Virus record (IMG/VR): IMGVR_UViG_3300012078_000002 | Coordinates: 1 to 60,795 of that record | DNA: 60,795 nt | Direction: 5' to 3' (one strand) | DNA from: a virus | Shown: piece by piece, positions 1 through 60,795 of the stretch | Layout of the letters: the number at the start of each line of letters is the position of its first letter | Numbering within the stretch: the first letter of the stretch is position 1 | Program-made: the position numbers and the translations under genes | The notes under the pieces: generated by a model | Told to the model about the DNA's origin: nothing | Databases searched by the model: none | What the model saw: only the letters and a program-made list of their open reading frames with translations

Positions 1-351
1 GAGCTTCCCCGCATCTCGCCGACATTGGAGCTTTCCCACATCACGCCGACATTGGAGCTTTCCCACATCACGCCGACATTGGAGCTTTCCCACATCACGC
101 CGACATTGGAGCTTTCCCACATCTCGCCGACATTGGAGCTTTCCCACATCACGCCGACATTGGAGCTTTCCCACATCACGCCGACATTGGAGCTTCCCCG
201 CATCACGCCGACATTGGAGCTTCCCCGCATCACGCCGACATTGGAGCTTCCCCACATCACGCCGACATTGGAGCTTTCCCACATCACGCCGACATTGGAG
301 CTTTCCCACATCTCGCCGACATTGGAGCTTCCCCGCATCTCGCCGACATTG
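1..351. repeat. 27-bp tandem repeat array, 13 units (window-start part)
   Basis: GAGCTTTCCCACATCACGCCGACATTG repeats head to tail from base 1 to 351. Units differ only at unit positions 7 (T/C), 11 (A/G) and 16 (A/T). The array decays at 352. Confidence 0.97.
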
Positions 352-758
352 GAGCTTTCAAGAAAAACTTTAACATCATTACAGAGCTTTTTGACCTCAC
401 ACCGTTTTAATCGATAATAACCACTTGTCAATGCCTCGATCTTCTGATCAACCAAAACATGAACTTTCCACCATGCGCAAACGCTCTCCCTAAAAATACG
501 TTCGTATTCGCTCTTGTCAAACCATTCAGGAACTATGTCCTGATCTACCACAAAACACCAGTCTTCCGGATACTCTTCCGGGCTAACCCACCATTCGCCA
601 TTGTTCGGGATTAACTCGGCCCGTACAAATGTTTTGGATGCGCCTATGTAGCTATCTTCAATTCCAAGCGATTCCAACAAGTCTGTATGGCTTTCGTTCT
701 CTCCCTCGGCTATAACTGTTTTGTTTTTTAAGATAATTCCAGATTTAAAATTACACAT
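1..758 (-). CDS. Tandem-repeat protein, N-terminal part (gene leaves the window at base 1 and continues at 60795)
   Basis: Absent from the ORF track because it has no stop in the window. ATG at 758 follows AGGAGAGAAGAC. Translation: MCNFKSGIILKNKTVIAEGENESHTDLLESLG...KVFLE, then SSNVG[V/E]M[W/R][E/G] nonapeptides. Same codon phase as ORF 60408..60794. Confidence 0.8.
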   Translation of the reverse strand, partial: MCNFKSGIILKNKTVIAEGENESHTDLLESLGIEDSYIGASKTFVRAELIPNNGEWWVSPEEYPEDWCFVVDQDIVPEWFDKSEYERIFRESVCAWWKVHVLVDQKIEALTSGYYRLKRCEVKKLCNDVKVFLESSNVGEMRGSSNVGEMWESSNVGVMWESSNVGVMWGSSNVGVMRGSSNVGVMRGSSNVGVMWESSNVGVMWESSNVGEMWESSNVGVMWESSNVGVMWESSNVGVMWESSNVGEMRGS

Positions 759-773
759 GTCTTCTCTCCTTTT

Positions 774-941
774 TTATTTATTGATTACTTCCGTCGCACC
801 GGGAAGTTTCCACAATTCAATCAGTTCGTGCGCTACAACCGCAACCCCTGGTAAGTTGTCAAAATGCACGGCGTCCTCGATTATGTGCAACAATATTTCT
901 TCTAATTTTTTTTGAGCGTTTACTTCGTCATTTGCCGGCAT
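774..941 (-). CDS. hypothetical protein (55 aa)
   Basis: Hand-translated ORF below the track cutoff: MPANDEVNAQKKLEEILLHIIEDAVHFDNLPGVAVVAHELIELWKLPGATEVINK. Its ATG overlaps the stop of the upstream gene. Confidence 0.5.
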   Translation of the reverse strand: MPANDEVNAQKKLEEILLHIIEDAVHFDNLPGVAVVAHELIELWKLPGATEVINK

Positions 942-1110
942 TTATCTTGCCCCCCGTTCTCTTTTCATTGATTATTTCCAACTCCCTCTCCGGCCGCACA
1001 CGGGCGGGATTAGTCCGCACGATGAAAGGATTAAGTGCGCCGTCATTGATGACGCGGCAGTACTCCGGATCGTGAAGCTGTGGCGGTGTGTCTAATTTCA
1101 CAAGGTTCAT
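928..1110 (-). CDS. hypothetical protein (60 aa)
   Basis: ORF track. AAAGAGG lies upstream of the ATG. Co-oriented and coupled with its neighbours. Confidence 0.55.
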   Translation of the reverse strand: MNLVKLDTPPQLHDPEYCRVINDGALNPFIVRTNPARVRPERELEIINEKRTGGKINAGK

Positions 1111-1182
1111 GTTTACCTCTTTCTCCGACGCTTAACGGTCGGGGTATTATATTTATATCTCTGTCCACTCAACTCCTTTTGT

Positions 1183-2115
1183 CTACCCTATAGCCATGAG
1201 ATAACTCATTGCCTTGTCGCTGTCCCTGTTTTCCATCTCGTCCACTATATGCGAATATACATTCAACGTCGTTGTCAGATTTGAATGTCCCAATCTCTTC
1301 GATATGCTTAGCATGGACACTCCTGCAAATATAAGCAGTGATGCATGTGTGTGCCGTAGGGAATGAATAGATATCACTGTAATTCCGGCTTTTTCACATA
1401 ATTTTTCCAGATGGTCATTTGAAGTGGCGTTAAACATTCTTCCGGTCACAAGAACCGGCATGTCCGGTTCCATCCCTATTACAAGGCGGCTAAAAGTTTC
1501 TGCGGTTCTTGGGTCTATTTCTATAACCCTTTTTGATGATACGTTCTTTGTCGGAATAAAGCCCCCTTCTTTAGCCTTATAATTCCACGTCTTATTAATG
1601 CTGAGTTTTCTTTTTTCAAAGTCAAAATCAGCCGGTGTAACTCCCAACGCCTCCGCGTATCTCAAACCGGTTTTTGCGATCAGAAAAATAATCCAATCTT
1701 GATTCACTCCGTGCGTAAGGTCTAAGCTGTACATTAGGCGCTGCAATTCCTGTTGACTTAGCCATTTTTCTTTTTTCTTTGACGGCTCTTTTCCAACTAT
1801 TACTACTTTCTTCGTGGGGTCCCTGACAATAATTCCATCGTCAAACGCATCTCTAATGCTGGCGCGAAGATGTGTGTGGAAATCGCTGACTGTCTGTTTT
1901 TCATGCGTCTTCCCGTACTCGCTTATAATTATTTGGTACATTCTGCGATCCAGACTATCAAGGGTGACGTCAGGAGCAATTTCCATGAGCCGCTGATGGG
2001 TCATAATGTATTTTTGCAGAGTACACTTACTTACCACCCCGCGCTTATAGGTATTAACCCAATCCAGAAAATAAGCTTGAAAAGGCATCTTTTTATTCAT
2101 GTTCTTCGTCCGCAT
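1183..2115 (-). CDS. tyrosine recombinase / phage integrase family (second copy in this genome)
   Basis: C-terminal catalytic signature IHSLRHTHASLL...RLGHSNLTTTLNVYSHI (R, H-x-x-R, H, Y). GGAGGGAG lies before the ATG. Confidence 0.9.
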   Translation of the reverse strand: MRTKNMNKKMPFQAYFLDWVNTYKRGVVSKCTLQKYIMTHQRLMEIAPDVTLDSLDRRMYQIIISEYGKTHEKQTVSDFHTHLRASIRDAFDDGIIVRDPTKKVVIVGKEPSKKKEKWLSQQELQRLMYSLDLTHGVNQDWIIFLIAKTGLRYAEALGVTPADFDFEKRKLSINKTWNYKAKEGGFIPTKNVSSKRVIEIDPRTAETFSRLVIGMEPDMPVLVTGRMFNATSNDHLEKLCEKAGITVISIHSLRHTHASLLIFAGVSMLSISKRLGHSNLTTTLNVYSHIVDEMENRDSDKAMSYLMAIG

Positions 2116-2710
2116 GGCTCCCTCCTCTAAAAAATATCCCTAATTCTCTTTCTAACTCTTCGCTGTGCTCCATCTTGTATACTCCGCTAAATTTCAAAAA
2201 ATCAGCACTGTCGTTACGGATAAAGTACACGTCTTTGACTTTTTGTTCCAATGAATCGCCGTGGATGATTACGCCGCACATTCCCCGGATTGCCATATTA
2301 AAAATCAAAAACGGTACCGCTCGATCTGATAATTCTTCAACTTGGTACCAGTATGTCCGGGGATCGTAACGGGCCGGTCCTATACGCATCCTCTGCTCAT
2401 TCCATTTTTGAATCAAAATTCCACCCGTACCAGCTGCACATTCAAAGTACGTACTTCCTCCAGTAAGCTGTGCAAGTAATCTTGATACACTCATTGGCGT
2501 AAAATCCTGTTTTTTTACCTTCCTGTCCGAATGCTCGCTTTCGAAATATTCCGAAAACCATTCATAGCCCATCCTTGTTTCGTGTTCCAAAAACGCACAA
2601 AATAACTCCTCGCGCTTTTCGGTGTCAAGCATATACGCAAGCATTTCTTGTGGTGCCTGATAGCTCTCTGTGATTCCCAGCAACTCATTTATTTTCTTGT
2701 TTGTTAGCAT
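2093..2710 (-). CDS. N6-adenine DNA methylase-like SAM-binding protein, catalytic motif IV not detectable
   Basis: HsdM/gamma-class-like motifs DFTPMSVSRLLAQL, FECAAGTGG and FLIFNMAIRGM..HGDSL are present. No (D/N/S)PP(Y/F/W) occurs anywhere in the 205 aa. Confidence 0.6.
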   Translation of the reverse strand: MLTNKKINELLGITESYQAPQEMLAYMLDTEKREELFCAFLEHETRMGYEWFSEYFESEHSDRKVKKQDFTPMSVSRLLAQLTGGSTYFECAAGTGGILIQKWNEQRMRIGPARYDPRTYWYQVEELSDRAVPFLIFNMAIRGMCGVIIHGDSLEQKVKDVYFIRNDSADFLKFSGVYKMEHSEELERELGIFFRGGSHADEEHE

Positions 2711-2755
2711 TCTCCCTCCCTTGCCATAGCCACCGTTAATCAGTCCAACAATTCC

Positions 2756-3565
2756 TCAAGAACCCATTCCGATCATCCCGCGCACCGCATCTAAATTTTC
2801 CGTCAAATACATCCGATGTACCCGGCCGCGGATTGCCTTGACTGACTTTCCAATTGCGTCGGCCATCTGCTCATATCTCTTCCCTGCCGCTATCAGTTGG
2901 CCAAGTAATTCAAGCTCCTCTTCCGTCCACCTAACCATATTGTCAGCCTTTACTGGCCGGTCTTTAATGCCCAAATCTGTGAGCCGCCGTTGCATTGCTC
3001 CCTCCGTTCTTCGCATCATCAGGGACAATTCTCGAAAGCCATATTTCTGCTTGCGCACCAGCGCAATTAACTTTTCGTCCTCTGCCCTTGTCCATGGGGT
3101 ATTTTTGAATTGTCGCCGACTATCAATATCCGCCCTGCGTTTTTCTTTCACCCAATCCGGCTCCGCACCTAATGCACATAATTCAAAGTTAGAGAAATCC
3201 AAAAACATTTGATTTTGTTTCGCCCATTTCCAAAAGTCATCTATAAGAACAATCTTGTAAACTTTGTTCTTGACGCGTTTCATACGCATTGGAAAACCTC
3301 TGTTTTCTACCCATGATTTCATTTTGTAGCGACATCCGGTACTACCATATCCCAATGCCGCTAACAGTTGATTCCATGTAATATAATCACCTGATTCCAA
3401 GAAGGCTCCCAATTTTAGCCTATTTTTCTTGACTATAATCGCATTTTTGGATCTGTTTAAAACTTTGGCTATTCTTGTGATCGAGGCGGTTCCCCACTTC
3501 TCATTTAAATATTCTATCTCTTCTGCTGTCCAAGCGCGTCCTGCTCCCATATCCCTAGGGGCCAC
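2756..3565 (-). CDS. Myb/SANT-like triple-repeat DNA-binding protein
   Basis: Three W-T-x-E-E/D-x-x-L repeats (WTAEEIEYL, WTRAEDEKL, WTEEELELL). The start is uncertain: GTG at 3565 or ATG at 3550. Confidence 0.6.
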   Translation of the reverse strand: MAPRDMGAGRAWTAEEIEYLNEKWGTASITRIAKVLNRSKNAIIVKKNRLKLGAFLESGDYITWNQLLAALGYGSTGCRYKMKSWVENRGFPMRMKRVKNKVYKIVLIDDFWKWAKQNQMFLDFSNFELCALGAEPDWVKEKRRADIDSRRQFKNTPWTRAEDEKLIALVRKQKYGFRELSLMMRRTEGAMQRRLTDLGIKDRPVKADNMVRWTEEELELLGQLIAAGKRYEQMADAIGKSVKAIRGRVHRMYLTENLDAVRGMIGMGS

Positions 3566-3613
3566 CGCGTTTTTTTGCGGGAAGCCCGGCCTCCTTTCGG
3601 CAAGCTTCTATCT

Positions 3614-3805
3614 TTACCCTCCGGCATCCGACAAATCTAAACCGGTGCGCTCGTAAAAGTACTTCCGTGATACCCGTCCGGCCACAATGTAAAAGCCTTT
3701 CGCTTCCAGTTCCTCATTAAATTGCTTAATAATCTTGTAAGCCGTGTTTCTTGACACGTTCATCAACTCTGCGACCTCTGTCGCCCGCATGATTGGTGAT
3801 GGCAT
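3614..3805 (-). CDS. small HTH DNA-binding protein (excisionase/MerR-superfamily-like)
   Basis: MRATEVAELMNVSRNTAYKIIKQF...GRVSRKYFYE pattern, typical of HTH_17/Xis-like proteins. AAGGAGGTGA precedes the ATG. Confidence 0.65.
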   Translation of the reverse strand: MPSPIMRATEVAELMNVSRNTAYKIIKQFNEELEAKGFYIVAGRVSRKYFYERTGLDLSDAGG

Positions 3806-3817
3806 AATGTCACCTCC

Positions 3818-3976
3818 TTATCCGACTTTTTCATCACTTGCAATGGTATGCAGGTTAAATATAGTAGATATTGTTGTGAATAACATCTGCTTCTCTTTAG
3901 AGGACAATTCATCTGTTCCGTTCAAGATTTCTTCAATCTGATCAAGACGCTCTTTCAATTTTTTGGACTTTTTCAC
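3818..3976 (-). CDS. hypothetical small protein (52 aa, GTG start)
   Basis: Hand-translated: (V)KKSKKLKERLDQIEEILNGTDELSSKEKQMLFTTISTIFNLHTIASDEKVG. GAGGTGAG lies upstream. Confidence 0.4.
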   Translation of the reverse strand: MKKSKKLKERLDQIEEILNGTDELSSKEKQMLFTTISTIFNLHTIASDEKVG

Positions 3977-4003
3977 TTACTCACCTCGCTTTCCGTTTGT
4001 TTT

Positions 4004-4726
4004 TTAGGCAATAAACTTGTTGATAAAATATTGCTGGCCGTATCCTGTTACCTTGGTTGTCTTGCTAATTGTTGTGTGCCCGTCAGAATGGGTGATTGCA
4101 GTTTCCTTAACTTCGAAAAGTTTCATCTCCATACTGCGCTGTGTGGGAGCATTGTAGTCAGTTCCCTTCCGACGGATCAGATAACCATTATTTCTTAAAT
4201 ATTCAAATAACCGCTTCTCGCCGGTATCCACACCGTTTTGTTTTAGGATTTTCGCCAGTTCGCCGATCAAGATTGATGTTTTGCTTGTGGCTACCGCATC
4301 AGCAAATAGTGCTTTGGGCTTCATGCACTGGTTGTCTTCCAATAAAATGACCTTTTCGCTTTTTAATTTACTTATTTGTGCATCAGCCATCTTTAATGCC
4401 CTTGCCATGATCTGCTCCGGAGCGTTCCAAGCTTTTTCTAATTCAAGAAAATACTGGCGATATTGTCTGCCTTTCTCGGAACGCTGGATCATACAAATTT
4501 CCTTTGCCATATCAATTTTGATTTCATAATCAATCGATGGCCGACCGCCCATTTCAAGGGTTTTACTCTTTTTTGAGTAAAAGTCTCTACCTTCTTCAAA
4601 TCCATATTCGGCCATTCTTAGAAACCAATCGTTAAATCTGGTTCCAATTTTCAGCGCCTCGTGTAAATCCCTTGCCGATACTGTCGGCTGTTCTGTTTCA
4701 TAATTGATTCTAATTAACTCGTTCAT
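4004..4726 (-). CDS. phage antirepressor (AntA/ORF6N N-terminal plus KilAC-like C-terminal domain)
   Basis: MNELIRINYETEQPTVSARDLHEALKIGTRFNDWF... then ALFADAVATSKTSILIGELAKIL. Start moved to M17 behind AAAGGAG. Confidence 0.75.
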   Translation of the reverse strand: MNELIRINYETEQPTVSARDLHEALKIGTRFNDWFLRMAEYGFEEGRDFYSKKSKTLEMGGRPSIDYEIKIDMAKEICMIQRSEKGRQYRQYFLELEKAWNAPEQIMARALKMADAQISKLKSEKVILLEDNQCMKPKALFADAVATSKTSILIGELAKILKQNGVDTGEKRLFEYLRNNGYLIRRKGTDYNAPTQRSMEMKLFEVKETAITHSDGHTTISKTTKVTGYGQQYFINKFIA

Positions 4727-4801
4727 AATCTCCTTTCTCTCAACGTCTTTGATTTTTAATATTATGTGTCTCACCTCACTTTCTACTTGCTTTGTAAGTA
4801 T

Positions 4802-4830
4802 ATATTACCACTGCGTGAGTGAGATGTCAA
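4802..4830 (-). promoter_or_regulatory. candidate early (lytic) promoter
   Basis: The minus strand reads TTGACA, a 17-nt spacer, then TAATAT, about 70 nt upstream of the antirepressor gene. Confidence 0.55.
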
Positions 4831-4850
4831 CACTTTTTTTAAATTTTTAC

Positions 4851-4879
4851 TTGCTTAGTGAGCGGAAATATGATATATT
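4851..4879 (+). promoter_or_regulatory. candidate repressor-gene promoter
   Basis: TTGCTT, 17 nt, TATATT on the plus strand, just upstream of AGGAGG and the TTG start at 4902. TACTTGCTT is repeated at about 4790 and 4848. Confidence 0.4.
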
Positions 4880-4901
4880 ATATTTATAAGGAGGTGTTAA
4901 T

Positions 4902-5294
4902 TTGAAAGAGCGTATAAAAAAAGTAAGGGAAAGCCTCAATATGAGCCAAGCGGAATTTAGCAAGGAAATATTGGTCGGTTCGTCCACGGTAGCAATGTGG
5001 GAGCTGGGAACAAGGAGCCCCAAAGACATACACATTTCGAAAATATGCGAAAAGTTAAGTATAAGTGAAGTTTGGTTGCGGACTGGCAAGGGCAATATGA
5101 AAAAAGATCTTTCTATAGAAGAAGAAACATATGGACGATTCGGGAAGATAATGGAAGTGGGAAGTCCCATAAAGAAAAACATGGCTACAATGCTATTAAA
5201 GATAGTGGAAACACTTCCGGACGAACAATGGGAAAGAATCTATGAAGAGTTCAAGGCCTGCATTGACAGGGTAGAAAAAGAGGGCGAGGATTAA
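4902..5294 (+). CDS. XRE/CI-type HTH repressor
   Basis: LNMSQAEFSKEILVGSSTVAMWELGTRSP is a classic Cro/C1 HTH. The gene is divergent from the early operon and next to the integrase. TTG start follows AGGAGG. Confidence 0.85.
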   Translation: MKERIKKVRESLNMSQAEFSKEILVGSSTVAMWELGTRSPKDIHISKICEKLSISEVWLRTGKGNMKKDLSIEEETYGRFGKIMEVGSPIKKNMATMLLKIVETLPDEQWERIYEEFKACIDRVEKEGED

Positions 5295-5339
5295 TCCCCG
5301 CCCTCTAAAACACCTCTTATTAAACTAATGAGGTTTTTT
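5280..5339 (+). terminator. candidate terminator after the repressor gene
   Basis: GAGGGCG...CGCCCTC hairpin, then ACCTC...GAGGT followed by TTTTT. Confidence 0.4.
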
Positions 5340-5562
5340 AAGAATTTAGCGCTATGTATTTTGTCAATCAATTCATGCAGTTCGTTTTTGAGACTATCCA
5401 CGTATACACACCCCTTTCACTGTCAGCAAGCCAGATATTCATTACAGATTTGCCGATGTGTATATTATAACTGCACGCCAACATCATGTCAACAGGAAAA
5501 TAGAACACAGGTTCGACTTATTTCAAAGTTATTCGACAAATAGAAAGGGAGGTAATCAAATA

Positions 5563-6618
5563 ATGCCAGCATACAAAGATGAAGCCAGAAAAACGTGGTA
5601 CTGCAAATTCTCTTATACTGACTGGACGGGAAAGCAGCGGCAGAAGTTAAAGCGCGGTTTCCCATCGAAGAAAGAAGCCGCTGCTTGGGAGCGTAACTTT
5701 TTAGAACGGCAGCAGGGAAACCCCGATATGACCTTCCAGACCCTTTGTGCGCTCTACATGGAAGATATCACCATGCACCTCAAGGAATCCACGGTAGACG
5801 GCAAGGAGCATCGTATCAGAAACCACATACTGCCTTATTTCGGGGATAAGCGAGTGAACGAAATCAAGCCCGCCGATATAAGGAAGTGGCAGGGGATTAT
5901 AATCGAAAAAGAATTGAGTCCGACTTATCAAAGGTTGTTAAACGGGAACCTTAATACTATTTTTAATTTTGCGAAAAGGTATTATGGACTAATTGCTAAT
6001 CCGTGTGCGCCGGTAAAGACTATAGGCAAAGCAAAAGCAGGGCGCATGGAGTTTTGGACACAGTCCGAACTTGTTGCTTTTCTTGATTACACAAAAGACA
6101 CAGAAACTAAACTGGCCTTTCAGATACTTTTTTATACGGGCTTACGCTTCGGCGAAATGTTGGCGCTTAATCCGAACGCGGATATTGATTTGGAAAATGG
6201 AGCCCTAACGGTGTCAAAGACACACCACCGAAAACGCGGGAAGGATATAATCACGTCCCCAAAAACAGACAACGGAAACCGCGTTGTTATGTTGCCGTCG
6301 TTTTTGGTTGAACTAATAGGGGACTACATGAGTCATATCTATGATATTCAATCCAGAGAACGACTATTTCTATTCTCACGCAACAAACTCAGAAGAGCCA
6401 TGGAAAGGGGATGTCGACAATCCGGCGTCAAGCGCATTCGGCTGCATGATATCAGACATAGTCATGTGTCTATGCTCATAGAAATGGGGTTTTCACCTTG
6501 GTTAATAGCTGAAAGGATTGGCGACACTGTCGATATGGTCAATAGCATCTATGGGCACTTATATCCAAACAAGCACAAGGACGTGGCTGATGCGCTAAAT
6601 AAAATCGTATCAAAATAG
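5563..6618 (+). CDS. int: site-specific tyrosine integrase
   Basis: Start moved to MPAYKDEARKTWYCKF (arm-binding N-terminus) behind AAAGGGAGG. C-terminus RLHDIRHSHVSMLI...IYGHLY. Confidence 0.93.
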   Translation: MPAYKDEARKTWYCKFSYTDWTGKQRQKLKRGFPSKKEAAAWERNFLERQQGNPDMTFQTLCALYMEDITMHLKESTVDGKEHRIRNHILPYFGDKRVNEIKPADIRKWQGIIIEKELSPTYQRLLNGNLNTIFNFAKRYYGLIANPCAPVKTIGKAKAGRMEFWTQSELVAFLDYTKDTETKLAFQILFYTGLRFGEMLALNPNADIDLENGALTVSKTHHRKRGKDIITSPKTDNGNRVVMLPSFLVELIGDYMSHIYDIQSRERLFLFSRNKLRRAMERGCRQSGVKRIRLHDIRHSHVSMLIEMGFSPWLIAERIGDTVDMVNSIYGHLYPNKHKDVADALNKIVSK

Positions 6619-6885
6619 TATCACAAGCCAAAAACGACCGACGGAAATGACGTATTTTCATTGGTTCTCGGACTTTTCGTATTGATTCATTAATGATCAA
6701 AAATTTTATGGTCTTACGTAATTACAATGTTTTTTGGTATATATTTTAACGTTTGGTATCCGGAAAAATGATTTTCACAGGATGTACTAAAATAAAACGT
6801 ATCATTTTCGTATCATCCAAGGCGAAAAAGAAGCAAGGGCATCAGCCCTAATGCGCCATAATGCTAAACAAATGTAAAAGTTTAA
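6619..6885. other. candidate attP region
   Basis: 267-bp AT-rich noncoding stretch directly downstream of int. CGTAT cores recur at 6606, 6651, 6678, 6798 and 6809; three of them read CGTATCA. Confidence 0.4.
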
Positions 6886-6911
6886 CCCCGGCTTACCACC
6901 GGGGCTTTTTT
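6886..6911. terminator. intrinsic terminator (probably bidirectional)
   Basis: CCCCGG-cttacca-CCGGGG followed by CTTTTTT on the plus strand. It sits at the stop of the convergent minus-strand gene. Confidence 0.7.
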
Positions 6912-7458
6912 AATATTTGTATCCCATTTTTGCTTCTTCTTTTTCAGCATGATCATGATTATTAAAATCGCTCGTCTCATAGATGTAAAGATCGTGCAAG
7001 GCAGTGCCCTGCGCTTTCATATCGGCGTATCTCTTGATCTTACGGTTCAGGTCCACAATGGCGCACTTGATACAGCTGCTGCGTTCATAGAGCGGGCAGG
7101 CCAAATCCCTAAGACAGAGTGGTGCCGCAAACATATTTGCGCTTTCCATTATTTTCCAGTACATGTCCCATAGCCCGTTCCGGTACTCCACCAGAAATGT
7201 TTCAACGCTATTTACATTAGGAAACGACGCGTTTGATTTTTGAGGATAAATCTCAACCTCGAATAAATCGAACGCTTCTGATTGCAGGTATTTCCGAATG
7301 TTTTCATCCTTGGTACCTTCCATGCGTGCCTCTCGTTTTTTACCCTGGATTCCCAAGGATAAGGCCTTGACAAACGCTGTATTTTCAAATTCTTCAAATG
7401 CATACAGATAATTCACGGTATTCTGAATCTGTCTTATGCAGTCGGCTTTATTGACCAT
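6910..7458 (-). CDS. hypothetical protein (182 aa)
   Basis: ORF track. AAGGAGG upstream. No motif recognised. Confidence 0.7.
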   Translation of the reverse strand: MVNKADCIRQIQNTVNYLYAFEEFENTAFVKALSLGIQGKKREARMEGTKDENIRKYLQSEAFDLFEVEIYPQKSNASFPNVNSVETFLVEYRNGLWDMYWKIMESANMFAAPLCLRDLACPLYERSSCIKCAIVDLNRKIKRYADMKAQGTALHDLYIYETSDFNNHDHAEKEEAKMGYKY

Positions 7459-7470
7459 TTTTCTACCTCC

Positions 7471-7671
7471 TTAGAAATAAGATGTCCGCGGGTTGCCGTC
7501 CATCATCTCTTTGTGCGTGCCGCTCTGCATCTCTTTCCATCTCTCGATATGCTTTCTGTTTTCCAGCAACACGTGCAGATCGTGTTCCGCCTTGGTAAGC
7601 CCCTTGGACTCTGACCTAACCAATTCGTCAATGGCCATATCTAATTTTTCGATATATTTCTGTGTGTACAT
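7471..7671 (-). CDS. hypothetical protein (66 aa)
   Basis: ORF track. GGGAGGTG upstream. Confidence 0.6.
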   Translation of the reverse strand: MYTQKYIEKLDMAIDELVRSESKGLTKAEHDLHVLLENRKHIERWKEMQSGTHKEMMDGNPRTSYF

Positions 7672-7674
7672 AGC

Positions 7675-8070
7675 TTACACCTCCCGGCATCTGCGCAAAT
7701 GCTCCACTCCGCGAAGGTCGAAGAAATCGGCCATGTTGTTATTCAAGTACAGCGGGACTCTTGTCCGGCCGCGCTCCGGCAGATCAATCCCGAATTCCTG
7801 ATCGCCAAATGTGCATTGGGCTGTTTTTCCGCAGCTCGTTGTGATCCTGCAAACAGTTTTAAGTAGCGGAATAGCAACGGTTTCACCCGACAGCAATATT
7901 GTAACAGGAAGGCTTTCTCCGGCCTCCGGCAACGGGGATGTTAACACCAGACAGTATTTTGTGCTTGGTTCTAAAGCCGTGGGGCCGGTTACGGTGATTT
8001 GTAAATTTGTACCGACTACAGCGATAGCAGTTGATACAAGTTTTGTGAAGCAATTCTTACATGCACTCAT
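7675..8070 (-). CDS. hypothetical Cys-containing beta-rich protein (131 aa)
   Basis: ORF track. AAAGGAG upstream. N-terminal MSACKNCF plus four further Cys. No family recognised with confidence. Confidence 0.65.
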   Translation of the reverse strand: MSACKNCFTKLVSTAIAVVGTNLQITVTGPTALEPSTKYCLVLTSPLPEAGESLPVTILLSGETVAIPLLKTVCRITTSCGKTAQCTFGDQEFGIDLPERGRTRVPLYLNNNMADFFDLRGVEHLRRCREV

Positions 8071-8084
8071 TTTTAAATTCTCCT

Positions 8085-8333
8085 TTAAATTTTTTGATTT
8101 ATCTGTTTAAGTTGCTCGATCATTTCGGCGGTATTTAATGCATTGCGCCTGGTATTTTCCAGATTTTCTTTTGTCAACTCAAGGGTTCTCATATTGATCA
8201 ACAGATTATTCACCGCAACGGTTAGAATTGCGGCGGTCAAAAGAGATCCCCACCATGCACCCACAGAGCTGCGTATAGCAATCTCGCTATCGGTAATCGG
8301 TTGTTTCTTCGCCTGAAACCACGGTCGGCTCAT
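8085..8333 (-). CDS. hypothetical membrane protein (82 aa)
   Basis: Start placed at MSRPWFQ behind AAGGCGGTG. One hydrophobic segment (GAWWGSLLTAAILTVAV). Overlaps the upstream ORF by 47 nt. Confidence 0.45.
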   Translation of the reverse strand: MSRPWFQAKKQPITDSEIAIRSSVGAWWGSLLTAAILTVAVNNLLINMRTLELTKENLENTRRNALNTAEMIEQLKQINQKI

Positions 8334-8484
8334 CCGCAACACCGCCTTTGCCCATGAATCCATTCACAGCTTTTTCAATACTTACGCTTGCGCCGTTTAT
8401 GATTCCTATAAATTTCTTTCTTTTTTCCGGATTTTCGATTAATGTTCCGGCGTATAACAACCCCAAAACTTGAAGCAATGGCAT
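8287..8484 (-). CDS. hypothetical protein (65 aa)
   Basis: ORF track. GAGGTGA upstream. Confidence 0.5.
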   Translation of the reverse strand: MPLLQVLGLLYAGTLIENPEKRKKFIGIINGASVSIEKAVNGFMGKGGVADEPTVVSGEETTDYR

Positions 8485-8503
8485 CTATTCACCTCATCTT
8501 TCC

Positions 8504-8532
8504 TTGTATTTGTACGGTTTTCATGGTATAAT
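8504..8532 (+). promoter_or_regulatory. candidate promoter of the HNH/AP2 gene
   Basis: TTGTAT, 17 nt, TATAAT. Confidence 0.5.
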
Positions 8533-8535
8533 AAT

Positions 8536-8593
8536 TATGGTATGGATAGGGTAGCTCCCGAATGGCGGTTTCCCGATCGCCCTCCATACCATA
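8536..8593 (+). promoter_or_regulatory. long interrupted hairpin in the 5' leader of the HNH/AP2 gene
   Basis: TATGGTATGGA(ta)GGG pairs with CCCTCCATACCATA: 14 bp with a 2-nt bulge and a 28-nt loop. Confidence 0.5.
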
Positions 8594-8632
8594 AACATTC
8601 GGGACGACAAATTACGGGAGGTTTGTATTTTT

Positions 8633-9295
8633 ATGCCAAATTTCATTGATTTAACGGGACAAAAATTCGGGAGGTGGGTAGTACTTGAACGCGCCGAGAA
8701 TGACAGGAACAAAAATACACGATGGTTATGTCGCTGCAAATGCTCAAAAGAACGCATCGTGCAAGGAGATCATCTTAAAAGCGGTGCGTCCACAAGTTGC
8801 AGGTGTTTTCGTAATGAATTCACGCAGAAAAGAAGCAAAACGCACGGGATTAGCAAATCTCCATTATATTCATGCTGGGTCCATATGTGGCAACGTTGCA
8901 CAAATCCGAGAGACAAGAGCTACATAAATTACGGCGGCAGGGGCATAAAAATAGATAGCAAGTGGCAGGATTTCGAGCCGTTTAGGGATTGGGCATTATC
9001 ACATGGTTATTCAAACGATTTGACTATTGACCGTATAAACGTAAATGGTGACTATACGCCGTCTAATTGCCAATGGACAAACAGGCTTGAACAAAACCGC
9101 AATCAAAGGGTGCGCTCGGATAATACAAGCGGATGTCGGGGCGTATGCTGGGATAAAAGAAGCAATAAATGGCATGTCACGATAAGCATTAATGGAAAGT
9201 CCAAGCATATTAAATATTGTGTAGATATAAACGATGCCATTATAGCCCGCAAGAATGCCGAACTTAAATATTGGAAAAAAGAGAAAAGCGACTAA
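8633..9295 (+). CDS. free-standing HNH-like/AP2-domain homing-endonuclease-like protein
   Basis: LTGQKFGRWVVL..WLCRCKC, IDRINVNGDYTPSNCQWTNRLEQNRN, and the AP2-like segment SGCRGVCWDKRSNKWHVTISINGK. Opposite strand to its neighbours. Confidence 0.75.
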   Translation: MPNFIDLTGQKFGRWVVLERAENDRNKNTRWLCRCKCSKERIVQGDHLKSGASTSCRCFRNEFTQKRSKTHGISKSPLYSCWVHMWQRCTNPRDKSYINYGGRGIKIDSKWQDFEPFRDWALSHGYSNDLTIDRINVNGDYTPSNCQWTNRLEQNRNQRVRSDNTSGCRGVCWDKRSNKWHVTISINGKSKHIKYCVDINDAIIARKNAELKYWKKEKSD

Positions 9296-9348
9296 TGCCG
9301 CTTTTCTTTCACTTTAACGGCAAATGTACGATTCGCTATTCAATTTCG

Positions 9349-9891
9349 TTAGCACCAACCATTGCCACGATCATCGCGATCCCCGCGTCCGCATCTGTCA
9401 ATACCTCTAACACATGCGCTGACTGTCTCCGCAAATACGGGTGTTACGTTGGGCTTGTGTTCAAGTTCGCGCTCGATCATGCCGAATTTAGCGTTCAGAT
9501 TCTCCTGAAGCTCTGCGAACATGCCGCTGACAAACAGCTGATTCTTCTGCTCCTGGATAACCATGTCTTTTTCAAGCAGCTTTCTTTCCAGATTCTTTTC
9601 GTAAATCTTGTTCTGTTCGATAATACCGGCATCCCTGGACGTGACAACATCCTTATCAATCTGACAATTGCTTACGCAGCAACAAGGATTAGTGAATCGG
9701 CTACGAACTTCGTCAAAGTCGCGATCATGATTATGTCCTTCGCCACAACGGCCACCAAACAGCCCACCGCCAGAAAAACAAGCGAAAAACAGCAAAATGA
9801 TGATCAGAAATCCCAGGCCACCGCCACCGCCGAGGCCCCAACCGAGGCCACCGCCGCCAATGGAGTCATTTTCAATACTATAACTTGCCAT
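9349..9891 (-). CDS. Gly-rich membrane protein with Cys clusters and a coiled-coil
   Basis: GGGGLGWGLGGGGGLGFLIIILLFFACFSGGGLFGG (YjcZ-like from memory), then NPCCCVSNC, a heptad-like region, and C-terminal CGRGDRDDRGNGWC. AAAGGAG upstream. Confidence 0.65.
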   Translation of the reverse strand: MASYSIENDSIGGGGLGWGLGGGGGLGFLIIILLFFACFSGGGLFGGRCGEGHNHDRDFDEVRSRFTNPCCCVSNCQIDKDVVTSRDAGIIEQNKIYEKNLERKLLEKDMVIQEQKNQLFVSGMFAELQENLNAKFGMIERELEHKPNVTPVFAETVSACVRGIDRCGRGDRDDRGNGWC

Positions 9892-9950
9892 GTTTTTTAT
9901 CTCCTTTCATGATTTTTTATGTTAAAGGCAGAAGCCTATAAACATCTGTT

Positions 9951-10355
9951 TTATTTCATTCTGTCAAGCTTCTCGCGATATGAATTTGCCGGAGTACCTG
10001 TCTGCCGAGTGGGGAAAGACTGGCTTGCGCTGAAATTAGATGGCGCTTGTCTATATTGCGATTCCTGGAATCGATCTTTTATTTTATTGAGACTTAAGCC
10101 GTTGCTTGATAGAATGCCATTTACAGCTATTTTGACGGCGGGATTTCGGTCCAGTATGGTCGATATCCTGTTAACCATGGGTGCGCCCCCAACGGCATCA
10201 ATGGCTCTGTACAATCCCTCTTCGCTGCTACCAAACTGCTTTGCGCCCTGGATGGCCTGATCAAGCATCTGTTTGCTTTCGGGATTTGACTGTATCTTTG
10301 CCGCTGCGTTTTTGCTCACCTTGCTCACTGTTCTCACCAATGAATTTAGATCCAT
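9951..10355 (-). CDS. hypothetical protein (134 aa)
   Basis: ORF track. ATGGAGGAAAAAA precedes the ATG. Confidence 0.6.
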   Translation of the reverse strand: MDLNSLVRTVSKVSKNAAAKIQSNPESKQMLDQAIQGAKQFGSSEEGLYRAIDAVGGAPMVNRISTILDRNPAVKIAVNGILSSNGLSLNKIKDRFQESQYRQAPSNFSASQSFPTRQTGTPANSYREKLDRMK

Positions 10356-10683
10356 TTTTTTCCTCCATCTTTGTTATTTTGTCAGAAAGTTTTTGAATAG
10401 TAGCCAGAAGAGTCGCATTGATTTCCTGTTGCTGTATTGCCTGCTTTTGCAACAACTCTTCTGCTGACTTCGGCGGCACAATGTCGCCCAGCTCCACAAG
10501 GCGGTTGTAAAACCCCTCTGCCTTTGTTATGGCTTCGCTTAGCGTTGATTCCAGCTCGTTGCAATACTCAAGTGTGTGACCTATCAGGACCTGCTGGTTT
10601 GATTGAAATTCCAGGATATCCCTCCCGGCGATAACGCGGGTTGGATAACTGTTTATGGTCCCATTTTCAAAAGAATAATTCAT
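10261..10683 (-). CDS. hypothetical protein (140 aa)
   Basis: ORF track. AGGAGGGG upstream. Its 3' end overlaps the next gene by 95 nt. Confidence 0.6.
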   Translation of the reverse strand: MNYSFENGTINSYPTRVIAGRDILEFQSNQQVLIGHTLEYCNELESTLSEAITKAEGFYNRLVELGDIVPPKSAEELLQKQAIQQQEINATLLATIQKLSDKITKMEEKNGSKFIGENSEQGEQKRSGKDTVKSRKQTDA

Positions 10684-10844
10684 TCATGCCCCTCCTGTAA
10701 TCCCATAGATATTTCTCCAATCAATGCCAAAACATTTAGATTGTCCGCGCAATCAATGGATAAATAGAAATCAAACATATCCTCCGCTTCTGCCTCTTTG
10801 TATCCGATCCGCGTCATCCGGTCAACAAACTGCTTTTCACTCAT
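10680..10844 (-). CDS. hypothetical protein (54 aa)
   Basis: Hand-translated: MSEKQFVDRMTRIGYKEAEAEDMFDFYLSIDCADNLNVLALIGEISMGLQEGHE. ATGA overlap with the upstream gene and a 4-nt overlap (ATGA) with the downstream gene. Confidence 0.5.
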   Translation of the reverse strand: MSEKQFVDRMTRIGYKEAEAEDMFDFYLSIDCADNLNVLALIGEISMGLQEGHE

Positions 10845-11086
10845 ATAATTTTCCGTACCTCCGCCATAAAGTCACCCAGCGACACACCGTAGCTTCTGGC
10901 AACACTCTCGCCGCACTGAATACCGTTTTGCAGCATTGCTTTGAACCGCTCCCGTTGTGCGTCGCCCATGCCATTCACAAAGAGTCTGGCGCAGTTCTCG
11001 GCAGTGACTGAATGGCTATCGGTTTCTTTCTTTTTGCCGGCCGGTGCATTCTTGGATGCCGGTGGCTGAATTAAATTACTTACCAT
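10841..11086 (-). CDS. hypothetical protein (81 aa)
   Basis: Start moved to MVSNLIQPP behind GGGAGG. Confidence 0.5.
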   Translation of the reverse strand: MVSNLIQPPASKNAPAGKKKETDSHSVTAENCARLFVNGMGDAQRERFKAMLQNGIQCGESVARSYGVSLGDFMAEVRKII

Positions 11087-11234
11087 CTCCAAACCTCCCG
11101 TAAGCCATGCTAAGGACGATGCATGCAGCTTCAATAAAATCCTTGCTGAAATGCTTCTTTTCCTTGGCTTCCTTGATTGCGTCAAGCGTCATTTCTGTTA
11201 AATCTGTCAAGGCTTCGTCTAATTTGTTAATCAC
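11076..11234 (-). CDS. hypothetical protein (52 aa, GTG start)
   Basis: ACAGGAGG, 7 nt, then GTG. The ATG at 11258 given in the track has no SD. Confidence 0.45.
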   Translation of the reverse strand: MINKLDEALTDLTEMTLDAIKEAKEKKHFSKDFIEAACIVLSMAYGRFGDGK

Positions 11235-11349
11235 GCTGAAACCTCCTGTCACGTTCATTTCTTATATGGTAATTTTAAGGGATTTAGGGGAAAGAAAAGC
11301 ATTTGAATAATGCTTATAAAGTTTGGAAAAAGTGTTAGAAAAATGCAAT

Positions 11350-11382
11350 AAAAAAAGAGACCTCCTACATTAAGGAAGTCCC
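11350..11382 (-). terminator. intrinsic terminator
   Basis: The minus strand reads GGGACTTCC-ttaatgta-GGAGGTCTC (9 bp, two G-U pairs) followed by TTTTTTT. Confidence 0.7.
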
Positions 11383-11394
11383 TTGTGCCTGAAT

Positions 11395-11718
11395 CTATTT
11401 CATTTTTCTCTTGCCAGCGTTTGCCGGATATAGTACGACTGGCAAGCCGTCCGGCTGATTCTTGAAAAAGGCAGAATTTCTATAGTCCAGGGTATACCCA
11501 TTATCAAGGGCGAACTTGGCGCAGTCGGGATACTTTTCAATGTGTGCCGTTACCCTACCAGCAAAAAGAATATATCCGTTTTTGTCGTAATCAGCGCTCT
11601 TTAATTCGTCAAGACTTTCTGAAATGCAATCCAGAATATTTTTTAACACCAGATTTTCCAGTTCTAATTTTTCCATCCTCGTCATTTCGTCTCCTTTCGC
11701 TTCGCTCTTATTTTTCAT
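11395..11718 (-). CDS. hypothetical protein (107 aa)
   Basis: ORF track. ATGA overlap with the upstream small ORF. Confidence 0.65.
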   Translation of the reverse strand: MKNKSEAKGDEMTRMEKLELENLVLKNILDCISESLDELKSADYDKNGYILFAGRVTAHIEKYPDCAKFALDNGYTLDYRNSAFFKNQPDGLPVVLYPANAGKRKMK

Positions 11719-11846
11719 GACACCTTACTGCTCTTCTGTGTGTATACGCTTTTTACAAGAATATATACGCGCCTCACAAAAGTATCACTGCCAATTTTAT
11801 CTAAGTAATCCACGATTGATTTAATATACGTTTCGCGTTCGGTCAT
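11715..11846 (-). CDS. small protein, paralog 2 (43 aa)
   Basis: MTERETYIKSIVDYLDKIGSDTFVRRVYILVKSVYTQKSSKVS. GGAGGTAA upstream. ATGA overlaps on both sides. Confidence 0.5.
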   Translation of the reverse strand: MTERETYIKSIVDYLDKIGSDTFVRRVYILVKSVYTQKSSKVS

Positions 11847-11968
11847 AATTTTTTACCTCCTCCGCACATGCTTCTCACAAAGTAGTACGCGCACCTTGTC
11901 AGTGTCACATTATTAGTTCTCTTTAATATTTCCATAATTAACTTGATGTACTCCTTATGTTCTGCCAT
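11843..11968 (-). CDS. small protein, paralog 1 (41 aa)
   Basis: MAEHKEYIKLIMEILKRTNNVTLTRCAYYFVRSMCGGGKKL. GGGAGAT upstream. Confidence 0.45.
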   Translation of the reverse strand: MAEHKEYIKLIMEILKRTNNVTLTRCAYYFVRSMCGGGKKL

Positions 11969-11983
11969 GATTTATATCTCCCT

Positions 11984-12802
11984 TCATCTCTGCACGCCGT
12001 ATATGGCCTGATGTTTTTTTACTATTCCTTCAAAAATCTGCCGCAATTGCTTATCTTTGCTGATAACATCCATCTTTGTCAATGTTTTTGCTTCGGTTTT
12101 AGTAGCTCCTCGCCTCACCATATCTTTTCTGCGACGGATTAAGCGGCTGCCCAATAAGATGCCGGAACTTTCCTCCAGTTCTTTGTATATCATTCCCCGG
12201 AACTTGACCGGGCTTAAATGATATGTCGCTACCATCACATTGATTGCGCCGTTCATATCAGCACTCCAGTGGTCAATGCTCGGGTTTGCAAACACTTTCA
12301 AAGTGGTTTCCAGCTTCGTCGCTGATTCCTGCGCTGTCTGCTCAATAACGGCAAGGCGCTGGTCTTGGATTTCCAGCAGTTGTCCCTGCGCTTCCAACTT
12401 TCGTTCAAGTTCTACCGTGTTCCGCGCCATTTGCAACATCATCTCGGCTTGTGTAAGCTGCGGGAGATTATAGCCTCCTTGTTTGCGGATGGCCGGAAGT
12501 ACTTCGGCGGTGACCCAACGCTTGAATTTCTTGGCGCTGGGCAATTCACTCATGATGACAAGGGCATACATGCCGGATTCATTAATGAGAATTGTATCGA
12601 TTGTTTTACTGATACTCTGCGGATGAGGTATACCCCGTTTCAGGGTATCCTCTGAATCCACATGCCGCACCACAGCGTCATAAGGCTTTACGTAACCCAA
12701 GGCCAGCGCGATATCCCGCCCTACAAACCATGCTTCATTATCAATTTCTACTGTTCTAACTTCCCCAAATTCTGGATTATTAAAAATCTGTAATTCATTC
12801 AT
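11984..12802 (-). CDS. BRO-N domain protein (prophage antirepressor-like)
   Basis: MNELQIFNNPEFGEVRTVEIDNEAWFVGRDIALALGY...NESGMYALVIMSELPSAKKFKRWVTAEVLPAIRK is a typical Bro-N domain. AAGGAGG upstream. Confidence 0.8.
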   Translation of the reverse strand: MNELQIFNNPEFGEVRTVEIDNEAWFVGRDIALALGYVKPYDAVVRHVDSEDTLKRGIPHPQSISKTIDTILINESGMYALVIMSELPSAKKFKRWVTAEVLPAIRKQGGYNLPQLTQAEMMLQMARNTVELERKLEAQGQLLEIQDQRLAVIEQTAQESATKLETTLKVFANPSIDHWSADMNGAINVMVATYHLSPVKFRGMIYKELEESSGILLGSRLIRRRKDMVRRGATKTEAKTLTKMDVISKDKQLRQIFEGIVKKHQAIYGVQR

Positions 12803-12823
12803 AATAAAAAACCTCCTTTTTTA

Positions 12824-12878
12824 TTGCAAACTAATCCGCAAAAAGGTATAATATATTTACCTTGCTCGGATTAGTTTG
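12824..12878 (+). promoter_or_regulatory. consensus-like promoter embedded in a 12-bp inverted repeat
   Basis: TTGCAA (12824), 17 nt, TATAAT (12847). Inverted repeat CAAACTAATCCG (12827..12838) / CGGATTAGTTTG (12867..12878). Confidence 0.5.
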
Positions 12879-12927
12879 AGTTTGGTTACTGGGATACTCA
12901 ATTTCACTTCCCAAGGTGTGAGTATCC

Positions 12928-13101
12928 CTATTTTTCTACCCATTTCAAAATTGCTTCTTTTTCAATCCTCCATTCCCTATTTACTTTAAACGCTGCTAAG
13001 TCTCCCTTTTTTATGGCTCTTACCACAGTCTGCTCGCTCGTTTGAAGGAAATCAGCCAATTGCTTCACTGTAACAATATCCGGCAATTTATCCAAACCCA
13101 T
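12928..13101 (-). CDS. HTH_17/excisionase-family DNA-binding protein (57 aa)
   Basis: Hand-translated: MGLDKLPDIVTVKQLADFLQTSEQTVVRAIKKGDLAAFKVNREWRIEKEAILKWVEK. AAAGGAG upstream. Confidence 0.65.
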   Translation of the reverse strand: MGLDKLPDIVTVKQLADFLQTSEQTVVRAIKKGDLAAFKVNREWRIEKEAILKWVEK

Positions 13102-13126
13102 TTTATCAACTCCTTTCTATAACTAT

Positions 13127-13155
13127 ATATTACTATCAACAGCTATCGTTGTCAA
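13127..13155 (-). promoter_or_regulatory. candidate promoter of the HTH/Bro operon
   Basis: The minus strand reads TTGACA, 17 nt, TAATAT. Confidence 0.55.
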
Positions 13156-13177
13156 TACTTTTTTGAAATTATTTTAA

Positions 13178-13206
13178 TTGCTTTTTCCCGCTATTTACCA
13201 TATAAT
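13178..13206 (+). promoter_or_regulatory. candidate promoter of the PH-domain gene
   Basis: TTGCTT, 17 nt, TATAAT. Confidence 0.55.
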
Positions 13207-13237
13207 AATTTCATCAAAAGAAAAGGGGATACAGACC

Positions 13238-13756
13238 ATGGGAAACTACATTAAAAAATCAGTTAATCAAAACCAAAAGGAAAATGTAATGTTAGAAACA
13301 GGGGCGCACTGGGTGTCGCTCATAGCCCCCGGGGCCGTGGCCGCCTTCTTTGTATTATTAGCATTTGACGTAGGTAGGTCAGATATATCCGGCGCATTAA
13401 TTCTTTTGTTTTTAGCATTTCTCGTCATCTGCCGACCACTAATCAATGTATTAACCACCGAATTGGGGTTTTCCAACAAACGCATAATCGGTAAGCGTGG
13501 TTTAATTAAAACAAAATCAATGGATTCTCCGCTTAGTAAAATCAACAATGTTGCCGTTAATAACGGACTGCTCGGAAAGATACTCGGATATGGAAATATA
13601 GTTATTACAACATCCTCTGGAATTTATCCATATAGATCAATCGCAAAGCCGGAGCAATTCAAGACGGCACTCATGAACCAAATAGATCAATATGACGAAG
13701 ATAGAATTAAGAAACAGGCCACTGAAATGGCAAACGCGATAAATACAGCGCAATAA
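13238..13756 (+). CDS. membrane protein with bacterial PH (bPH_2/YdbS-like) domain
   Basis: Two TM helices, then FSNKRIIGKRGLIKTKSMDSPLSKINNVAVNNGLLGKILGYGNIVI. Start moved to MGNYIKK behind AAAGGGGA. Confidence 0.7.
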   Translation: MGNYIKKSVNQNQKENVMLETGAHWVSLIAPGAVAAFFVLLAFDVGRSDISGALILLFLAFLVICRPLINVLTTELGFSNKRIIGKRGLIKTKSMDSPLSKINNVAVNNGLLGKILGYGNIVITTSSGIYPYRSIAKPEQFKTALMNQIDQYDEDRIKKQATEMANAINTAQ

Positions 13757-13771
13757 GGGGATTTAATAACC

Positions 13772-13802
13772 AAAAGCCAGCAATTAAATTTGCTGGCTTT
13801 TT
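13772..13802. terminator. bidirectional intrinsic terminator
   Basis: AAAA-GCCAGCAA-ttaaat-TTGCTGGC-TTTTT between convergent genes. Confidence 0.8.
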
Positions 13803-13810
13803 GAAATGCT

Positions 13811-14332
13811 CTATATAACAAATCTAATATCAAACTGAGTTATTTGCTTCGTGCTTTCATTATATATAATCCATATTTCAGAAATTTCATCGGTTACATT
13901 TGTGCACCTATAGGCTTCGCCCGTATCAGCCACAATATTCATGTTATCGTTGGGTATAATTTTTAAAGATTCCCAAAACCATTCCTCAGAAACATATGTC
14001 ATAGCCGTCGCCCCGATAATCTGTATCCTTGACACGCAACCATCTTCAAGGCTAATGAAGACATATCCGCCATCATTCCCTTTGTAACTTATTTTTTCAG
14101 CATCTTGCGTAGCAGGTTCGCCAATAATCGATATCGCATTATCCACACTTTTTCCGCCAGTAGATATAAGTGTTCTCATAATAGCGTATTCATCATTGAC
14201 ATTAGTACTTTCAGCCTTGGAACTTGGCGCTGCTTCTTTTGTTTGCGCGTCGCTAAGGCCGGTTTTTCTACCACGAGCCACAAACATTCCTACTATAAAA
14301 ACTAATATAAGAATAATTCCGAATTTCTTCAT
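13811..14332 (-). CDS. secreted or membrane-anchored protein (signal-peptide-like N-terminus)
   Basis: MKKFGIILILVFIVGMFVARG. The start is ambiguous: 14365, 14341 or 14332. Confidence 0.6.
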   Translation of the reverse strand: MKKFGIILILVFIVGMFVARGRKTGLSDAQTKEAAPSSKAESTNVNDEYAIMRTLISTGGKSVDNAISIIGEPATQDAEKISYKGNDGGYVFISLEDGCVSRIQIIGATAMTYVSEEWFWESLKIIPNDNMNIVADTGEAYRCTNVTDEISEIWIIYNESTKQITQFDIRFVI

Positions 14333-14457
14333 ATCTCGCATTCTCCTTTTCCTTCTTTTTCTCAATCATACCAGATGGTAAGAAAATTGTCGATAGCCAT
14401 TTGTACGACCGGACAGAAAAGGCACGGTTTCCCATGCCTTGGTTTTGGTTATATGCT

Positions 14458-14697
14458 CTAACCTTCTGTGATTTCTTCGAGGTCGGTCATTAATTCCTCA
14501 ATCGAAAAACTCATATCTTCCAAAGAACTTATATAATCCTGCATCTGTTCGCCGCGTTCGTCATCCTGTAGGTTCTCCGGTATGTTGTCAAATGCTTCCT
14601 GCTCTTCATCTGCCGTAGCACTGATCACGCTCATGGCATGCTCTAACAGCTTTATGGCTTCTTTTAATTGACTCCTTCTTGTTTTATTCATCTTCAT
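14458..14697 (-). CDS. highly acidic small protein (79 aa)
   Basis: ORF track. ...ADEEQEAFDNIPENLQDDERGEQMQDYISSLEDM... AAAGAGAGA upstream. Confidence 0.6.
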   Translation of the reverse strand: MKMNKTRRSQLKEAIKLLEHAMSVISATADEEQEAFDNIPENLQDDERGEQMQDYISSLEDMSFSIEELMTDLEEITEG

Positions 14698-14734
14698 TCT
14701 CTCTTTCTCCCCGGATACCGCCGGGGCCGGTTAA

Positions 14735-14947
14735 TTACTTGTTAATAATTTCCTCTCTTATCCATTCCCTGATTCTCGCTATCCGCTTGCTCAATTCTCT
14801 AATCTCTGTCAAATTCCCTCCGAGGTAGCGCATCACGGATAAATTGCTTTCATAGCTATCTAATAATTCTATCTCAACAGTATAATCAGTTTTTAATGTA
14901 AGGCCATTTTCTAATATGTCAATATTTCTTTTTAAGTTATCCAGCAT
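14735..14947 (-). CDS. hypothetical protein (70 aa)
   Basis: ORF track. GAAAGGAAA upstream. Confidence 0.55.
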   Translation of the reverse strand: MLDNLKRNIDILENGLTLKTDYTVEIELLDSYESNLSVMRYLGGNLTEIRELSKRIARIREWIREEIINK

Positions 14948-14991
14948 CTCATTTCCTTTCCCCCCGTCAAGCCGGTAGGTCAGCTGCTTGC

Positions 14992-15240
14992 TTATGCGTA
15001 TCTTTTTGTATAGTCCTTAAACCATGCGTTGGCCTCTTCTTCGGTTCCAACCGCTCCCATCGAATGAAAGTATTTGTTTTCAAGCAGCAAGGTTATTATT
15101 TGATATTTGTTCTTTCTGGCCTTCAAATCCTTTACCAGAAAAAATCCTTCGCCGTTTTTGCTTGTTCCTTCTTTTAATATTTCGAAAGTGTGGCTTTTGT
15201 AGGTTGCGTTGTTTGTTGTGGTGATTGTCGTGTTTTTCAT
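14992..15240 (-). CDS. hypothetical protein (82 aa)
   Basis: ORF track. ACGGAGGA upstream. Confidence 0.6.
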   Translation of the reverse strand: MKNTTITTTNNATYKSHTFEILKEGTSKNGEGFFLVKDLKARKNKYQIITLLLENKYFHSMGAVGTEEEANAWFKDYTKRYA

Positions 15241-15329
15241 CTTTGCATCCTCCGTTTGTTTTGCTGTTTTACTGTAATTACATTATAGCACATGGGAGTA
15301 TGTATGTATATTGACACAATTACCAAATT

Positions 15330-15380
15330 TACATGGACTTATGTGCGATATTTTTGTTGCATTTGTACATGGTCTTATGT
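15330..15380 (+). promoter_or_regulatory. two 15-bp direct repeats (operator candidates) upstream of the RHH operon
   Basis: TACATGGACTTATGT (15330..15344) and TACATGGTCTTATGT (15366..15380). An extended -10-like TGATACAAT lies at 15390..15398. Confidence 0.5.
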
Positions 15381-15452
15381 AATTAATTGTGATACAATAG
15401 TATTGCAAGGAAGAAAAGGATACTTTAATTACCTAATAGAAAGGGGAGCTAC

Positions 15453-15695
15453 ATGCAAGAAGAAAAGAAAAGCACTTATGCGGGCTTCACAGAGGCGCGC
15501 AAGGAAGCAAACAAGCGGTACATGGAAAAATTCGTCGAGGTCAAAGTCCGGATGACGCCGGACGAAAGAGACGCAATAAAGGCCCACGCCGCTAAGATGG
15601 ATGAAAGCACCAATGCATTCATTAAACGCGCCATTGACGAAACCATGGACGCTGACGGGCATATTATGAAGCCCGTGGCCAGTCCGGCAAAATAG
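15453..15695 (+). CDS. ribbon-helix-helix (Arc/CopG/MetJ-like) protein
   Basis: VKVRMTPDERDAIKAHAAKMDESTNAFIKRAIDETM is an RHH pattern. AAAGGGGAG upstream. Confidence 0.65.
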   Translation: MQEEKKSTYAGFTEARKEANKRYMEKFVEVKVRMTPDERDAIKAHAAKMDESTNAFIKRAIDETMDADGHIMKPVASPAK

Positions 15696-15715
15696 AGAAA
15701 ATGGAGGGAACAAAA

Positions 15716-16189
15716 ATGGCTAAATACACTATAAATCATATCTGCGGACATAAAAGCGAAGCTGCACTTTTTGGAAAAAACGACTATAGAAAAAGCAGAA
15801 TCGCATATCTTGAAACTACTACATGCGCAGCATGTCGCGCAGAAGAAAAAGCCCAGGAATCCGGCGGCGAGTGGGTCAAAATGTCTTACAAGGAGTATAA
15901 GGCCGAATACAGCCATTGCGAAAAAATGGACTATGATCCAAAGGACAAAACAATCATGGTCTTAGTAGCTCCTAAAACAAATAAGCAACTGGCCAAAGAG
16001 GAGATGAAGGAGCTGGGCATCCCTGAAAAAGCGATTGAGCATGCATTTAATACCGGCCACGAAAAGTATAAAGAAAATTATCAAAGAGTACTGGAAAAAA
16101 CAAAAGGGCAGGAACTTCCCGCGGAACAGCAAGAAGCTAAAGAAACGATCGAAGCCGTAATTAAAGTTTTTGAAAAATACGATTTATAA
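15716..16189 (+). CDS. hypothetical protein with N-terminal Cys/His cluster (157 aa)
   Basis: MAKYTINHICGH...TTTCAACRAEE. Start moved behind GGAGGG. Confidence 0.6.
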   Translation: MAKYTINHICGHKSEAALFGKNDYRKSRIAYLETTTCAACRAEEKAQESGGEWVKMSYKEYKAEYSHCEKMDYDPKDKTIMVLVAPKTNKQLAKEEMKELGIPEKAIEHAFNTGHEKYKENYQRVLEKTKGQELPAEQQEAKETIEAVIKVFEKYDL

Positions 16190-16198
16190 GGAGGAAAC

Positions 16199-16639
16199 AT
16201 GAAAGTAAAAGGCGTATGGAATATAAAGCAAATGCCCGTGAAATATGTGGCAGAACTGGAAAATGGCGAGTTGGCGACATTTAACATAGCTCCCTTCCGG
16301 ACGGTATCGGCCGACGAATTAACCCCGTTCAAGGGACATCACCCGACCCGCCAGATCAGCACCGCAATGCCGGAATATCTATATAGGTTTTATGACTTAG
16401 AATCGGCGGGAGCGACGAAAGAGGGATATAAAAAAATAAAAAAAATGTTATTATCTGAATGGGCGAAAAAAAACGGCATCAGCGATGTCACCGCTCGGCA
16501 AAAGGCGCAAAAAGGATTGCTGGAAACTGCTGAAAAAAGTGGCAAGTTTTGGCTGATTGATGAAGATGAGCCAAATGCAGATAACCGCATGAGGAAACCC
16601 GCTTCGGCGGGAGAAAAGAGAGAAGATGATGAAGGATAA
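16199..16639 (+). CDS. hypothetical protein with C-terminal HTH-like segment (146 aa)
   Basis: LSEWAKKNGISDVTARQKAQKGLLETAEKSGKFWLIDEDE. AAGGAGGA upstream. Confidence 0.6.
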   Translation: MKVKGVWNIKQMPVKYVAELENGELATFNIAPFRTVSADELTPFKGHHPTRQISTAMPEYLYRFYDLESAGATKEGYKKIKKMLLSEWAKKNGISDVTARQKAQKGLLETAEKSGKFWLIDEDEPNADNRMRKPASAGEKREDDEG

Positions 16640-16829
16640 TTCATGTCGGCAATTCTATTTCAAAAATAGCGATAGAGCCGAAAACAATGAAATGTCCCTT
16701 GAAGAGTTTGAAGAGTGGACAAAATGGTACGAGGAGCACTGTGCTAAATGCCCTTATATGAATCATGCGTACAACACGTGCGTATATAGTCACGCAATGA
16801 ATATTGGTGACTTATTCGCTGGAAGATAG
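16626..16829 (+). CDS. hypothetical Cys-containing protein (67 aa)
   Basis: ORF track. Overlaps the upstream gene by 14 nt. Confidence 0.5.
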   Translation: MMKDNSCRQFYFKNSDRAENNEMSLEEFEEWTKWYEEHCAKCPYMNHAYNTCVYSHAMNIGDLFAGR

Positions 16830-16871
16830 TAAAATGCTTGACTCGTTGGCGGGAGAAAGGGAGACGCAAAT

Positions 16872-17069
16872 ATGAAAAGATATGAATTTACAGATTCGCA
16901 CGAATTAAGTGAAGAAGCGTTTCGGGTTTATAGCGATAGCAGTTTTGCTTTTTATAAATCGGGCGATACTTTTTATGTGGCCGACAATAGTTCGGCTGAT
17001 CCGTGGGAACTTGGAACTTTGGAAGACGTTGAAGAGTATCTATTGGTTTTTGCTGATAACGGCGAATAA
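16872..17069 (+). CDS. hypothetical acidic protein (65 aa)
   Basis: ORF track. GGGAGAAAGGGAG upstream. Confidence 0.55.
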   Translation: MKRYEFTDSHELSEEAFRVYSDSSFAFYKSGDTFYVADNSSADPWELGTLEDVEEYLLVFADNGE

Positions 17070-17125
17070 AATCATGCAAAACCTTAGAGATAGCGGGAAC
17101 CGGACAACTGGAACCCGCTATTCTT

Positions 17126-17338
17126 CTATAAAACTCTTATAATCTTCGATTTTACTTTTTTAGACAAAATATCCGCCTTAGACTTGGATATATTCATGGC
17201 GAAAGTGATTTCTATGATACTTTTGTTCCGGCTCCGGAGGTTGAAAAACTCCATTTCCTCCGGCGTAAAATTGCATAGAGCACGAAACCGCTCAATCTCC
17301 GGCATTGTAAAATCGCATATTTTAAGTTGCTGGGCCAT
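17126..17338 (-). CDS. small sigma-70 region-4/LuxR-type HTH protein
   Basis: FTPEEMEFFNLRSRNKSIIEITFAMNISKSKADILSKKVKSKI resembles a region-4 HTH. Confidence 0.45.
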   Translation of the reverse strand: MAQQLKICDFTMPEIERFRALCNFTPEEMEFFNLRSRNKSIIEITFAMNISKSKADILSKKVKSKIIRVL

Positions 17339-17354
17339 CAAATTGCTCCAATCA

Positions 17355-17380
17355 AAAAGGATGCCCTGAGCGACATCCTC
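17355..17380 (-). terminator. intrinsic terminator after the lysis cassette
   Basis: The minus strand reads AGGATG-tcgctcaggg-CATCCT followed by TTTTT. Confidence 0.6.
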
Positions 17381-17424
17381 GATTTTATTTCTTTTTCGTT
17401 TTTCTAACCGCCGTGCCTTTTTTG

Positions 17425-17721
17425 TTACCGCTCTTCTTGAGTCTCGTTTTGACTTTTTGTCCCATTGTTGTTTTGCACCGATCCTCCATTATTGACATTT
17501 ACATTGTTATAGCCGTTTCCATCCTGCGAGTAGCCTATATAGTCATATTGCGAAATATACCAGACAAATCCACCGATAGTGGCAGCCCATAGCGATAATA
17601 TTACAATCAAAATTATCCACAGTCGCTTAATTGTCGACTTCAATTCCTGCAATATCTCCGTGGCGAAGTTGAGATGTTCCACTCTTTCTTCCACGTCCAC
17701 AATTCTTTCGTTAATATCCAC
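17425..17721 (-). CDS. XhlA-like coiled-coil/TM protein
   Basis: N-terminal coiled-coil, then the TM segment WIILIVILSLWAATIGGFVWYI, next to the lysis genes. GTG start follows AAGGAGGG. Confidence 0.5.
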   Translation of the reverse strand: MDINERIVDVEERVEHLNFATEILQELKSTIKRLWIILIVILSLWAATIGGFVWYISQYDYIGYSQDGNGYNNVNVNNGGSVQNNNGTKSQNETQEER

Positions 17722-17733
17722 AATCCCTCCTTG

Positions 17734-18015
17734 TTAACCAGAGCGCTTAGGCACAGTCTGATTGTGTTCTTTTCTTAAGTGTTCGTCCAGGCGGTCATGC
17801 ACGCGCCTGATGGAATCTTTTGTGTCCCTGGAATTCTGCCCGACCAGATTCTTGATCTCGTCCAAATCCTTGCGCACATACTCCATTTCCTTATTGAACG
17901 CTCCCCAGCGTTCATTTTCTCTCGCACTGTCTGTATTACCGCTTCGCCAAAAGGAAGCAGCAGCAAGACAGCAGCAAACAATAGTGCACATTAGCTGTAT
18001 TGTATTCGTGTCCAT
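17734..18015 (-). CDS. membrane protein (N-terminal TM plus coiled-coil), lysis-associated position
   Basis: LMCTIVCCCLAAASFW TM segment. GGTGGTGA upstream. Confidence 0.55.
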   Translation of the reverse strand: MDTNTIQLMCTIVCCCLAAASFWRSGNTDSARENERWGAFNKEMEYVRKDLDEIKNLVGQNSRDTKDSIRRVHDRLDEHLRKEHNQTVPKRSG

Positions 18016-18074
18016 TTAATCACCACCGTCATATTATTTTATCTGATATGTCCAAACCTATCGAATTCGAGAGG

Positions 18075-19463
18075 TTATCCAATACCCGGGTACTGCAATG
18101 CGCCGTCTTTGTCGGGTGTTAGCGTAACCGGCTCTGTTGCCATTTCACCGTTTTCATTCAAATAGTACCACTTCCCGCCGATGTCCTGCAATCCTTTCAG
18201 CATAGCCCCGTCTGCACCGAGATAATACCAATGCCCGTTATGCATGTACCAGACATTAGTAGCCATCATTCCGGCTCCGTCAAACCAATACCACTTACCA
18301 CCGTCAAGCACCCAATCATTAGCTACATAACTGCCCGTGTCGCCATTGTAATAGCGCCAGCTGCCATTCTCCTCGGTCCATCCGGATTTTACCGTTACGG
18401 TAACGCCGTAGCGCATTGCTATCGCAGAGGCTTCTGCCTGTGCCAGCCGATCAAGGTTGTTATCATCAAGCAACCAGGCCGTACTGGCGGCATTTGTGTG
18501 GAACGAATGTTCAAGGATTAACCCCGGCGTTCCTACTGCGGTGGCTCCGCGGATTACACCGTAATAATCGCCGTTATTGCCGCTCCTGTTTTCGATTCTG
18601 GCGGCTTGCTTTGTTCCCATGCAATTTTCTACCACCTGTGCCAGCAAAAGCCCTATAGCGTCCGCTGAATGATTTATAGCGCAATAAGCAGCGGGATAAT
18701 CGACACTATTATTGACTGTGCTTGCTACCGCATTTGAGTGATTGGAGATGAATAGATCACAACCTTTGGATGCTGCTCCGCGATCATACAAATCCCTGTC
18801 GGTTGCCTGATTAGCGCGCGTGGTAATGACCTCGAATCCATATTGCTGTAAGTACTTATTTTGTAACTCTGTTAATTTCCACGCCATGTCTGATTCGTAA
18901 TACCGACTGTCTGCCGGTGACTGATTATATTTTCCGAAATGCCCTGCATCAAGACATATTTTCATCGTTTTCCCTCCATCATATTGAGCCAGATTGTTAC
19001 TCTCAATGATTGCACATAGCTTGTCTACGTAGGCCGTGTCAGTCGCGTACCCACCGGCCTTAATGATCTGCGCTGCCGTTCGGTAATTCGTGCAGCCGGA
19101 AAGACCTGCATAGCGCAAGTTATTCCCATTCATGGCTCCCAACAAGTAGTCACTGTGATCATTGATGGACTGCGCAAGCGATTGATACTTGCGGAAAGCT
19201 GCCGTGATCGTGTATTCATTGCCGGCAGTGTCCTGCTCCTTGGTTTCTTTGGTGTATGTGCTGCCATCCCACTCTGATGCCCATGTGTTGCCGGATAACA
19301 CGGCCTTCATTCCGAATAGATTGCTTGCCATGACTGCCAGTTCACTGGTTCCATACGCCGACTCCAGACAGGCCTGCGCGATTGTGACGCTTGCAAGGAT
19401 GCCGGATGTCTTCATATCAGCTTGGGCAGCTTCGGCGATTAATTTTATGAATATTTGTGACAT
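18075..19463 (-). CDS. three-domain endolysin (glucosaminidase, amidase_3, cell-wall-binding repeats)
   Basis: GH73-like: TIAQACLESAYGTSELA...LFGMK. Amidase_3-like: ICLDAGHFGKYNQ...FISNHSNA. C-terminal GWxxxNGxWYYf-type repeats: GKWYWFDGAGMM, GHWYYLGADGAM, GKWYYLNENGEM. Confidence 0.9.
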   Translation of the reverse strand: MSQIFIKLIAEAAQADMKTSGILASVTIAQACLESAYGTSELAVMASNLFGMKAVLSGNTWASEWDGSTYTKETKEQDTAGNEYTITAAFRKYQSLAQSINDHSDYLLGAMNGNNLRYAGLSGCTNYRTAAQIIKAGGYATDTAYVDKLCAIIESNNLAQYDGGKTMKICLDAGHFGKYNQSPADSRYYESDMAWKLTELQNKYLQQYGFEVITTRANQATDRDLYDRGAASKGCDLFISNHSNAVASTVNNSVDYPAAYCAINHSADAIGLLLAQVVENCMGTKQAARIENRSGNNGDYYGVIRGATAVGTPGLILEHSFHTNAASTAWLLDDNNLDRLAQAEASAIAMRYGVTVTVKSGWTEENGSWRYYNGDTGSYVANDWVLDGGKWYWFDGAGMMATNVWYMHNGHWYYLGADGAMLKGLQDIGGKWYYLNENGEMATEPVTLTPDKDGALQYPGIG

Positions 19464-19524
19464 AATCCTCCGATCAAAAAGGGCCGGAACATTCCCGACC
19501 CAATCAGCAGTTGCGATATCGCAA

Positions 19525-19719
19525 TTATTCCGTCACTTCCGGCATGCCAGTGATTACCGATGTCATCACGGAAGCAACCGCTGCTACTGCCGAAATAGAC
19601 AGCATCCCAAGCCAATCAACATCGGACACCGCCTGTCCGACTGTAATCATTGTCAAGCCAGTCTGGCAAAAGGTCTTCAATGCTCTCACGCCCGCTGCTT
19701 TTACCCATTCTCTACTCAT
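19525..19719 (-). CDS. holin (r1t/LL-H-like)
   Basis: 64 aa. AGVRALKTFCQTGLTMI plus a second hydrophobic helix. Immediately upstream of the endolysin. Confidence 0.75.
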   Translation of the reverse strand: MSREWVKAAGVRALKTFCQTGLTMITVGQAVSDVDWLGMLSISAVAAVASVMTSVITGMPEVTE

Positions 19720-19777
19720 TCTTAATTCCTCGCTTTCGTTTGTGAAATAAAATAACCACCCGTAGGTGGATTGTTGC

Positions 19778-20194
19778 TCATGTCAATTTGTAATGTGGCC
19801 GCTCCTGCCCGAACCACCAATACCGAAGCCAGTCATCCAATATAATCCCAATCAGTGATACCGGCATCCACAACACCATGTACTGCGGACATACTTGACC
19901 GAGAATATTTCCCGCCATATTGCTGTAATCCCATATTGCCCACCCAAGATACAGATTAACAACACAGCCGGTCAAAAACTCTAAGACCGTTACGATACAG
20001 GTTCCAGCCAGCACCTGCCGCCATAGTGGCATTTCCCACGGTATGATCTCATTAATCAGCCCCAGACAGACAAAACAGATACCGCCCAGGACGAACATAG
20101 TCCAGTGGCTGTATCCGCGCCAGAGCAGCTCAATTACGACATACAGCCCGCCGCCGGTAAGCAGTAGGGTTAAACACTTGATCAATTGTTTCAT
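19778..20194 (-). CDS. polytopic membrane protein (CmpB / putative ABC-transporter type IV family-like)
   Basis: GGGLYVVIELLWRGYSHWTMFVLGGICF...VLEFLTGCVVNLYLGWAIWDYS matches my memory of PF06541. Confidence 0.6.
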   Translation of the reverse strand: MKQLIKCLTLLLTGGGLYVVIELLWRGYSHWTMFVLGGICFVCLGLINEIIPWEMPLWRQVLAGTCIVTVLEFLTGCVVNLYLGWAIWDYSNMAGNILGQVCPQYMVLWMPVSLIGIILDDWLRYWWFGQERPHYKLT

Positions 20195-20901
20195 GCGCTC
20201 CCTCCGGACACCGCCGCAATAATGGCAGCCATATTATCTGCCAAATCAGTCGGCAAAGCTGCGCCATAACTGATTGCGTCAAGCTCCGCAAACGATTCGG
20301 TGCGACGAATCCATGCGTTGAGGTGATTGCAGTACGTTGTGTGATATAACTTGTGTTCTGTCGCAGCTGTGCCGATATTTATGATGTCTGCTGCTTGGTA
20401 TAATTTGCATAACGCACCGTCTGCGTGATAGGGGTATACTTGTGCACCAGCTTGTACCGCTGCCACCGCTGCCGATAGATTGATTTGATCTGTTTCGGTC
20501 AGACTGTAGTGTTCTGTGCTGCCATCAGATAGCTGTACATCAAATCCGGCTGCAATAGCTGTTGAGCAAGCCGCTGCTATCTCTTGTAACTTAGATAATC
20601 GCCGTTCCGATAGGGTTGGTGTATATAGTTCTGGCGGCTCCTGTGGCATGTCGATAGGCGTTTGATATGTGCTGCCGTCGTTGCTAAGATATATCGTTCG
20701 GCCTTCGTTCCGATATATTGTTTCATAGCCGATTATAGTAGTCGCCTCTTCGCCGCCGGATGTGTATAATGTGATCTTTCCCCATTCTGCCGGAACTTCG
20801 TCAGCAAAGACAATTTGCATAATATTTGGTGTTTGTGGATGAATACTCTCGATATTGTATAATTTCTTATTGTTTCCAATTTTAATTGCTTCCATTTTCA
20901 T
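20191..20901 (-). CDS. tail-fibre-associated protein
   Basis: Lies after the fibre gene. The C-terminal half is DUF4376-like from memory (IAAGFDVQLSDGSTEHYSLTETDQINL). Confidence 0.5.
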   Translation of the reverse strand: MKMEAIKIGNNKKLYNIESIHPQTPNIMQIVFADEVPAEWGKITLYTSGGEEATTIIGYETIYRNEGRTIYLSNDGSTYQTPIDMPQEPPELYTPTLSERRLSKLQEIAAACSTAIAAGFDVQLSDGSTEHYSLTETDQINLSAAVAAVQAGAQVYPYHADGALCKLYQAADIINIGTAATEHKLYHTTYCNHLNAWIRRTESFAELDAISYGAALPTDLADNMAAIIAAVSGGSA

Positions 20902-20966
20902 GCTCCTTTTCTTTGATTTTCGTATTAAGATTTATTACACAAACTATTTTTTATTCAATCGAGTAA

Positions 20967-21887
20967 TTAATCCGCTGAAAAACCTATACTTTGAACGCTC
21001 TGCCTCGGGTAAAAAAGCTTTATGTTCCCGCCGATAACCCCGGTGGATAAAGCCAGTTTTATTCTTACCGTTCCATCTCCGTTGTTGATGGCGCTGATTC
21101 CTTGCAGTATGCCGCTTGAGGATATTATAGAAGTATAGTTAAAACCTACTTGACCAATTGAGCTTGTCGCCATCAGTGATGGCACTGCCGTGACAATATA
21201 AACATCAGTGTAAAATTGTATTTGAAAACCAATTAGATCAAGACTGCTGTGGTTTATAATAACATTCATATTCCTGGCACTCGTAACGGAATTACTAAAC
21301 CATGTTCCCATGCTATTAAGAAGCGATGAATATGCATTATATACCGCTGCGCTGCTAGCTGTCATTCCTGCACTTGCAGCTCCACTGGAGCTGGTATAGT
21401 TATCAGATATCCTGACGTGTCCGTAATTGCTGGCATTTCCGATGCCATAAGTTGTTGCACTGCTAGCGTGTCCGACGGGTGCCTTGCCGCTTAATCCCGC
21501 GGTTAAATCGCTATTTGTTTGTGTGATTTGATCTTGCAGTACTTTGGCCACCGCTGCCGATACCGGTAACTGCGAGTTATTAGTGACAGCATTATTGACT
21601 AGCATGCCCACTGTGAGGATGCCGGTTTTGAAATTGTTAAAATCTTGAATGAATTTTCGAATTTTACCAGCGAACGTTCTTGTCGCTTCGCCCGCTGTTG
21701 GTACAGGGAATTCTCCGGTGATTGCGTCGAATGTCGTTATTTGCGTACTGGAAATGTCGCCGGTTCTAAGTACCCTATCTTTCAATTCTGCGTCAATGAT
21801 ATCAGCATTATCATTAAAATCACCGATATTATAAACATCCTCCGGGCTTGGTTTGATCAAATTGTAATTTTCCGTAAAACTTGCCAT
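20967..21887 (-). CDS. tail fibre protein
   Basis: N-terminus MASFTENYNLIKPSPEDVYNIGDFNDNADIIDAEL is typical of Firmicutes phage fibre/baseplate-distal proteins. Ser/Ala/Asn-rich shaft. Confidence 0.7.
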   Translation of the reverse strand: MASFTENYNLIKPSPEDVYNIGDFNDNADIIDAELKDRVLRTGDISSTQITTFDAITGEFPVPTAGEATRTFAGKIRKFIQDFNNFKTGILTVGMLVNNAVTNNSQLPVSAAVAKVLQDQITQTNSDLTAGLSGKAPVGHASSATTYGIGNASNYGHVRISDNYTSSSGAASAGMTASSAAVYNAYSSLLNSMGTWFSNSVTSARNMNVIINHSSLDLIGFQIQFYTDVYIVTAVPSLMATSSIGQVGFNYTSIISSSGILQGISAINNGDGTVRIKLALSTGVIGGNIKLFYPRQSVQSIGFSAD

Positions 21888-22423
21888 TATCCCAAGTCCT
21901 CCCCTCTGATTTTAAGATGCGTGAATTGCCCCAAAAATCCATGTGTGTAATCGCTTAGTGCTTGGTGCTGATTGTACCTGATAACGAGTGTGTACACCAG
22001 ATTTGCCGGAATAATCTTATCAAGCGTTATTTTTACTTCATTTACCCAGTTTTTCCCGTGCCGCAAACTGGCGATATTCAACGTGTAAGCGCGGTAATTC
22101 AATTCGTAAGACCAGCCACCGGAACCCATAATGTTGTTCATGATGTTTTTCAATGCTGTTTCCGTATATGGAATATCACTTATTAGCCTGCTTATAATCC
22201 GGCCACGCCTAAAATCAAGCGTTTCGGTCAATGGATCGGAAATTATGCTTAGGGCATTCTCCCACTGCAAGACACCTCGTTCCGTGGCTATAATCGGAAA
22301 CGCATCACGAAATGAATTTTCCGCAGATTCCGACAATGCGTCCAATTCTGGTTGAATCGCGTTTATAATTTCTTGAATATCAATGTTGTCATCGTAAATG
22401 CGATTATAGAAATCCCTTAACAT
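21887..22423 (-). CDS. baseplate protein, XkdU/YmfQ (DUF2313)-like
   Basis: Position after the baseplate J-like gene, plus the FRRGRIISRL and LKNIMN patterns. Confidence 0.6.
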   Translation of the reverse strand: MLRDFYNRIYDDNIDIQEIINAIQPELDALSESAENSFRDAFPIIATERGVLQWENALSIISDPLTETLDFRRGRIISRLISDIPYTETALKNIMNNIMGSGGWSYELNYRAYTLNIASLRHGKNWVNEVKITLDKIIPANLVYTLVIRYNQHQALSDYTHGFLGQFTHLKIRGEDLG

Positions 22424-23517
22424 TAATTAATCACCACGCTTTCAAGTATTGGCAGGTGTTGGGACAAGGGCGATTGCTGGATATTTAAATCCGTCGGCGA
22501 ACCATTAATTAATACATTTGTGACATTGTTAATTCCGGGCAAGCTGATTATTGCGGACGTTATGCGTGCGACAAATATTGACAAGCCATCAGAATCAGAC
22601 CATTGCTTTCGTACTTCCAGTATGTATTCAAGCAAGGCGTCTTCGATCAATGATTGCAGCTGGCCAATCGTGTAACCGGTTTGCAGATTCACGGAAGCGG
22701 TTATATTAATACTTAGTTTGTCAGGTGTTACAACCGTCACCCTGTGTCCAATTGGAGCTATCCCAAGCCCTTCTCCGCTGTTCGGAATGGGATCTATTGC
22801 GGTCTGCACAACGCCAATGAATTCGCTCGTGGCTGGGTTATATTCTGCGTCAATAATGGATACCATCACCGTGCCGCCGCCATCCCATACAGGAAATATT
22901 TTGGCTGCCCCGACACCCGGGATAGCCGTTGTGAACTGCTTGTAATCAGAAACGTTGCCGCCAAATGCGCGATTGTTAATTCTTTCAATTATACGCTTCC
23001 TTAGTTCCTCGTCGGTTTCCGTGTCTTCCCCCGGTGTGTATGTTCCAGTGATGGCAGCGGAACCCAGATTGTTAATCGTAAACAGCGGCAAAACGGGACC
23101 GAGATATGTATTTCCGACAGTGCCGGCAGTTTCGCATTCCAAAAGACAGCGGCCGGTGACTTCGAATCTCTTGGTTAATACGAAAATCTGCCCACCGGAA
23201 AGCGCAGGAACGGAAAAGCGGCTCCCTATGGTCAGATCAATGGGGTTTCCATCCGTATCAGCCATTTCGCCGATCCTGATTGCTCTGGTTGCCTGATTCC
23301 TCGTAATACCATGATTGGCGGCCAGATTTTCCAAATTAACACCGACAGCGGACAATATTGATACCTGCTCTTGAAAAATCGTGGCTACAATGCTCTGCTG
23401 CGCTAATTCCGCAGCCACCGGCGCAAGGGTGTCGTATATGATCGATCCCTGTCTTTTGTCCCGTGCTGTGGACACTCTCGCAAGCATCCGCGTCAATGTT
23501 TCGTCAAATGATGCCAT
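22423..23517 (-). CDS. baseplate J/gp47-like protein (XkdT-like)
   Basis: Size, position, and an N-terminus of the MASFDETLTRMLARV...GSIIYDTLAPVAAEL type. Confidence 0.75.
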   Translation of the reverse strand: MASFDETLTRMLARVSTARDKRQGSIIYDTLAPVAAELAQQSIVATIFQEQVSILSAVGVNLENLAANHGITRNQATRAIRIGEMADTDGNPIDLTIGSRFSVPALSGGQIFVLTKRFEVTGRCLLECETAGTVGNTYLGPVLPLFTINNLGSAAITGTYTPGEDTETDEELRKRIIERINNRAFGGNVSDYKQFTTAIPGVGAAKIFPVWDGGGTVMVSIIDAEYNPATSEFIGVVQTAIDPIPNSGEGLGIAPIGHRVTVVTPDKLSINITASVNLQTGYTIGQLQSLIEDALLEYILEVRKQWSDSDGLSIFVARITSAIISLPGINNVTNVLINGSPTDLNIQQSPLSQHLPILESVVIN

Positions 23518-23908
23518 TTACCGTCACCTCGCTTCCAAACGTACCTCTATCGCTTGTTACATTAAACTCAATCAGCGCCCCGTCTCTTGATGCCCGACTT
23601 ACATTTGTGACCGAAACCGCCGTAATTCGGTCGTCTTGCAATAGCGCGTCTCTTAGTGTTTTTTGTATTGTGTCGCGCAAAAATGAAAACGGCCTGCCGA
23701 TATATTTTTTAAACTCAACCCCGCGATTATCGCTGTAGATCGGATACGCATAACGCTCCGTTGATAGAATATGATATACCGCCTGTTGTATCGCTTCATT
23801 TCCGTCCACGTTGCCGGAAATTTGGTTATCAGCGACGCGGTACGTAAATGTCGGATATTGAACTACGTTGACCTGATCAATTGTGACTCCACTTACCTGC
23901 GGTATCAT
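23504..23908 (-). CDS. baseplate protein, XkdS (DUF2634)-like
   Basis: Synteny in a PBSX-type tail module. Overlaps both neighbours. Confidence 0.6.
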   Translation of the reverse strand: MIPQVSGVTIDQVNVVQYPTFTYRVADNQISGNVDGNEAIQQAVYHILSTERYAYPIYSDNRGVEFKKYIGRPFSFLRDTIQKTLRDALLQDDRITAVSVTNVSRASRDGALIEFNVTSDRGTFGSEVTVNGII

Positions 23909-24225
23909 TTGAGCACACTCCTCTCGACAAAATAGCGTTGGCCAGCGTTAAATGACATCAGAGTCACTTTTTCCCCGACCGCAAGATCGCCCCACAGCCG
24001 AACGGTTTCCCCGGCGACTGTGATTGTTTTCGCCTTGCAAAGTGGAGATAGGACAAGTGCGCCTGCCGGTAGTGGCAATTCTCGGCTTTCCGATGCCATG
24101 ATCAGTATTTGTAGTGGTGATACGCTGGCAACGGTTCCGTCAAATATCTCCGACCGTATTACGCTTGCACTGTCATTGCCTATTTTGGTCACCACTCCGG
24201 CCAACCTGTTAGCTGATATTCCCAT
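23905..24225 (-). CDS. baseplate protein, XkdR (DUF2577)-like
   Basis: Synteny and size (106 aa). Confidence 0.55.
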   Translation of the reverse strand: MGISANRLAGVVTKIGNDSASVIRSEIFDGTVASVSPLQILIMASESRELPLPAGALVLSPLCKAKTITVAGETVRLWGDLAVGEKVTLMSFNAGQRYFVERSVLK

Positions 24226-25225
24226 ATATACCTCCTGTTATAGAAACCTCCAGTTGCATCGTGTGAAGCCCCTGTTGGTAGTTGTGCGATGCGGATACAA
24301 TCCACATGTCTTGCTTGATGCCCAACTTAGCGATTGACAGTGTGAATCCGCTACCGGCAATCAGTTCCGGTACACCAAGTGCATTCAGCTTCAAGGTCTG
24401 CGCTTCCCTGTTATATCTTTTCAGATATTTGGCGGCCAAATCCGTCATTTGCTCGACGGTCATGGGTGTATCAATTTCTTCAACCATCTGCAACACGCCC
24501 CACTGCTTCTGTGATTCCGTGTAGGGCGATACATGGGATATTATTCTTCCGATATCCTTGTCAGTCCGCGTTATTTTGATTCGATTGTAGACATCCTTGT
24601 CAATGCTTAGCTTGTATGTGTAATCTGTCAGCAATGAGCCGTCGCCAATAATATAATTTGTCTTGCACTGTGCCAACTCCGTAAATTCGAGCGTGCCGAA
24701 ATTATCACGGATGAAATAATACTTCCCAGCCTCGTGAACAATTGATTGCTCAATACCGTACTGAATGACCTCGTACAGTGTGCCATTGTGTATTTTGTAT
24801 TCCGGCACCCATACCGACGGCGTAACGACCTTATACTGCGAATCAGTTTTTCGCCCGGCAGATTCGCCGAAGTTTTCACTGCAAACCAGCTCGAATATTT
24901 GGCTGGCGGTCACGCCCTCGGTAATATAGACTTCCTTGTTTTGCAGATATCGAATCTGGTCATAAGCTGTTATCTTGTTATCTCCATCTCTGGATGTTTC
25001 CATCGAAAATACATAGCCGTAGAATACGCCACGGCCATTGACGGAAAACTTGATGATGCTGCCATTGACGATTTGCAGCCGGTTGCCCGGATCGTCGCGC
25101 ACCGTAAATGTACATTTGCCCGGCTGGCCGCTAATAAAAGTATCGTGTGTTATGGAATCCACCAAGGTTGTAATATCGTACATCGTGCCGGTCAATGTAT
25201 TCTGACATTGAATAGTGTATTGCAT
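24209..25225 (-). CDS. baseplate hub protein, XkdQ/YqbQ-like
   Basis: Synteny and size. Start moved to MQYTIQ (TAATG overlap with the LysM gene stop) behind AAGGGTGGGTG. Confidence 0.65.
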   Translation of the reverse strand: MQYTIQCQNTLTGTMYDITTLVDSITHDTFISGQPGKCTFTVRDDPGNRLQIVNGSIIKFSVNGRGVFYGYVFSMETSRDGDNKITAYDQIRYLQNKEVYITEGVTASQIFELVCSENFGESAGRKTDSQYKVVTPSVWVPEYKIHNGTLYEVIQYGIEQSIVHEAGKYYFIRDNFGTLEFTELAQCKTNYIIGDGSLLTDYTYKLSIDKDVYNRIKITRTDKDIGRIISHVSPYTESQKQWGVLQMVEEIDTPMTVEQMTDLAAKYLKRYNREAQTLKLNALGVPELIAGSGFTLSIAKLGIKQDMWIVSASHNYQQGLHTMQLEVSITGGIYGNIS

Positions 25226-25854
25226 TAAGTCACCCACCCTTGCGGAATCACGTAGACCTGTCCGGGATAGATAAGATTCGGATTACTGCCAACCACCGCT
25301 TTATTTGCTGCGTACAGTTCCGGCCAGTTTGCACCATTCCCGGACAGCCGCCTTGTGATTGCCCATAAATTATCACCGCTTTTGACTGTGTAAGTCTGCG
25401 GAACCGATTCGGTGTTATCTTTTCTCGGCTCTTCCGGCACCGTCGCACTGGTAGTCTCTTCCACCGCTTGTATGACGATAATCTTGGCACCATAGGGGCG
25501 GTATTCCGACAGCGACAGGGTGTAATATACCCTGTGCTCTTCTCCCGCCTTACGAGCATGCTTAAAGTCGTCGACAACCACGTCCATGTTAATGTCAATG
25601 TCGCTCGCCGTGAATTCACCGGCCCGCTCGGAATCCCGCCAGTCTTCAATGAATTCAATGAACTCGTCGCCATCGTCTTCGATAAAACTTTCGATCACAA
25701 AAGTGGCAAGGCCCGGCTTGCGCGGAATCACAACCTCGCCGGTCCCGATAATATTAACTGTCTCGTTGTTTCCAGGTATTGATATTTCGATTTCTTCCGG
25801 CGCGATCGGTAACTCGTAATCGCCGTCACTTGTTTCAATAATGATATCTATCAT
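25225..25854 (-). CDS. LysM-domain tail protein (XkdP-like)
   Basis: C-terminal LysM: YTVKSGDNLWAITRRLSGNGANWPELYAANKAVVGSNPNLIYPGQVYVIP. Confidence 0.8.
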   Translation of the reverse strand: MIDIIIETSDGDYELPIAPEEIEISIPGNNETVNIIGTGEVVIPRKPGLATFVIESFIEDDGDEFIEFIEDWRDSERAGEFTASDIDINMDVVVDDFKHARKAGEEHRVYYTLSLSEYRPYGAKIIVIQAVEETTSATVPEEPRKDNTESVPQTYTVKSGDNLWAITRRLSGNGANWPELYAANKAVVGSNPNLIYPGQVYVIPQGWVT

Positions 25855-27830
25855 GCCAGCACCACCCTTGAATCCGCAGCTTCTTCAAGTACTGCGGCTA
25901 TCTCTTCGACAATAGAATTAACGTCGGCTGTTTCCCTGATTGTGCCAATATTCAAAGACAGCTGTGGCGTTAATGTCTGATAGGTCACCTGATAATCGAT
26001 GGTTGCTAAATCCATCAATAGTTTAATGTCCTCGCCGGAAATTTTGACTTCGCCGGTAGTTTTGAGTGCTTTTCCACCGCCAGAGCCAGAGGTTACGTCA
26101 CCGAGCGCACTTTCAACGCCGGAAGTTGATTTGAAAATCCCTTCAATAAGATCGCCATTGTCGCCAGTCGCCCTAAGCTCTGCTATATTGGCCTGGCGCG
26201 CAGAATGCGCTGCGCGGGTTTCGGCAGCCATTGTATCTATAGCTTCCTGCCGTTTCAGCTGATTCCAGATCATGTCTGCTTCGGCTGTTGCGATATCGGC
26301 CGCTCTTCCCTGTTTTGCCGCTTCATTTTCCGCTGCGGCAGTAGCAGCAAAAGTAACATGTTCTATTGCTTCGATGCTTACACCCGGAATACTTCCCAGG
26401 GCACCGATAAACTTATTAATAATGTCAATAGCGCCATTAACCATATTTTGCAAAATGGTAAGAACATTCACCTTCATGTCACCCATATATCCGGCTATTG
26501 CGGCCCCTGCCTTTGACATTCCCAAACTCATTTTATCCCATAGATTCAGCACGGCATAAACGCCGGTCTTGAACCCGAGATTAGCCTTGTCACTGGCAGA
26601 AAGAACCGCATCGACTACTGTTTCCCATGCGGCCCGAACTCCACCCATTGCGTTTATCCACACGGCTATCGCCGCAACTACAGCAACAATGCCTACTATT
26701 ATCCATGTCAGGGGATTAGCTAAAATGGCAGTATTCCATAACCACTGCGCCACTGTAACCACTCCGATTATTACCGCCAGTGTACCTAACGTTGCCGCAA
26801 GTACGATTGCAATCGGTGCAATCACATCCATGTGCTCTGCAATAGCTTCAAGGGCTGGATTCAATGCGGATGTTAATAATTCCTTGAATTGAAGCACATA
26901 GGGATACAGTTCGCCGCCTATAGTTTCTTTTAGGTCACCCGTGGCGTTATTCATTTGGATAATCTTTCCAGCATCAGTTCCAGCAATTGCTTCTGCTAAA
27001 CCGCCCCATGTTTCCGTTGTTACTTCGGCAACTATAGCTACTTTGGCAGCTTCAAGGCCTACACTTTCCACGTAAGCCCTGGTCTGCTTGTCTAAAGTTT
27101 TCAAGGACTTTACACTGTCATCCTGCAAGGCGAGAACTGCTTTTTGAGACTCCGATACAATAAATCCCTTTTTCGTAAGTCCTTCGTACTGTCCTTGGAG
27201 CGCCTTGCCCAATGCTGTGGCATAAGAAACCGCTGCCTGTGTTCCAAGCTCTGGCGCTCCCTCATTCATACCTATGGCAAAATCCGCGAATGTCGGCATA
27301 AGTGCAGTTAGGGCTTCTGTGTCCGATATATAAGTCGCCAGCTCTGCCAGTCCGGCGATCATTGTTTCGTCGCCGATAGTGGTTTTTGCCTGTATCGCAG
27401 ATGCTTCTTCAAGAATGGATTTGTAATCTTCAAACGCTACGCCCTGGTTGGCCAAAACGACTGCGAGGGAAGTTTCGGCCTGTTTCTGGACATCATACAA
27501 GCCTGTTAATTTGCCAATCTCATTAATTCCCGATTTGACAAGCGCCAATCCTTTGCGCGATACTTCCAGTGCTGCGTTGAAAGCCGTTATCTGCCCTTCC
27601 TGGCTTTCGAACCCTTTATTATTTTTGACCTCGTTGAGACTCTGATTCATTTGATCAATCGCCGCTGTCGCAAGTTTGACATCAGCAGCCGCCTGTGCGA
27701 ATTCTGGCCCGAGCTCCGCACCCTTAATACTGCGTATGGCAACAAGAGTGCTATTCATGGCTTTTACTATGCTCTGCATAGGTTTTGATATTTTGTCCTG
27801 CAATGCAAGCGTGCTGCTAATTGTAGACAT
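25851..27830 (-). CDS. tape measure protein
   Basis: 659 aa, Ala/helix-rich with a central hydrophobic block. Lies directly after the tail chaperone pair. Confidence 0.85.
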   Translation of the reverse strand: MSTISSTLALQDKISKPMQSIVKAMNSTLVAIRSIKGAELGPEFAQAAADVKLATAAIDQMNQSLNEVKNNKGFESQEGQITAFNAALEVSRKGLALVKSGINEIGKLTGLYDVQKQAETSLAVVLANQGVAFEDYKSILEEASAIQAKTTIGDETMIAGLAELATYISDTEALTALMPTFADFAIGMNEGAPELGTQAAVSYATALGKALQGQYEGLTKKGFIVSESQKAVLALQDDSVKSLKTLDKQTRAYVESVGLEAAKVAIVAEVTTETWGGLAEAIAGTDAGKIIQMNNATGDLKETIGGELYPYVLQFKELLTSALNPALEAIAEHMDVIAPIAIVLAATLGTLAVIIGVVTVAQWLWNTAILANPLTWIIVGIVAVVAAIAVWINAMGGVRAAWETVVDAVLSASDKANLGFKTGVYAVLNLWDKMSLGMSKAGAAIAGYMGDMKVNVLTILQNMVNGAIDIINKFIGALGSIPGVSIEAIEHVTFAATAAAENEAAKQGRAADIATAEADMIWNQLKRQEAIDTMAAETRAAHSARQANIAELRATGDNGDLIEGIFKSTSGVESALGDVTSGSGGGKALKTTGEVKISGEDIKLLMDLATIDYQVTYQTLTPQLSLNIGTIRETADVNSIVEEIAAVLEEAADSRVVLA

Positions 27831-27836
27831 TGATCA

Positions 27837-28022
27837 TCACCTGCCCCTCTTCTTTGGCCTTGATTTTATTTCTGCCAGCCGCTTTTTTTCTGCATCAATT
27901 TTGTTTTCAATACACGCAATCACAAACACTTTCTCTGCCCGTGGAAGATTGGCGAACTCTGACGGCTTGTATCCCATGTTCAGTACGGCATATTGACAAG
28001 CCGCCATTTCCCCATCTTCCAT
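27837..28022 (-). CDS. tail assembly chaperone, downstream (frameshift-extension) ORF
   Basis: In the -1 frame relative to 28025..28423, downstream of an A_AAA_AAC site. Also has its own ATG. Confidence 0.6.
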   Translation of the reverse strand: MEDGEMAACQYAVLNMGYKPSEFANLPRAEKVFVIACIENKIDAEKKRLAEIKSRPKKRGR

Positions 28023-28024
28023 GA

Positions 28025-28423
28025 TTAGTTTTTTACTTCTTTAATTTCTTCGTTAATATCGTTTTCTTCTGCGTCGAATCCGCTGGCCCGAACAATTCCG
28101 TCAGACAATGCCTGCACTTCACCTGCTAAAAATTTTTTCGTAACAAAATCGGCTACCGTCGCGCATTTTGCTTTGGAAAGAAATTCTGCATCTGCGAGAT
28201 TCGGCTCAATGACATGTCCGGTTATAATCAGCAAATTGAATTTGCTACTATCGAAGTCTGCACCTCTTTTATTAATCTTCCCCTGGCTCCTGGTGCGATA
28301 AGTAGACCACTCTTTTTCACTCATTGGTCTGACGGTGAACGTTCCCAACCTTTCGCTGACATACACCTCTTCGGTAAACTCTGATACATCCGGTAGGGAT
28401 AATAAATCCTGTAATTTACTCAT
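28025..28423 (-). CDS. tail assembly chaperone (XkdN-like)
   Basis: Position between the tube and tape measure genes. Acidic C-terminus. Confidence 0.7.
   Translation of the reverse strand: MSKLQDLLSLPDVSEFTEEVYVSERLGTFTVRPMSEKEWSTYRTRSQGKINKRGADFDSSKFNLLIITGHVIEPNLADAEFLSKAKCATVADFVTKKFLAGEVQALSDGIVRASGFDAEENDINEEIKEVKN
28028..28034 (-). promoter_or_regulatory. candidate -1 programmed ribosomal frameshift heptamer A_AAA_AAC
   Basis: The minus strand reads GTA AAA AAC TAA. A -1 slip gives CTA ATC ATG GAA..., in frame with ORF 27837..28022. Confidence 0.6.
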
Positions 28424-28441
28424 TTTTCTTTTTCTCCTTTT

Positions 28442-28906
28442 TTATGCTGCCGGGAATAAGGCGTTGAATGCCTCTGGATTATCAACGCCGCTGAAAGTAT
28501 AATCGCACGAACCTTCAAGCATATCTGCATCGATGTCAAGCATAGCTATGTCACCGCCGTCAATATTACATTGCTGCAACTGAACCGAATGTCTGCCTGC
28601 GTTGCTTCCGGGATCGTCACTTGTAATAACCATCGTAAAATATACGTCCTTGCCCGTTCTGGCATAGTCAATAAGCATTTTCGCCCAACGACTCGTAACC
28701 CAATGATACGTAAAACTTCCAGTTCCTACCCATCCGGCAGACTTGTGCCTATCTGCCGAATCGCCCATAGCTCTCCATGTGGTTTTGTTTTTTGAAATAT
28801 TGGCAGTGATATTTTTAATTTCAGCGAGTTCCTCGACACTGCCGTCAATAACTGCCGTGATTATTCCCCGCCGCCCCTCAACCGGCCTTGAATCATGTAA
28901 TAGCAT
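28442..28906 (-). CDS. tail tube protein (XkdM-like)
   Basis: 154 aa, directly after the sheath gene. Confidence 0.75.
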   Translation of the reverse strand: MLLHDSRPVEGRRGIITAVIDGSVEELAEIKNITANISKNKTTWRAMGDSADRHKSAGWVGTGSFTYHWVTSRWAKMLIDYARTGKDVYFTMVITSDDPGSNAGRHSVQLQQCNIDGGDIAMLDIDADMLEGSCDYTFSGVDNPEAFNALFPAA

Positions 28907-28929
28907 TTATATTCCTCCTTTTCGAGCAC

Positions 28930-28958
28930 AAAAAGCGCCCACTTGAAAACAGGCGCTT
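28930..28958 (-). terminator. hairpin plus T-run between the sheath and tube genes (attenuator candidate)
   Basis: The minus strand reads AAGCGCC-tgttttcaagtg-GGCGCTT followed by TTT. Confidence 0.4.
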
Positions 28959-28967
28959 AAATAATGC

Positions 28968-30290
28968 TTAATCAACAAAAACTTCCATATAAAGCTTGCT
29001 CATTGCCGCTACCGGCTGCACGTTGACACCGACAAGAACCGCTTCTTTCGCTTTTCCGGCCACTACCGTAACATCGGTTGCGCCGTCAAAGTTTTCAATC
29101 GCTCCAAGGGTTTGTAGTTCGCCGAAGTATGTCAGCAGCATGGCTTGGAATATGCCTCTGCCGTCTGCGTTATTCTGCACTATTCCCTTAAATGACGTTT
29201 CCCAGATCGTGCTTGTACTTGTTCCAATTTCATCAAGTACCCTTATAATCTGATTGAGCCGGAAGTCCTCTGATAATTCAGTCGTGTATGTACGCAGACT
29301 GTTAATATCGTCTTCAACCACAATGCTACCGCTTGTATTCACCGACAAAATGAATTTGCCCGACTGCAAAGCTTCGATGATTTCGGAATTTGTGCGTTCG
29401 TTCAGAATTCGAGTGGCACCGGTAAATGTCTTGGCAACATTGGATTGTGTCACGGATGCCCCGGCAGTAATCCCAGCAACCCACGCAGTAGCCTCTTCGG
29501 CGGTTACTTCAACGTCGCCCATCATTACACCGCAGTCGGAATTGATAACCCCGTGGTAATCGGCTGCGTCATAATTTGCAACAACAATCTGGACGTACTT
29601 GCCCTCTGTGTCGCGCATTTCCTCTGCAAACTTAGCGAACTGCGCGGCGAAAGTATCATTATTCTGCGTCAGCGCCATTGTCTGCCAACGCGCCTTGCGT
29701 GCTAATGCCAGGTATGCCGGGTAAGCCGTCACTGGCGTTACTGTGCCGTTCGTACCGCCCGATAGGGTAATGCCGGCATTTATGGCCAATGCACCGAATC
29801 CGCTGAATTCCACATAATCGTTGTTTACAAGCTCCTGCACTGTGGAAGCTGTTTGTGCGTCCCTGCTTACGCCGTCGACGTAGGTTGTGACCGTGAAAAG
29901 GCCATCAGATTCGGTTATGGCCACGGTAATCATGTTGCCTTTCGTGCCGGCATATTTCGCCTTTGCTGTAAGGCTGCCTTGCGTTGCAGTTGCTCTTACA
30001 CCGCCGCTATCGAGTCTATAAAATAGCCCAAGATAGCAATTTGATAACATCAAATTCGGGAGTTTTGCTTCTTCATCAAATGCCGTCATTCCGATTTTTG
30101 CAAGACTCGTTCCGTCTGTCATATCAGTACTGTAGACGCTAATCAGCTCCCCTTCCGGGCCCCAATTCATAGGGAATGCCATCGTGCCTATCCCTCTATC
30201 CCCAACCTGCATAGTTGGGGCTGAAACGGCGGTGAAATTGATATAAACGCCTGGACGGGTCTTGTTCTGTGAAATCCATCTTCCACCCAT
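28968..30290 (-). CDS. contractile tail sheath protein (XkdK-like)
   Basis: 440 aa. N-terminus GGRWISQNKTRPGVYINF is typical of phage sheath proteins. Synteny supports the call. Confidence 0.85.
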   Translation of the reverse strand: MGGRWISQNKTRPGVYINFTAVSAPTMQVGDRGIGTMAFPMNWGPEGELISVYSTDMTDGTSLAKIGMTAFDEEAKLPNLMLSNCYLGLFYRLDSGGVRATATQGSLTAKAKYAGTKGNMITVAITESDGLFTVTTYVDGVSRDAQTASTVQELVNNDYVEFSGFGALAINAGITLSGGTNGTVTPVTAYPAYLALARKARWQTMALTQNNDTFAAQFAKFAEEMRDTEGKYVQIVVANYDAADYHGVINSDCGVMMGDVEVTAEEATAWVAGITAGASVTQSNVAKTFTGATRILNERTNSEIIEALQSGKFILSVNTSGSIVVEDDINSLRTYTTELSEDFRLNQIIRVLDEIGTSTSTIWETSFKGIVQNNADGRGIFQAMLLTYFGELQTLGAIENFDGATDVTVVAGKAKEAVLVGVNVQPVAAMSKLYMEVFVD

Positions 30291-30348
30291 GTGTTACCTC
30301 CTTATAATTCATATAATAAATGCGCCCGCCTAAATTGACAGACGCGCG

Positions 30349-30795
30349 CTAAATCGTGATATTTGTTTCAATCTGTTCTTGCAACGGCCCGAGCTCAACC
30401 GGCTTCGTCGCCATAACGGATACATTGCAGAAAAAGTGGAGTACGCCGTCAACCTTTTCTGTCCTCCGGCCAGTTAATCGCACTGGCATGCCGTTCCACG
30501 TAATATACTCCAAATCCGACAGCAACCGAATGCTTATATCATCAAGCTGCTGCTGCAAAAGGTTGACACTACTTGGATCGGCAGCGACATGATAACGAAT
30601 TGTCACAAAATAAGAAACCATCCAGTGGTTGCGGCGTTCCGGTTGTATGTCAAGTGTGAGTTGCTGAATGAAGAAATGCGGGTATACAAGCAACTGAACC
30701 GGCGCTGTTTCCCGATACCGCATTACGCCCGGGAACGCCTCGCCCAGGGCTATTACAAGTCCGCTGGTGACGCTGGTTGCCGTGATCTCGTACAA
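30349..30795 (-). CDS. tail completion / head-tail joining protein
   Basis: Position between the connectors and the sheath. Confidence 0.5.
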   Translation of the reverse strand: MYEITATSVTSGLVIALGEAFPGVMRYRETAPVQLLVYPHFFIQQLTLDIQPERRNHWMVSYFVTIRYHVAADPSSVNLLQQQLDDISIRLLSDLEYITWNGMPVRLTGRRTEKVDGVLHFFCNVSVMATKPVELGPLQEQIETNITI

Positions 30796-30797
30796 TG

Positions 30798-31193
30798 TTA
30801 CACCCCCTGCCTGACGCTCATCGTCGCCTCTTGTCGCGATTGATTGACCACCGGCGCGCCGATAACACCCTCGTAGGTTTCAAGCACTGTGCCGTCAAAC
30901 GCCAGTTTTCGCGCTACAATTCTGTCAGCGTTTTGCAGGTCGATTCCCACGGCACAATTAATGCGCAAAGCGTGGATAATAGGCACAGCGCCCACCGCTA
31001 CGGGATCGGGATTATCAACGTCTGAAAAAGATATGTGAACCTTGATACCGGAATAGAATGGCACATTCGGATCGCTCGGGGCAAATGAGCCGTCGGGCAA
31101 CTCAATCAATGTCGCCCTGTAAATATCTATCTCGTCGGCATCCATATAATCGCCAATAATGCCGCCAATGATGCCGAAATTAAAACTATCCAT
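30798..31193 (-). CDS. head-tail joining protein
   Basis: Position only. Confidence 0.45.
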   Translation of the reverse strand: MDSFNFGIIGGIIGDYMDADEIDIYRATLIELPDGSFAPSDPNVPFYSGIKVHISFSDVDNPDPVAVGAVPIIHALRINCAVGIDLQNADRIVARKLAFDGTVLETYEGVIGAPVVNQSRQEATMSVRQGV

Positions 31194-31194
31194 G

Positions 31195-31539
31195 CTATCC
31201 CCTCCTAAACGGCAACCTAAAACTGTTTAGCTGCTTCTGCCTATCCTCGATCCGGCGCTCAATCGCCATTGTTGCCAGCGACGAATCGAATGACACCGAC
31301 CGCCCAGCTTCCGAAACGCTTGTTGCTTTTCCGGTTGTTGTTTTGTTTGCATCCAGCATTTCATTGTACGCGTCGACAACCATCTGCGCTGCGACGTAAG
31401 TTAATTCAGTTGGCAATTCTGCGCGATTGATGTAGTTTAATATTTGCTGTATGGTCATGTCGACATACAGCGTCAAGATCGTGTCCTTGGAAGTGTCCGT
31501 TATCCCCAGCAGGGTTTTGACTATATCAAGTAGATTCAT
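31195..31539 (-). CDS. head-tail connector (gp6/YqbG-like)
   Basis: MNLLDIVKTLLGITDTSKDTILTLYVDMTIQQILNYINR... is typical of the Phage_connect_1 family. Confidence 0.65.
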   Translation of the reverse strand: MNLLDIVKTLLGITDTSKDTILTLYVDMTIQQILNYINRAELPTELTYVAAQMVVDAYNEMLDANKTTTGKATSVSEAGRSVSFDSSLATMAIERRIEDRQKQLNSFRLPFRRG

Positions 31540-31699
31540 CTCGCACCGCCTTTGTTGACATATTTTCTATCGCTTTTTTACATTGGTTGCAGACGCAAAA
31601 TTCCTTCGGTGGAGGATAACCGGCGCAACCGCAACGAGCTTCTGGTATCCGATCTCTGTTATCGTCCATCTTGTGCAAGCAAAGTTCACAAATTTTCAT
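31526..31699 (-). CDS. small Cys-rich (zinc-ribbon-like) protein (57 aa)
   Basis: Hand-translated: MKICELCLHKMDDNRDRIPEARCGCAGYPPPKEFCVCNQCKKAIENMSTKAVRDEST. Confidence 0.45.
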   Translation of the reverse strand: MKICELCLHKMDDNRDRIPEARCGCAGYPPPKEFCVCNQCKKAIENMSTKAVRDEST

Positions 31700-31838
31700 C
31701 CATCACCGCCTCGCTTTCCGGCGCAAATATACTTTCCTTCTTTGACTTTTTTGCAACCGTTTTTTCAGGCTCGGATTTTTCTTCTGCCCGCTCCTGTCGC
31801 TTATTGATTATCTGTTGTCGTGAAAGCTCTGTCAACAC
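31686..31838 (-). CDS. small basic protein (50 aa, GTG start)
   Basis: Hand-translated: (V)LTELSRQQIINKRQERAEEKSEPEKTVAKKSKKESIFAPESEAVMDENL. AAGGACGGTG upstream. Confidence 0.3.
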   Translation of the reverse strand: MLTELSRQQIINKRQERAEEKSEPEKTVAKKSKKESIFAPESEAVMDENL

Positions 31839-31853
31839 GTGTATCACCGTCCT

Positions 31854-32249
31854 TTATTCTCTGGCGGGAACAATATCGTAATCAATGATTTCTAATTCTG
31901 TAAAATCATCAGGATTAAATATCCCTATCCAAAAATTCCCGATATATCGTTGCCTATTAATTACGCATTCATTGTAAAATCTGATCTCGTTGATAATCTC
32001 CTTATTGTTTATTCCGAATTCGTCTTCATACAAACCGCTGTCTAGTTTATATTCAATAGATTGTCGGTAGTTTTGAAATTCCAACAAGTCCCCATCAACC
32101 AAGGCATGAGCACCAATCGCAATTGGAACGCAGACCATCAATCCGCCTATGCCGATTACTATCGCAGCAAAAGCAAAACCATTATCATCAATAAATTTCC
32201 AACATATAATTCCTCCGATAAGAAGAATAACAAAAATCCATAATAACAT
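31854..32249 (-). CDS. two-TM membrane protein (moron inside the head/connector region)
   Basis: MLLWIFVILLIGGIICW and FAAIVIGIGGLMVCVPIAIGA. Visibly more AT-rich than its neighbours. AAAGGAG upstream. Confidence 0.7.
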   Translation of the reverse strand: MLLWIFVILLIGGIICWKFIDDNGFAFAAIVIGIGGLMVCVPIAIGAHALVDGDLLEFQNYRQSIEYKLDSGLYEDEFGINNKEIINEIRFYNECVINRQRYIGNFWIGIFNPDDFTELEIIDYDIVPARE

Positions 32250-32292
32250 AATTATCGCTCCTTTTCTTATCCACTCCTGATTATAAGCACAG

Positions 32293-32318
32293 AAAAAGGC
32301 GGGGGAGCGTAACCCGCC
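32293..32318 (-). terminator. intrinsic terminator after the capsid operon
   Basis: The minus strand reads GGCGGG-ttacgctcc-CCCGCC followed by TTTTT. A TATAAT (minus strand, 32280..32285) follows. Confidence 0.7.
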
Positions 32319-32361
32319 TACGGTTCATGATACCGTTCTATGCTGCTAAAGCCAATGGCGT

Positions 32362-32598
32362 TTAACCTTGTTCGTCGGCCTTGCGAAGCGCGTTTATCAC
32401 CTGCCTACGGGTTTTCCCTGTGGTATCAATGTGCCTTTCAGCGGCAAGGGCAGCAAGGGCCTCGTCGTTCATGTCGTTGTAATCCGTGGATTCCTCCGGA
32501 ACGGCAGGAGCAAGGGTTTCCCCCTGCTCCGGTTCTGTACTTACTTCCGATAGCGGGATGGCTTTATTTTTTTCTGCATCCCAAACAAACCGGCCCAC
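32362..32598 (-). CDS. Rho-N/SAP-like domain protein
   Basis: MNDEALAALAAERHIDTTGKTRRQVINALRKA. Lies directly after the major capsid gene. Confidence 0.6.
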   Translation of the reverse strand: MGRFVWDAEKNKAIPLSEVSTEPEQGETLAPAVPEESTDYNDMNDEALAALAAERHIDTTGKTRRQVINALRKADEQG

Positions 32599-32599
32599 G

Positions 32600-33559
32600 T
32601 TACACCGCCAGACCTGTTATTGAGCCATGCAGGAATGCGGGACCGTGGTCAAGTCCTACCTCTCCATATAGCTGACGTTTCTCGCTGGCACCGACTTTTG
32701 CCAGCTCTTCTACAAAGAATACTCCCTTGCCCGGAACTTCCAGGAATACCGGTGCCATATATGCGATATCGCAAAGCAAAATAGCGCCGTTCGGCATGAA
32801 CCGATTCCATACTACGCCAATTTTCGTAAAATCCGTTTCGATATCTGTGATATTGATACCGCCCTCGTTTCTCGATGGCGGCAAATTGCCACCAGGGAGA
32901 CTTGCGTAAATGGAAGAAATCTTTTGCTTGAGTTTCGCCGGAACAAACATAACCATATTCTCAAAATAAGCCCCGTTGTCAGCCATCTCCTGATACAATG
33001 ACTGTAGCATATCAAAAGTCAATTCCGCGCCCGCTGCGGCAATATTAGTACCATCCTCACACAATTGGAGCATCCCTCTTGTCTTGTTTGGCACGCTCAC
33101 CCCTGTGGCCAACTGGTATCTTCCGGCAATGAACGAATATTCGATATTTCGGGCTGCCGGAACAAGCAGGCTGTGCTGAATCTGCCAAGCCAATTCCCCG
33201 GCCGGGTTCGGTGTCTGGCCCGCCGTGTTGAGTCCGGCCATCCTGCCCGTATTGGCGAGCTTGTGGTAAGTCAAGTCCGTGGTGTCCTGGTGAATCTGTA
33301 CTACGTTGGTTTCTTGGTTGCGCTCGATGTGCCTTGCTGTCGGTGCGGTTGCCGAGGCTGCTTCCGATATCCCTGGCTGCTCTGCGTCCGGATAATCGAA
33401 AAGCTGCGCGGTCGGGAATTCCGCGTTTGTGGTCGTAATTCCTCCCGACAAACCGCCAATCATGGATAAAAGCGGCGTGGCAGTCGGTGCTGCTGTAAAT
33501 AATTCCCCCGCATAGTTCGGAAGGTTCCAAGTTGTTCCAATTCCTGCTACTACTGGCAT
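32600..33559 (-). CDS. major capsid protein (SU10/DUF5309-type)
   Basis: WNLPNYAGELFTAAP...TPLLSMIGG is the signature N-terminus of this capsid family. Lies after the scaffold gene. Confidence 0.85.
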   Translation of the reverse strand: MPVVAGIGTTWNLPNYAGELFTAAPTATPLLSMIGGLSGGITTTNAEFPTAQLFDYPDAEQPGISEAASATAPTARHIERNQETNVVQIHQDTTDLTYHKLANTGRMAGLNTAGQTPNPAGELAWQIQHSLLVPAARNIEYSFIAGRYQLATGVSVPNKTRGMLQLCEDGTNIAAAGAELTFDMLQSLYQEMADNGAYFENMVMFVPAKLKQKISSIYASLPGGNLPPSRNEGGINITDIETDFTKIGVVWNRFMPNGAILLCDIAYMAPVFLEVPGKGVFFVEELAKVGASEKRQLYGEVGLDHGPAFLHGSITGLAV

Positions 33560-33577
33560 ATTTTATATCTCCTTTTC

Positions 33578-34231
33578 TTAAATTAAATAAACCCCGTTTT
33601 CGGCGGCTTCTGTTTTAATCCTTATCGCATCCTGTGTGCTTCCTGCTTTTCTTGCGGCAGTAAGTTGGCTTACATAATCCGGCTTTTCACCGGCTCCTGC
33701 TGGCGGCGTAGCCACTCCCGCTCCGGTAGTGGTAGTTGTCCCGAATACGTCGGCATAGCTTTCCTTGACCGATTTTGTCAGATCGTCATAATTGGACACA
33801 ACGCCATCTTTGTACTCGGCTTTTGTTACATCAACCTCTTTCAGCAGCAGCTTGACAAGTTTCTGATTTGCGCCGTCTTTGAGTAATCGCGTTTCGATAT
33901 CTGCCGTGATTGCCGACGTGGTTTTTTCCGATTCGACGTTGGTTTTGTAATCGCTGTATTCTTTTTCCTTGGCCGCGATATCAGCATCGTACTTGGTTTG
34001 CAAATCCTCAAATTTCTGCTTGTATGTATCCGCGTCGGCAGATTTTCCTTGCAGATCTTTGTTTTCGGCTTCCAGTTCGATGATTCTGTCCGTTTTTTTG
34101 CTATACTGCTCTTTTGGCACGAACTCCTTGCCCTGCTCGGCCTTAATTTCTTTTTCGATTGCCTTCAAGGTCTTGTCCATAATCTCTACCCCTTCCGGCA
34201 AGTTGTCTTTGATGATTGCTAAAATATCCAT
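33578..34231 (-). CDS. scaffolding protein (GP20-like)
   Basis: Helical, acidic, K/E-rich. Lies upstream of the capsid gene. AGGAGGAG upstream. Confidence 0.75.
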   Translation of the reverse strand: MDILAIIKDNLPEGVEIMDKTLKAIEKEIKAEQGKEFVPKEQYSKKTDRIIELEAENKDLQGKSADADTYKQKFEDLQTKYDADIAAKEKEYSDYKTNVESEKTTSAITADIETRLLKDGANQKLVKLLLKEVDVTKAEYKDGVVSNYDDLTKSVKESYADVFGTTTTTGAGVATPPAGAGEKPDYVSQLTAARKAGSTQDAIRIKTEAAENGVYLI

Positions 34232-34241
34232 GTGCGTACTC

Positions 34242-34404
34242 CTCCTGGCTTTTATAGCGGTTCCACGCTAGAGTATTTGGTCTCTTAGTTGCTGTTTTGC
34301 AATTCTCGCTCCTGGCTTTTATAGCGGTTCCACGCTAGAGTATTTGGTCTCTTAGTTGCTGTTTTGCAATTCTCGCTCCTGGCTTTTATAGCGGTTCCAC
34401 GCTA
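34242..34404. repeat. 67-bp direct tandem repeat, 2.4 copies
   Basis: CTCCTGGCTTTTATAGCGGTTCCACGCTAGAGTATTTGGTCTCTTAGTTGCTGTTTTGCAATTCTCG at 34242..34308 and 34309..34375 (identical). A partial third copy occupies 34376..34404. Confidence 0.95.
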
Positions 34405-34420
34405 AACGAGTTTTTGCAAT

Positions 34421-34458
34421 AAAAAAAGCCACCCACCTCCGATTAGGAAATGAATGGC
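34421..34458 (-). terminator. intrinsic terminator
   Basis: The minus strand reads GCCATTCATTTCC-taatc-GGAGGTGGGTGGC (13 bp, four G-U pairs) followed by TTTTTTT. Confidence 0.65.
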
Positions 34459-34473
34459 TCTATGGCTCTAATA

Positions 34474-34893
34474 TTATTTAAAATAATCTACCAATTTAAC
34501 TAAAATTTCATCGTATACATACCAATCGTCGGCGCATGCTTTTTTGCCGTATCTTTGGTCGCAATCGCCTAATTGCTTAGCGTCAAGAAATCTTGCACCT
34601 TTTGGTCTTTTTTCAAACGGGAGTGGACAACCATTTTCTGTAAGCAGGGAACATCTGCCGCCCCATGATGGGTCTACCGCGTCAGCATCAACGTTCCTGA
34701 TTCTTAAAAAATATCTGTTAGGATTGTCCTCCCACCAATCAATAGAGATATGTCCCTTTTCTATTTCGGATTTCAAATATTCATAATTGATTTCTTTAAA
34801 ATCGTCAGGCGAATAGTGACATCCCATTGATTTACAACAGCTCCCACACGTTTTACATCTTTCAATCGGTTGCGTCCCATTTATTTGGCTCAT
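34474..34893 (-). CDS. YkgJ-family CxxCxxCC cysteine-cluster protein
   Basis: CKTCGSCCKSMGCHYSP motif. Start moved to MSQINGT behind AGGAGAG. Confidence 0.7.
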   Translation of the reverse strand: MSQINGTQPIERCKTCGSCCKSMGCHYSPDDFKEINYEYLKSEIEKGHISIDWWEDNPNRYFLRIRNVDADAVDPSWGGRCSLLTENGCPLPFEKRPKGARFLDAKQLGDCDQRYGKKACADDWYVYDEILVKLVDYFK

Positions 34894-34921
34894 CTTTTTG
34901 GCTCTCCTTTTTGGCTCATTT

Positions 34922-35137
34922 TTATTTAAGGACAAATGCATTACCGCCAATATTTATAATATCAGACGCCATGTATCCGCAATGAGGACAGCGGAATTTA
35001 TCAAACTCCAAATACCGTGTATCCTTACCTTCTTGCTCTGCCAACCAAGATTCATTTTGAATTTGCTTGCCGTGTTGGAGTATCAAAATTGCATCTATTT
35101 CGCATCGACATTGATGGCATCTATAAGTTTTATTCAT
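34922..35137 (-). CDS. zinc-ribbon protein (71 aa)
   Basis: CHQCRC...CPHCGY. Confidence 0.6.
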   Translation of the reverse strand: MNKTYRCHQCRCEIDAILILQHGKQIQNESWLAEQEGKDTRYLEFDKFRCPHCGYMASDIINIGGNAFVLK

Positions 35138-35282
35138 CTTTTCGGCTCTCCTTTTGGCTCACTATAATTTCTTTTTCACCCCGACACGATTTGCACCAGC
35201 AGAAAACACCTTCACTCTCGGCATCGTCGCTGTATGTCGCTATTCGCTTTCCGCAGTCGGGGCATAGATAATCATGTTTCAC
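35130..35282 (-). CDS. zinc-ribbon protein (50 aa, GTG start)
   Basis: Hand-translated: (V)KHDYLCPDCGKRIATYSDDAESEGVFCWCKSCRGEKEIIVSQKESRKDE. Confidence 0.4.
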   Translation of the reverse strand: MKHDYLCPDCGKRIATYSDDAESEGVFCWCKSCRGEKEIIVSQKESRKDE

Positions 35283-35619
35283 TTGTCACCGCCTTTGCGC
35301 CTTCGCATTTGCATAGATTAAACAATGCATTACCATTATCCTGTAATACCTGATATACGCCCTTTGCTATAGTATCAACAATGGCTTCATCGCTAGCTTT
35401 TTCGAGACCAATATTTGAATGTTCTACTATTCCGTGTATGATCTCATGCCATAATGTGAGACATTTCTTCTGATGATCTTGGTTGCCTGAGTTAAGCTCA
35501 ATAGTTGATTGCTCATAATTAATATATCCATAGCACACTGCGGTGCCATTATTCAGACCGGATTTTTCTATAACGGCATAATCAACGCCGCCGATTCTGA
35601 TAGATTCTGGTATTTTCAT
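35272..35619 (-). CDS. HExxH-motif protein (putative metallopeptidase-like)
   Basis: LTLWHEIIHGIVEH. AAAGGAGGA upstream. Confidence 0.55.
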   Translation of the reverse strand: MKIPESIRIGGVDYAVIEKSGLNNGTAVCYGYINYEQSTIELNSGNQDHQKKCLTLWHEIIHGIVEHSNIGLEKASDEAIVDTIAKGVYQVLQDNGNALFNLCKCEGAKAVTSET

Positions 35620-35656
35620 TTATCCTCCTTTATAAAACACCCATTTGGGCGCGGGG

Positions 35657-35839
35657 TTATTCCGTTGGTTTAAATACTTCAAATTTACACCTATCATCTG
35701 GCGCTAAATATTCTGTTTCCCAACCGCCTGAAAGCTTTTCAAATTTTCGCTTTCCGCATTGTCCCTCAACAGTATTTCGGATAGGACACAATAAACATTC
35801 TTTTGGCTTTCTGTCTGCAATAACCCTATATATTTCCAT
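35657..35839 (-). CDS. small Cys-containing protein (60 aa)
   Basis: MEIYRVIADRKPKECLLCPIRNTVEGQCGKRKFE... Start moved to the internal ATG. Confidence 0.45.
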   Translation of the reverse strand: MEIYRVIADRKPKECLLCPIRNTVEGQCGKRKFEKLSGGWETEYLAPDDRCKFEVFKPTE

Positions 35840-35883
35840 TGCTCGCCATCCCTTCAAACACAAATATCGGCCGGAGAACAAAT

Positions 35884-36045
35884 TTAATCTTTTATAAATT
35901 CTTCCGTATGAAACGCCATTTCTCCGCTTAACAACTCCGCACTATCTGGCGTTATGATGATTGACGCATGTGGATGATAGTTGTCGTTTAGGAACTTAAT
36001 TAACGGCTTTGCCAATGTCTCAAATTCTTTCTGTTTTTCATTCAT
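35884..36045 (-). CDS. hypothetical protein (53 aa)
   Basis: Hand-translated: MNEKQKEFETLAKPLIKFLNDNYHPHASIIITPDSAELLSGEMAFHTEEFIKD. GGAGGATTG upstream. Confidence 0.5.
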   Translation of the reverse strand: MNEKQKEFETLAKPLIKFLNDNYHPHASIIITPDSAELLSGEMAFHTEEFIKD

Positions 36046-36188
36046 AATTCAATCCTCCTTATTCAAATTACGCATAATTCCACGCCGCGATATTAAAATT
36101 AATACATTAACCGCGATAAGTGCCAATCAGTATTAATCCGATTGTTGCAAGTATGCAGAAGCCCATAACATAAAACGATATATGCATG

Positions 36189-36659
36189 TTAATTCGCCCC
36201 CTTGCTCTGTAAATAAGCTTTAAATGATTTGTTCCAGCGGGCCGGAATCTGTTTTTGCACCTGGTCAATTCCGATCGTCATCATAAATCGGCCATCTTTC
36301 CATCTTCCGTTGCGAAGTCTATAGCCGAATTCAACAAAGGAGGCATAGTCCATCAGATTAAATATAGTTATTACGAATGAATCTCCGACCACTTCCACGC
36401 TCTCAATTGTGGCGGCCTGCTCAAATGCGGACGGGGCTTGTTCTTTTGTTCTACCGACTTGGAGCGCTTGGTTTCCAACTCCCCATGAGTTGCGCAGTGC
36501 GCCGGTATCCTCTATCGTATTATCTTTTATCTTGGCAACAGCCCGCAAGGCCATTTCCAGAAGAAACTTTCTCAAGAAATCGTCGAAATCATTATAGGCA
36601 TCCGTCCAATTCTCTAAAAACTTTTCTAACTCTCTGAAATCAGCTTCTTTCGCCACCAA
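36189..36659 (-). CDS. HK97 gp10-family protein
   Basis: DTGALRNSW and MDYASFVEFGYR motifs. Confidence 0.65.
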   Translation of the reverse strand: MVAKEADFRELEKFLENWTDAYNDFDDFLRKFLLEMALRAVAKIKDNTIEDTGALRNSWGVGNQALQVGRTKEQAPSAFEQAATIESVEVVGDSFVITIFNLMDYASFVEFGYRLRNGRWKDGRFMMTIGIDQVQKQIPARWNKSFKAYLQSKGAN

Positions 36660-38066
36660 TTATCCCTGCGCTTTCTTCTTTTCAAGCTCTTCTTTCCACC
36701 AACTACCGGTTAATTGCTTTCTATTGTCTTTGATAATTTCCCACTTCTTTGAATCCAGATATTTCATTTCCTGGAACCCAGCAATGGTCGTTGGCATTCC
36801 CTCAAACAGGCCCGATACGAGATCGCTGCCGTGCTCTTTTTTGGCAGCTGCGATAAATCGTTTATAACTCGCCAGCTGCTCCTTGTCGTTCTCGTAATAC
36901 TTTTCACGTTTTTGGGTAGATAAAAATTCCTTCCCCTGATCTTCCGTCAAACTCGCACGCCATTCCTTGTATGGCATGTCAGCAGGAACGTAGTAGTTTT
37001 TGCCGGTAACGGGATTGCGGGCAATTCGTGTTGCCACATCATCAAACATGGCATCGATCTCGTCCGGCGGGAAATAGGCCGTTGTGGTGCTTCTGCATGG
37101 GTGTGGTGGGGATGAAATCGGCGGGTAATTTATTCCCTCCATTTTTTCGGATAGCTTGAATATCTTCAAATCTAATTCTTGGCATGAATCCGTTGTGCGG
37201 TGGTCAAGTGTAGCCAAAAATTGATATTGATCCACTACGCCGCTTTCAACATAAGTATCCCATGTGGCGCTATTTGCTATATGGTTAAATTCCGTTCTGG
37301 CCAGACTGATGCTGCGCCACAGCATGCCACCGTGGCCTTTTGCCGCACCCTGTCCAAACATCCGATCATGTATAACCGCGCCGATAATATTAGGATTATG
37401 TCCGAGTGCTACGCCTTGCGGAATCTCTCGTTGGAGTATTAACGTGAGCTTATCCTTATTGGTCCAAATGCGGTCTGAATAATTTTCGCCGTCCCATTTT
37501 TCAGATACGGCTTTTTCAATAATTTTTGTATTTAATGAAGAAAACGGGGAGCCGAACCCCACCCCCTGTTGGAGATTGAACGTTGCCCTGTAATAACTTT
37601 CCTCGTACGCACTGCTCAACCCTTCTTTAAACGTATCCTGCTCTCGTGCATACAATTTCTCAATCTGGAATTGGCAATCTGCTTGCAGGGCTTCCAGGCG
37701 GCTCACGGCTGATTTTAAAGACTTTCGCCGACTTAATTTTTGGCGATAAGCTGGATCAAATGCATAGCCAGTCTTTTTAATCTCCTCGTAATAAGCCTCG
37801 GTTTGTTCTTTATAAGATCTTAATTCAGCCTTGCTTAAGTTTTTTTTTGCATCCGCAAGGGATACTTTGGCGTCTCTTGCATAGCGGCCATAGAACACCT
37901 CTATTTCGCGCTGTATGGCCTTTTGAGTTTCCCTGTATAGCCCAGCAAGATCGTCGTTCATTTCCTCGGCGGTTTTTTCGCTAGATAGTATTAATCTTTC
38001 GGCCCTATTCTGCCAGTACTTTTCTTGTTGCTCCCTGTTCTTTCTCAAAACACCAATCAGCTTCAC
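36660..38066 (-). CDS. minor head protein (SPP1 gp7 / Mu F-like)
   Basis: SLARTEFNHIANSATWDTY...ATLDHRTTDSCQELDLKIF...HPCRSTT. Confidence 0.8.
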   Translation of the reverse strand: MKLIGVLRKNREQQEKYWQNRAERLILSSEKTAEEMNDDLAGLYRETQKAIQREIEVFYGRYARDAKVSLADAKKNLSKAELRSYKEQTEAYYEEIKKTGYAFDPAYRQKLSRRKSLKSAVSRLEALQADCQFQIEKLYAREQDTFKEGLSSAYEESYYRATFNLQQGVGFGSPFSSLNTKIIEKAVSEKWDGENYSDRIWTNKDKLTLILQREIPQGVALGHNPNIIGAVIHDRMFGQGAAKGHGGMLWRSISLARTEFNHIANSATWDTYVESGVVDQYQFLATLDHRTTDSCQELDLKIFKLSEKMEGINYPPISSPPHPCRSTTTAYFPPDEIDAMFDDVATRIARNPVTGKNYYVPADMPYKEWRASLTEDQGKEFLSTQKREKYYENDKEQLASYKRFIAAAKKEHGSDLVSGLFEGMPTTIAGFQEMKYLDSKKWEIIKDNRKQLTGSWWKEELEKKKAQG

Positions 38067-38127
38067 CGCCTTTCGGGATAAGGAAATAGCGCCTGTCTTT
38101 GAACAAGCGCTATTATTTCATTATAGA

Positions 38128-38349
38128 TCAACGATTAACCGCGCAACGTCTTTTACATTCGTCTTTTGCGCTAAATACCGCATTTCCGATGTCTCTTTCG
38201 GTAAAATAAGCCAGCATGGGGCTGTTGGTATAATAGATGATTTCGTTTTCGCGTATACTTATCAGTCGTATTTTGGCCTTTACTGGCACCCTGTATGTGG
38301 GCATATACACATAGTCTCCAATATTGAAACACACTTCAATGTTCTTCAT
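38128..38349 (-). CDS. hypothetical protein (73 aa)
   Basis: ORF track. AAAGGTGG upstream. Confidence 0.55.
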   Translation of the reverse strand: MKNIEVCFNIGDYVYMPTYRVPVKAKIRLISIRENEIIYYTNSPMLAYFTERDIGNAVFSAKDECKRRCAVNR

Positions 38350-38406
38350 AACATTACCACCTTTCGGGACATAGGAAAGCGCCTTATTTAAAACAGTTTT
38401 GATATT

Positions 38407-38673
38407 TTATTTTAATTCATAACCAATTACATTTGTTATTTTTTTGGGGATCATTTCTTTTTCGGTATATCCGTGACCATCACAAATATCACAATCTCTA
38501 TTTTCGTATTCATCTTCCGAATAACCATACGAACCATATCTCACAATAACCTTTTTCAACCCTTTTCCGCCGCATTTGGGGCAAATATATTTTCTGTTTA
38601 ATATGGCTATTACTTCATCCAGTGTTATGTTTCCGTATTGTTTTTGCAGTGCGATAATTTGATGTGTTTTCAT
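38407..38673 (-). CDS. DnaJ-type zinc-finger-like small protein
   Basis: CPKCGGKG...CDICDGHG (two CxxCxGxG). Confidence 0.6.
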   Translation of the reverse strand: MKTHQIIALQKQYGNITLDEVIAILNRKYICPKCGGKGLKKVIVRYGSYGYSEDEYENRDCDICDGHGYTEKEMIPKKITNVIGYELK

Positions 38674-38694
38674 TTTCCCTCCGAATGATGAGTG

Positions 38695-38871
38695 TTAAAG
38701 TGCTTCATCTGGTTGAGTTGGGCCATCCCGTTCGGTCAATTTTGCGTTTATTGTATAAATACCACGATCACCTTCTGCGATAATTTTTATATTTAATTCT
38801 GAAATATCCTTGATTTTATCAACGGAATTTAAAATATCTTGTATGTCCATTATTACTTTATTGCGCGTCAT
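38695..38871 (-). CDS. hypothetical protein (58 aa)
   Basis: Hand-translated: MTRNKVIMDIQDILNSVDKIKDISELNIKIIAEGDRGIYTINAKLTERDGPTQPDEAL. ATGA overlap with the YopX gene stop. Confidence 0.45.
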   Translation of the reverse strand: MTRNKVIMDIQDILNSVDKIKDISELNIKIIAEGDRGIYTINAKLTERDGPTQPDEAL

Positions 38872-39272
38872 AGACTATTCCCTCCTACCTTTCTTTTTCT
38901 TTTAATCTCCTCAAGTAATTCTGGGTTTTCGTATATGTTTCCGATAATTTCAAGTTCACCCAGCCACGCATAAATTTCTCTGCCGAACCCTTCGGAATCC
39001 CACTCTATGAAAAATCCACAACAAGAAAAAACGACTACCCCTGTGCAGAACTGCCGCCATGAGACAATATCACCCTCATATATTAAGTTTCCGCTTTTGC
39101 TCTTCCGGTCGACACACTGCATGAATTCCAATTCTTCCATCAAAAACGGGTAAAATACACCTTTGCGCGTTACAACTTCGTTGCCGACAAGACTAGTCAT
39201 GTTTTTTAATGCTTCGAAGCTGATCATCTTCTCGGCCTCTTTATCCCATGCTCTAAATTTAAATCTGTCCAT
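38868..39272 (-). CDS. YopX-family protein
   Basis: FKFRAWDK...LIYEGDIV...IIGNIYENPELLE. Confidence 0.75.
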   Translation of the reverse strand: MDRFKFRAWDKEAEKMISFEALKNMTSLVGNEVVTRKGVFYPFLMEELEFMQCVDRKSKSGNLIYEGDIVSWRQFCTGVVVFSCCGFFIEWDSEGFGREIYAWLGELEIIGNIYENPELLEEIKRKRKVGGNSL

Positions 39273-39305
39273 TCTCTCTGCCTTTCATGGTACGTAAAAA
39301 CCGCC

Positions 39306-39539
39306 CTATTTGGACGGTTTAAATGATTCAATAATAGTCTGTAGTATCGTTTTATTTTGTTCGGCCTTGGACGATCCGCCATAAGCCTTAGCAATTCCTT
39401 GTGTGTATTTCATTTCTCTATATAGGGGGTTTTCCCATAATTCCAATTCCTGTTCTTGCCTTTTAAAGTATTCTTTCGCCCGTTTATGTCTCTCATAATG
39501 CTCTTGTGCTGTTTCATTCGGCTTTCTTGGCTCTAACAT
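39306..39539 (-). CDS. hypothetical protein (77 aa)
   Basis: ORF track. AAGGATGGTGA upstream. Confidence 0.55.
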   Translation of the reverse strand: MLEPRKPNETAQEHYERHKRAKEYFKRQEQELELWENPLYREMKYTQGIAKAYGGSSKAEQNKTILQTIIESFKPSK

Positions 39540-39640
39540 AATATTTCACCATCCTTGTATATAGAGTATATCATTTACAAGACTCATGCACAAGCATTTC
39601 TCCCCACCTTTTCAAGCATAATCCCGCCGGAGGACGAATG

Positions 39641-39835
39641 CTATTTAATATACAATATCAACTCCCGCAAAAGCGCCTGTTTTTCTTCGGAACGCGATTT
39701 GTTGTCGCCTGACAGGTAATTTTTGTTGTGATATTCCAACATCTCGATTGCCAAAACCTGTTCGGCATATGCCCTTGCCTTTTCAAGCTTTTGGTTGTGT
39801 TGTTCCAATTCCTTGCTTATATCAATTTGTAACAT
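39641..39835 (-). CDS. hypothetical coiled-coil protein (64 aa)
   Basis: Start moved to MLQIDISKEL behind AGGAGGGA. Confidence 0.5.
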   Translation of the reverse strand: MLQIDISKELEQHNQKLEKARAYAEQVLAIEMLEYHNKNYLSGDNKSRSEEKQALLRELILYIK

Positions 39836-39896
39836 AGTAATTCCCTCCTGTTTTCTTTTTTTCCCATACTCAATATACTTAGCATAAGAGCCGCAA

Positions 39897-40103
39897 TCAC
39901 GTTTCACTCTCCCCGCCCTCCCGTTCTAAAGGTTCAAACCCTATCGAGCCGCATATTTTACATGGCGCGGGATTTTCTATCGCGTGTTCATGTTTAACAA
40001 TATCGCCGCACAAGCTACACTTCCATTTCTTTGCCATCCATGGAGGCTGGTTTATTGCGTCCGGGAATTTCCCCATAAATCTGATTAGGTCATGCTCATT
40101 CAT
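39897..40103 (-). CDS. zinc-ribbon protein (68 aa)
   Basis: CSLCGD...CKICGS. Start moved to MNEHD (ATGAATGA overlap with the portal stop) behind AGGAGGG. Confidence 0.5.
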   Translation of the reverse strand: MNEHDLIRFMGKFPDAINQPPWMAKKWKCSLCGDIVKHEHAIENPAPCKICGSIGFEPLEREGGESET

Positions 40104-41550
40104 CGGTATTGCCCTCCTGCGCCAATCGCTCATTTTCTTCCCGCAGCCTTGCAAGTTCCCGCTCTGCACTCATGTCGGACAGGGCGGCTGCTTCCTCTTC
40201 TTTTAGCCGCTCCAGTATAGTTTCTACTTCGTCAATGTCGATATTGTCCAGTTTTTCCAGTGCCGTTTGCTTATCAATCAACTGCCGGTCATATATAGCC
40301 AACACGTTATTAATATTCTCTGTCTGGTTGGATACCGCCTGTCGCCGGAACTTGATGTTTTCCGTTTCGACACCAGCGATTTGCAGCAGCTTTCTGACCG
40401 CTTGGAATGCCTGATATTCGAATCGGTTACATTTTGTATTCAGATTGAATTTTGCTGTATCAATAGCAACGTTGGTCAGTGATCCGCCAGATATTTCCGA
40501 AAAGTTCATAGCCATGTAATCAGCATACAGAGAATCTTCCAGTATTTTCAAGGCTATCTGTCTGGCGGCATACGGAACCTCGATTGTGTGCGGCATTATC
40601 GAGGAATTTCCGCTTCCATCAGATTGTGAGTATGTAGCTCCTAATTCATTGATTTCGGCAATCATTTCTTTAATTTCGTCTGTCGTGCCGCCATAATTAT
40701 TGATTACCCATAAGATATCATTCGTGCGTTCCAGATTATCCCCGAAATCAGAAAATATTTTATCGTACATATCGATCTTGGTTTTGATTGGCTTAGTGAA
40801 CTCGCTGCGGTGGTGCCGGTTTGCGTAAAATGGCACGATCGGAAGTACGCCGTAATCTCCAACCTCTTTCACCTCTGCCGGAAGTATCCCGCCCGGATAA
40901 TTTGTGGTTTTGCGCTTGTAGGATCGCTTTGGCCGTGTCATTTTAAGCTGGTTATTATCGCTCGTGTCAAATTCCGTTATCCCACTGATCTCAAATAATT
41001 CAACATACATCGGCCGCATATCATCTATTTGCCAGAATCTTATGCCAACTGTAGGTTCTGACGTGCGCTCGTCAAATAGCATCAAAAACCCTTTGCCGCC
41101 TTTATCCCCTGCGGCCTCAAATTTTTCCACATGGTCGAGATCGAAAAATAGATAGCTCACGCTGTTCATTAGTGCCATTTCCCCCGCTTCTTCGAATGAA
41201 TTATCGAAACCAAAACCCAGTTTTTCTTTGATCCCGTCGTCAAGCTGTACGCCATTCGCCAGTAGAAATTGATTCAACTGAACAGTAAATCGGAAGAAGA
41301 AATTTGATATTGCAATATTCTGGCTGAATGTTATTTCCTTCCCTGATTTGGTCATTTTCCATTTGGGGCGGTTGGCGATAGCAGTGTTGTCGCCATGGAA
41401 ATATGCCTCGGCTTCCAGCATGTGCTTGAACTCTGCTGAGGCCTTGTATTCTGCTATTGCTATGGAAATAAATGCCGCCACGTCGTCTGCGGCGTAGAAA
41501 TCCTGTGCTGTTTTGATAATATCACCGCCCTCTCTTGGTATAAAAAGCAT
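40096..41550 (-). CDS. portal protein (SPP1 gp6-like)
   Basis: 484 aa, directly after TerL, with an acidic C-terminus. The family call is from overall pattern and position. No obvious SD at this ATG. Confidence 0.8.
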   Translation of the reverse strand: MLFIPREGGDIIKTAQDFYAADDVAAFISIAIAEYKASAEFKHMLEAEAYFHGDNTAIANRPKWKMTKSGKEITFSQNIAISNFFFRFTVQLNQFLLANGVQLDDGIKEKLGFGFDNSFEEAGEMALMNSVSYLFFDLDHVEKFEAAGDKGGKGFLMLFDERTSEPTVGIRFWQIDDMRPMYVELFEISGITEFDTSDNNQLKMTRPKRSYKRKTTNYPGGILPAEVKEVGDYGVLPIVPFYANRHHRSEFTKPIKTKIDMYDKIFSDFGDNLERTNDILWVINNYGGTTDEIKEMIAEINELGATYSQSDGSGNSSIMPHTIEVPYAARQIALKILEDSLYADYMAMNFSEISGGSLTNVAIDTAKFNLNTKCNRFEYQAFQAVRKLLQIAGVETENIKFRRQAVSNQTENINNVLAIYDRQLIDKQTALEKLDNIDIDEVETILERLKEEEAAALSDMSAERELARLREENERLAQEGNTDE

Positions 41551-41662
41551 CCGTCAAAGGACGAATGTTATATTTTGTGTATGTTGCACAATTTTTAACC
41601 TTTTCGTTTTGTCTAAACTCGCGTTTTCTGGCACCCAAATGGCAAATTGCACAATTAATATC

Positions 41663-43066
41663 TTATATTAGACTTTCGCGCTTGCCTCTGTTGTTCTTTT
41701 CTGCAATTCCCGTAGTGGCATCGGGAGCGTCGTCGTGCGCATTTTTACCTTCTTTTTGATACCTTGTCATTGCTTTATAATATTCCGGCCACTTATCCCC
41801 CCAGTTGACAGGGAAGTAAACATGGTTCATTACCCACGTGCTGTTTGACAGAATTCTTGATTGCTTATTTTTCGACTGGTGAAAAGTGGCAACATGACAT
41901 TTGTTTGATCCATATCTATTTTTCAATTCAGTCTGCACGTTTCTCGCGAACCCTCTGCCGCCATTATTAGATTCGATGTCTGCCGTATTTACGTTATCGT
42001 CATAAAGCATTTTGGCAGTAGCTGGTTCTGTAATCTCCATGCCCGCTTTGGTGTATAGAACATTAATGACGTAAGCTTCATTGTTATACACTACATAGTT
42101 AATGCTGCAAAGATAATCGTCGCCGGTATCTGCTGTATCTGTATAATTCTTGACCGATGAATAGAGCATGTTGCCGCTCTGATCCTTCGGCAGTTCGGTA
42201 TAAGTCTTGAGAGAAGTATAAAGCCGCCCTTTCAGATCTATAGGCTCCTGCTGATAATTTGCGCTGGCTATGTTGTCACCCATTGCTCTCACTTTGGCAT
42301 CATAGGACTTCCGGGACAGGATTTCGTCACAAAGCATGGTGCCGTCGTCCTGGAGGGCCTTCATGCTAATGTGGCGCATCTTTGCACCATCTTCTTTAAA
42401 ATGCTCCAGCGCCCGCCCTGCGAGGTCATCTGATGCCCAACGGGTCATGATGATGATGATCTTCCCGCCCTCTTCCAAGCGGGACAACATGGTATCTGCA
42501 AACCAAGTCCAGTGCTTTTCTTTTGTCAACTCATTATTGGCCTCTTCGGCATTTTTGATAAGGTCATCTATAATCAACAGCGTCGCGCCGAAACCAGTGG
42601 CCGTACCAGTGGGAGATGTGGCCAGGTAATTATTATATCCTCCATCCAGGCTCCACAGGTTCATGGCGCCGTCACCACACTTAATCCGGATGCCAGGAAA
42701 CACATCTGAAAACACCGGCTTGTATATATCGGCTTTTATTTCCTGTATATCATTCCTCACGTTTTTTGAAAACATGGTCGACAATGTTTCGTTATAGGAA
42801 CCGGTCATGATTTTTTGTTTTGGATCATTGCCCAACACCCACTCGACCAAAAGTCCAGCAGTGCGCGATTTTCCATGTCTGGGTGGCTCATTAACGATCA
42901 TTACATCTTCATCGGATTGGATGAAGTCTTGGAATTCATTGCAGAGATCGATTAGATAATGGCGATCTCTCTTGTAGAAACTGGGTGCTTTCAAGTTACA
43001 ATAAAAAAAGAACTCCCGCCGGGCAAGTTCTATCTTCGCACCTAATTGTATCAGTTTTTTATCCAT
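41663..43066 (-). CDS. terL: terminase large subunit
   Basis: Walker A-like PPRHGKS, Walker B LLIIDD, and the nuclease motif HDDAPDA near the C-terminus. Confidence 0.92.
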   Translation of the reverse strand: MDKKLIQLGAKIELARREFFFYCNLKAPSFYKRDRHYLIDLCNEFQDFIQSDEDVMIVNEPPRHGKSRTAGLLVEWVLGNDPKQKIMTGSYNETLSTMFSKNVRNDIQEIKADIYKPVFSDVFPGIRIKCGDGAMNLWSLDGGYNNYLATSPTGTATGFGATLLIIDDLIKNAEEANNELTKEKHWTWFADTMLSRLEEGGKIIIIMTRWASDDLAGRALEHFKEDGAKMRHISMKALQDDGTMLCDEILSRKSYDAKVRAMGDNIASANYQQEPIDLKGRLYTSLKTYTELPKDQSGNMLYSSVKNYTDTADTGDDYLCSINYVVYNNEAYVINVLYTKAGMEITEPATAKMLYDDNVNTADIESNNGGRGFARNVQTELKNRYGSNKCHVATFHQSKNKQSRILSNSTWVMNHVYFPVNWGDKWPEYYKAMTRYQKEGKNAHDDAPDATTGIAEKNNRGKRESLI

Positions 43067-43610
43067 CGTCTATCAGCTTCTTTAAATTTTCAGTCGACAG
43101 ACCGGCAAAGGGATTATTTACTTCCATTCCGCCAGACATTTCCACTTTGTCCTTGAACATGCCCAAGTGCCGGCCAATCAGTTCCAGTGATCCCTTTTTA
43201 TCGGTCAGCTTATATTTCTTAACATAGCCGACGAACTCCCTATCTTCACCGTATCCCTCATATACCTCCTGCACATCCAGACCCGCAATACATGCTGCCG
43301 TATCATCATCAAGCTCCGTAATATCTTTCGGTTTTCCATCGGCGTGAAATAGTTTTCTCGGGTCAAAGAATCCAAGCCGTCCCAATTCACGCAATACCGC
43401 GTCCTGGGTGATCTCCGTTCGCTGTTCTCTGTCCTTCATGCGCTGCTCAATGTATTCTACGATGTTAGTATTTGTTAGTGCCTTGCTTCCGTTAACCCTT
43501 GCGGCTTCATCCTTCTTACAACTTGGATACGCTGCCTTATAAGCGCGAGTGGCATTCAAGTCAATCAGGTATTCATCCACAAACCGCTTTTGTTTTTCAG
43601 TTAAGGACAT
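43059..43610 (-). CDS. terS: terminase small subunit (P27/Terminase_2-like)
   Basis: MSLTEKQKRFVDEYLIDLNATRAYKAAYP. Start moved from 43703. Confidence 0.85.
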   Translation of the reverse strand: MSLTEKQKRFVDEYLIDLNATRAYKAAYPSCKKDEAARVNGSKALTNTNIVEYIEQRMKDREQRTEITQDAVLRELGRLGFFDPRKLFHADGKPKDITELDDDTAACIAGLDVQEVYEGYGEDREFVGYVKKYKLTDKKGSLELIGRHLGMFKDKVEMSGGMEVNNPFAGLSTENLKKLIDDG

Positions 43611-44085
43611 ATCTATCACCCATCCGTATATAATTATTTGCGCTTGCCTCTCGCGCCGCTTGCCTACCTCGTCAGAGGATACCCACCTATTTTCCCCTCG
43701 CAAAAAGAGACACCTGCCGCGCTAAGCAGCAAATGCCTCTTCCAAAGGAGAGTGTCATAAAACAATCGGAACATCCGGACTTGAACCGGAATCTCGCAAC
43801 CACACCCGGTTGCTGTTCAACCGCTGTATCTTTGTTGAACCATATTCGCCCAGCGTATTTTTTCCCTTGTTTTTGCACAAGGTCGGTTTGCGCTACCACC
43901 TGTCGTAAGCATCCTATTTGTTCCTTTTGCGAAGACGCGAGCAATAGGCTAAGAACGTCGTCTTCTAATCGGCGACCGGGCTGTGACACCCGGAAGCCGT
44001 ATATAAAATTGGAGAGGAGGGACCGGGAATTCAGGAACATTATCAGGGAGTTAATATTGTTCCCATTACCGCTAATACAGTTATA
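43611..44085 (-). other. structured noncoding leader between the late-regulator candidate and terS
   Basis: 475 bp, relatively GC-rich, with only implausible ORFs. Nested stems: GAAGACG/CGTCTTC at 43931/43959 and CCTATT/AATAGG. A three-hairpin tRNA-like block lies at 43774..43840. Confidence 0.5.
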
Positions 44086-44520
44086 TCACATTATGTCGCT
44101 CAATTTGAACCCATTTTTCAAAAGATGCAAATTAAAGTAGAATAATCGGCGATATCCGTTGAAATCCGTCTTCCCTACGGGTATGCGTCCGTATTCATGA
44201 TCGTATTCGACCATCTCGTATGGTATGTTCTTGGTCACACTCCTTAAAATATGTCTGTATATGCTTGGATTCGCGCGGATCGCCGCCTCTTCTATCAGCT
44301 GGCAGTCCCTTCGCAGTTCTTCGTTCTGAATGGCCGTCCCCTCTGTCTGGTTGCTCACACCGGTTCCCCGCGGCATCCCGTCAAATTTTACGGCCGGTAG
44401 TCCGTATTTTATTTTCTTCTTTTTCTCCTCGTATTGCCGGCAGAATGCTCTAAGTTCGTCGTATCTGTCTTTGGAGATGCCGTAATCGTCCCAATTCAAG
44501 TCACGCACTCTTTTGTTCAT
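44086..44520 (-). CDS. candidate late-gene transcriptional regulator (ArpU/RinA-like position and pattern)
   Basis: MNKRVRDLNWDDYGISKDRYDELRAFCRQY...GMPRGTGVSNQTEGTAI...IEEAA. Last gene before the packaging module. Start moved behind AGGAGGA. Confidence 0.4.
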   Translation of the reverse strand: MNKRVRDLNWDDYGISKDRYDELRAFCRQYEEKKKKIKYGLPAVKFDGMPRGTGVSNQTEGTAIQNEELRRDCQLIEEAAIRANPSIYRHILRSVTKNIPYEMVEYDHEYGRIPVGKTDFNGYRRLFYFNLHLLKNGFKLSDIM

Positions 44521-44540
44521 TTTGGGTCCTCCTGTGAAAA

Positions 44541-44894
44541 TTAATTTTCTGCATACTCGCCAAGTTTGCAAGCTTGGTATATCTCCTCCTTGCTCGCGCT
44601 CGGTGCGACACTGCGGCAATCAGCTTTTTTATCAAATGTGCAGAATACATTGCCAAATACGTTGTCCAATTCTCCATTGCCCAAATATTCATCCAGTACT
44701 GATGTCACATTGTAGTAACTATCATAAGTCTCCCAAAATTCATTGTTTAGGATTATGTATCTGTCTCCTATTTTATCGCCACCGGCCAGCAATATCTTTT
44801 CAATCAAGGAACTATCAGTAGTTTTGTAATATGCCTTAATCTCCTTTACTAACTGGTTATAATCATAACTTTTAACCTCAACGCTTCGTCCCAT
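44541..44894 (-). CDS. hypothetical protein (117 aa)
   Basis: ORF track. AGGAGGA upstream. Confidence 0.65.
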   Translation of the reverse strand: MGRSVEVKSYDYNQLVKEIKAYYKTTDSSLIEKILLAGGDKIGDRYIILNNEFWETYDSYYNVTSVLDEYLGNGELDNVFGNVFCTFDKKADCRSVAPSASKEEIYQACKLGEYAEN

Positions 44895-44902
44895 AAATCC
44901 TC

Positions 44903-45184
44903 CTAAAATATACTCTTTTTAATCGACACTTTTGTTATTGATGTATTATTTATTATTTCTTTCTTCTGCGGCACTGGTGGAGTACCCGCTTCGATTAATT
45001 TACAGGCGACAAATTTGTATTCTGTTTTCGATTCTTCCCATAGGCAACCCGCCTTGATAGCATCTTCGTTGTTCATATAATGGGGTTTTCTGCCGCCCAA
45101 AATCTTATGTTGCGCCTCCACATATTCACACGAAGGGCATTCTTGCACTATGCAGTTAGAAAAATTTCTATATGGACACTTCAC
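44903..45184 (-). CDS. Cys-rich protein (93 aa, GTG start)
   Basis: KCPYRNFSNCIVQECPSCEY. GAGGGTGAGG upstream. Confidence 0.55.
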   Translation of the reverse strand: MKCPYRNFSNCIVQECPSCEYVEAQHKILGGRKPHYMNNEDAIKAGCLWEESKTEYKFVACKLIEAGTPPVPQKKEIINNTSITKVSIKKSIF

Positions 45185-45219
45185 CGCCTCACCCTCTCCC
45201 CCAGCTCAGCCGGATAACT

Positions 45220-45477
45220 TTAATTTCCCTTCACGGAATAACCATCAGACAACGCCGTTTCATACATCTTGATCACATCATCTTTTTTGCCTGAATACCA
45301 AGGCCGCCCGAAAAGGCTGTTTTCCGTTGATTCTGTCCCGAAAACCCTTTTGTACATTTCCGGGAAGGAGCTTGGTGCATTGTGGATATTGGCTATTTCC
45401 AGATCACCGCCAAAATGCTGTCGCCTTTTGCGAAAGCGCTCCAGCTCCTCCGCTTCTTTTTCTGTTAGCAAAACCAT
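45220..45477 (-). CDS. hypothetical protein (85 aa)
   Basis: Start moved to MVLLTEKEAEEL behind GGAGGTGA. Confidence 0.55.
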   Translation of the reverse strand: MVLLTEKEAEELERFRKRRQHFGGDLEIANIHNAPSSFPEMYKRVFGTESTENSLFGRPWYSGKKDDVIKMYETALSDGYSVKGN

Positions 45478-45503
45478 TTCTTTCACCTCCATCAAAAATT
45501 AAT

Positions 45504-45725
45504 TCACTCAAGTTCAAACTCTACGCTTTCTGCTCCCTTAATAACTTTATTTATATTTCCACCGTGACTTTCAATAATTTCTGAAATATCGTCTGGATGG
45601 TCAGCATCTTCTATATCGTCCGCAATCATATCGGCAAAATTACTTCCATCTTCTTCATTATCCACATCAATTACATATGTGTTTGTTCTTTTTACACATT
45701 CACAAACATATAAATTGTATTTCAT
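45504..45725 (-). CDS. acidic small protein (73 aa)
   Basis: Start at the ATG behind GGAGGTG. Confidence 0.55.
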   Translation of the reverse strand: MKYNLYVCECVKRTNTYVIDVDNEEDGSNFADMIADDIEDADHPDDISEIIESHGGNINKVIKGAESVEFELE

Positions 45726-45745
45726 TTTCACACCTCCATCAAAAA

Positions 45746-45997
45746 TTAATTTACTGTCTCAAAAAGTGAATTCGGCAACATATCGGTCGCCCTTCCTACG
45801 TTTTCGGGAAAATCCTTATAAAACATTTTCACTGCTTTCTTGATTATCAACATTTCTCCTGGCTCCAGTCCGGTATCCTCGTAAAGCTTTAACCGCCGCT
45901 TCAACTCTTCTTCACGGCAGGCGTATTCGTTCCAGCCTTTCTCTTTAGCTTCCTGGTAGGTTATGTATTCCTTGTCTGTCGCTGTGTACCTGTCCAT
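45746..45997 (-). CDS. hypothetical protein (83 aa)
   Basis: Start moved to MDRYTATDKEY behind GGAGGTGA. Confidence 0.55.
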   Translation of the reverse strand: MDRYTATDKEYITYQEAKEKGWNEYACREEELKRRLKLYEDTGLEPGEMLIIKKAVKMFYKDFPENVGRATDMLPNSLFETVN

Positions 45998-46022
45998 TGT
46001 CTTCACCTCCGTTAAGTTTAAT

Positions 46023-46199
46023 TTACTCGAACATATCAAGGAAAGCGTTATCGCTCTCGGAATTGCGTTTTGTGTAGATGCAATATTCATGCCACCGCCG
46101 TTCTACCTCTTTACGGGCTCTATATGTTTCAATAGAAATACCCAAAGCTTCATCAAATGTTGTATTTTTATGTTTCTTTTTTCGCTGCCTCCGATTCAT
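46023..46199 (-). CDS. hypothetical basic protein (58 aa)
   Basis: Hand-translated: MNRRQRKKKHKNTTFDEALGISIETYRARKEVERRWHEYCIYTKRNSESDNAFLDMFE. GGAGGATAA upstream. Confidence 0.5.
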   Translation of the reverse strand: MNRRQRKKKHKNTTFDEALGISIETYRARKEVERRWHEYCIYTKRNSESDNAFLDMFE

Positions 46200-46233
46200 G
46201 GATTTTATCCTCCTCTATCAAGTTTTAATTCAA

Positions 46234-46602
46234 TCAATCCTCACTTACGTAATCCTCCCCGCCGTGCTCCACAGCGTCCAGGTATGTTTCATAGTTTTCA
46301 TCACACCAGCGCCCCTCACACATGCTAGGGCCGTCAGGCGTTGCGGTATATGCACGTTTTCCATATTCTGTGTTGTCGCAATAATTTTCGCACAAGTAAT
46401 CGCCTAACTCTTCTCGGGTATATGGCTTCATCACCACAGTAAGCCCGTCAGCCGCATAGCACCCGCTGTAGCCATCCAACCAAACACATTCCTTGCCGTA
46501 TACCATCTGCGGTCCTGCTGTAACAATAAACTCCCTTCCCTTGTTTTTTTCATTGACGCAATACTTGTTGTTCATGGTAACTTTATCCCCTGGTTTCAAC
46601 AT
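46234..46602 (-). CDS. hypothetical Cys-rich protein (122 aa)
   Basis: ORF track. AGGAGG upstream. Confidence 0.65.
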   Translation of the reverse strand: MLKPGDKVTMNNKYCVNEKNKGREFIVTAGPQMVYGKECVWLDGYSGCYAADGLTVVMKPYTREELGDYLCENYCDNTEYGKRAYTATPDGPSMCEGRWCDENYETYLDAVEHGGEDYVSED

Positions 46603-46625
46603 TTTATCTGCCTCCTAAATTTATT

Positions 46626-46817
46626 TTATTGCCCCGCCGGCACCACCCAGAATTCCCAACTATACCCGTCGCTGGTCCACGCCTGGAAGAACTCCTGATA
46701 AGGATCATACCGCACGTGGTCGATCTGGCGGGAAGTGATCACGATGTCGCGGTATACATCAGAGCTAATGGTGTGGTTGTTGCGATCGAGCAGTGCTTGT
46801 ATTTCATGTGAGTACAT
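46626..46817 (-). CDS. hypothetical protein (63 aa)
   Basis: ORF track. GGGGGTGAG upstream. Confidence 0.55.
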   Translation of the reverse strand: MYSHEIQALLDRNNHTISSDVYRDIVITSRQIDHVRYDPYQEFFQAWTSDGYSWEFWVVPAGQ

Positions 46818-46843
46818 TTTTTCTCACCCCCGCCTCATTTGTG

Positions 46844-48025
46844 TTAAATGTTCATGTTCTCCGGGATAACCCCTGGGTAATCCCCTAATGTCATTTGCCC
46901 TTTTATTTCTTCATTGGTAGCAGTTTTCTGCTGCTCTTTGTCCCATGCTTGTCTGAATGTCTTGTATGAATTGTATTGTTGGCGGTATCGATAGCTGTCG
47001 CCAAACACATTCCATGCGGCTTTAACCAGGTTTGGTTCAAACGGCCTTATCTTCTCTAAGTCTTCCGTCGCCTTTGCTGATATGGAGCATCCACAACACC
47101 CTGTACGCGTTAATCCATACACCTCATAGGCATCCGAATAGCGGAGTCCATAGTAATCTTTGTACCACTGCTTATCCGCATCCGACACATAAAACAGGGG
47201 CCGGAGCCTGTATTTTCCGTCAGCTGTTTCGGAAAAACACATTGAGGTATTATCCTTCCGTGGGACAGATCGCATACCGCCCTCGTCCCTGCGCTCGCCC
47301 GTTATAACCATATCGAATGACCGTTGGACACTGTGCGCTACCTGCTTTTTACAATAGTCGCAACATTTGTTGCTGACATTAAAAGGGATCGGATTGTCAG
47401 TTATAAAATCCAACATATACTTTGATGAATTTATAACTAACTGAATATCTGGCCTTGGCTCTCCCTTGGAATTACAGCAACATAAAAAATTAATTGTTGT
47501 TTCACATCCAGGATAGCGCTTTTTAAGTTCCGCCCGTTTTGCCGCCTTGTCCTCTGCGTCTGCGTATTCCTTATGTATTGACAGCGGAATATTTTTACGC
47601 TGTATACCCTCCAGACCGGCCGACATAATCTTTGAAACAAATGGCTGACCATATTCCCTTGTGGCTTGTACGATATTCTTCTTTGGCCGGTGTTTGGTAA
47701 TTGTTACGCCATATAGTGATTCCATTTCGACTACATGACGCTTTATTGCTTCCATTTCGAGCCCCGTGTTAAAAAAGGCATAATGGACGGAAGGGAAGCC
47801 GAATGTCTCGCGAACCTGCTCTATCAGGTGAAGAAGAATGTCGCTATCACTCCCACCAGAGTAAGAACAAACTGCGTTTGGATGCTCTTTAAGTCTTTTT
47901 GCAACAATGCTTTTTATAGCCTCAAATTTAGCCGGTGCGCTAAAGTCCGCATATGCCGGGCGATCTGTATATACTTTGCTTTTATAATTGTCCTTCATTG
48001 TTTTACCGAAAGGAGCCGTGTACAC
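46844..48025 (-). CDS. PAPS-reductase-family PP-loop protein with Cys-Cys clusters
   Basis: PP-loop CSYSGGSDS, plus FLCCCNS, NKCCDYCKK and TGCCGCS. The start is uncertain (GTG at 48025 or ATG at 47998). Confidence 0.8.
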   Translation of the reverse strand: MYTAPFGKTMKDNYKSKVYTDRPAYADFSAPAKFEAIKSIVAKRLKEHPNAVCSYSGGSDSDILLHLIEQVRETFGFPSVHYAFFNTGLEMEAIKRHVVEMESLYGVTITKHRPKKNIVQATREYGQPFVSKIMSAGLEGIQRKNIPLSIHKEYADAEDKAAKRAELKKRYPGCETTINFLCCCNSKGEPRPDIQLVINSSKYMLDFITDNPIPFNVSNKCCDYCKKQVAHSVQRSFDMVITGERRDEGGMRSVPRKDNTSMCFSETADGKYRLRPLFYVSDADKQWYKDYYGLRYSDAYEVYGLTRTGCCGCSISAKATEDLEKIRPFEPNLVKAAWNVFGDSYRYRQQYNSYKTFRQAWDKEQQKTATNEEIKGQMTLGDYPGVIPENMNI

Positions 48026-48072
48026 TTTGCCCTGCAGGAGCTCCGGTCCTTTCTGCTTATTCAGCTGTATTC

Positions 48073-48987
48073 TTATACTTTTTCATAATTCTCAAATCTC
48101 CGGCACTTTCGCCAGATGATTCGGTTGTTAACCCATCGCTGCAAATCCTTATGTTGCTGATCAGCATGCTCCTTGTCGTATAACATCACGTAGGGATCAT
48201 ATTTGAGATCACGCAAGGTATATATCCGGTGCAGGTCTTGCTCTATCGTGCTGTTATAATTTGTCAGCACATAAACAACTTTTCCACTTTCCGACTTCCG
48301 GTTGTAGCACTCCGAGAACCTTTTGAAATCTTCCGTCAAGTCCTGATCGGGCTGATCCCATGCCATATGTATCCTCTTGATTCGCATCCGGTTAAGCATT
48401 TCTATGCGCTCCGGCGTTGCAAGTCTGACGTCAATACCCTGGGTGAAATCTATAATCGCCCTTGACTCCACCAGCTGCCCTAATAGGTCGTCCCTATCCC
48501 GACAAGCTAATATGTTAGGGTCGCATAGTGTTACATGCCCCTGTCCGTCCCAGAACGCCCGTAGATCAGCAACCTTGATACTGCACCGGCCCTCTTTGGC
48601 GGCAACGTGGCAGAAGCTGCACCCCCTTGGGCATCCGCGGGTTAGGAATCCGAACGCCGTGTCCTTGGTCAAGTCCGGGTATATGCTGTAATCCGGATAG
48701 ATGTGTTCAATCTCTTCCGGCAGCGAAGTATCACGGTCTGACCGGTAAGCCTCTTTGCCGTCAACCAAGTCGATACAGTAACCACTGCCGCACCGGATGA
48801 CCTCATTGGCATCAATACAATCGTCATAGTCCGGTGAGAAAGAAAACACCTTGCTCATATACACCCGGTCACAATGATTAGAAAACATCGGATCGTACCA
48901 CTCAACCCTGTCCCCTTGCTGCTTATGCCATGCTGATAACTTCATTAAGGGCAAATTAGGAAAATTGTGGCCGTCCACGTCTATCAA
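48073..48987 (-). CDS. radical SAM protein
   Basis: CPRGCSFC (CxxxCxxC) in FLTRGCPRGCSFCHV. The N-terminal start codon is ambiguous. Confidence 0.8.
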   Translation of the reverse strand: MIDVDGHNFPNLPLMKLSAWHKQQGDRVEWYDPMFSNHCDRVYMSKVFSFSPDYDDCIDANEVIRCGSGYCIDLVDGKEAYRSDRDTSLPEEIEHIYPDYSIYPDLTKDTAFGFLTRGCPRGCSFCHVAAKEGRCSIKVADLRAFWDGQGHVTLCDPNILACRDRDDLLGQLVESRAIIDFTQGIDVRLATPERIEMLNRMRIKRIHMAWDQPDQDLTEDFKRFSECYNRKSESGKVVYVLTNYNSTIEQDLHRIYTLRDLKYDPYVMLYDKEHADQQHKDLQRWVNNRIIWRKCRRFENYEKV

Positions 48988-49034
48988 TCCTATCTTGATA
49001 TCCTCACCGCCTTTCTGATCAATCTAATTTTAAT

Positions 49035-49487
49035 TTACCCATCGCAGAAATTGCCGATGACTTCATAATCTTTTCCCTGAATCTCCTGGTCATTTCCGTA
49101 TTCAGGTAAAATCATAGGAAATCTCAAACCGTCTCCCAGCAGTATGTCATACCTTGCATCAACCTCATTCCAGGATACTGTTGCCCGATGAAATGCAGCC
49201 CCTCGCTTTTTGCATCTAACAATATCATTTTCAAATATTCTTCGCCCGTTCTTGTCCCAAAGGCCAGTAAATTGACATAGCGTTTCGGGGACAATATCCA
49301 TCTGTAACTTCCGATTCGGAAGTCCCCAGTCCGTCATCCAATCAAATAACAGATAATGTTTAGTATTTTCCGGATTATTTTCATAATCACTCTGTACGCA
49401 ATATGTGGTTTCATCAGTCTGCCAATAATACCCCTCGCGCCAACCTTCACCGTCTTTACCCTTTGCCTTAAATAATATCTCTTTCAT
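49035..49487 (-). CDS. YopX-like protein
   Basis: ILFKAKGKDGEGW...GRRIFENDIV...EVIGNFCDG. GGAGGTAG upstream. Confidence 0.6.
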   Translation of the reverse strand: MKEILFKAKGKDGEGWREGYYWQTDETTYCVQSDYENNPENTKHYLLFDWMTDWGLPNRKLQMDIVPETLCQFTGLWDKNGRRIFENDIVRCKKRGAAFHRATVSWNEVDARYDILLGDGLRFPMILPEYGNDQEIQGKDYEVIGNFCDG

Positions 49488-49519
49488 TTACTACCTCCAT
49501 CAAGTTCTAATTTTGCTGA

Positions 49520-49987
49520 TTAAATATTTCCTTCCCAATTCCATAATCCTTGATATCCCCGCGCCGGTATCGGCTCGGGAAGCATCGTCATGTTGGCAAA
49601 TTCCCATGCATATCGGCCCGGCATCCAGTCGCCAAATAAAAGCTCATTTTCATTTTTGATATAAACAGATTTGACGTAAATCCCTGTTGCTTCGCTTTTT
49701 GGGGCTATATATGTTCCCATGGCATCCACGCCTATTAGATGGCACCCTACAAGCTCCGCCATGGCGATGACAGCGCCACGTGGCAAGTCTGAAAAATCGG
49801 TACGTCCTAATGCCTCGTAGGCACTATTCATCAAGCTTATTTGCGTGATTGCCTTGCACGGGTTTCGTAGTCCTGCATGTATCGCAATCGGCCCGCGATA
49901 ATTCGTTGCCCACGATCTTGTTTCGTATTGTTTTGCGCCACAAGCAAGTAAGCTCGCCCATGGTTGCCACATTGTTATTACTTTCAT
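49520..49987 (-). CDS. ASCH-domain protein
   Basis: ITMWQPWASLLACGAKQYETRSWATNYRGPIAIHAG is a typical ASCH N-terminus. AAGGAGGG upstream. Confidence 0.75.
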   Translation of the reverse strand: MKVITMWQPWASLLACGAKQYETRSWATNYRGPIAIHAGLRNPCKAITQISLMNSAYEALGRTDFSDLPRGAVIAMAELVGCHLIGVDAMGTYIAPKSEATGIYVKSVYIKNENELLFGDWMPGRYAWEFANMTMLPEPIPARGYQGLWNWEGNI

Positions 49988-50010
49988 GTTTACCCTCCTT
50001 AAAAATTAAT

Positions 50011-50238
50011 TCACCCGAACATTTCAATTTGCCCGTCACACCCATCACACTGCCGCTGCTTCACTTCCCGCGGCTTATACGTTTTGTCCAGGTCAAACGC
50101 ATCCATCGGATTAAGGTCAAATAACTTACAGTGATTGACTGACTTCGCGCTTGCCTCGCTCATTGTCTTTTTCTTTTCGTTACAGTAGATACCATTCCCC
50201 GTCACAAGGTAAGAGCAGTACCGGCAGTATTGTCTCAT
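50011..50238 (-). CDS. small Cys-rich protein (75 aa)
   Basis: CRYCSY...CDGCDG. AGGAGGTG upstream. Confidence 0.6.
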   Translation of the reverse strand: MRQYCRYCSYLVTGNGIYCNEKKKTMSEASAKSVNHCKLFDLNPMDAFDLDKTYKPREVKQRQCDGCDGQIEMFG

Positions 50239-50254
50239 TTCCGCACCTCCTGTC

Positions 50255-50425
50255 TTAACGGCTTATAAAATATATCCGTCTGCTTTTGTTGCACTTGTCA
50301 CAGGAAAATTCATATACAACTACCGCAATTCTGAATCTGGTGTCATGAAACAATACGAATCTTTCAGCGGCGCATATTCCGTGTATGCTACTAAAATGCT
50401 TTTCAAAACACTTTCTACCTGTCAT
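50255..50425 (-). CDS. small Cys-containing protein (56 aa)
   Basis: Hand-translated: MTGRKCFEKHFSSIHGICAAERFVLFHDTRFRIAVVVYEFSCDKCNKSRRIYFISR. ATGA overlap with the upstream stop. Confidence 0.4.
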   Translation of the reverse strand: MTGRKCFEKHFSSIHGICAAERFVLFHDTRFRIAVVVYEFSCDKCNKSRRIYFISR

Positions 50426-50697
50426 CTTTCATCGTCCTCCATGTTAATATCAAGGCGATGCCGGCAGATCGGGCAAAAAATCCAGCTGGCGCGTATCGGC
50501 GCACCGCAGTTGCTACAACTTCCGTCTAAATCCTGTTCCCTGTCATCCAACTGCCGCAGCTCCCGCGCGAAGTCCTCACATGCGGCCTCATAGGCTTTAT
50601 ACGCTGCTTCGATTACGGCGATCTCTTTGATGTACAGTTCTGTTCGTTTGTGCTGTAATTCATCTGCTATTCGATGCGATTCATCTGTTATTTTCAT
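50422..50697 (-). CDS. coiled-coil plus zinc-ribbon protein (91 aa)
   Basis: CSNCGAP...CPICRH. Confidence 0.6.
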   Translation of the reverse strand: MKITDESHRIADELQHKRTELYIKEIAVIEAAYKAYEAACEDFARELRQLDDREQDLDGSCSNCGAPIRASWIFCPICRHRLDINMEDDER

Positions 50698-50714
50698 TTC
50701 TCTGCCTCTCTTTC

Positions 50715-51341
50715 TTAATAATCAAATATATTCATCTGATCTTTGGCGACGCTCAATCTTTCGCTGGCCGCCTTATAATAATCCGGATCAAGCTCAAATC
50801 CGATGTAATCAAATCCCAGCTCCCTACAGGCCACTAAGCTGCTTGCGCTGCCGACATGCGTATCGAGAATCTTGTCACCCTTCTTGGCGTAGTTGTTTAA
50901 AATCCATTTATATAGTGCTACCGGCTTTTGCGTTGGGTGTATCCTGTCTTTCTGATTTGGATGTATTTTGCGTATTTTTGCATTTTCATCAAATGATGTC
51001 CATGCATATTCACATTCAGAAAAACTGCGACCATACATGCTTTCACCTTTGTCCCATATAAGAAAGCATCTTGTTGCTGATAATTCCGTAAAATAATTGC
51101 CACCCCATATTATTTGATTCTTACTCACACGAAAAAGCTCGTTGAAATATTTTTCGTCTGGCACATGCATGTCCCATGCCTTCGAAGTATCTATCTTTTT
51201 TATATCGCAATTACCCATTCGCATTTTAGTAACATCAATTCCGTAAGGTGGGTCAACTACTGCCAAATTGAAATATTTGTCCGGGAGCTGTTTCATTCCC
51301 TCCATGCAATCCATGTTCAGAAAACTGTTTAATTCAAACAT
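50715..51341 (-). CDS. DNA methyltransferase (N6-adenine/N4-cytosine, DPPY type)
   Basis: Motif IV VVDPPYG near the N-terminus and SAM motif ILDTHVGSASS near the C-terminus (beta-class order). Confidence 0.85.
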   Translation of the reverse strand: MFELNSFLNMDCMEGMKQLPDKYFNLAVVDPPYGIDVTKMRMGNCDIKKIDTSKAWDMHVPDEKYFNELFRVSKNQIIWGGNYFTELSATRCFLIWDKGESMYGRSFSECEYAWTSFDENAKIRKIHPNQKDRIHPTQKPVALYKWILNNYAKKGDKILDTHVGSASSLVACRELGFDYIGFELDPDYYKAASERLSVAKDQMNIFDY

Positions 51342-51385
51342 TTATTTCACTCCTATCCGCAGTCATGGGGATTTTCATCTATGTT

Positions 51386-52408
51386 TTACGTCTTTTCGCC
51401 CGGTGACCGGTATGGTTCCGGCAGTCTCATCCAGGCCAGCACCTCCTCGCAATATCCAGACCATATAGCCCTGTTTCCAAGGACTTCACTAAACCACCTG
51501 GTACATGTTTCAAAATAATGATCTCCACAATCGATGATATTCCTGCGATACTCCCACTGGGCATCATGAACGGGTGGATCATTTCTTCTGACAAAGCAGA
51601 TATATACTCCTGGTGCTTCCGGCAGCCGCTCTTTTGCTGGAATCCACCTGTGTATATCCCTTTCTGCCTCTAGCTCTGCAATTCTGCCTAGTAGGATATC
51701 TTCTGTCGTTTCACACGGGAAATCATCTATTGCATCACACTGAAAATACTCTGGCTCTTCCGGTTGCGATATCGCAACTGTCGCCTCGCCTACCATCTGG
51801 TCAATAGTCATGGTAAAGGCCGGTAATGCGCTAACTTTCTCCGGCAAACTGACCGGCTCCGGTGCACTATCTCCAAGCAAGTCATTAATTGACAACACTG
51901 GCGATACACTTTCGCCGTAATCTATTCCGTACCCATCCGGCAGGAATTGCGGAAATTCAGTTATGGTCATCTGGCCCGGCAGCTGTTCACCTTCTTGTTG
52001 TTTTCCCAGCTCCCTGATGTCCATCACCTGCATAGCTGGTTCTGTTCGTTCAAGTTGTTCATCCGTAAGATACAACATCTCCTGTAACTGGCTCTTTCCA
52101 AACCCTTGATACCGATCATCAGCAATCGGACTATTTCCATCCTTGGAAAACCGGTCATTGATAGCCATGTACCGGGATATCGTGGATTTGCTTAATCCAA
52201 ATTCCTCTCTGGCAAACTCTGCTAGGGTGACATATCCATCCTGGGTATATAGCTCGTTATCCCGAATATGTTTGAGATAGTACCCGATTGCTATAACGCT
52301 TCTCGCCACCGAAACAACGTTGGCCCGCAGGATGTTTTTTGTTTCTTCCAGGTCAAGGCCGTGATACCAGGGCTTTGTCTCCGCTGGAATTATTTTTAGT
52401 TCCTCCAT
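51386..52408 (-). CDS. HTH DNA-binding protein with C-terminal DUF551-like domain
   Basis: LAEFAREEFGLSKSTISRYMAI, and C-terminal WIPAKERLPEAPGVYICF...VLAWMRLPEPY. Confidence 0.55.
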   Translation of the reverse strand: MEELKIIPAETKPWYHGLDLEETKNILRANVVSVARSVIAIGYYLKHIRDNELYTQDGYVTLAEFAREEFGLSKSTISRYMAINDRFSKDGNSPIADDRYQGFGKSQLQEMLYLTDEQLERTEPAMQVMDIRELGKQQEGEQLPGQMTITEFPQFLPDGYGIDYGESVSPVLSINDLLGDSAPEPVSLPEKVSALPAFTMTIDQMVGEATVAISQPEEPEYFQCDAIDDFPCETTEDILLGRIAELEAERDIHRWIPAKERLPEAPGVYICFVRRNDPPVHDAQWEYRRNIIDCGDHYFETCTRWFSEVLGNRAIWSGYCEEVLAWMRLPEPYRSPGEKT

Positions 52409-52625
52409 TTGCCTCCCTCCGTTTTCGTTCTTGTTCGTCGATCAAGGCCGTTATTAGGTTTCTTGTGAAATCACTTTGGTATTTGTGATGAAGTTTTTCA
52501 GCCGTTTGTATCATCTCGTCCCAATATTCGTCCGCTTCTTCCAGTCCCCAAAATTTCTGTACAAAATTCCAGTAGTCCCGGAAGAAAAAAAACATTTCAG
52601 ATCCCTTCGGAAATTCAACTTTCAT
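52353..52625 (-). CDS. hypothetical protein (90 aa)
   Basis: ORF track. AAGGGGGA upstream. Overlaps the next gene by 56 nt. Confidence 0.5.
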   Translation of the reverse strand: MKVEFPKGSEMFFFFRDYWNFVQKFWGLEEADEYWDEMIQTAEKLHHKYQSDFTRNLITALIDEQERKRREANGGTKNNSSGDKALVSRP

Positions 52626-52636
52626 GACATTCCCCC

Positions 52637-53923
52637 TTAATCAAACGGCGTAGGTTCTCGGGCTGGGGAAAACTCTTCTTCCTTCACTGGTTCCCCGGTT
52701 TCTTCAAACCGCATAACCGAACCGTTAAAGCGCATAGCCACTTTGCCGGTCTCGCCCTGCCGCTGCTTCTCAATCTTGATTGCTTTCTTGCCCCCGTCCG
52801 TCTTGCTTGTATTCCACATCAGCAATATATTACTGGCATCCTGCTCAATGTCCCCTGATTCCCTCAACTCTGCCATAGTCGGCTCCTTGGTCTCTCTTGC
52901 CTCGCTCTGGCGGTTCAACTGTGACAGCACAACAATAGGCGTGTTGATCTCCATTGCCAGCCCCTTCATGGCCCTAGAGATAGCGCCCACTTCGGCGGCC
53001 CGGTTCGGGTACCACGTATCTGATCTAAGCAGCTGTAAATAATCAATGACGATTACTTCAAAGTCGTTGTGTCGGCATTCGTTCCTGATCTCTGATATCT
53101 TTTTTGGGCCGCTGCTGATCCAGACGTTAAACCCTGTTAGGACTTTGTTTGCTCGGCTCACCCTTTCCTGTTCGTCGTTCAGGTAGTTTTTTGCCCGTCG
53201 AATCCGTTTCAAGCCTATCCCTGTCTGGCTGGAAAGCATACGCTCATAGACCTGCTTGTCCATCATCTCAAGGTTATAAAAAGCTACCTTCTTGCCCGAC
53301 AGGGCAATGCTGGCTATTACCTGTGTCACAAAAGCTGATTTTCCTACCGCCGGTCTTGCGCCGATTACTGTGATATCTCCCCCCTCAAGGCTGCCTATCA
53401 TATCATCAAGCCGGGGAAATCCGAATTTCACTCCGGTTTCTGGCAGATCAACAAAACACTTGTCCTTGTTTTCCTTGACGATCTGTGCCATCGGCTTGAG
53501 GTTGTTCTTTTCGCATCTTACCAAAGCTTCCAGGTCATTCAGCAAGGCCCCTATGGTCCCGTCAATACTACTTGGCACAATCTGCACGGAATTGATAATG
53601 CGTGACAGCATCTTGGCCTTGTGGTTATTAATCAACACATCAGCCGATCCCCGTATGGTTGCAGACGTAACGGTATTTTCCACGCATCCCTTGATGGTCC
53701 GAAACGTCGTATCGCTGTTATATCCAGACTCTCCCAGCCACTGGCAGAGATTAACCAAGCTCACCGGTTCGCCCATGTCGTAAGCCTTGATTATTTCAAA
53801 ATACGCTCTGGACAAGAGGTCGGTCTCAAACATTTCCGGTTTCAGATCGTCGTATATACCCTGCACGGTATTGATGTCCATCAGCAACGCCCCGATGATG
53901 GATTGTTCCGCCATTAGGCTCAT
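52637..53923 (-). CDS. dnaB: replicative DNA helicase (DnaB family)
   Basis: AEQSIIGALLMD N-terminus and Walker A GARPAVGKSAF. Start moved to MSLMAEQ (ATGA overlap with the upstream stop). Confidence 0.92.
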   Translation of the reverse strand: MSLMAEQSIIGALLMDINTVQGIYDDLKPEMFETDLLSRAYFEIIKAYDMGEPVSLVNLCQWLGESGYNSDTTFRTIKGCVENTVTSATIRGSADVLINNHKAKMLSRIINSVQIVPSSIDGTIGALLNDLEALVRCEKNNLKPMAQIVKENKDKCFVDLPETGVKFGFPRLDDMIGSLEGGDITVIGARPAVGKSAFVTQVIASIALSGKKVAFYNLEMMDKQVYERMLSSQTGIGLKRIRRAKNYLNDEQERVSRANKVLTGFNVWISSGPKKISEIRNECRHNDFEVIVIDYLQLLRSDTWYPNRAAEVGAISRAMKGLAMEINTPIVVLSQLNRQSEARETKEPTMAELRESGDIEQDASNILLMWNTSKTDGGKKAIKIEKQRQGETGKVAMRFNGSVMRFEETGEPVKEEEFSPAREPTPFD

Positions 53924-54672
53924 GTCTCGTCCTCCTGTACATAGTCCAATATTGATTTGTTTAAAAGGGTGTCGAAGTTTTTGTAAAATTCCAAGTCTTT
54001 CCCACCTGCCTCCTGTTCTCGTACATAGGCCCTTACGGCGATGTACATCTGACGGTTGGTCAGTTTGATTGTGCGGCCATTGATCTTCCGGCCCTTCAAC
54101 CATCCAAGGTAATGTTCGTAAGCTTTGGCTCTGCCTTTCTTCCTGGGGTATATCGCATATATGGTGGCGAAATCTTCTTCCCGCGTATCTGGTTTTTCGG
54201 ATTCAGAGTTTACTTGTTCGACGCCCGGCGAACAAAAGAGTTTTTTATTATCTTCTTTACATTCTTTCTTTCTAACATTCTTGTTAGTGTTCACTTGTTG
54301 TTCACTCGTTGTTCGCTCGTTGTTCACTTGTTGTTCAATTTGTTGTTCACTGCTTTGGTATTTACCCCAATTCGTCAAGGATATAAGCCGATTTTTGGTG
54401 CAAGTTTGTTGTTCAATCTGTTGTTCGATTTCGAACCGTTTCAGTACGCGTTGCACTTTGCTTTCGTTGATCAACAATTCAGCTGATATTGACTTCCTGC
54501 CGGTTATCAGCTGCCCCGGTTGCAGCTTTATCCTTGTTCCGTCAAATATCACATCTTGCTCGGCGTGGGTTGCATTAAGGAGTAAGTATATCCATATCGC
54601 TATGTGATCGGCATCCTTGCAAACTACCGGATTATTAAGCATTTGGCGGTGAATCTTTACGTATCCCTCCAT
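53920..54672 (-). CDS. replisome organiser / DnaD-like replication initiator
   Basis: N-terminal winged-helix-like YVKIHRQMLNNPVV...LITGRKSISAELLINESKVQRVLKRFE. Lies directly upstream of dnaB and contains the iteron array. Confidence 0.7.
   Translation of the reverse strand: MEGYVKIHRQMLNNPVVCKDADHIAIWIYLLLNATHAEQDVIFDGTRIKLQPGQLITGRKSISAELLINESKVQRVLKRFEIEQQIEQQTCTKNRLISLTNWGKYQSSEQQIEQQVNNERTTSEQQVNTNKNVRKKECKEDNKKLFCSPGVEQVNSESEKPDTREEDFATIYAIYPRKKGRAKAYEHYLGWLKGRKINGRTIKLTNRQMYIAVRAYVREQEAGGKDLEFYKNFDTLLNKSILDYVQEDET
54297..54428. repeat. iteron-like 9-mers GTTGTTC(A/G)(C/A), 7 copies (candidate origin)
   Basis: Copies start at 54297, 54308, 54319, 54330 and 54342 (11-12 bp phasing) and at 54408 and 54420, all inside the organiser gene. 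Confidence 0.6.
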
Positions 54673-54827
54673 ATTACCGCCTACCTTTTTTCAAGATTTG
54701 TTTCAGGCTCCTTTGGCTTGCCGGACAGATTCCTCTTTCCGGCGGCTCCCTTCTTTTTGCTGTTCAAAGGCCCTCCTTTCCCCCCACCGCCCAATCAGAA
54801 CAGTGGGGGCTTGTATCCGTATATTGA

Positions 54828-55565
54828 TTATCCAATAATTGTAATTCGGCGGTCAAAATCATTACTCGCGAGTGCTTCGGCAAAAAATTCCTTAATAAAG
54901 CTAATTGCTTCATTTTTCCAAATGCCGCCTTCGGCTTCGATCAGCTTAAACGCTGGCGATCCCTTATCGCTAATTCGAAACACGAAACAGCTTTCCGGCT
55001 GCCTGATCTCCTGAAATGTACGATACGGGATTAAGCAGACCGGGTTAGGTACTACCGCATCAACCTTCTGGGCGATCCCCTGGGTGATAGTCACTTTCTG
55101 GGTTACGCCGTTATCACCATAATTTGCAGCCGATTTGGCCTCTACATTGCCGGCCACCTGCATAAGTATTTCAAGATCATCATTTTTTACAAAATTGGCT
55201 TGCAACTCGATAATGAATCTTTCTTGATCGTAATCCCTGTCAAACTTAAATTCTGACGTTTCGGCAAAGGATTCGAACAGCACTTCTCTGCCCCTCTCCG
55301 CGTCCAGTACGGACATTAAGCGAACTTTTGTCGGGCTGACAATGTGAATGATCATATCGTCCGTAAATTCGCCGCTACAGGCCTTGATATAGTCCACCAT
55401 GGAAGTCAGGGTTGAGGCCGAAATCGGGTTGGCTCTCTGCGGATCGTCGTACCTGGTTAACTTTCTGTCTGCGTAGGTCTTACCGCAAATTTCAATTACT
55501 TCGGTTGATTCTGCCGCATTGGACAGGTCCGCTACATACTGTAATGCATCTTTCAAATCGTTCAT
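54828..55565 (-). CDS. hypothetical protein (245 aa)
   Basis: ORF track. AAAGGAGAA upstream. Confidence 0.7.
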   Translation of the reverse strand: MNDLKDALQYVADLSNAAESTEVIEICGKTYADRKLTRYDDPQRANPISASTLTSMVDYIKACSGEFTDDMIIHIVSPTKVRLMSVLDAERGREVLFESFAETSEFKFDRDYDQERFIIELQANFVKNDDLEILMQVAGNVEAKSAANYGDNGVTQKVTITQGIAQKVDAVVPNPVCLIPYRTFQEIRQPESCFVFRISDKGSPAFKLIEAEGGIWKNEAISFIKEFFAEALASNDFDRRITIIG

Positions 55566-55578
55566 ATTTTTTCTCCTT

Positions 55579-56001
55579 TTATGCTCTTTGTCTCAGGTCA
55601 ACAACTTCGTGTTGCTCCTGTGTTTCAATTATTTCGCCCGTCTCCGGATCAAATGCCTGATCTCGCTGCGGCGTTGCCGGGGTTCTCCCGGCGGCCACGA
55701 CAACCCGTCCTTCTGGGTTTCCGTATTCACTCATTTCAATTCTTCCGGTCTGTAAGTCTTGACCGACTAACAATGTTGTTTTGGCGGCATGCAGCGGTGC
55801 CAATGAGGTCTTAACCTCGCCAGATGTACTAACAACCCGGCGTGCATCGTCTGGTTTGAATGTAAATGTGATAGTCATCTTCCTGGCCTTTTCTGCATCT
55901 GTATTTGGATTCATGATGTTCTGGCCAACCTGGGCCAGTGCCATCGACACCTTTTCGGCTAACTCGCCGCCGCATAAACTGTCTAAACTAATTCTTCCCA
56001 C
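55579..56001 (-). CDS. hypothetical protein (140 aa, GTG start)
   Basis: AAAGGAGG, 7 nt, then GTG. (V)GRISLDSLCGGELAEKV...MTITFTFKPDD. Confidence 0.6.
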   Translation of the reverse strand: MGRISLDSLCGGELAEKVSMALAQVGQNIMNPNTDAEKARKMTITFTFKPDDARRVVSTSGEVKTSLAPLHAAKTTLLVGQDLQTGRIEMSEYGNPEGRVVVAAGRTPATPQRDQAFDPETGEIIETQEQHEVVDLRQRA

Positions 56002-56411
56002 CCGTCTACCTCCTTTCATTTTGATTGTCTATTAACCCCCGTCTGGAGGCCCTCTTGATCTCCCTACGTCCCGCGCTCCTTTCCCCGCCTCCGGCATTCG
56101 GTCAGAGGCGGCAGTACCCACAGCTGTGAAGTCGTGACACAACATAGCCGAACAAATACCTTTAGCATGCCAGTACTGCCGTGTGCAGCTTCGCAATTGA
56201 TATGCCCTTTAACGGCCCTGACTGCCGTCCACTTCTGGTAGTGGCGTACCCGTTGCTTTCTCGGCGCGTTGTCTGCTCACCCTCTTTTTTATTGCCTATC
56301 TGGTTTTTGCTCCAGAGTTTGTTTTTACAAGGTTTTTAGTCATCCTTGCCCCGTAATGCCAGTTAGGCCAGCAATATAAAACGCTTCTTCTTTTCCATGC
56401 AATTCCCTTTC
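56002..56411 (-). other. GC-rich structured region with no long ORF (candidate ncRNA or DNA element)
   Basis: No ORF of 60 aa or more lies within this region; three track ORFs only clip its edges. 9-bp long-range stem at 56109..56117 / 56173..56181. 7-bp hairpin at 56085..56111 sharing CGG with it. Perfect palindrome CACAGCTGTG at 56119..56128. Confidence 0.5.
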
Positions 56412-56696
56412 TCAATCCAAGTACGATTTGCCAAACTCTTGCCGGAAGTCTTCACGGCTCCCACAGTGTGCTTCAAAATGCTCCTGCGCTATGATCTTTA
56501 AAAACAGGTCCGTTCCCTTATTGCGGTGAACAGAAGCACTACTCTCGGTATGGTGATTGTGACACAACCACACCTTAAGGCCGTGCTTTTCGGACTTTTT
56601 CCGGTTAGCTGTGCCGAAAAAGATATGATGACTTTCCAGTTTGCAAACCGTACCACATACATAGCATTGCTTTTCATTCTGCAAAACGCTTTTCAT
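56412..56696 (-). CDS. HNH-type nuclease-like protein
   Basis: CYVCG...ESHHIFFGTANRKKSEKHGLKVWLCHNHH. Confidence 0.65.
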   Translation of the reverse strand: MKSVLQNEKQCYVCGTVCKLESHHIFFGTANRKKSEKHGLKVWLCHNHHTESSASVHRNKGTDLFLKIIAQEHFEAHCGSREDFRQEFGKSYLD

Positions 56697-57073
56697 ATTT
56701 CAACCTCCCGGATAATAATCTCAATCCGGGGATTACCAGGATCGCAATGAAAATTATCCGTAAATCCTACAATATGTTTCCATCCGTCCCCCTGCAGCGT
56801 TCCACACTTCACAAGTGCGTCTTGAATCACCTTGCGGCCAAAACTGGAAATATTATCAAGGTCTCTTTTTCTGTCTTTTTCGAACCAGTTATAAATGATT
56901 CTTACGGGCCTAGATATATGTAACCGTCTCAATTGTTGCCGGATGGCCCACTGTACTACTTCTTGGTTTTGGGCTTTCATTTTCCCGCCTTTGCGGGGGC
57001 TGGTTCGGTTGGCTGCTGTGTATTCATTCAGACCATCCAAACGCCCTTGGATAACAAATTTGTATTCCATCAC
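56693..57073 (-). CDS. rusA: RusA-family Holliday junction resolvase
   Basis: Size, RKRDLDNISSFGRKVIQDALVKCGTLQGDGW, and 4-nt overlaps with its neighbours. Confidence 0.8.
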   Translation of the reverse strand: MMEYKFVIQGRLDGLNEYTAANRTSPRKGGKMKAQNQEVVQWAIRQQLRRLHISRPVRIIYNWFEKDRKRDLDNISSFGRKVIQDALVKCGTLQGDGWKHIVGFTDNFHCDPGNPRIEIIIREVEI

Positions 57074-57867
57074 AAATCCCCCATTAATTCAGAAAAATGA
57101 ATCGCTTTGGTGAGTACTTTTGTGTGCTTACAATAATCACACACCTCACAGCGGATTGGTTCATAGTCGCCATTTTTCAATGCAAAAATTTTCGCTACAT
57201 TACTTTCGACCTCAATCAGTTTTTCTTTCAGGTGAAGATCATCAATGAAAATAACGTTGATGTCCGGTTCCTTTTCTTTACTGGCCGCAGCTATAAAAAA
57301 CGGAAGTTTCTCGCCGGTGTTTTGTCTGACAATCTCCTGATATACAGCCCCTTGGATGTCATAACCCCAATACTGGACAAAATCCATATATCCGGTATCG
57401 CGAACCCAGAATGTGTCCTTAATAGCTTTCATCACTTTGAGATCAACAATCGCTTGACCGGGCAAATAACTGTCAATTTTGATTTTTACCTTTGCGCCAG
57501 CTATTTCGCCGGTCATAATAACTTGTTTTTGCCCAGACAGATATTGCATCATGTACGCATCTCTTTCGATCCTACATATAACATTTTCGGCATTCCTGTA
57601 GTCTGCTTTTAGATCGCCGCTTTTGGTGAATATCTCTGAATTAGACGCCTTGAAAAGTCCTAATGATTCCTCAAAGTGGGCATCTACGTAGGAACCAACC
57701 AGCAAGGCGGTAGTCTTATCTGTTATCCATTCTCCCGACAGTTTCGCGAGTGCTTGGGCTTCGCACGGGACTTTTCCCAAACTACCGCAGAAGTCCTTGT
57801 ACTGGCTAACAGACAGGTATTCCTGATTAGCTTCTTTACTGTGGTAATTCTCTACACTTAGGATCAT
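57070..57867 (-). CDS. PD-(D/E)XK (RecB/Cas4-like) exonuclease
   Basis: IVDLKVMK (D-x-K), QYWGYDIQGAVY (QxxxY) and the C-terminal Cys cluster CEVCDYC. Partner of RecT. Confidence 0.75.
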   Translation of the reverse strand: MILSVENYHSKEANQEYLSVSQYKDFCGSLGKVPCEAQALAKLSGEWITDKTTALLVGSYVDAHFEESLGLFKASNSEIFTKSGDLKADYRNAENVICRIERDAYMMQYLSGQKQVIMTGEIAGAKVKIKIDSYLPGQAIVDLKVMKAIKDTFWVRDTGYMDFVQYWGYDIQGAVYQEIVRQNTGEKLPFFIAAASKEKEPDINVIFIDDLHLKEKLIEVESNVAKIFALKNGDYEPIRCEVCDYCKHTKVLTKAIHFSELMGDL

Positions 57868-58490
57868 ACGACTACCTCCGTTATAGCGGGAAATACATCC
57901 GGAATATCATAGAATGTCTTTTCCTTGAACGCGTCTTCGGCCTCGCCCTCTACGTATACGCCCATTAGGGCATTGGGCAAGTAAGCCCTTGCGAAAAATG
58001 CAGCTGCGCGATAAATCAACATTTGTTCGGGCATCGTCTTCCACTTACTGCCGTCTTTATTTATCCAGCCTTCCTTTTCCGCCATTTCCATAGTGACGGT
58101 TGTCCCTTTTACGATTTCCCCGGTGTCTTTATATTCTGCCTCAACGAAACATCCTCGGTCAGCGTCCCCCTCTTTGCCCACATGCCTGATTCTCGCGTTT
58201 TTAAACTGTCTGGCGGCATAAATCATGCTCATGCAAGCCTGTCCGCTCCAAGTTGGTTTTCCCTTCACAATATATAAATTTTGCATTACCATCATCGGAC
58301 TCACCTGCATTCGGTTCGCCATGTCAACCGCAATCGCACAATCCATCGGCTTGCCTCTATAGCTGCTTGGTACGATGTCAGACACCGCGAACATTTTCCC
58401 TATATCATATAATTCCTGAAAAGCGGCTGAGTTCGCGAACGGGTTTGTAACCTCGTATTTTTGATCTTGAATAATGATCTCGTTATCCAT
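57864..58490 (-). CDS. recT: RecT-family single-strand annealing protein
   Basis: MFAVSDIVPSSYRGKPMDCAIAVDMANRMQVSPMMVMQNLYIVKGKPTWS is a typical RecT core. Confidence 0.85.
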   Translation of the reverse strand: MDNEIIIQDQKYEVTNPFANSAAFQELYDIGKMFAVSDIVPSSYRGKPMDCAIAVDMANRMQVSPMMVMQNLYIVKGKPTWSGQACMSMIYAARQFKNARIRHVGKEGDADRGCFVEAEYKDTGEIVKGTTVTMEMAEKEGWINKDGSKWKTMPEQMLIYRAAAFFARAYLPNALMGVYVEGEAEDAFKEKTFYDIPDVFPAITEVVV

Positions 58491-58498
58491 GTGCCCTC

Positions 58499-59929
58499 CT
58501 ATAATTCCACTACCAGTAAATCGTCGTCATCGGTTGTCCGTGTTGCGATAAACTGTAAGCCTTTGTCTTTGCATTTTTGGTATAACTCTGTTCTCAATTT
58601 AGTCGACAGCTTTTCCACGCCATCAATCAAAATGATTTGCAATCCATTAGGTTTCTGAATTGCCACATCGATGCAAAGGTCTAACTTTTCTCCATCCGAC
58701 AGGTTGCTGATCGGCAAGCCACGAATCAGTGGTATCCCGTCTTTTACCGTAAGCCCTTCGATAGGGATTTTTGCGGTCTGTAAAATTTCACCCGGCAAAG
58801 CCCTGGCCTTTTCAATCTTTTCGGTCAGCATACGTTCTTCTTCTATCAATTCATCCACCTTCTCCTGCATATTAAGCATGCGGCGGTGTTCGTTTAAATG
58901 TTTCTTCATTTCCTCAACATATACCGCTTCTTCCATAAGGCTGCTTGTCTCTTGTGGCTCTTTCTCTGCGCATAACCGGTATTCATCTACTACCGCGTCA
59001 TAGGTGGCGATATCCGCCCGGTACTTCTCTTCTACCAGATCGGTTTTGCTTTGCTTTTTGCTTGACAGTCCGGAAAGCTCTTTCCGGCAGGAATTGATCT
59101 GTTCTTCAAGAGAAGCAATTTTTTCCTTCAAATCAGATTCTTGGCGCATACACTCTCTTTCCAATGCTGCCAGTGCAATTTCTCTTTCCGCGTCATAGGC
59201 ACGCACCTTGTTATTGCGCTCATTAACTAAGGATTTGGCCTTTTGAATTGTTTCGTTTTCTTTTCGGATCCGCTCGATCCGTTGATACAACTCTGACAAA
59301 TCCGCTTTCTCCCATCGCTCTGCCTGATAGCCAGTCGGGATTGTAGCCGCTATTTCTTCGATAAAAGCCCTCTTGTTTCGTTTTTCCAAGGCAATATCAT
59401 GGCGCTGCTGGAAATATTCCCCTTTTTCAGATTGGATATCATTAAGAACCGAAAGAATGTTTTGATCGTAAGATACCCAGCTGGGGATTTCACCAAACCA
59501 TTCCTTGATCGTCTGCACGGTCCAGGGATACTCAACCATATCCAAAATAATGGCGTTTTGCTGCTTTTTGTCCATGCTCATAAATTCAAATGGAGAAAGC
59601 TGTAAGGGGCTGAATATATCCCTCAGAAACGATTCCGGACTACCGACCTCATACCCATCCTTTTTCACGCTTTTATAATCTGCCTGCGTGGTTCTGGCTT
59701 TCCGGTTGATCCGCATGTTATTATCTGTTTCGATCAAAATTTCGCCCTCGGTCTCTCCTTTCCGTACTATGTATTCCCGGTCTGACTTGTTTGTCAGAGC
59801 GTAGCGGATCGCGTCAATAACAGAAGTTTTTCCAGCCCCATTTAAGCCGGATAATTCCAGGCTTTTCCCGTCCGCTTCAAATTCTTTGATACCAAAAAGA
59901 TTTTTGATTTTGATTTTTGTTAGTCGCAC
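58499..59929 (-). CDS. SMC/RecF/SbcC-like AAA ATPase
   Basis: Walker A GLNGAGKTS, a long coiled-coil, signature LSDGEK, and Walker B IILIDGVE. Start moved to the GTG (VRLTKIKIKNLFGI) behind AAGGGAG. Confidence 0.85.
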   Translation of the reverse strand: MRLTKIKIKNLFGIKEFEADGKSLELSGLNGAGKTSVIDAIRYALTNKSDREYIVRKGETEGEILIETDNNMRINRKARTTQADYKSVKKDGYEVGSPESFLRDIFSPLQLSPFEFMSMDKKQQNAIILDMVEYPWTVQTIKEWFGEIPSWVSYDQNILSVLNDIQSEKGEYFQQRHDIALEKRNKRAFIEEIAATIPTGYQAERWEKADLSELYQRIERIRKENETIQKAKSLVNERNNKVRAYDAEREIALAALERECMRQESDLKEKIASLEEQINSCRKELSGLSSKKQSKTDLVEEKYRADIATYDAVVDEYRLCAEKEPQETSSLMEEAVYVEEMKKHLNEHRRMLNMQEKVDELIEEERMLTEKIEKARALPGEILQTAKIPIEGLTVKDGIPLIRGLPISNLSDGEKLDLCIDVAIQKPNGLQIILIDGVEKLSTKLRTELYQKCKDKGLQFIATRTTDDDDLLVVEL

Positions 59930-59976
59930 TTGACAATCTCCCTTCATCCCCCTATAATTGGGGGTGTACAGTATAA

Positions 59977-60213
59977 TTATTTATTCGATTCCCCGGCTGA
60001 CTCCGCAGCTGGGGTTTTGCTATCCCCATGGCGCATGTTAAACAGTATGCCAAACAGTTCTGCCACCTCTTCTGCTGTATAGGCAGCGCCGAGGTTGTGT
60101 TCTGCATGGCTCCAAATCCATCCCGCGATATTGCAAAATGCCGTGCCAAAATCTTCACCGGCAAGTAGTGCTGCGTAATCCAGGGCGGTCAACCTTACTA
60201 TTATTTTTTCCAT
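59977..60213 (-). CDS. hypothetical protein (78 aa)
   Basis: Start moved to MEKIIVRL behind AGGAGGAAAG. Confidence 0.55.
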   Translation of the reverse strand: MEKIIVRLTALDYAALLAGEDFGTAFCNIAGWIWSHAEHNLGAAYTAEEVAELFGILFNMRHGDSKTPAAESAGESNK

Positions 60214-60226
60214 TGCTTTCCTCCTT

Positions 60227-60427
60227 TCACTGGACAAGCATCTTCCCGCATGATTTGCAGTAAGCATGTATATGATTATTCGTGCCACTTCTGGAAAACC
60301 GCATTGTACCGCCACATGTGCAAGTTATTTTTTCTTTACCCTCTTTCTCGGATTTTTCAATTAATTCAATAAATTGATTTAATTCCCTTATCTTTAATTG
60401 GATTGATTCATTCGCTTTTGCTTCCAT
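60227..60427 (-). CDS. zinc-ribbon protein (66 aa)
   Basis: CTCGG...CKSCGK. Start moved to MEAKANES. Overlaps the repeat-protein stop by 20 nt. Confidence 0.55.
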   Translation of the reverse strand: MEAKANESIQLKIRELNQFIELIEKSEKEGKEKITCTCGGTMRFSRSGTNNHIHAYCKSCGKMLVQ

Positions 60428-60795
60428 TTGCCGATTCCTCCGTTTTGTTTTCAAAAGCAATCATCTCAAATCTGTCAAGCGAATCTGCCGGAACCATGAC
60501 TTTGATTTTGGGATAATTTTTAAAGTCTCTGGCGGTGGAGCTTCCCCGCATCTCGCCGACATTGGAGCTTCCCCGCATCTCGCCGACATTGGAGCTTTCC
60601 CACATCACGCCGACATTGGAGCTTTCCCACATCACGCCGACATTGGAGCTTCCCCGCATCACGCCGACATTGGAGCTTCCCCGCATCTCGCCGACATTGG
60701 AGCTTTCCCACATCACGCCGACATTGGAGCTTTCCCACATCACGCCGACATTGGAGCTTTCCCACATCACGCCGACATTGGAGCTTTCCCACATC
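60408..60795 (-). CDS. Tandem-repeat protein, C-terminal part (enters the window at 60795)
   Basis: ORF 60408..60794 carries SSNVG[V/E]M[W/R][E/G] repeats, then SSTARDFKNYPKIKVMVPADSLDRFEMIAFENKTEESANGSKSE. Same phase as the ORF that leaves at base 1. Confidence 0.8.
   Translation of the reverse strand, partial: MWESSNVGVMWESSNVGVMWESSNVGVMWESSNVGEMRGSSNVGVMRGSSNVGVMWESSNVGVMWESSNVGEMRGSSNVGEMRGSSTARDFKNYPKIKVMVPADSLDRFEMIAFENKTEESANGSKSE
60538..60795. repeat. 27-bp tandem repeat array, 9.6 units (window-end part)
   Basis: Same unit as 1..351, beginning at 60538. The last unit is truncated after 15 nt by the window edge. Confidence 0.97.
60673..60795. repeat. 123-bp terminal direct repeat (identical to 1..123)
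   Basis: Unit-variant order (C-G-T unit, three T-A-A units, then the first 15 nt of the next unit) is the same at both ends. Read base by base. Confidence 0.9.

Follow-up and report, generated by a model that had tools for sequence, protein, structure and literature searches.

Does a tight run of genes in a gut phage encode one nucleic-acid modification pathway, or has it gathered genes that act separately? The question was raised by a sequence-only reading of IMGVR_UViG_3300012078_000002, a temperate gut Firmicutes (Lachnospiraceae-type) siphophage, in which the ORFs at 46844-51341 were described as a single module. The window is the whole 60,795-nt stretch of this record, and its numbering is used throughout. 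With moderate confidence, we explain the region as a mosaic DNA-modification and anti-restriction island of independent, swappable cassettes rather than as one obligatory pathway, and the shuffling of cassettes most likely serves evasion of host restriction.

Gene content and family memberships

An ORF check found the eight ORFs at the coordinates first reported, all on the minus strand and with minimal gaps (17, -4, 16, 23, 32, 47 and 47 nt, in order from the methyltransferase gene to the PAPS-reductase-like gene), and the island genes would be co-transcribed. Their position between replication and packaging was likewise borne out, with a DnaB helicase gene (52637-54103) on one side and TerS (43059-43703) and TerL (41663-43066) on the other, and we regard 46.8-51.3 kb as a probable accessory region between the two modules.

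The family assignments of the first reading also stood. Judged by its profile matches, the DPPY-containing MTase (50715-51341, 208 aa) is an orphan beta-class N6-adenine/N4-cytosine DNA methyltransferase (N6_N4_Mtase, PF01555, 2e-17; phrog_67, 8.6e-47; PADLOC MTase_II, 8.7e-45). The three small Zn/Cys proteins are the 91-aa Zn-ribbon protein Zn91 (50422-50697; Zn_ribbon_3, 4.9e-7), the 56-aa, Cys-containing p56 (50255-50425), which overlaps Zn91 by 4 nt, and the CxxC protein p75 (50011-50238; phrog_31107, 2.9e-16). For p56, domain and phrog profile searches gave no family match, and phmmer found it in 3 of 71 related loci, close relatives only. The ASCH (PUA-like) domain protein (49520-49987) passes the PF04266 cut-off marginally (22.0 vs 21.2 bits) and matches phrog_3193 (6.5e-38), and the YopX-family protein (49035-49487) matches PF09643 (4.1e-11). 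Beyond the last of the eight genes lies the small ORF p63 (46626-46817), also with no family match.

The radical SAM enzyme (rSAM; 48073-48987, 304 aa) contains the CPRGCSFC motif and matches phrog_9298 (7.8e-99), while Pfam Radical_SAM stays below its cut-off (21.7 vs 29.5 bits). C119, C123 and C126 are invariant in the family, the only other conserved cysteines are C71 and C162, and the conservation analysis thus revealed no auxiliary-cluster cysteines. The protein consists of an N-terminal Rossmann-like domain and the CxxxCxxC core. A confident AF2 model (pLDDT 84) gave an MtaB model, AprD4, LIAS and SuiB as its best Foldseek matches (TM 0.43-0.54, probability 1.0), and these modelled similarities are at fold level only. 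We rejected rSAM as a QueE or MTTase orthologue.

The last protein, PAPS393 (46844-48025, 393 aa), matches PF01507 (6.1e-13; 49.6 vs 22.5 bits) and phrog_424 (4.3e-26), and its PP-loop, SGGSDS, is canonical (family pattern SGGxDS). Most homologues are called at 383 aa, which points to ATG 47998 rather than GTG 48025 as the probable start. Its fold and motifs make it a PP-loop protein of the ATP-pyrophosphatase type in the PAPS_reduct fold, and it has a family-specific insert of ~90 aa. Three Cys-Cys motifs had been taken as signs of Fe-S chemistry. All three (FLCCCNS, NKCCDYCKK and TGCCGCS) are in the translation; only CC (221-222) and the C310xxC313 portion of TGCCGC turned out to be conserved, so that about one-third of this claim was right. 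Among 42 diverse members, C221-C222, C263 and C310xxC313 are conserved, the FLCCC motif is not, and C182/C183, C225 and C311 recur in 2, 4 and 8 members, respectively. The predicted [4Fe-4S] site would comprise C221, C222, C310 and C313, plus C263.

A sequence search found no relatives of PAPS393 in the PDB, and the best PDB matches in a profile search were sulfonucleotide reductases (7lhr, 2goy, 1sur, 6vpu; 5e-7 to 2e-5). NCBIfam CysH/APS reductase models scored 23-33 bits against cut-offs of 154-235, and in PADLOC the N-terminal part matched BrxP (E 1.4e-4) and SspD (E 9e-4) weakly and DndC not at all. QueC matched at the PP-loop only (E 0.03). We rejected PAPS393 as an orthologue of CysH, DndC/SspD/BrxP or QueC. 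The HMM and structure searches therefore agree with the original suggestion that both enzymes lie outside characterised pathways (CysH, DndC/SspD/BrxP, QueC/QueE, MTTase).

The absence of Dnd/Que/TGT partner genes, also part of the original suggestion, holds for the ~30 ORFs scanned at 41.6-59.9 kb. DpdA/TGT, QueD and FolE were missing among these ORFs, and no DndD/SspC/BrxC NTPase, DndE/SspB or cysteine desulfurase was present near PAPS393. A 482-aa ATPase (58499-59947) was considered as a DndD-type partner and rejected, because its similarity to DndD is confined to Walker A.

The slot between p75 and p63

The idea of one coherent module did not survive comparison with six relatives whose flanks are 85-96% identical at the nucleotide level (L004, L005, L006, L075, L076 and L160). 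All six share the p75-side flank (85-94%), after which their contents diverge, and L075, L076, L005 and L160 share the p63-side flank (91-96%). The p75-p63 segment is a hypervariable slot with swappable cassettes, and p75 and p63 are its conserved upstream and downstream boundaries. In L004, p75 is followed directly by PAPS393, and the contig ends in the region downstream of the PAPS gene. L005 carries Dam, PAPS393, a C5 MTase and an MTase-like gene, L006 carries rSAM-PAPS393, and L076 carries rSAM and a C5 MTase. In L075, the gene after rSAM (98% aa identity) encodes another PAPS_reduct protein, of 257 aa, and an N6_N4 MTase comes next. L160, which like L004 and L005 is without rSAM, has a 304-aa PAPS_reduct gene and a split C5 MTase. 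ASCH and YopX are missing from all six. Thus, PAPS393 occurs without rSAM (L004, L005) and rSAM without PAPS393 (L075, L076) in the same background, which is why we do not regard them as parts of one module; rSAM, PAPS393, ASCH and YopX are each optional cassettes. The conserved left part of the island is formed by the MTase, which L004, L005 and L160 keep (93-94% nt identity). Since DNA MTases (Dam, N6/N4 and C5) replace or flank these genes in near-isogenic relatives, the modification or anti-restriction role proposed earlier fits the context.

Separate action or shared chemistry

The two enzymes could nevertheless form a facultative system, in which rSAM and a PAPS_reduct PP-loop/Fe-S enzyme cooperate on one substrate, e.g., a hypermodification of phage DNA that contains sulfur or is installed by radical chemistry, with PAPS subfamilies interchangeable and host enzymes filling gaps. 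We consider this possible but rather improbable. Co-occurrence elsewhere, on which the sequence-only reading had staked its proposal, is non-obligate: in most places where one enzyme occurs the other is missing, and a minority has them adjacent, above chance expectation. Of 71 loci with PAPS393 relatives, 7 have an rSAM gene within 10 kb and 64 do not. Around rSAM, a PAPS-superfamily gene is found nearby in 21/79 viral loci (missing in 58) and in 15/80 species genomes (missing in 65). These counts are uncorrected for phylogenetic relatedness and rest on seed-based phmmer, not Pfam, for MTase and PAPS detection. Direct adjacency was found in 5/39 rSAM lineages among the viral loci and in 7/80 species genomes, compared with ~1-2.4% expected from gene frequencies, i.e., an approximately 5-fold excess, and the comparison with TerL-anchored background loci gave Fisher p = 0.0035 and 0.026, again with no kinship correction. 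The adjacent partners come from at least five PAPS subfamilies (P393, P257, P443, P355/P340, P421/P423), mutually ≤36% identical or undetectably related, and in both gene orders, which hints that the two enzymes are functionally linked and not purely independent. In keeping with such a link, the 257-aa protein replaces PAPS393 in situ in L075, rSAM and PAPS443 are 22 nt apart in a different prophage type, and both genes occur within 6 kb in Dulem virus 39, BI-TP1, LoVEphage, BKO1-TP3 and NatCom_21982. Bacteroides phages with the same gene set have an RtcB tRNA ligase nearby.

Against cooperation stand not only the frequent absence of the partner and the near-isogenic relatives with PAPS393 alone or with MTases only, but also the even greater frequency of DNA MTases as rSAM neighbours, within 6 kb in 40/80 species genomes and adjacent in 16/80; clustering of functionally analogous genes can thus explain the adjacency. 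One lineage has the order C5 MTase-rSAM-Dam with gaps of 22 and 13 nt, and in L076 and the P0171 lineage MTases are the only companions of rSAM. Among the adjacent PAPS variants, some are without the CC dyad or carry a degenerate PP-loop (SNGIDS in P257), which argues against a single shared chemistry. Neither enzyme has a universal neighbour in the 71 PAPS393 and 79 rSAM viral loci, where generic replication genes (DnaB, SSB, HNH, replisome organisers) turn up most often next to them.

A PP-loop combined with a [4Fe-4S] cluster is a hallmark of TtuA/Ncs6/TtcA thiolases, and PAPS393, with its predicted cluster, could be a tRNA thiolase of this kind, alongside rSAM as an RNA modifier and ASCH as a binder of RNA or modified bases, together tuning host or phage translation. 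The profile search did reach TtuA and a [4Fe-4S] U34 thiolase, in the PP-loop region only (E 0.01-0.03), the tRNA methylthiotransferase MtaB is among the best structural matches of rSAM, and the RtcB neighbour would fit as well, as would the predominant tie of ASCH domains to RNA metabolism, in the statement of PMC10269572 that cites Iyer et al. (2006). We find this unlikely, however: sulfonucleotide reductases, not thiolases, are the closest PDB relatives of PAPS393, the three-Cys N-terminal cluster and the TRAM domain of MTTases are missing from rSAM, the whole window encodes no tRNA, and in relatives it is DNA methyltransferases that share the slot. Far less probable still is that PAPS393 is a true PAPS/APS reductase (CysH), an auxiliary metabolic gene raising host sulfur assimilation. 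This is the usual annotation of such phage genes (10.64898/2026.02.18.706556; 10.1101/2021.07.29.453957), and the PF01507 fold and best PDB matches agree with it, but PAPS393 has no Cys downstream of the CxxC motif and hence lacks the C-terminal catalytic ECG[LI]H cysteine, its PP-loop is canonical where the aligned reductases are degenerate (SSSFG), the CysH-model scores are far below cut-off, the insert is family-specific, and the neighbours are DNA methyltransferases, not sulfur-metabolism genes.

The mosaic island remains our preferred reading. The distal p75-p63 part would be a recombination hot spot gathering independently acting modification or anti-restriction cassettes, and the present phage would carry the orphan N6/N4 MTase and four optional cassettes (ASCH, YopX, rSAM, PAPS393). 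The MTase may methylate phage DNA and so blunt restriction, and rSAM may act on DNA or a nucleotide through a radical-SAM reaction of its own. PAPS393, as a putative ATP-pyrophosphatase with a [4Fe-4S] cluster, might adenylate a nucleic-acid substrate and transfer sulfur, like DndC/SspD/BrxP or TtuA-type thiolases, and, alone or with host factors, might aid escape from modification-dependent immunity such as PT-based Dnd/Ssp/BREX-4. Gut Bacillota and Bacteroidota often have PT systems (PMC12914056), and Aca-regulated anti-defence operons include PAPS reductases (PMC13551039). Known PT synthesis systems require a P-loop NTPase partner (PMC12914056), and its absence near PAPS393 counts against our reading.

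Comparison with known systems

PAPS393 resembles DndC/SspD/BrxP in its PAPS_reduct fold, canonical PP-loop and Fe-S-type cysteines with a Cys dyad, features also described for the PP-loop protein DndC (PMC10853773), and in its tie to phage-host conflict over DNA modification; it differs in being stand-alone and phage-borne, with its own insert and only weak PADLOC matches. The CysH proteins are its best structural-sequence relatives, and its CC...GCxxC aligns residue-for-residue with 7lhr ('ECCRLRK' and 'IGCAPC'), the differences being those that argue against a reductase. With AprD4 and MtaB-type MTTases (COG1032-type enzymes with an N-terminal Rossmann/B12-like domain), rSAM shares the CxxxCxxC core after a Rossmann-like domain, but it is far shorter, and auxiliary-cluster cysteines and TRAM and SPASM domains are all missing. 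In phage DNA-modification loci, QueC/QueE clusters likewise bring together a PP-loop ATPase and a radical SAM enzyme, whereas here the QueC match is limited to the PP-loop and QueE ranks 24th in Foldseek for rSAM (E 0.078). The sole experimental anti-Dnd precedent is the Vibrio phage PAPS-Dam of Piel et al. (bioRxiv 10.1101/2021.05.05.442762): as recounted in PMC13551039, a PAPS domain fused to Dam was swapped against methylases, which switched host range and defeated Dnd. On that account, the PAPS gene there also sits in a variable locus exchanged with DNA methylases and is linked by experiment to escape from PT-based defence; it is a Dam fusion, comes from a podovirus whose host is Gram-negative, belongs to a different subfamily and is not an orthologue of PAPS393, a separate protein in a Firmicutes siphophage. 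As an accessory region, the island is comparable to the 'nin' region of lambda.

Genes of the island and their surroundings

The eight open reading frames described in the sequence-only reading are all present, on the minus strand and with gaps of −4 to 47 nt between them. They encode a DPPY methyltransferase (50715–51341; PF01555, E 2e-17; phrog_67, E 8.6e-47), a Zn-ribbon protein (50422–50697), two small Cys-containing ORFs (50255–50425 and 50011–50238, the latter, p75, matching phrog_31107), an ASCH protein (49520–49987; 22.0 bits against a Pfam cut-off of 21.2; phrog_3193, E 6.5e-38), a YopX protein (49035–49487), a radical SAM protein that carries the CPRGCSFC motif (rSAM, 48073–48987; phrog_9298, E 7.8e-99) and a 393-aa PAPS_reduct protein (PAPS393, 46844–48025; PF01507, E 6.1e-13; phrog_424, E 4.3e-26). 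The methyltransferase matches PF01555 at 64.3 bits (cut-off 26.7), and with its DPPY motif IV at residues 30–33, ahead of the SAM-binding motif, it is classified by motif order as a beta-class N6/N4 DNA methyltransferase.

Upstream of the island lie a DnaB-type helicase, a DnaD-like loader and a RecT/PDDEXK/ATPase recombination module, and downstream a putative late activator followed by TerS and TerL. The element, a tailed phage or prophage, has a gut Firmicutes host; the closest named homologues are from Murimonas, Lachnospiraceae, Enterocloster and Angelakisella. A plasmid search gave no match. No tRNA, tmRNA or Rfam family at gathering score was found across the whole window (1–60795). Between 43.5 and 54.5 kb, promoter and terminator sites were no more numerous than in shuffled sequence, and for this reason we do not claim operon boundaries.

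Some neighbouring genes deserve comment. The recombination module (57070–59947) comprises a PDDEXK nuclease (DUF3799, E 4.4e-75), RecT and a 482-aa SbcC/ABC-like ATPase (phrog_1499), whose likeness to the defence ATPases PtuA, LmuB, GajA and DndD is confined to the surroundings of Walker A. As listed, the DnaB ORF (488 aa) runs 184 nt into the upstream ORF of the DnaD-like loader (52637–54672); since the Pfam N-terminal domain does not set in before residue 62, translation probably begins at an internal Met around residue 61. Upstream of the methyltransferase, a 340-aa protein (51386–52408) joins an N-terminal phrog_15077 region, with weak likeness to a Borrelia 'replication/partitioning' family, to a C-terminal DUF551 region; in Bacteroides phage BI-TP1, too, the gene directly upstream of rSAM encodes a DUF551 protein.

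Slot contents and co-occurrence

Six metagenomic relatives have flanks with 85–96% nucleotide identity to the window and differ in what lies between p75 and a second small ORF, p63 (46626–46817), so that seven arrangements of this slot are known when the window is included. The window carries ASCH-YopX-rSAM-PAPS393, L006 carries rSAM-PAPS393, and L004 has PAPS393 right after p75. By Pfam, the L005 slot holds a Dam methyltransferase, PAPS393, a C5 methyltransferase and a small methyltransferase-like protein. In L075 the rSAM (98% at the amino acid level) is followed by PAPS257, a 257-aa PAPS_reduct protein with a degenerate PP-loop, SNGIDS (PF01507, E 8.7e-9), and an N6_N4 methyltransferase; in L076 it is followed by a C5 methyltransferase and a 159-aa DPPH protein. 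The last of these is methyltransferase-like and was not counted as YopX, a label that had come from an iterated YopX family that drifted. L160 has an 80-aa protein, PAPS304 (304 aa; PF01507, E 5e-24) and a split C5 methyltransferase. ASCH and YopX are missing from the near-isogenic relatives. The seven arrangements between shared flanks thus demonstrate that ASCH, YopX, rSAM and PAPS393 are each individually optional in one genomic background, and what replaces them are DNA methyltransferases and other PAPS_reduct proteins.

Two of the slots have structural peculiarities. In L005 (9902–9934, corresponding to 48124–48073 of the window) homology to the window sets in some 50 nt before the rSAM gene of the window ends, at the place where L005 has Dam; this junction resembles a recombination scar and suggests that the PAPS393 cassette and the rSAM gene were formerly carried together. 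The C5 cytosine methyltransferase of L160 (3959–5362) is divided into two ORFs, the first with an HTH_7/HNH-like insert after motif I, and may owe this to a mobile element in between or to disruption of the gene.

Beyond these relatives, the 16 annotated phage records matching PAPS393 and the 16 matching rSAM have no record in common. In Dulem virus 39 the rSAM gene adjoins a distant PAPS_reduct gene (24% identity to PAPS393), and such a distant gene is also near rSAM in BI-TP1, LoVEphage, BKO1-TP3 and NatCom_21982, while none is nearby in the rSAM-bearing phiCT453B and vir215. Counts were made with multi-seed iterative searches, as single-seed phmmer undercounted distant PAPS subfamilies; PAPS and methyltransferase calls in the fetched loci are from seed-based phmmer, not Pfam. 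An rSAM gene was found within 10 kb of PAPS393 relatives in 7 of 71 viral loci, and a PAPS-superfamily gene near rSAM in 21 of 79 (14 under a strict PP-loop filter). The corresponding figures for TerL-anchored background loci are 1/80 for rSAM and 7/80 for PAPS (Fisher p = 0.026 and 0.0035, respectively, relatedness ignored). In a set of 80 species-representative genomes, 15 have a PAPS gene no further than 6 kb from rSAM, directly next to it in 7, and 40 have a DNA methyltransferase at up to the same distance, directly next to rSAM in 16; adjacency by chance, calculated from gene frequencies, would be approximately 1–2.4% for PAPS genes and 5% for methyltransferases. Neither enzyme has a universal neighbour gene. 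The earlier proposal that rSAM, PAPS393, ASCH and the methyltransferase form one module is not borne out, as conserved co-occurrence is absent from these counts and the slot contents vary.

Closely spaced combinations occur in other phages as well. Another type of prophage has C5 methyltransferase-rSAM-Dam with gaps of 22 and 13 nt, and in one prophage lineage rSAM is followed after 22 nt by PAPS443 (443 aa), the sister lineage having an unrelated 159-aa gene there. BI-TP1, a phage of a host from a different phylum, encodes ASCH, a PAPS reductase, a phrog_67 methyltransferase, a DUF551 protein and rSAM within 3.7 kb (L155, 2234–5888), and the same accessory region holds an RtcB ligase, MazG and a TIGR02757 protein. 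In Bacteroides phage LoVEphage (L158, 5146–5251) the public record has a '5S ribosomal RNA' called by barrnap on the opposite strand between the PAPS reductase and radical SAM genes; this call is probably false.

The two enzymes

With 49.6 bits against PF01507 (cut-off 22.5), a family also matched by 42/42 diverse relatives sampled, PAPS393 is assigned to the PAPS_reduct superfamily. A PDB search with the single sequence detected no relative, but a profile of 42 representatives (28–38% identity) found PAPS/APS reductases as its best matches (6vpu, E 5e-7; 1sur, 6e-6; 7lhr, 1e-5; 2goy, 2e-5), and other PP-loop enzymes matched it at the PP-loop only. The PP-loop spans S56-G-G-S-D-S61, with S56, G57, G58, D60 and S61 invariant in two family alignments, one of them that of the 42 representatives. 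The sequence-only reading had pointed to three Cys-Cys motifs as a sign of Fe-S chemistry. Conservation upholds C221 (42/42) with C222 (41/42) as a Cys-Cys pair and, from TGCCGCS, only C310 and C313 (both 42/42), whereas C182/C183 of FLCCC are found in only 2/42; C263 is also conserved (39/42), and C225 (4/42) and C311 (8/42) are not. In APS reductases, cysteines in the pattern CC...CxxC are the [4Fe-4S] ligands. In an alignment with 7lhr, a sulfonucleotide reductase, the CC and GCxxC of PAPS393 fall on 'ECCRLRK' and 'IGCAPC', and an APS-reductase-type [4Fe-4S] site is thus probable from the ligand cysteines. We therefore regard PAPS393 as a predicted enzyme of the PP-loop ATP-pyrophosphatase type that probably binds an Fe-S cluster. 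An insert specific to the family adds about 90 aa, residues 51–314 covering 172 Pfam positions. With a shallow input alignment (32 sequences, 79–92% identity), the AlphaFold2 model was poor (pLDDT 42) and was not used for fold search. The family is large: the 8,000 scored candidates include more than 6,000 clusters at the 90% identity level, and at 50% identity 124 representatives reach E ≤ 1e-30. The ORF opens with GTG 48025, but a length of 383 aa, the call for most homologues, corresponds to a start at ATG 47998 (Met10), and neither codon has a convincing ribosome-binding site.

The Pfam match of rSAM is below the cut-off (21.7 vs 29.5 bits), and a PDB search with its single sequence found nothing. 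Its AlphaFold2 model is confident (pLDDT 84, pTM 0.78) and has an N-terminal alpha/beta domain followed by a radical SAM barrel, and Foldseek matched it to radical SAM enzymes with a probability of 0.98–1.0. Together, the CxxxCxxC motif and the modelled partial TIM barrel place the protein in the radical SAM superfamily. The matches, among them an MtaB model, AprD4, lipoyl synthase and SuiB (TM-scores 0.34–0.54), are at fold level only in both PDB and BFVD (TM ≤ 0.54), and the viral library, BFVD, returned only unnamed radical SAM or 'B12-binding-like' proteins. As to the B12-binding Rossmann domain of cobalamin-dependent (class B) radical SAM enzymes, the N-terminal domain likewise resembles AprD4 and the B12-binding-like viral proteins at fold level only, with no Pfam B12-binding match. 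C119, C123 and C126 are invariant; as only C71 and C162 are conserved beyond this SAM cluster, an auxiliary cluster appears unlikely. We also considered and rejected a methylthiotransferase (MiaB/RimO/MtaB): the protein, ending at residue 304, is without the N-terminal three-Cys cluster and the C-terminal TRAM, and a RimO match covers the CxxxCxxC region only (E 0.25). This family is very abundant too, the 8,000 scored candidates all having E ≤ 1e-5. In species-representative genomes at least 572 stretches, out of 600 listed, encode a relative, in taxa that include Lachnospiraceae, Oscillospiraceae, Ruminococcus, Bacteroidales, Prevotella, Alistipes and even Treponema. Relatives of the rSAM start MKIGLIDVDG; since that start codon reads ATC (48997–48999) in the window, L075 and L076, the predicted translation start must be TTG 48987, GTG 48978 or the non-canonical ATC.

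Function of the locus and comparison with known systems

Few accessory genes of phages are reported as often, or understood as poorly, as the 'PAPS reductases', which are mostly labelled as sulfur-metabolism AMGs. For the PAPS393 family this locus speaks against such a reading. PAPS393 has no cysteine after C313 and so lacks the catalytic cysteine of the C-terminal ECG[LI]H motif of the sulfonucleotide (PAPS/APS) reductase CysH; its PP-loop is canonical, in contrast to the degenerate SSSFG of the aligned sulfonucleotide reductases; and the slot otherwise carries DNA methyltransferases. The missing cysteine, the PP-loop and the context all contradict a CysH AMG, and NCBIfam equivalogs score far below their cut-offs (NF002537, 33.2 bits against 154; TIGR02055, 23 against 235). 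Neither PAPS393 nor rSAM has an orthologue-level match in NCBIfam or PADLOC. PAPS393 is similar to DndC in architecture but not orthologous to it: PADLOC gave no DndC match, and weak ones to BrxP (E 1.4e-4) and SspD (E 9e-4) are restricted to the N-terminal PP-loop region, within residues 35–128. The QueC/QueE pathway fared no better, with QueC (2pg3) matched at the PP-loop only (E 0.03) and QueE at rank 24 in Foldseek (E 0.078). The sequence-only reading had noted that the partner genes of the Dnd and Que pathways are absent, and indeed the ORFs scanned between 41.6 and 59.9 kb include no P-loop NTPase (DndD/SspC/BrxC), no DNA-binding partner (DndE/SspB) and no DpdA/TGT, QueD or FolE; the 482-aa phrog_1499/SbcC-like ATPase matches DndD at Walker A only (E 5.8e-4). 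Systems based on phosphorothioation (PT) are common in gut Bacillota and Bacteroidota, and the known ones require a PAPS-domain protein and a P-loop NTPase (PMC12914056). If PAPS393 made or mimicked PT chemistry, it would have to use host partners or act differently, as the P-loop NTPase is absent from the ORFs scanned.

The adjacency of rSAM and PAPS genes could reflect a facultative biochemical coupling of both enzymes. A PAPS-superfamily gene stands directly beside rSAM about five times more often than expected (relatedness ignored), and the adjoining partners, drawn from at least five subfamilies that diverge strongly from one another, occur in both gene orders and include one in-situ replacement. 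However, the same adjacency may result from the clustering of analogous anti-restriction genes, as with the still commoner methyltransferase neighbours, and we consider coupling unlikely. More doubtful still is the bolder proposal that phrog_9298 rSAM and PAPS_reduct PP-loop/[4Fe-4S] enzymes make up an unrecognised facultative two-enzyme system, widespread in gut Bacillota and Bacteroidota prophages, which would modify phage DNA by a sulfur- or radical-dependent chemistry other than Dnd/Ssp/BREX-4 phosphorothioation or the formation of 7-deazaguanines, with a PAPS partner swappable among non-orthologous subfamilies.

The best-supported reading, which we favour with some reserve, is that the island is a hypervariable DNA-modification/anti-restriction locus of independent cassettes. 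Related prophages reside in cultured hosts (Murimonas intestini DSM 26524, Faecalicatena contorta 2789STDY5834876, Enterocloster clostridioformis, Blautia glucerasea), and together with the near-isogenic natural variants they offer an experimental entry to the effects of PAPS393 and phrog_9298 on phage DNA and gut host defences. Both enzymes belong to large catalogued phage families, and the island concept and the link between PAPS-like proteins and anti-defence are already in the literature. PAPS reductases occur in Aca-regulated anti-defence operons (PMC13551039). The island of the window is comparable to a variable locus of Vibrio phages at which a PAPS-Dam fusion is swapped for alternative methylases, an exchange that determines the range of defended hosts open to infection (bioRxiv 10.1101/2021.05.05.442762; cited in PMC13551039).
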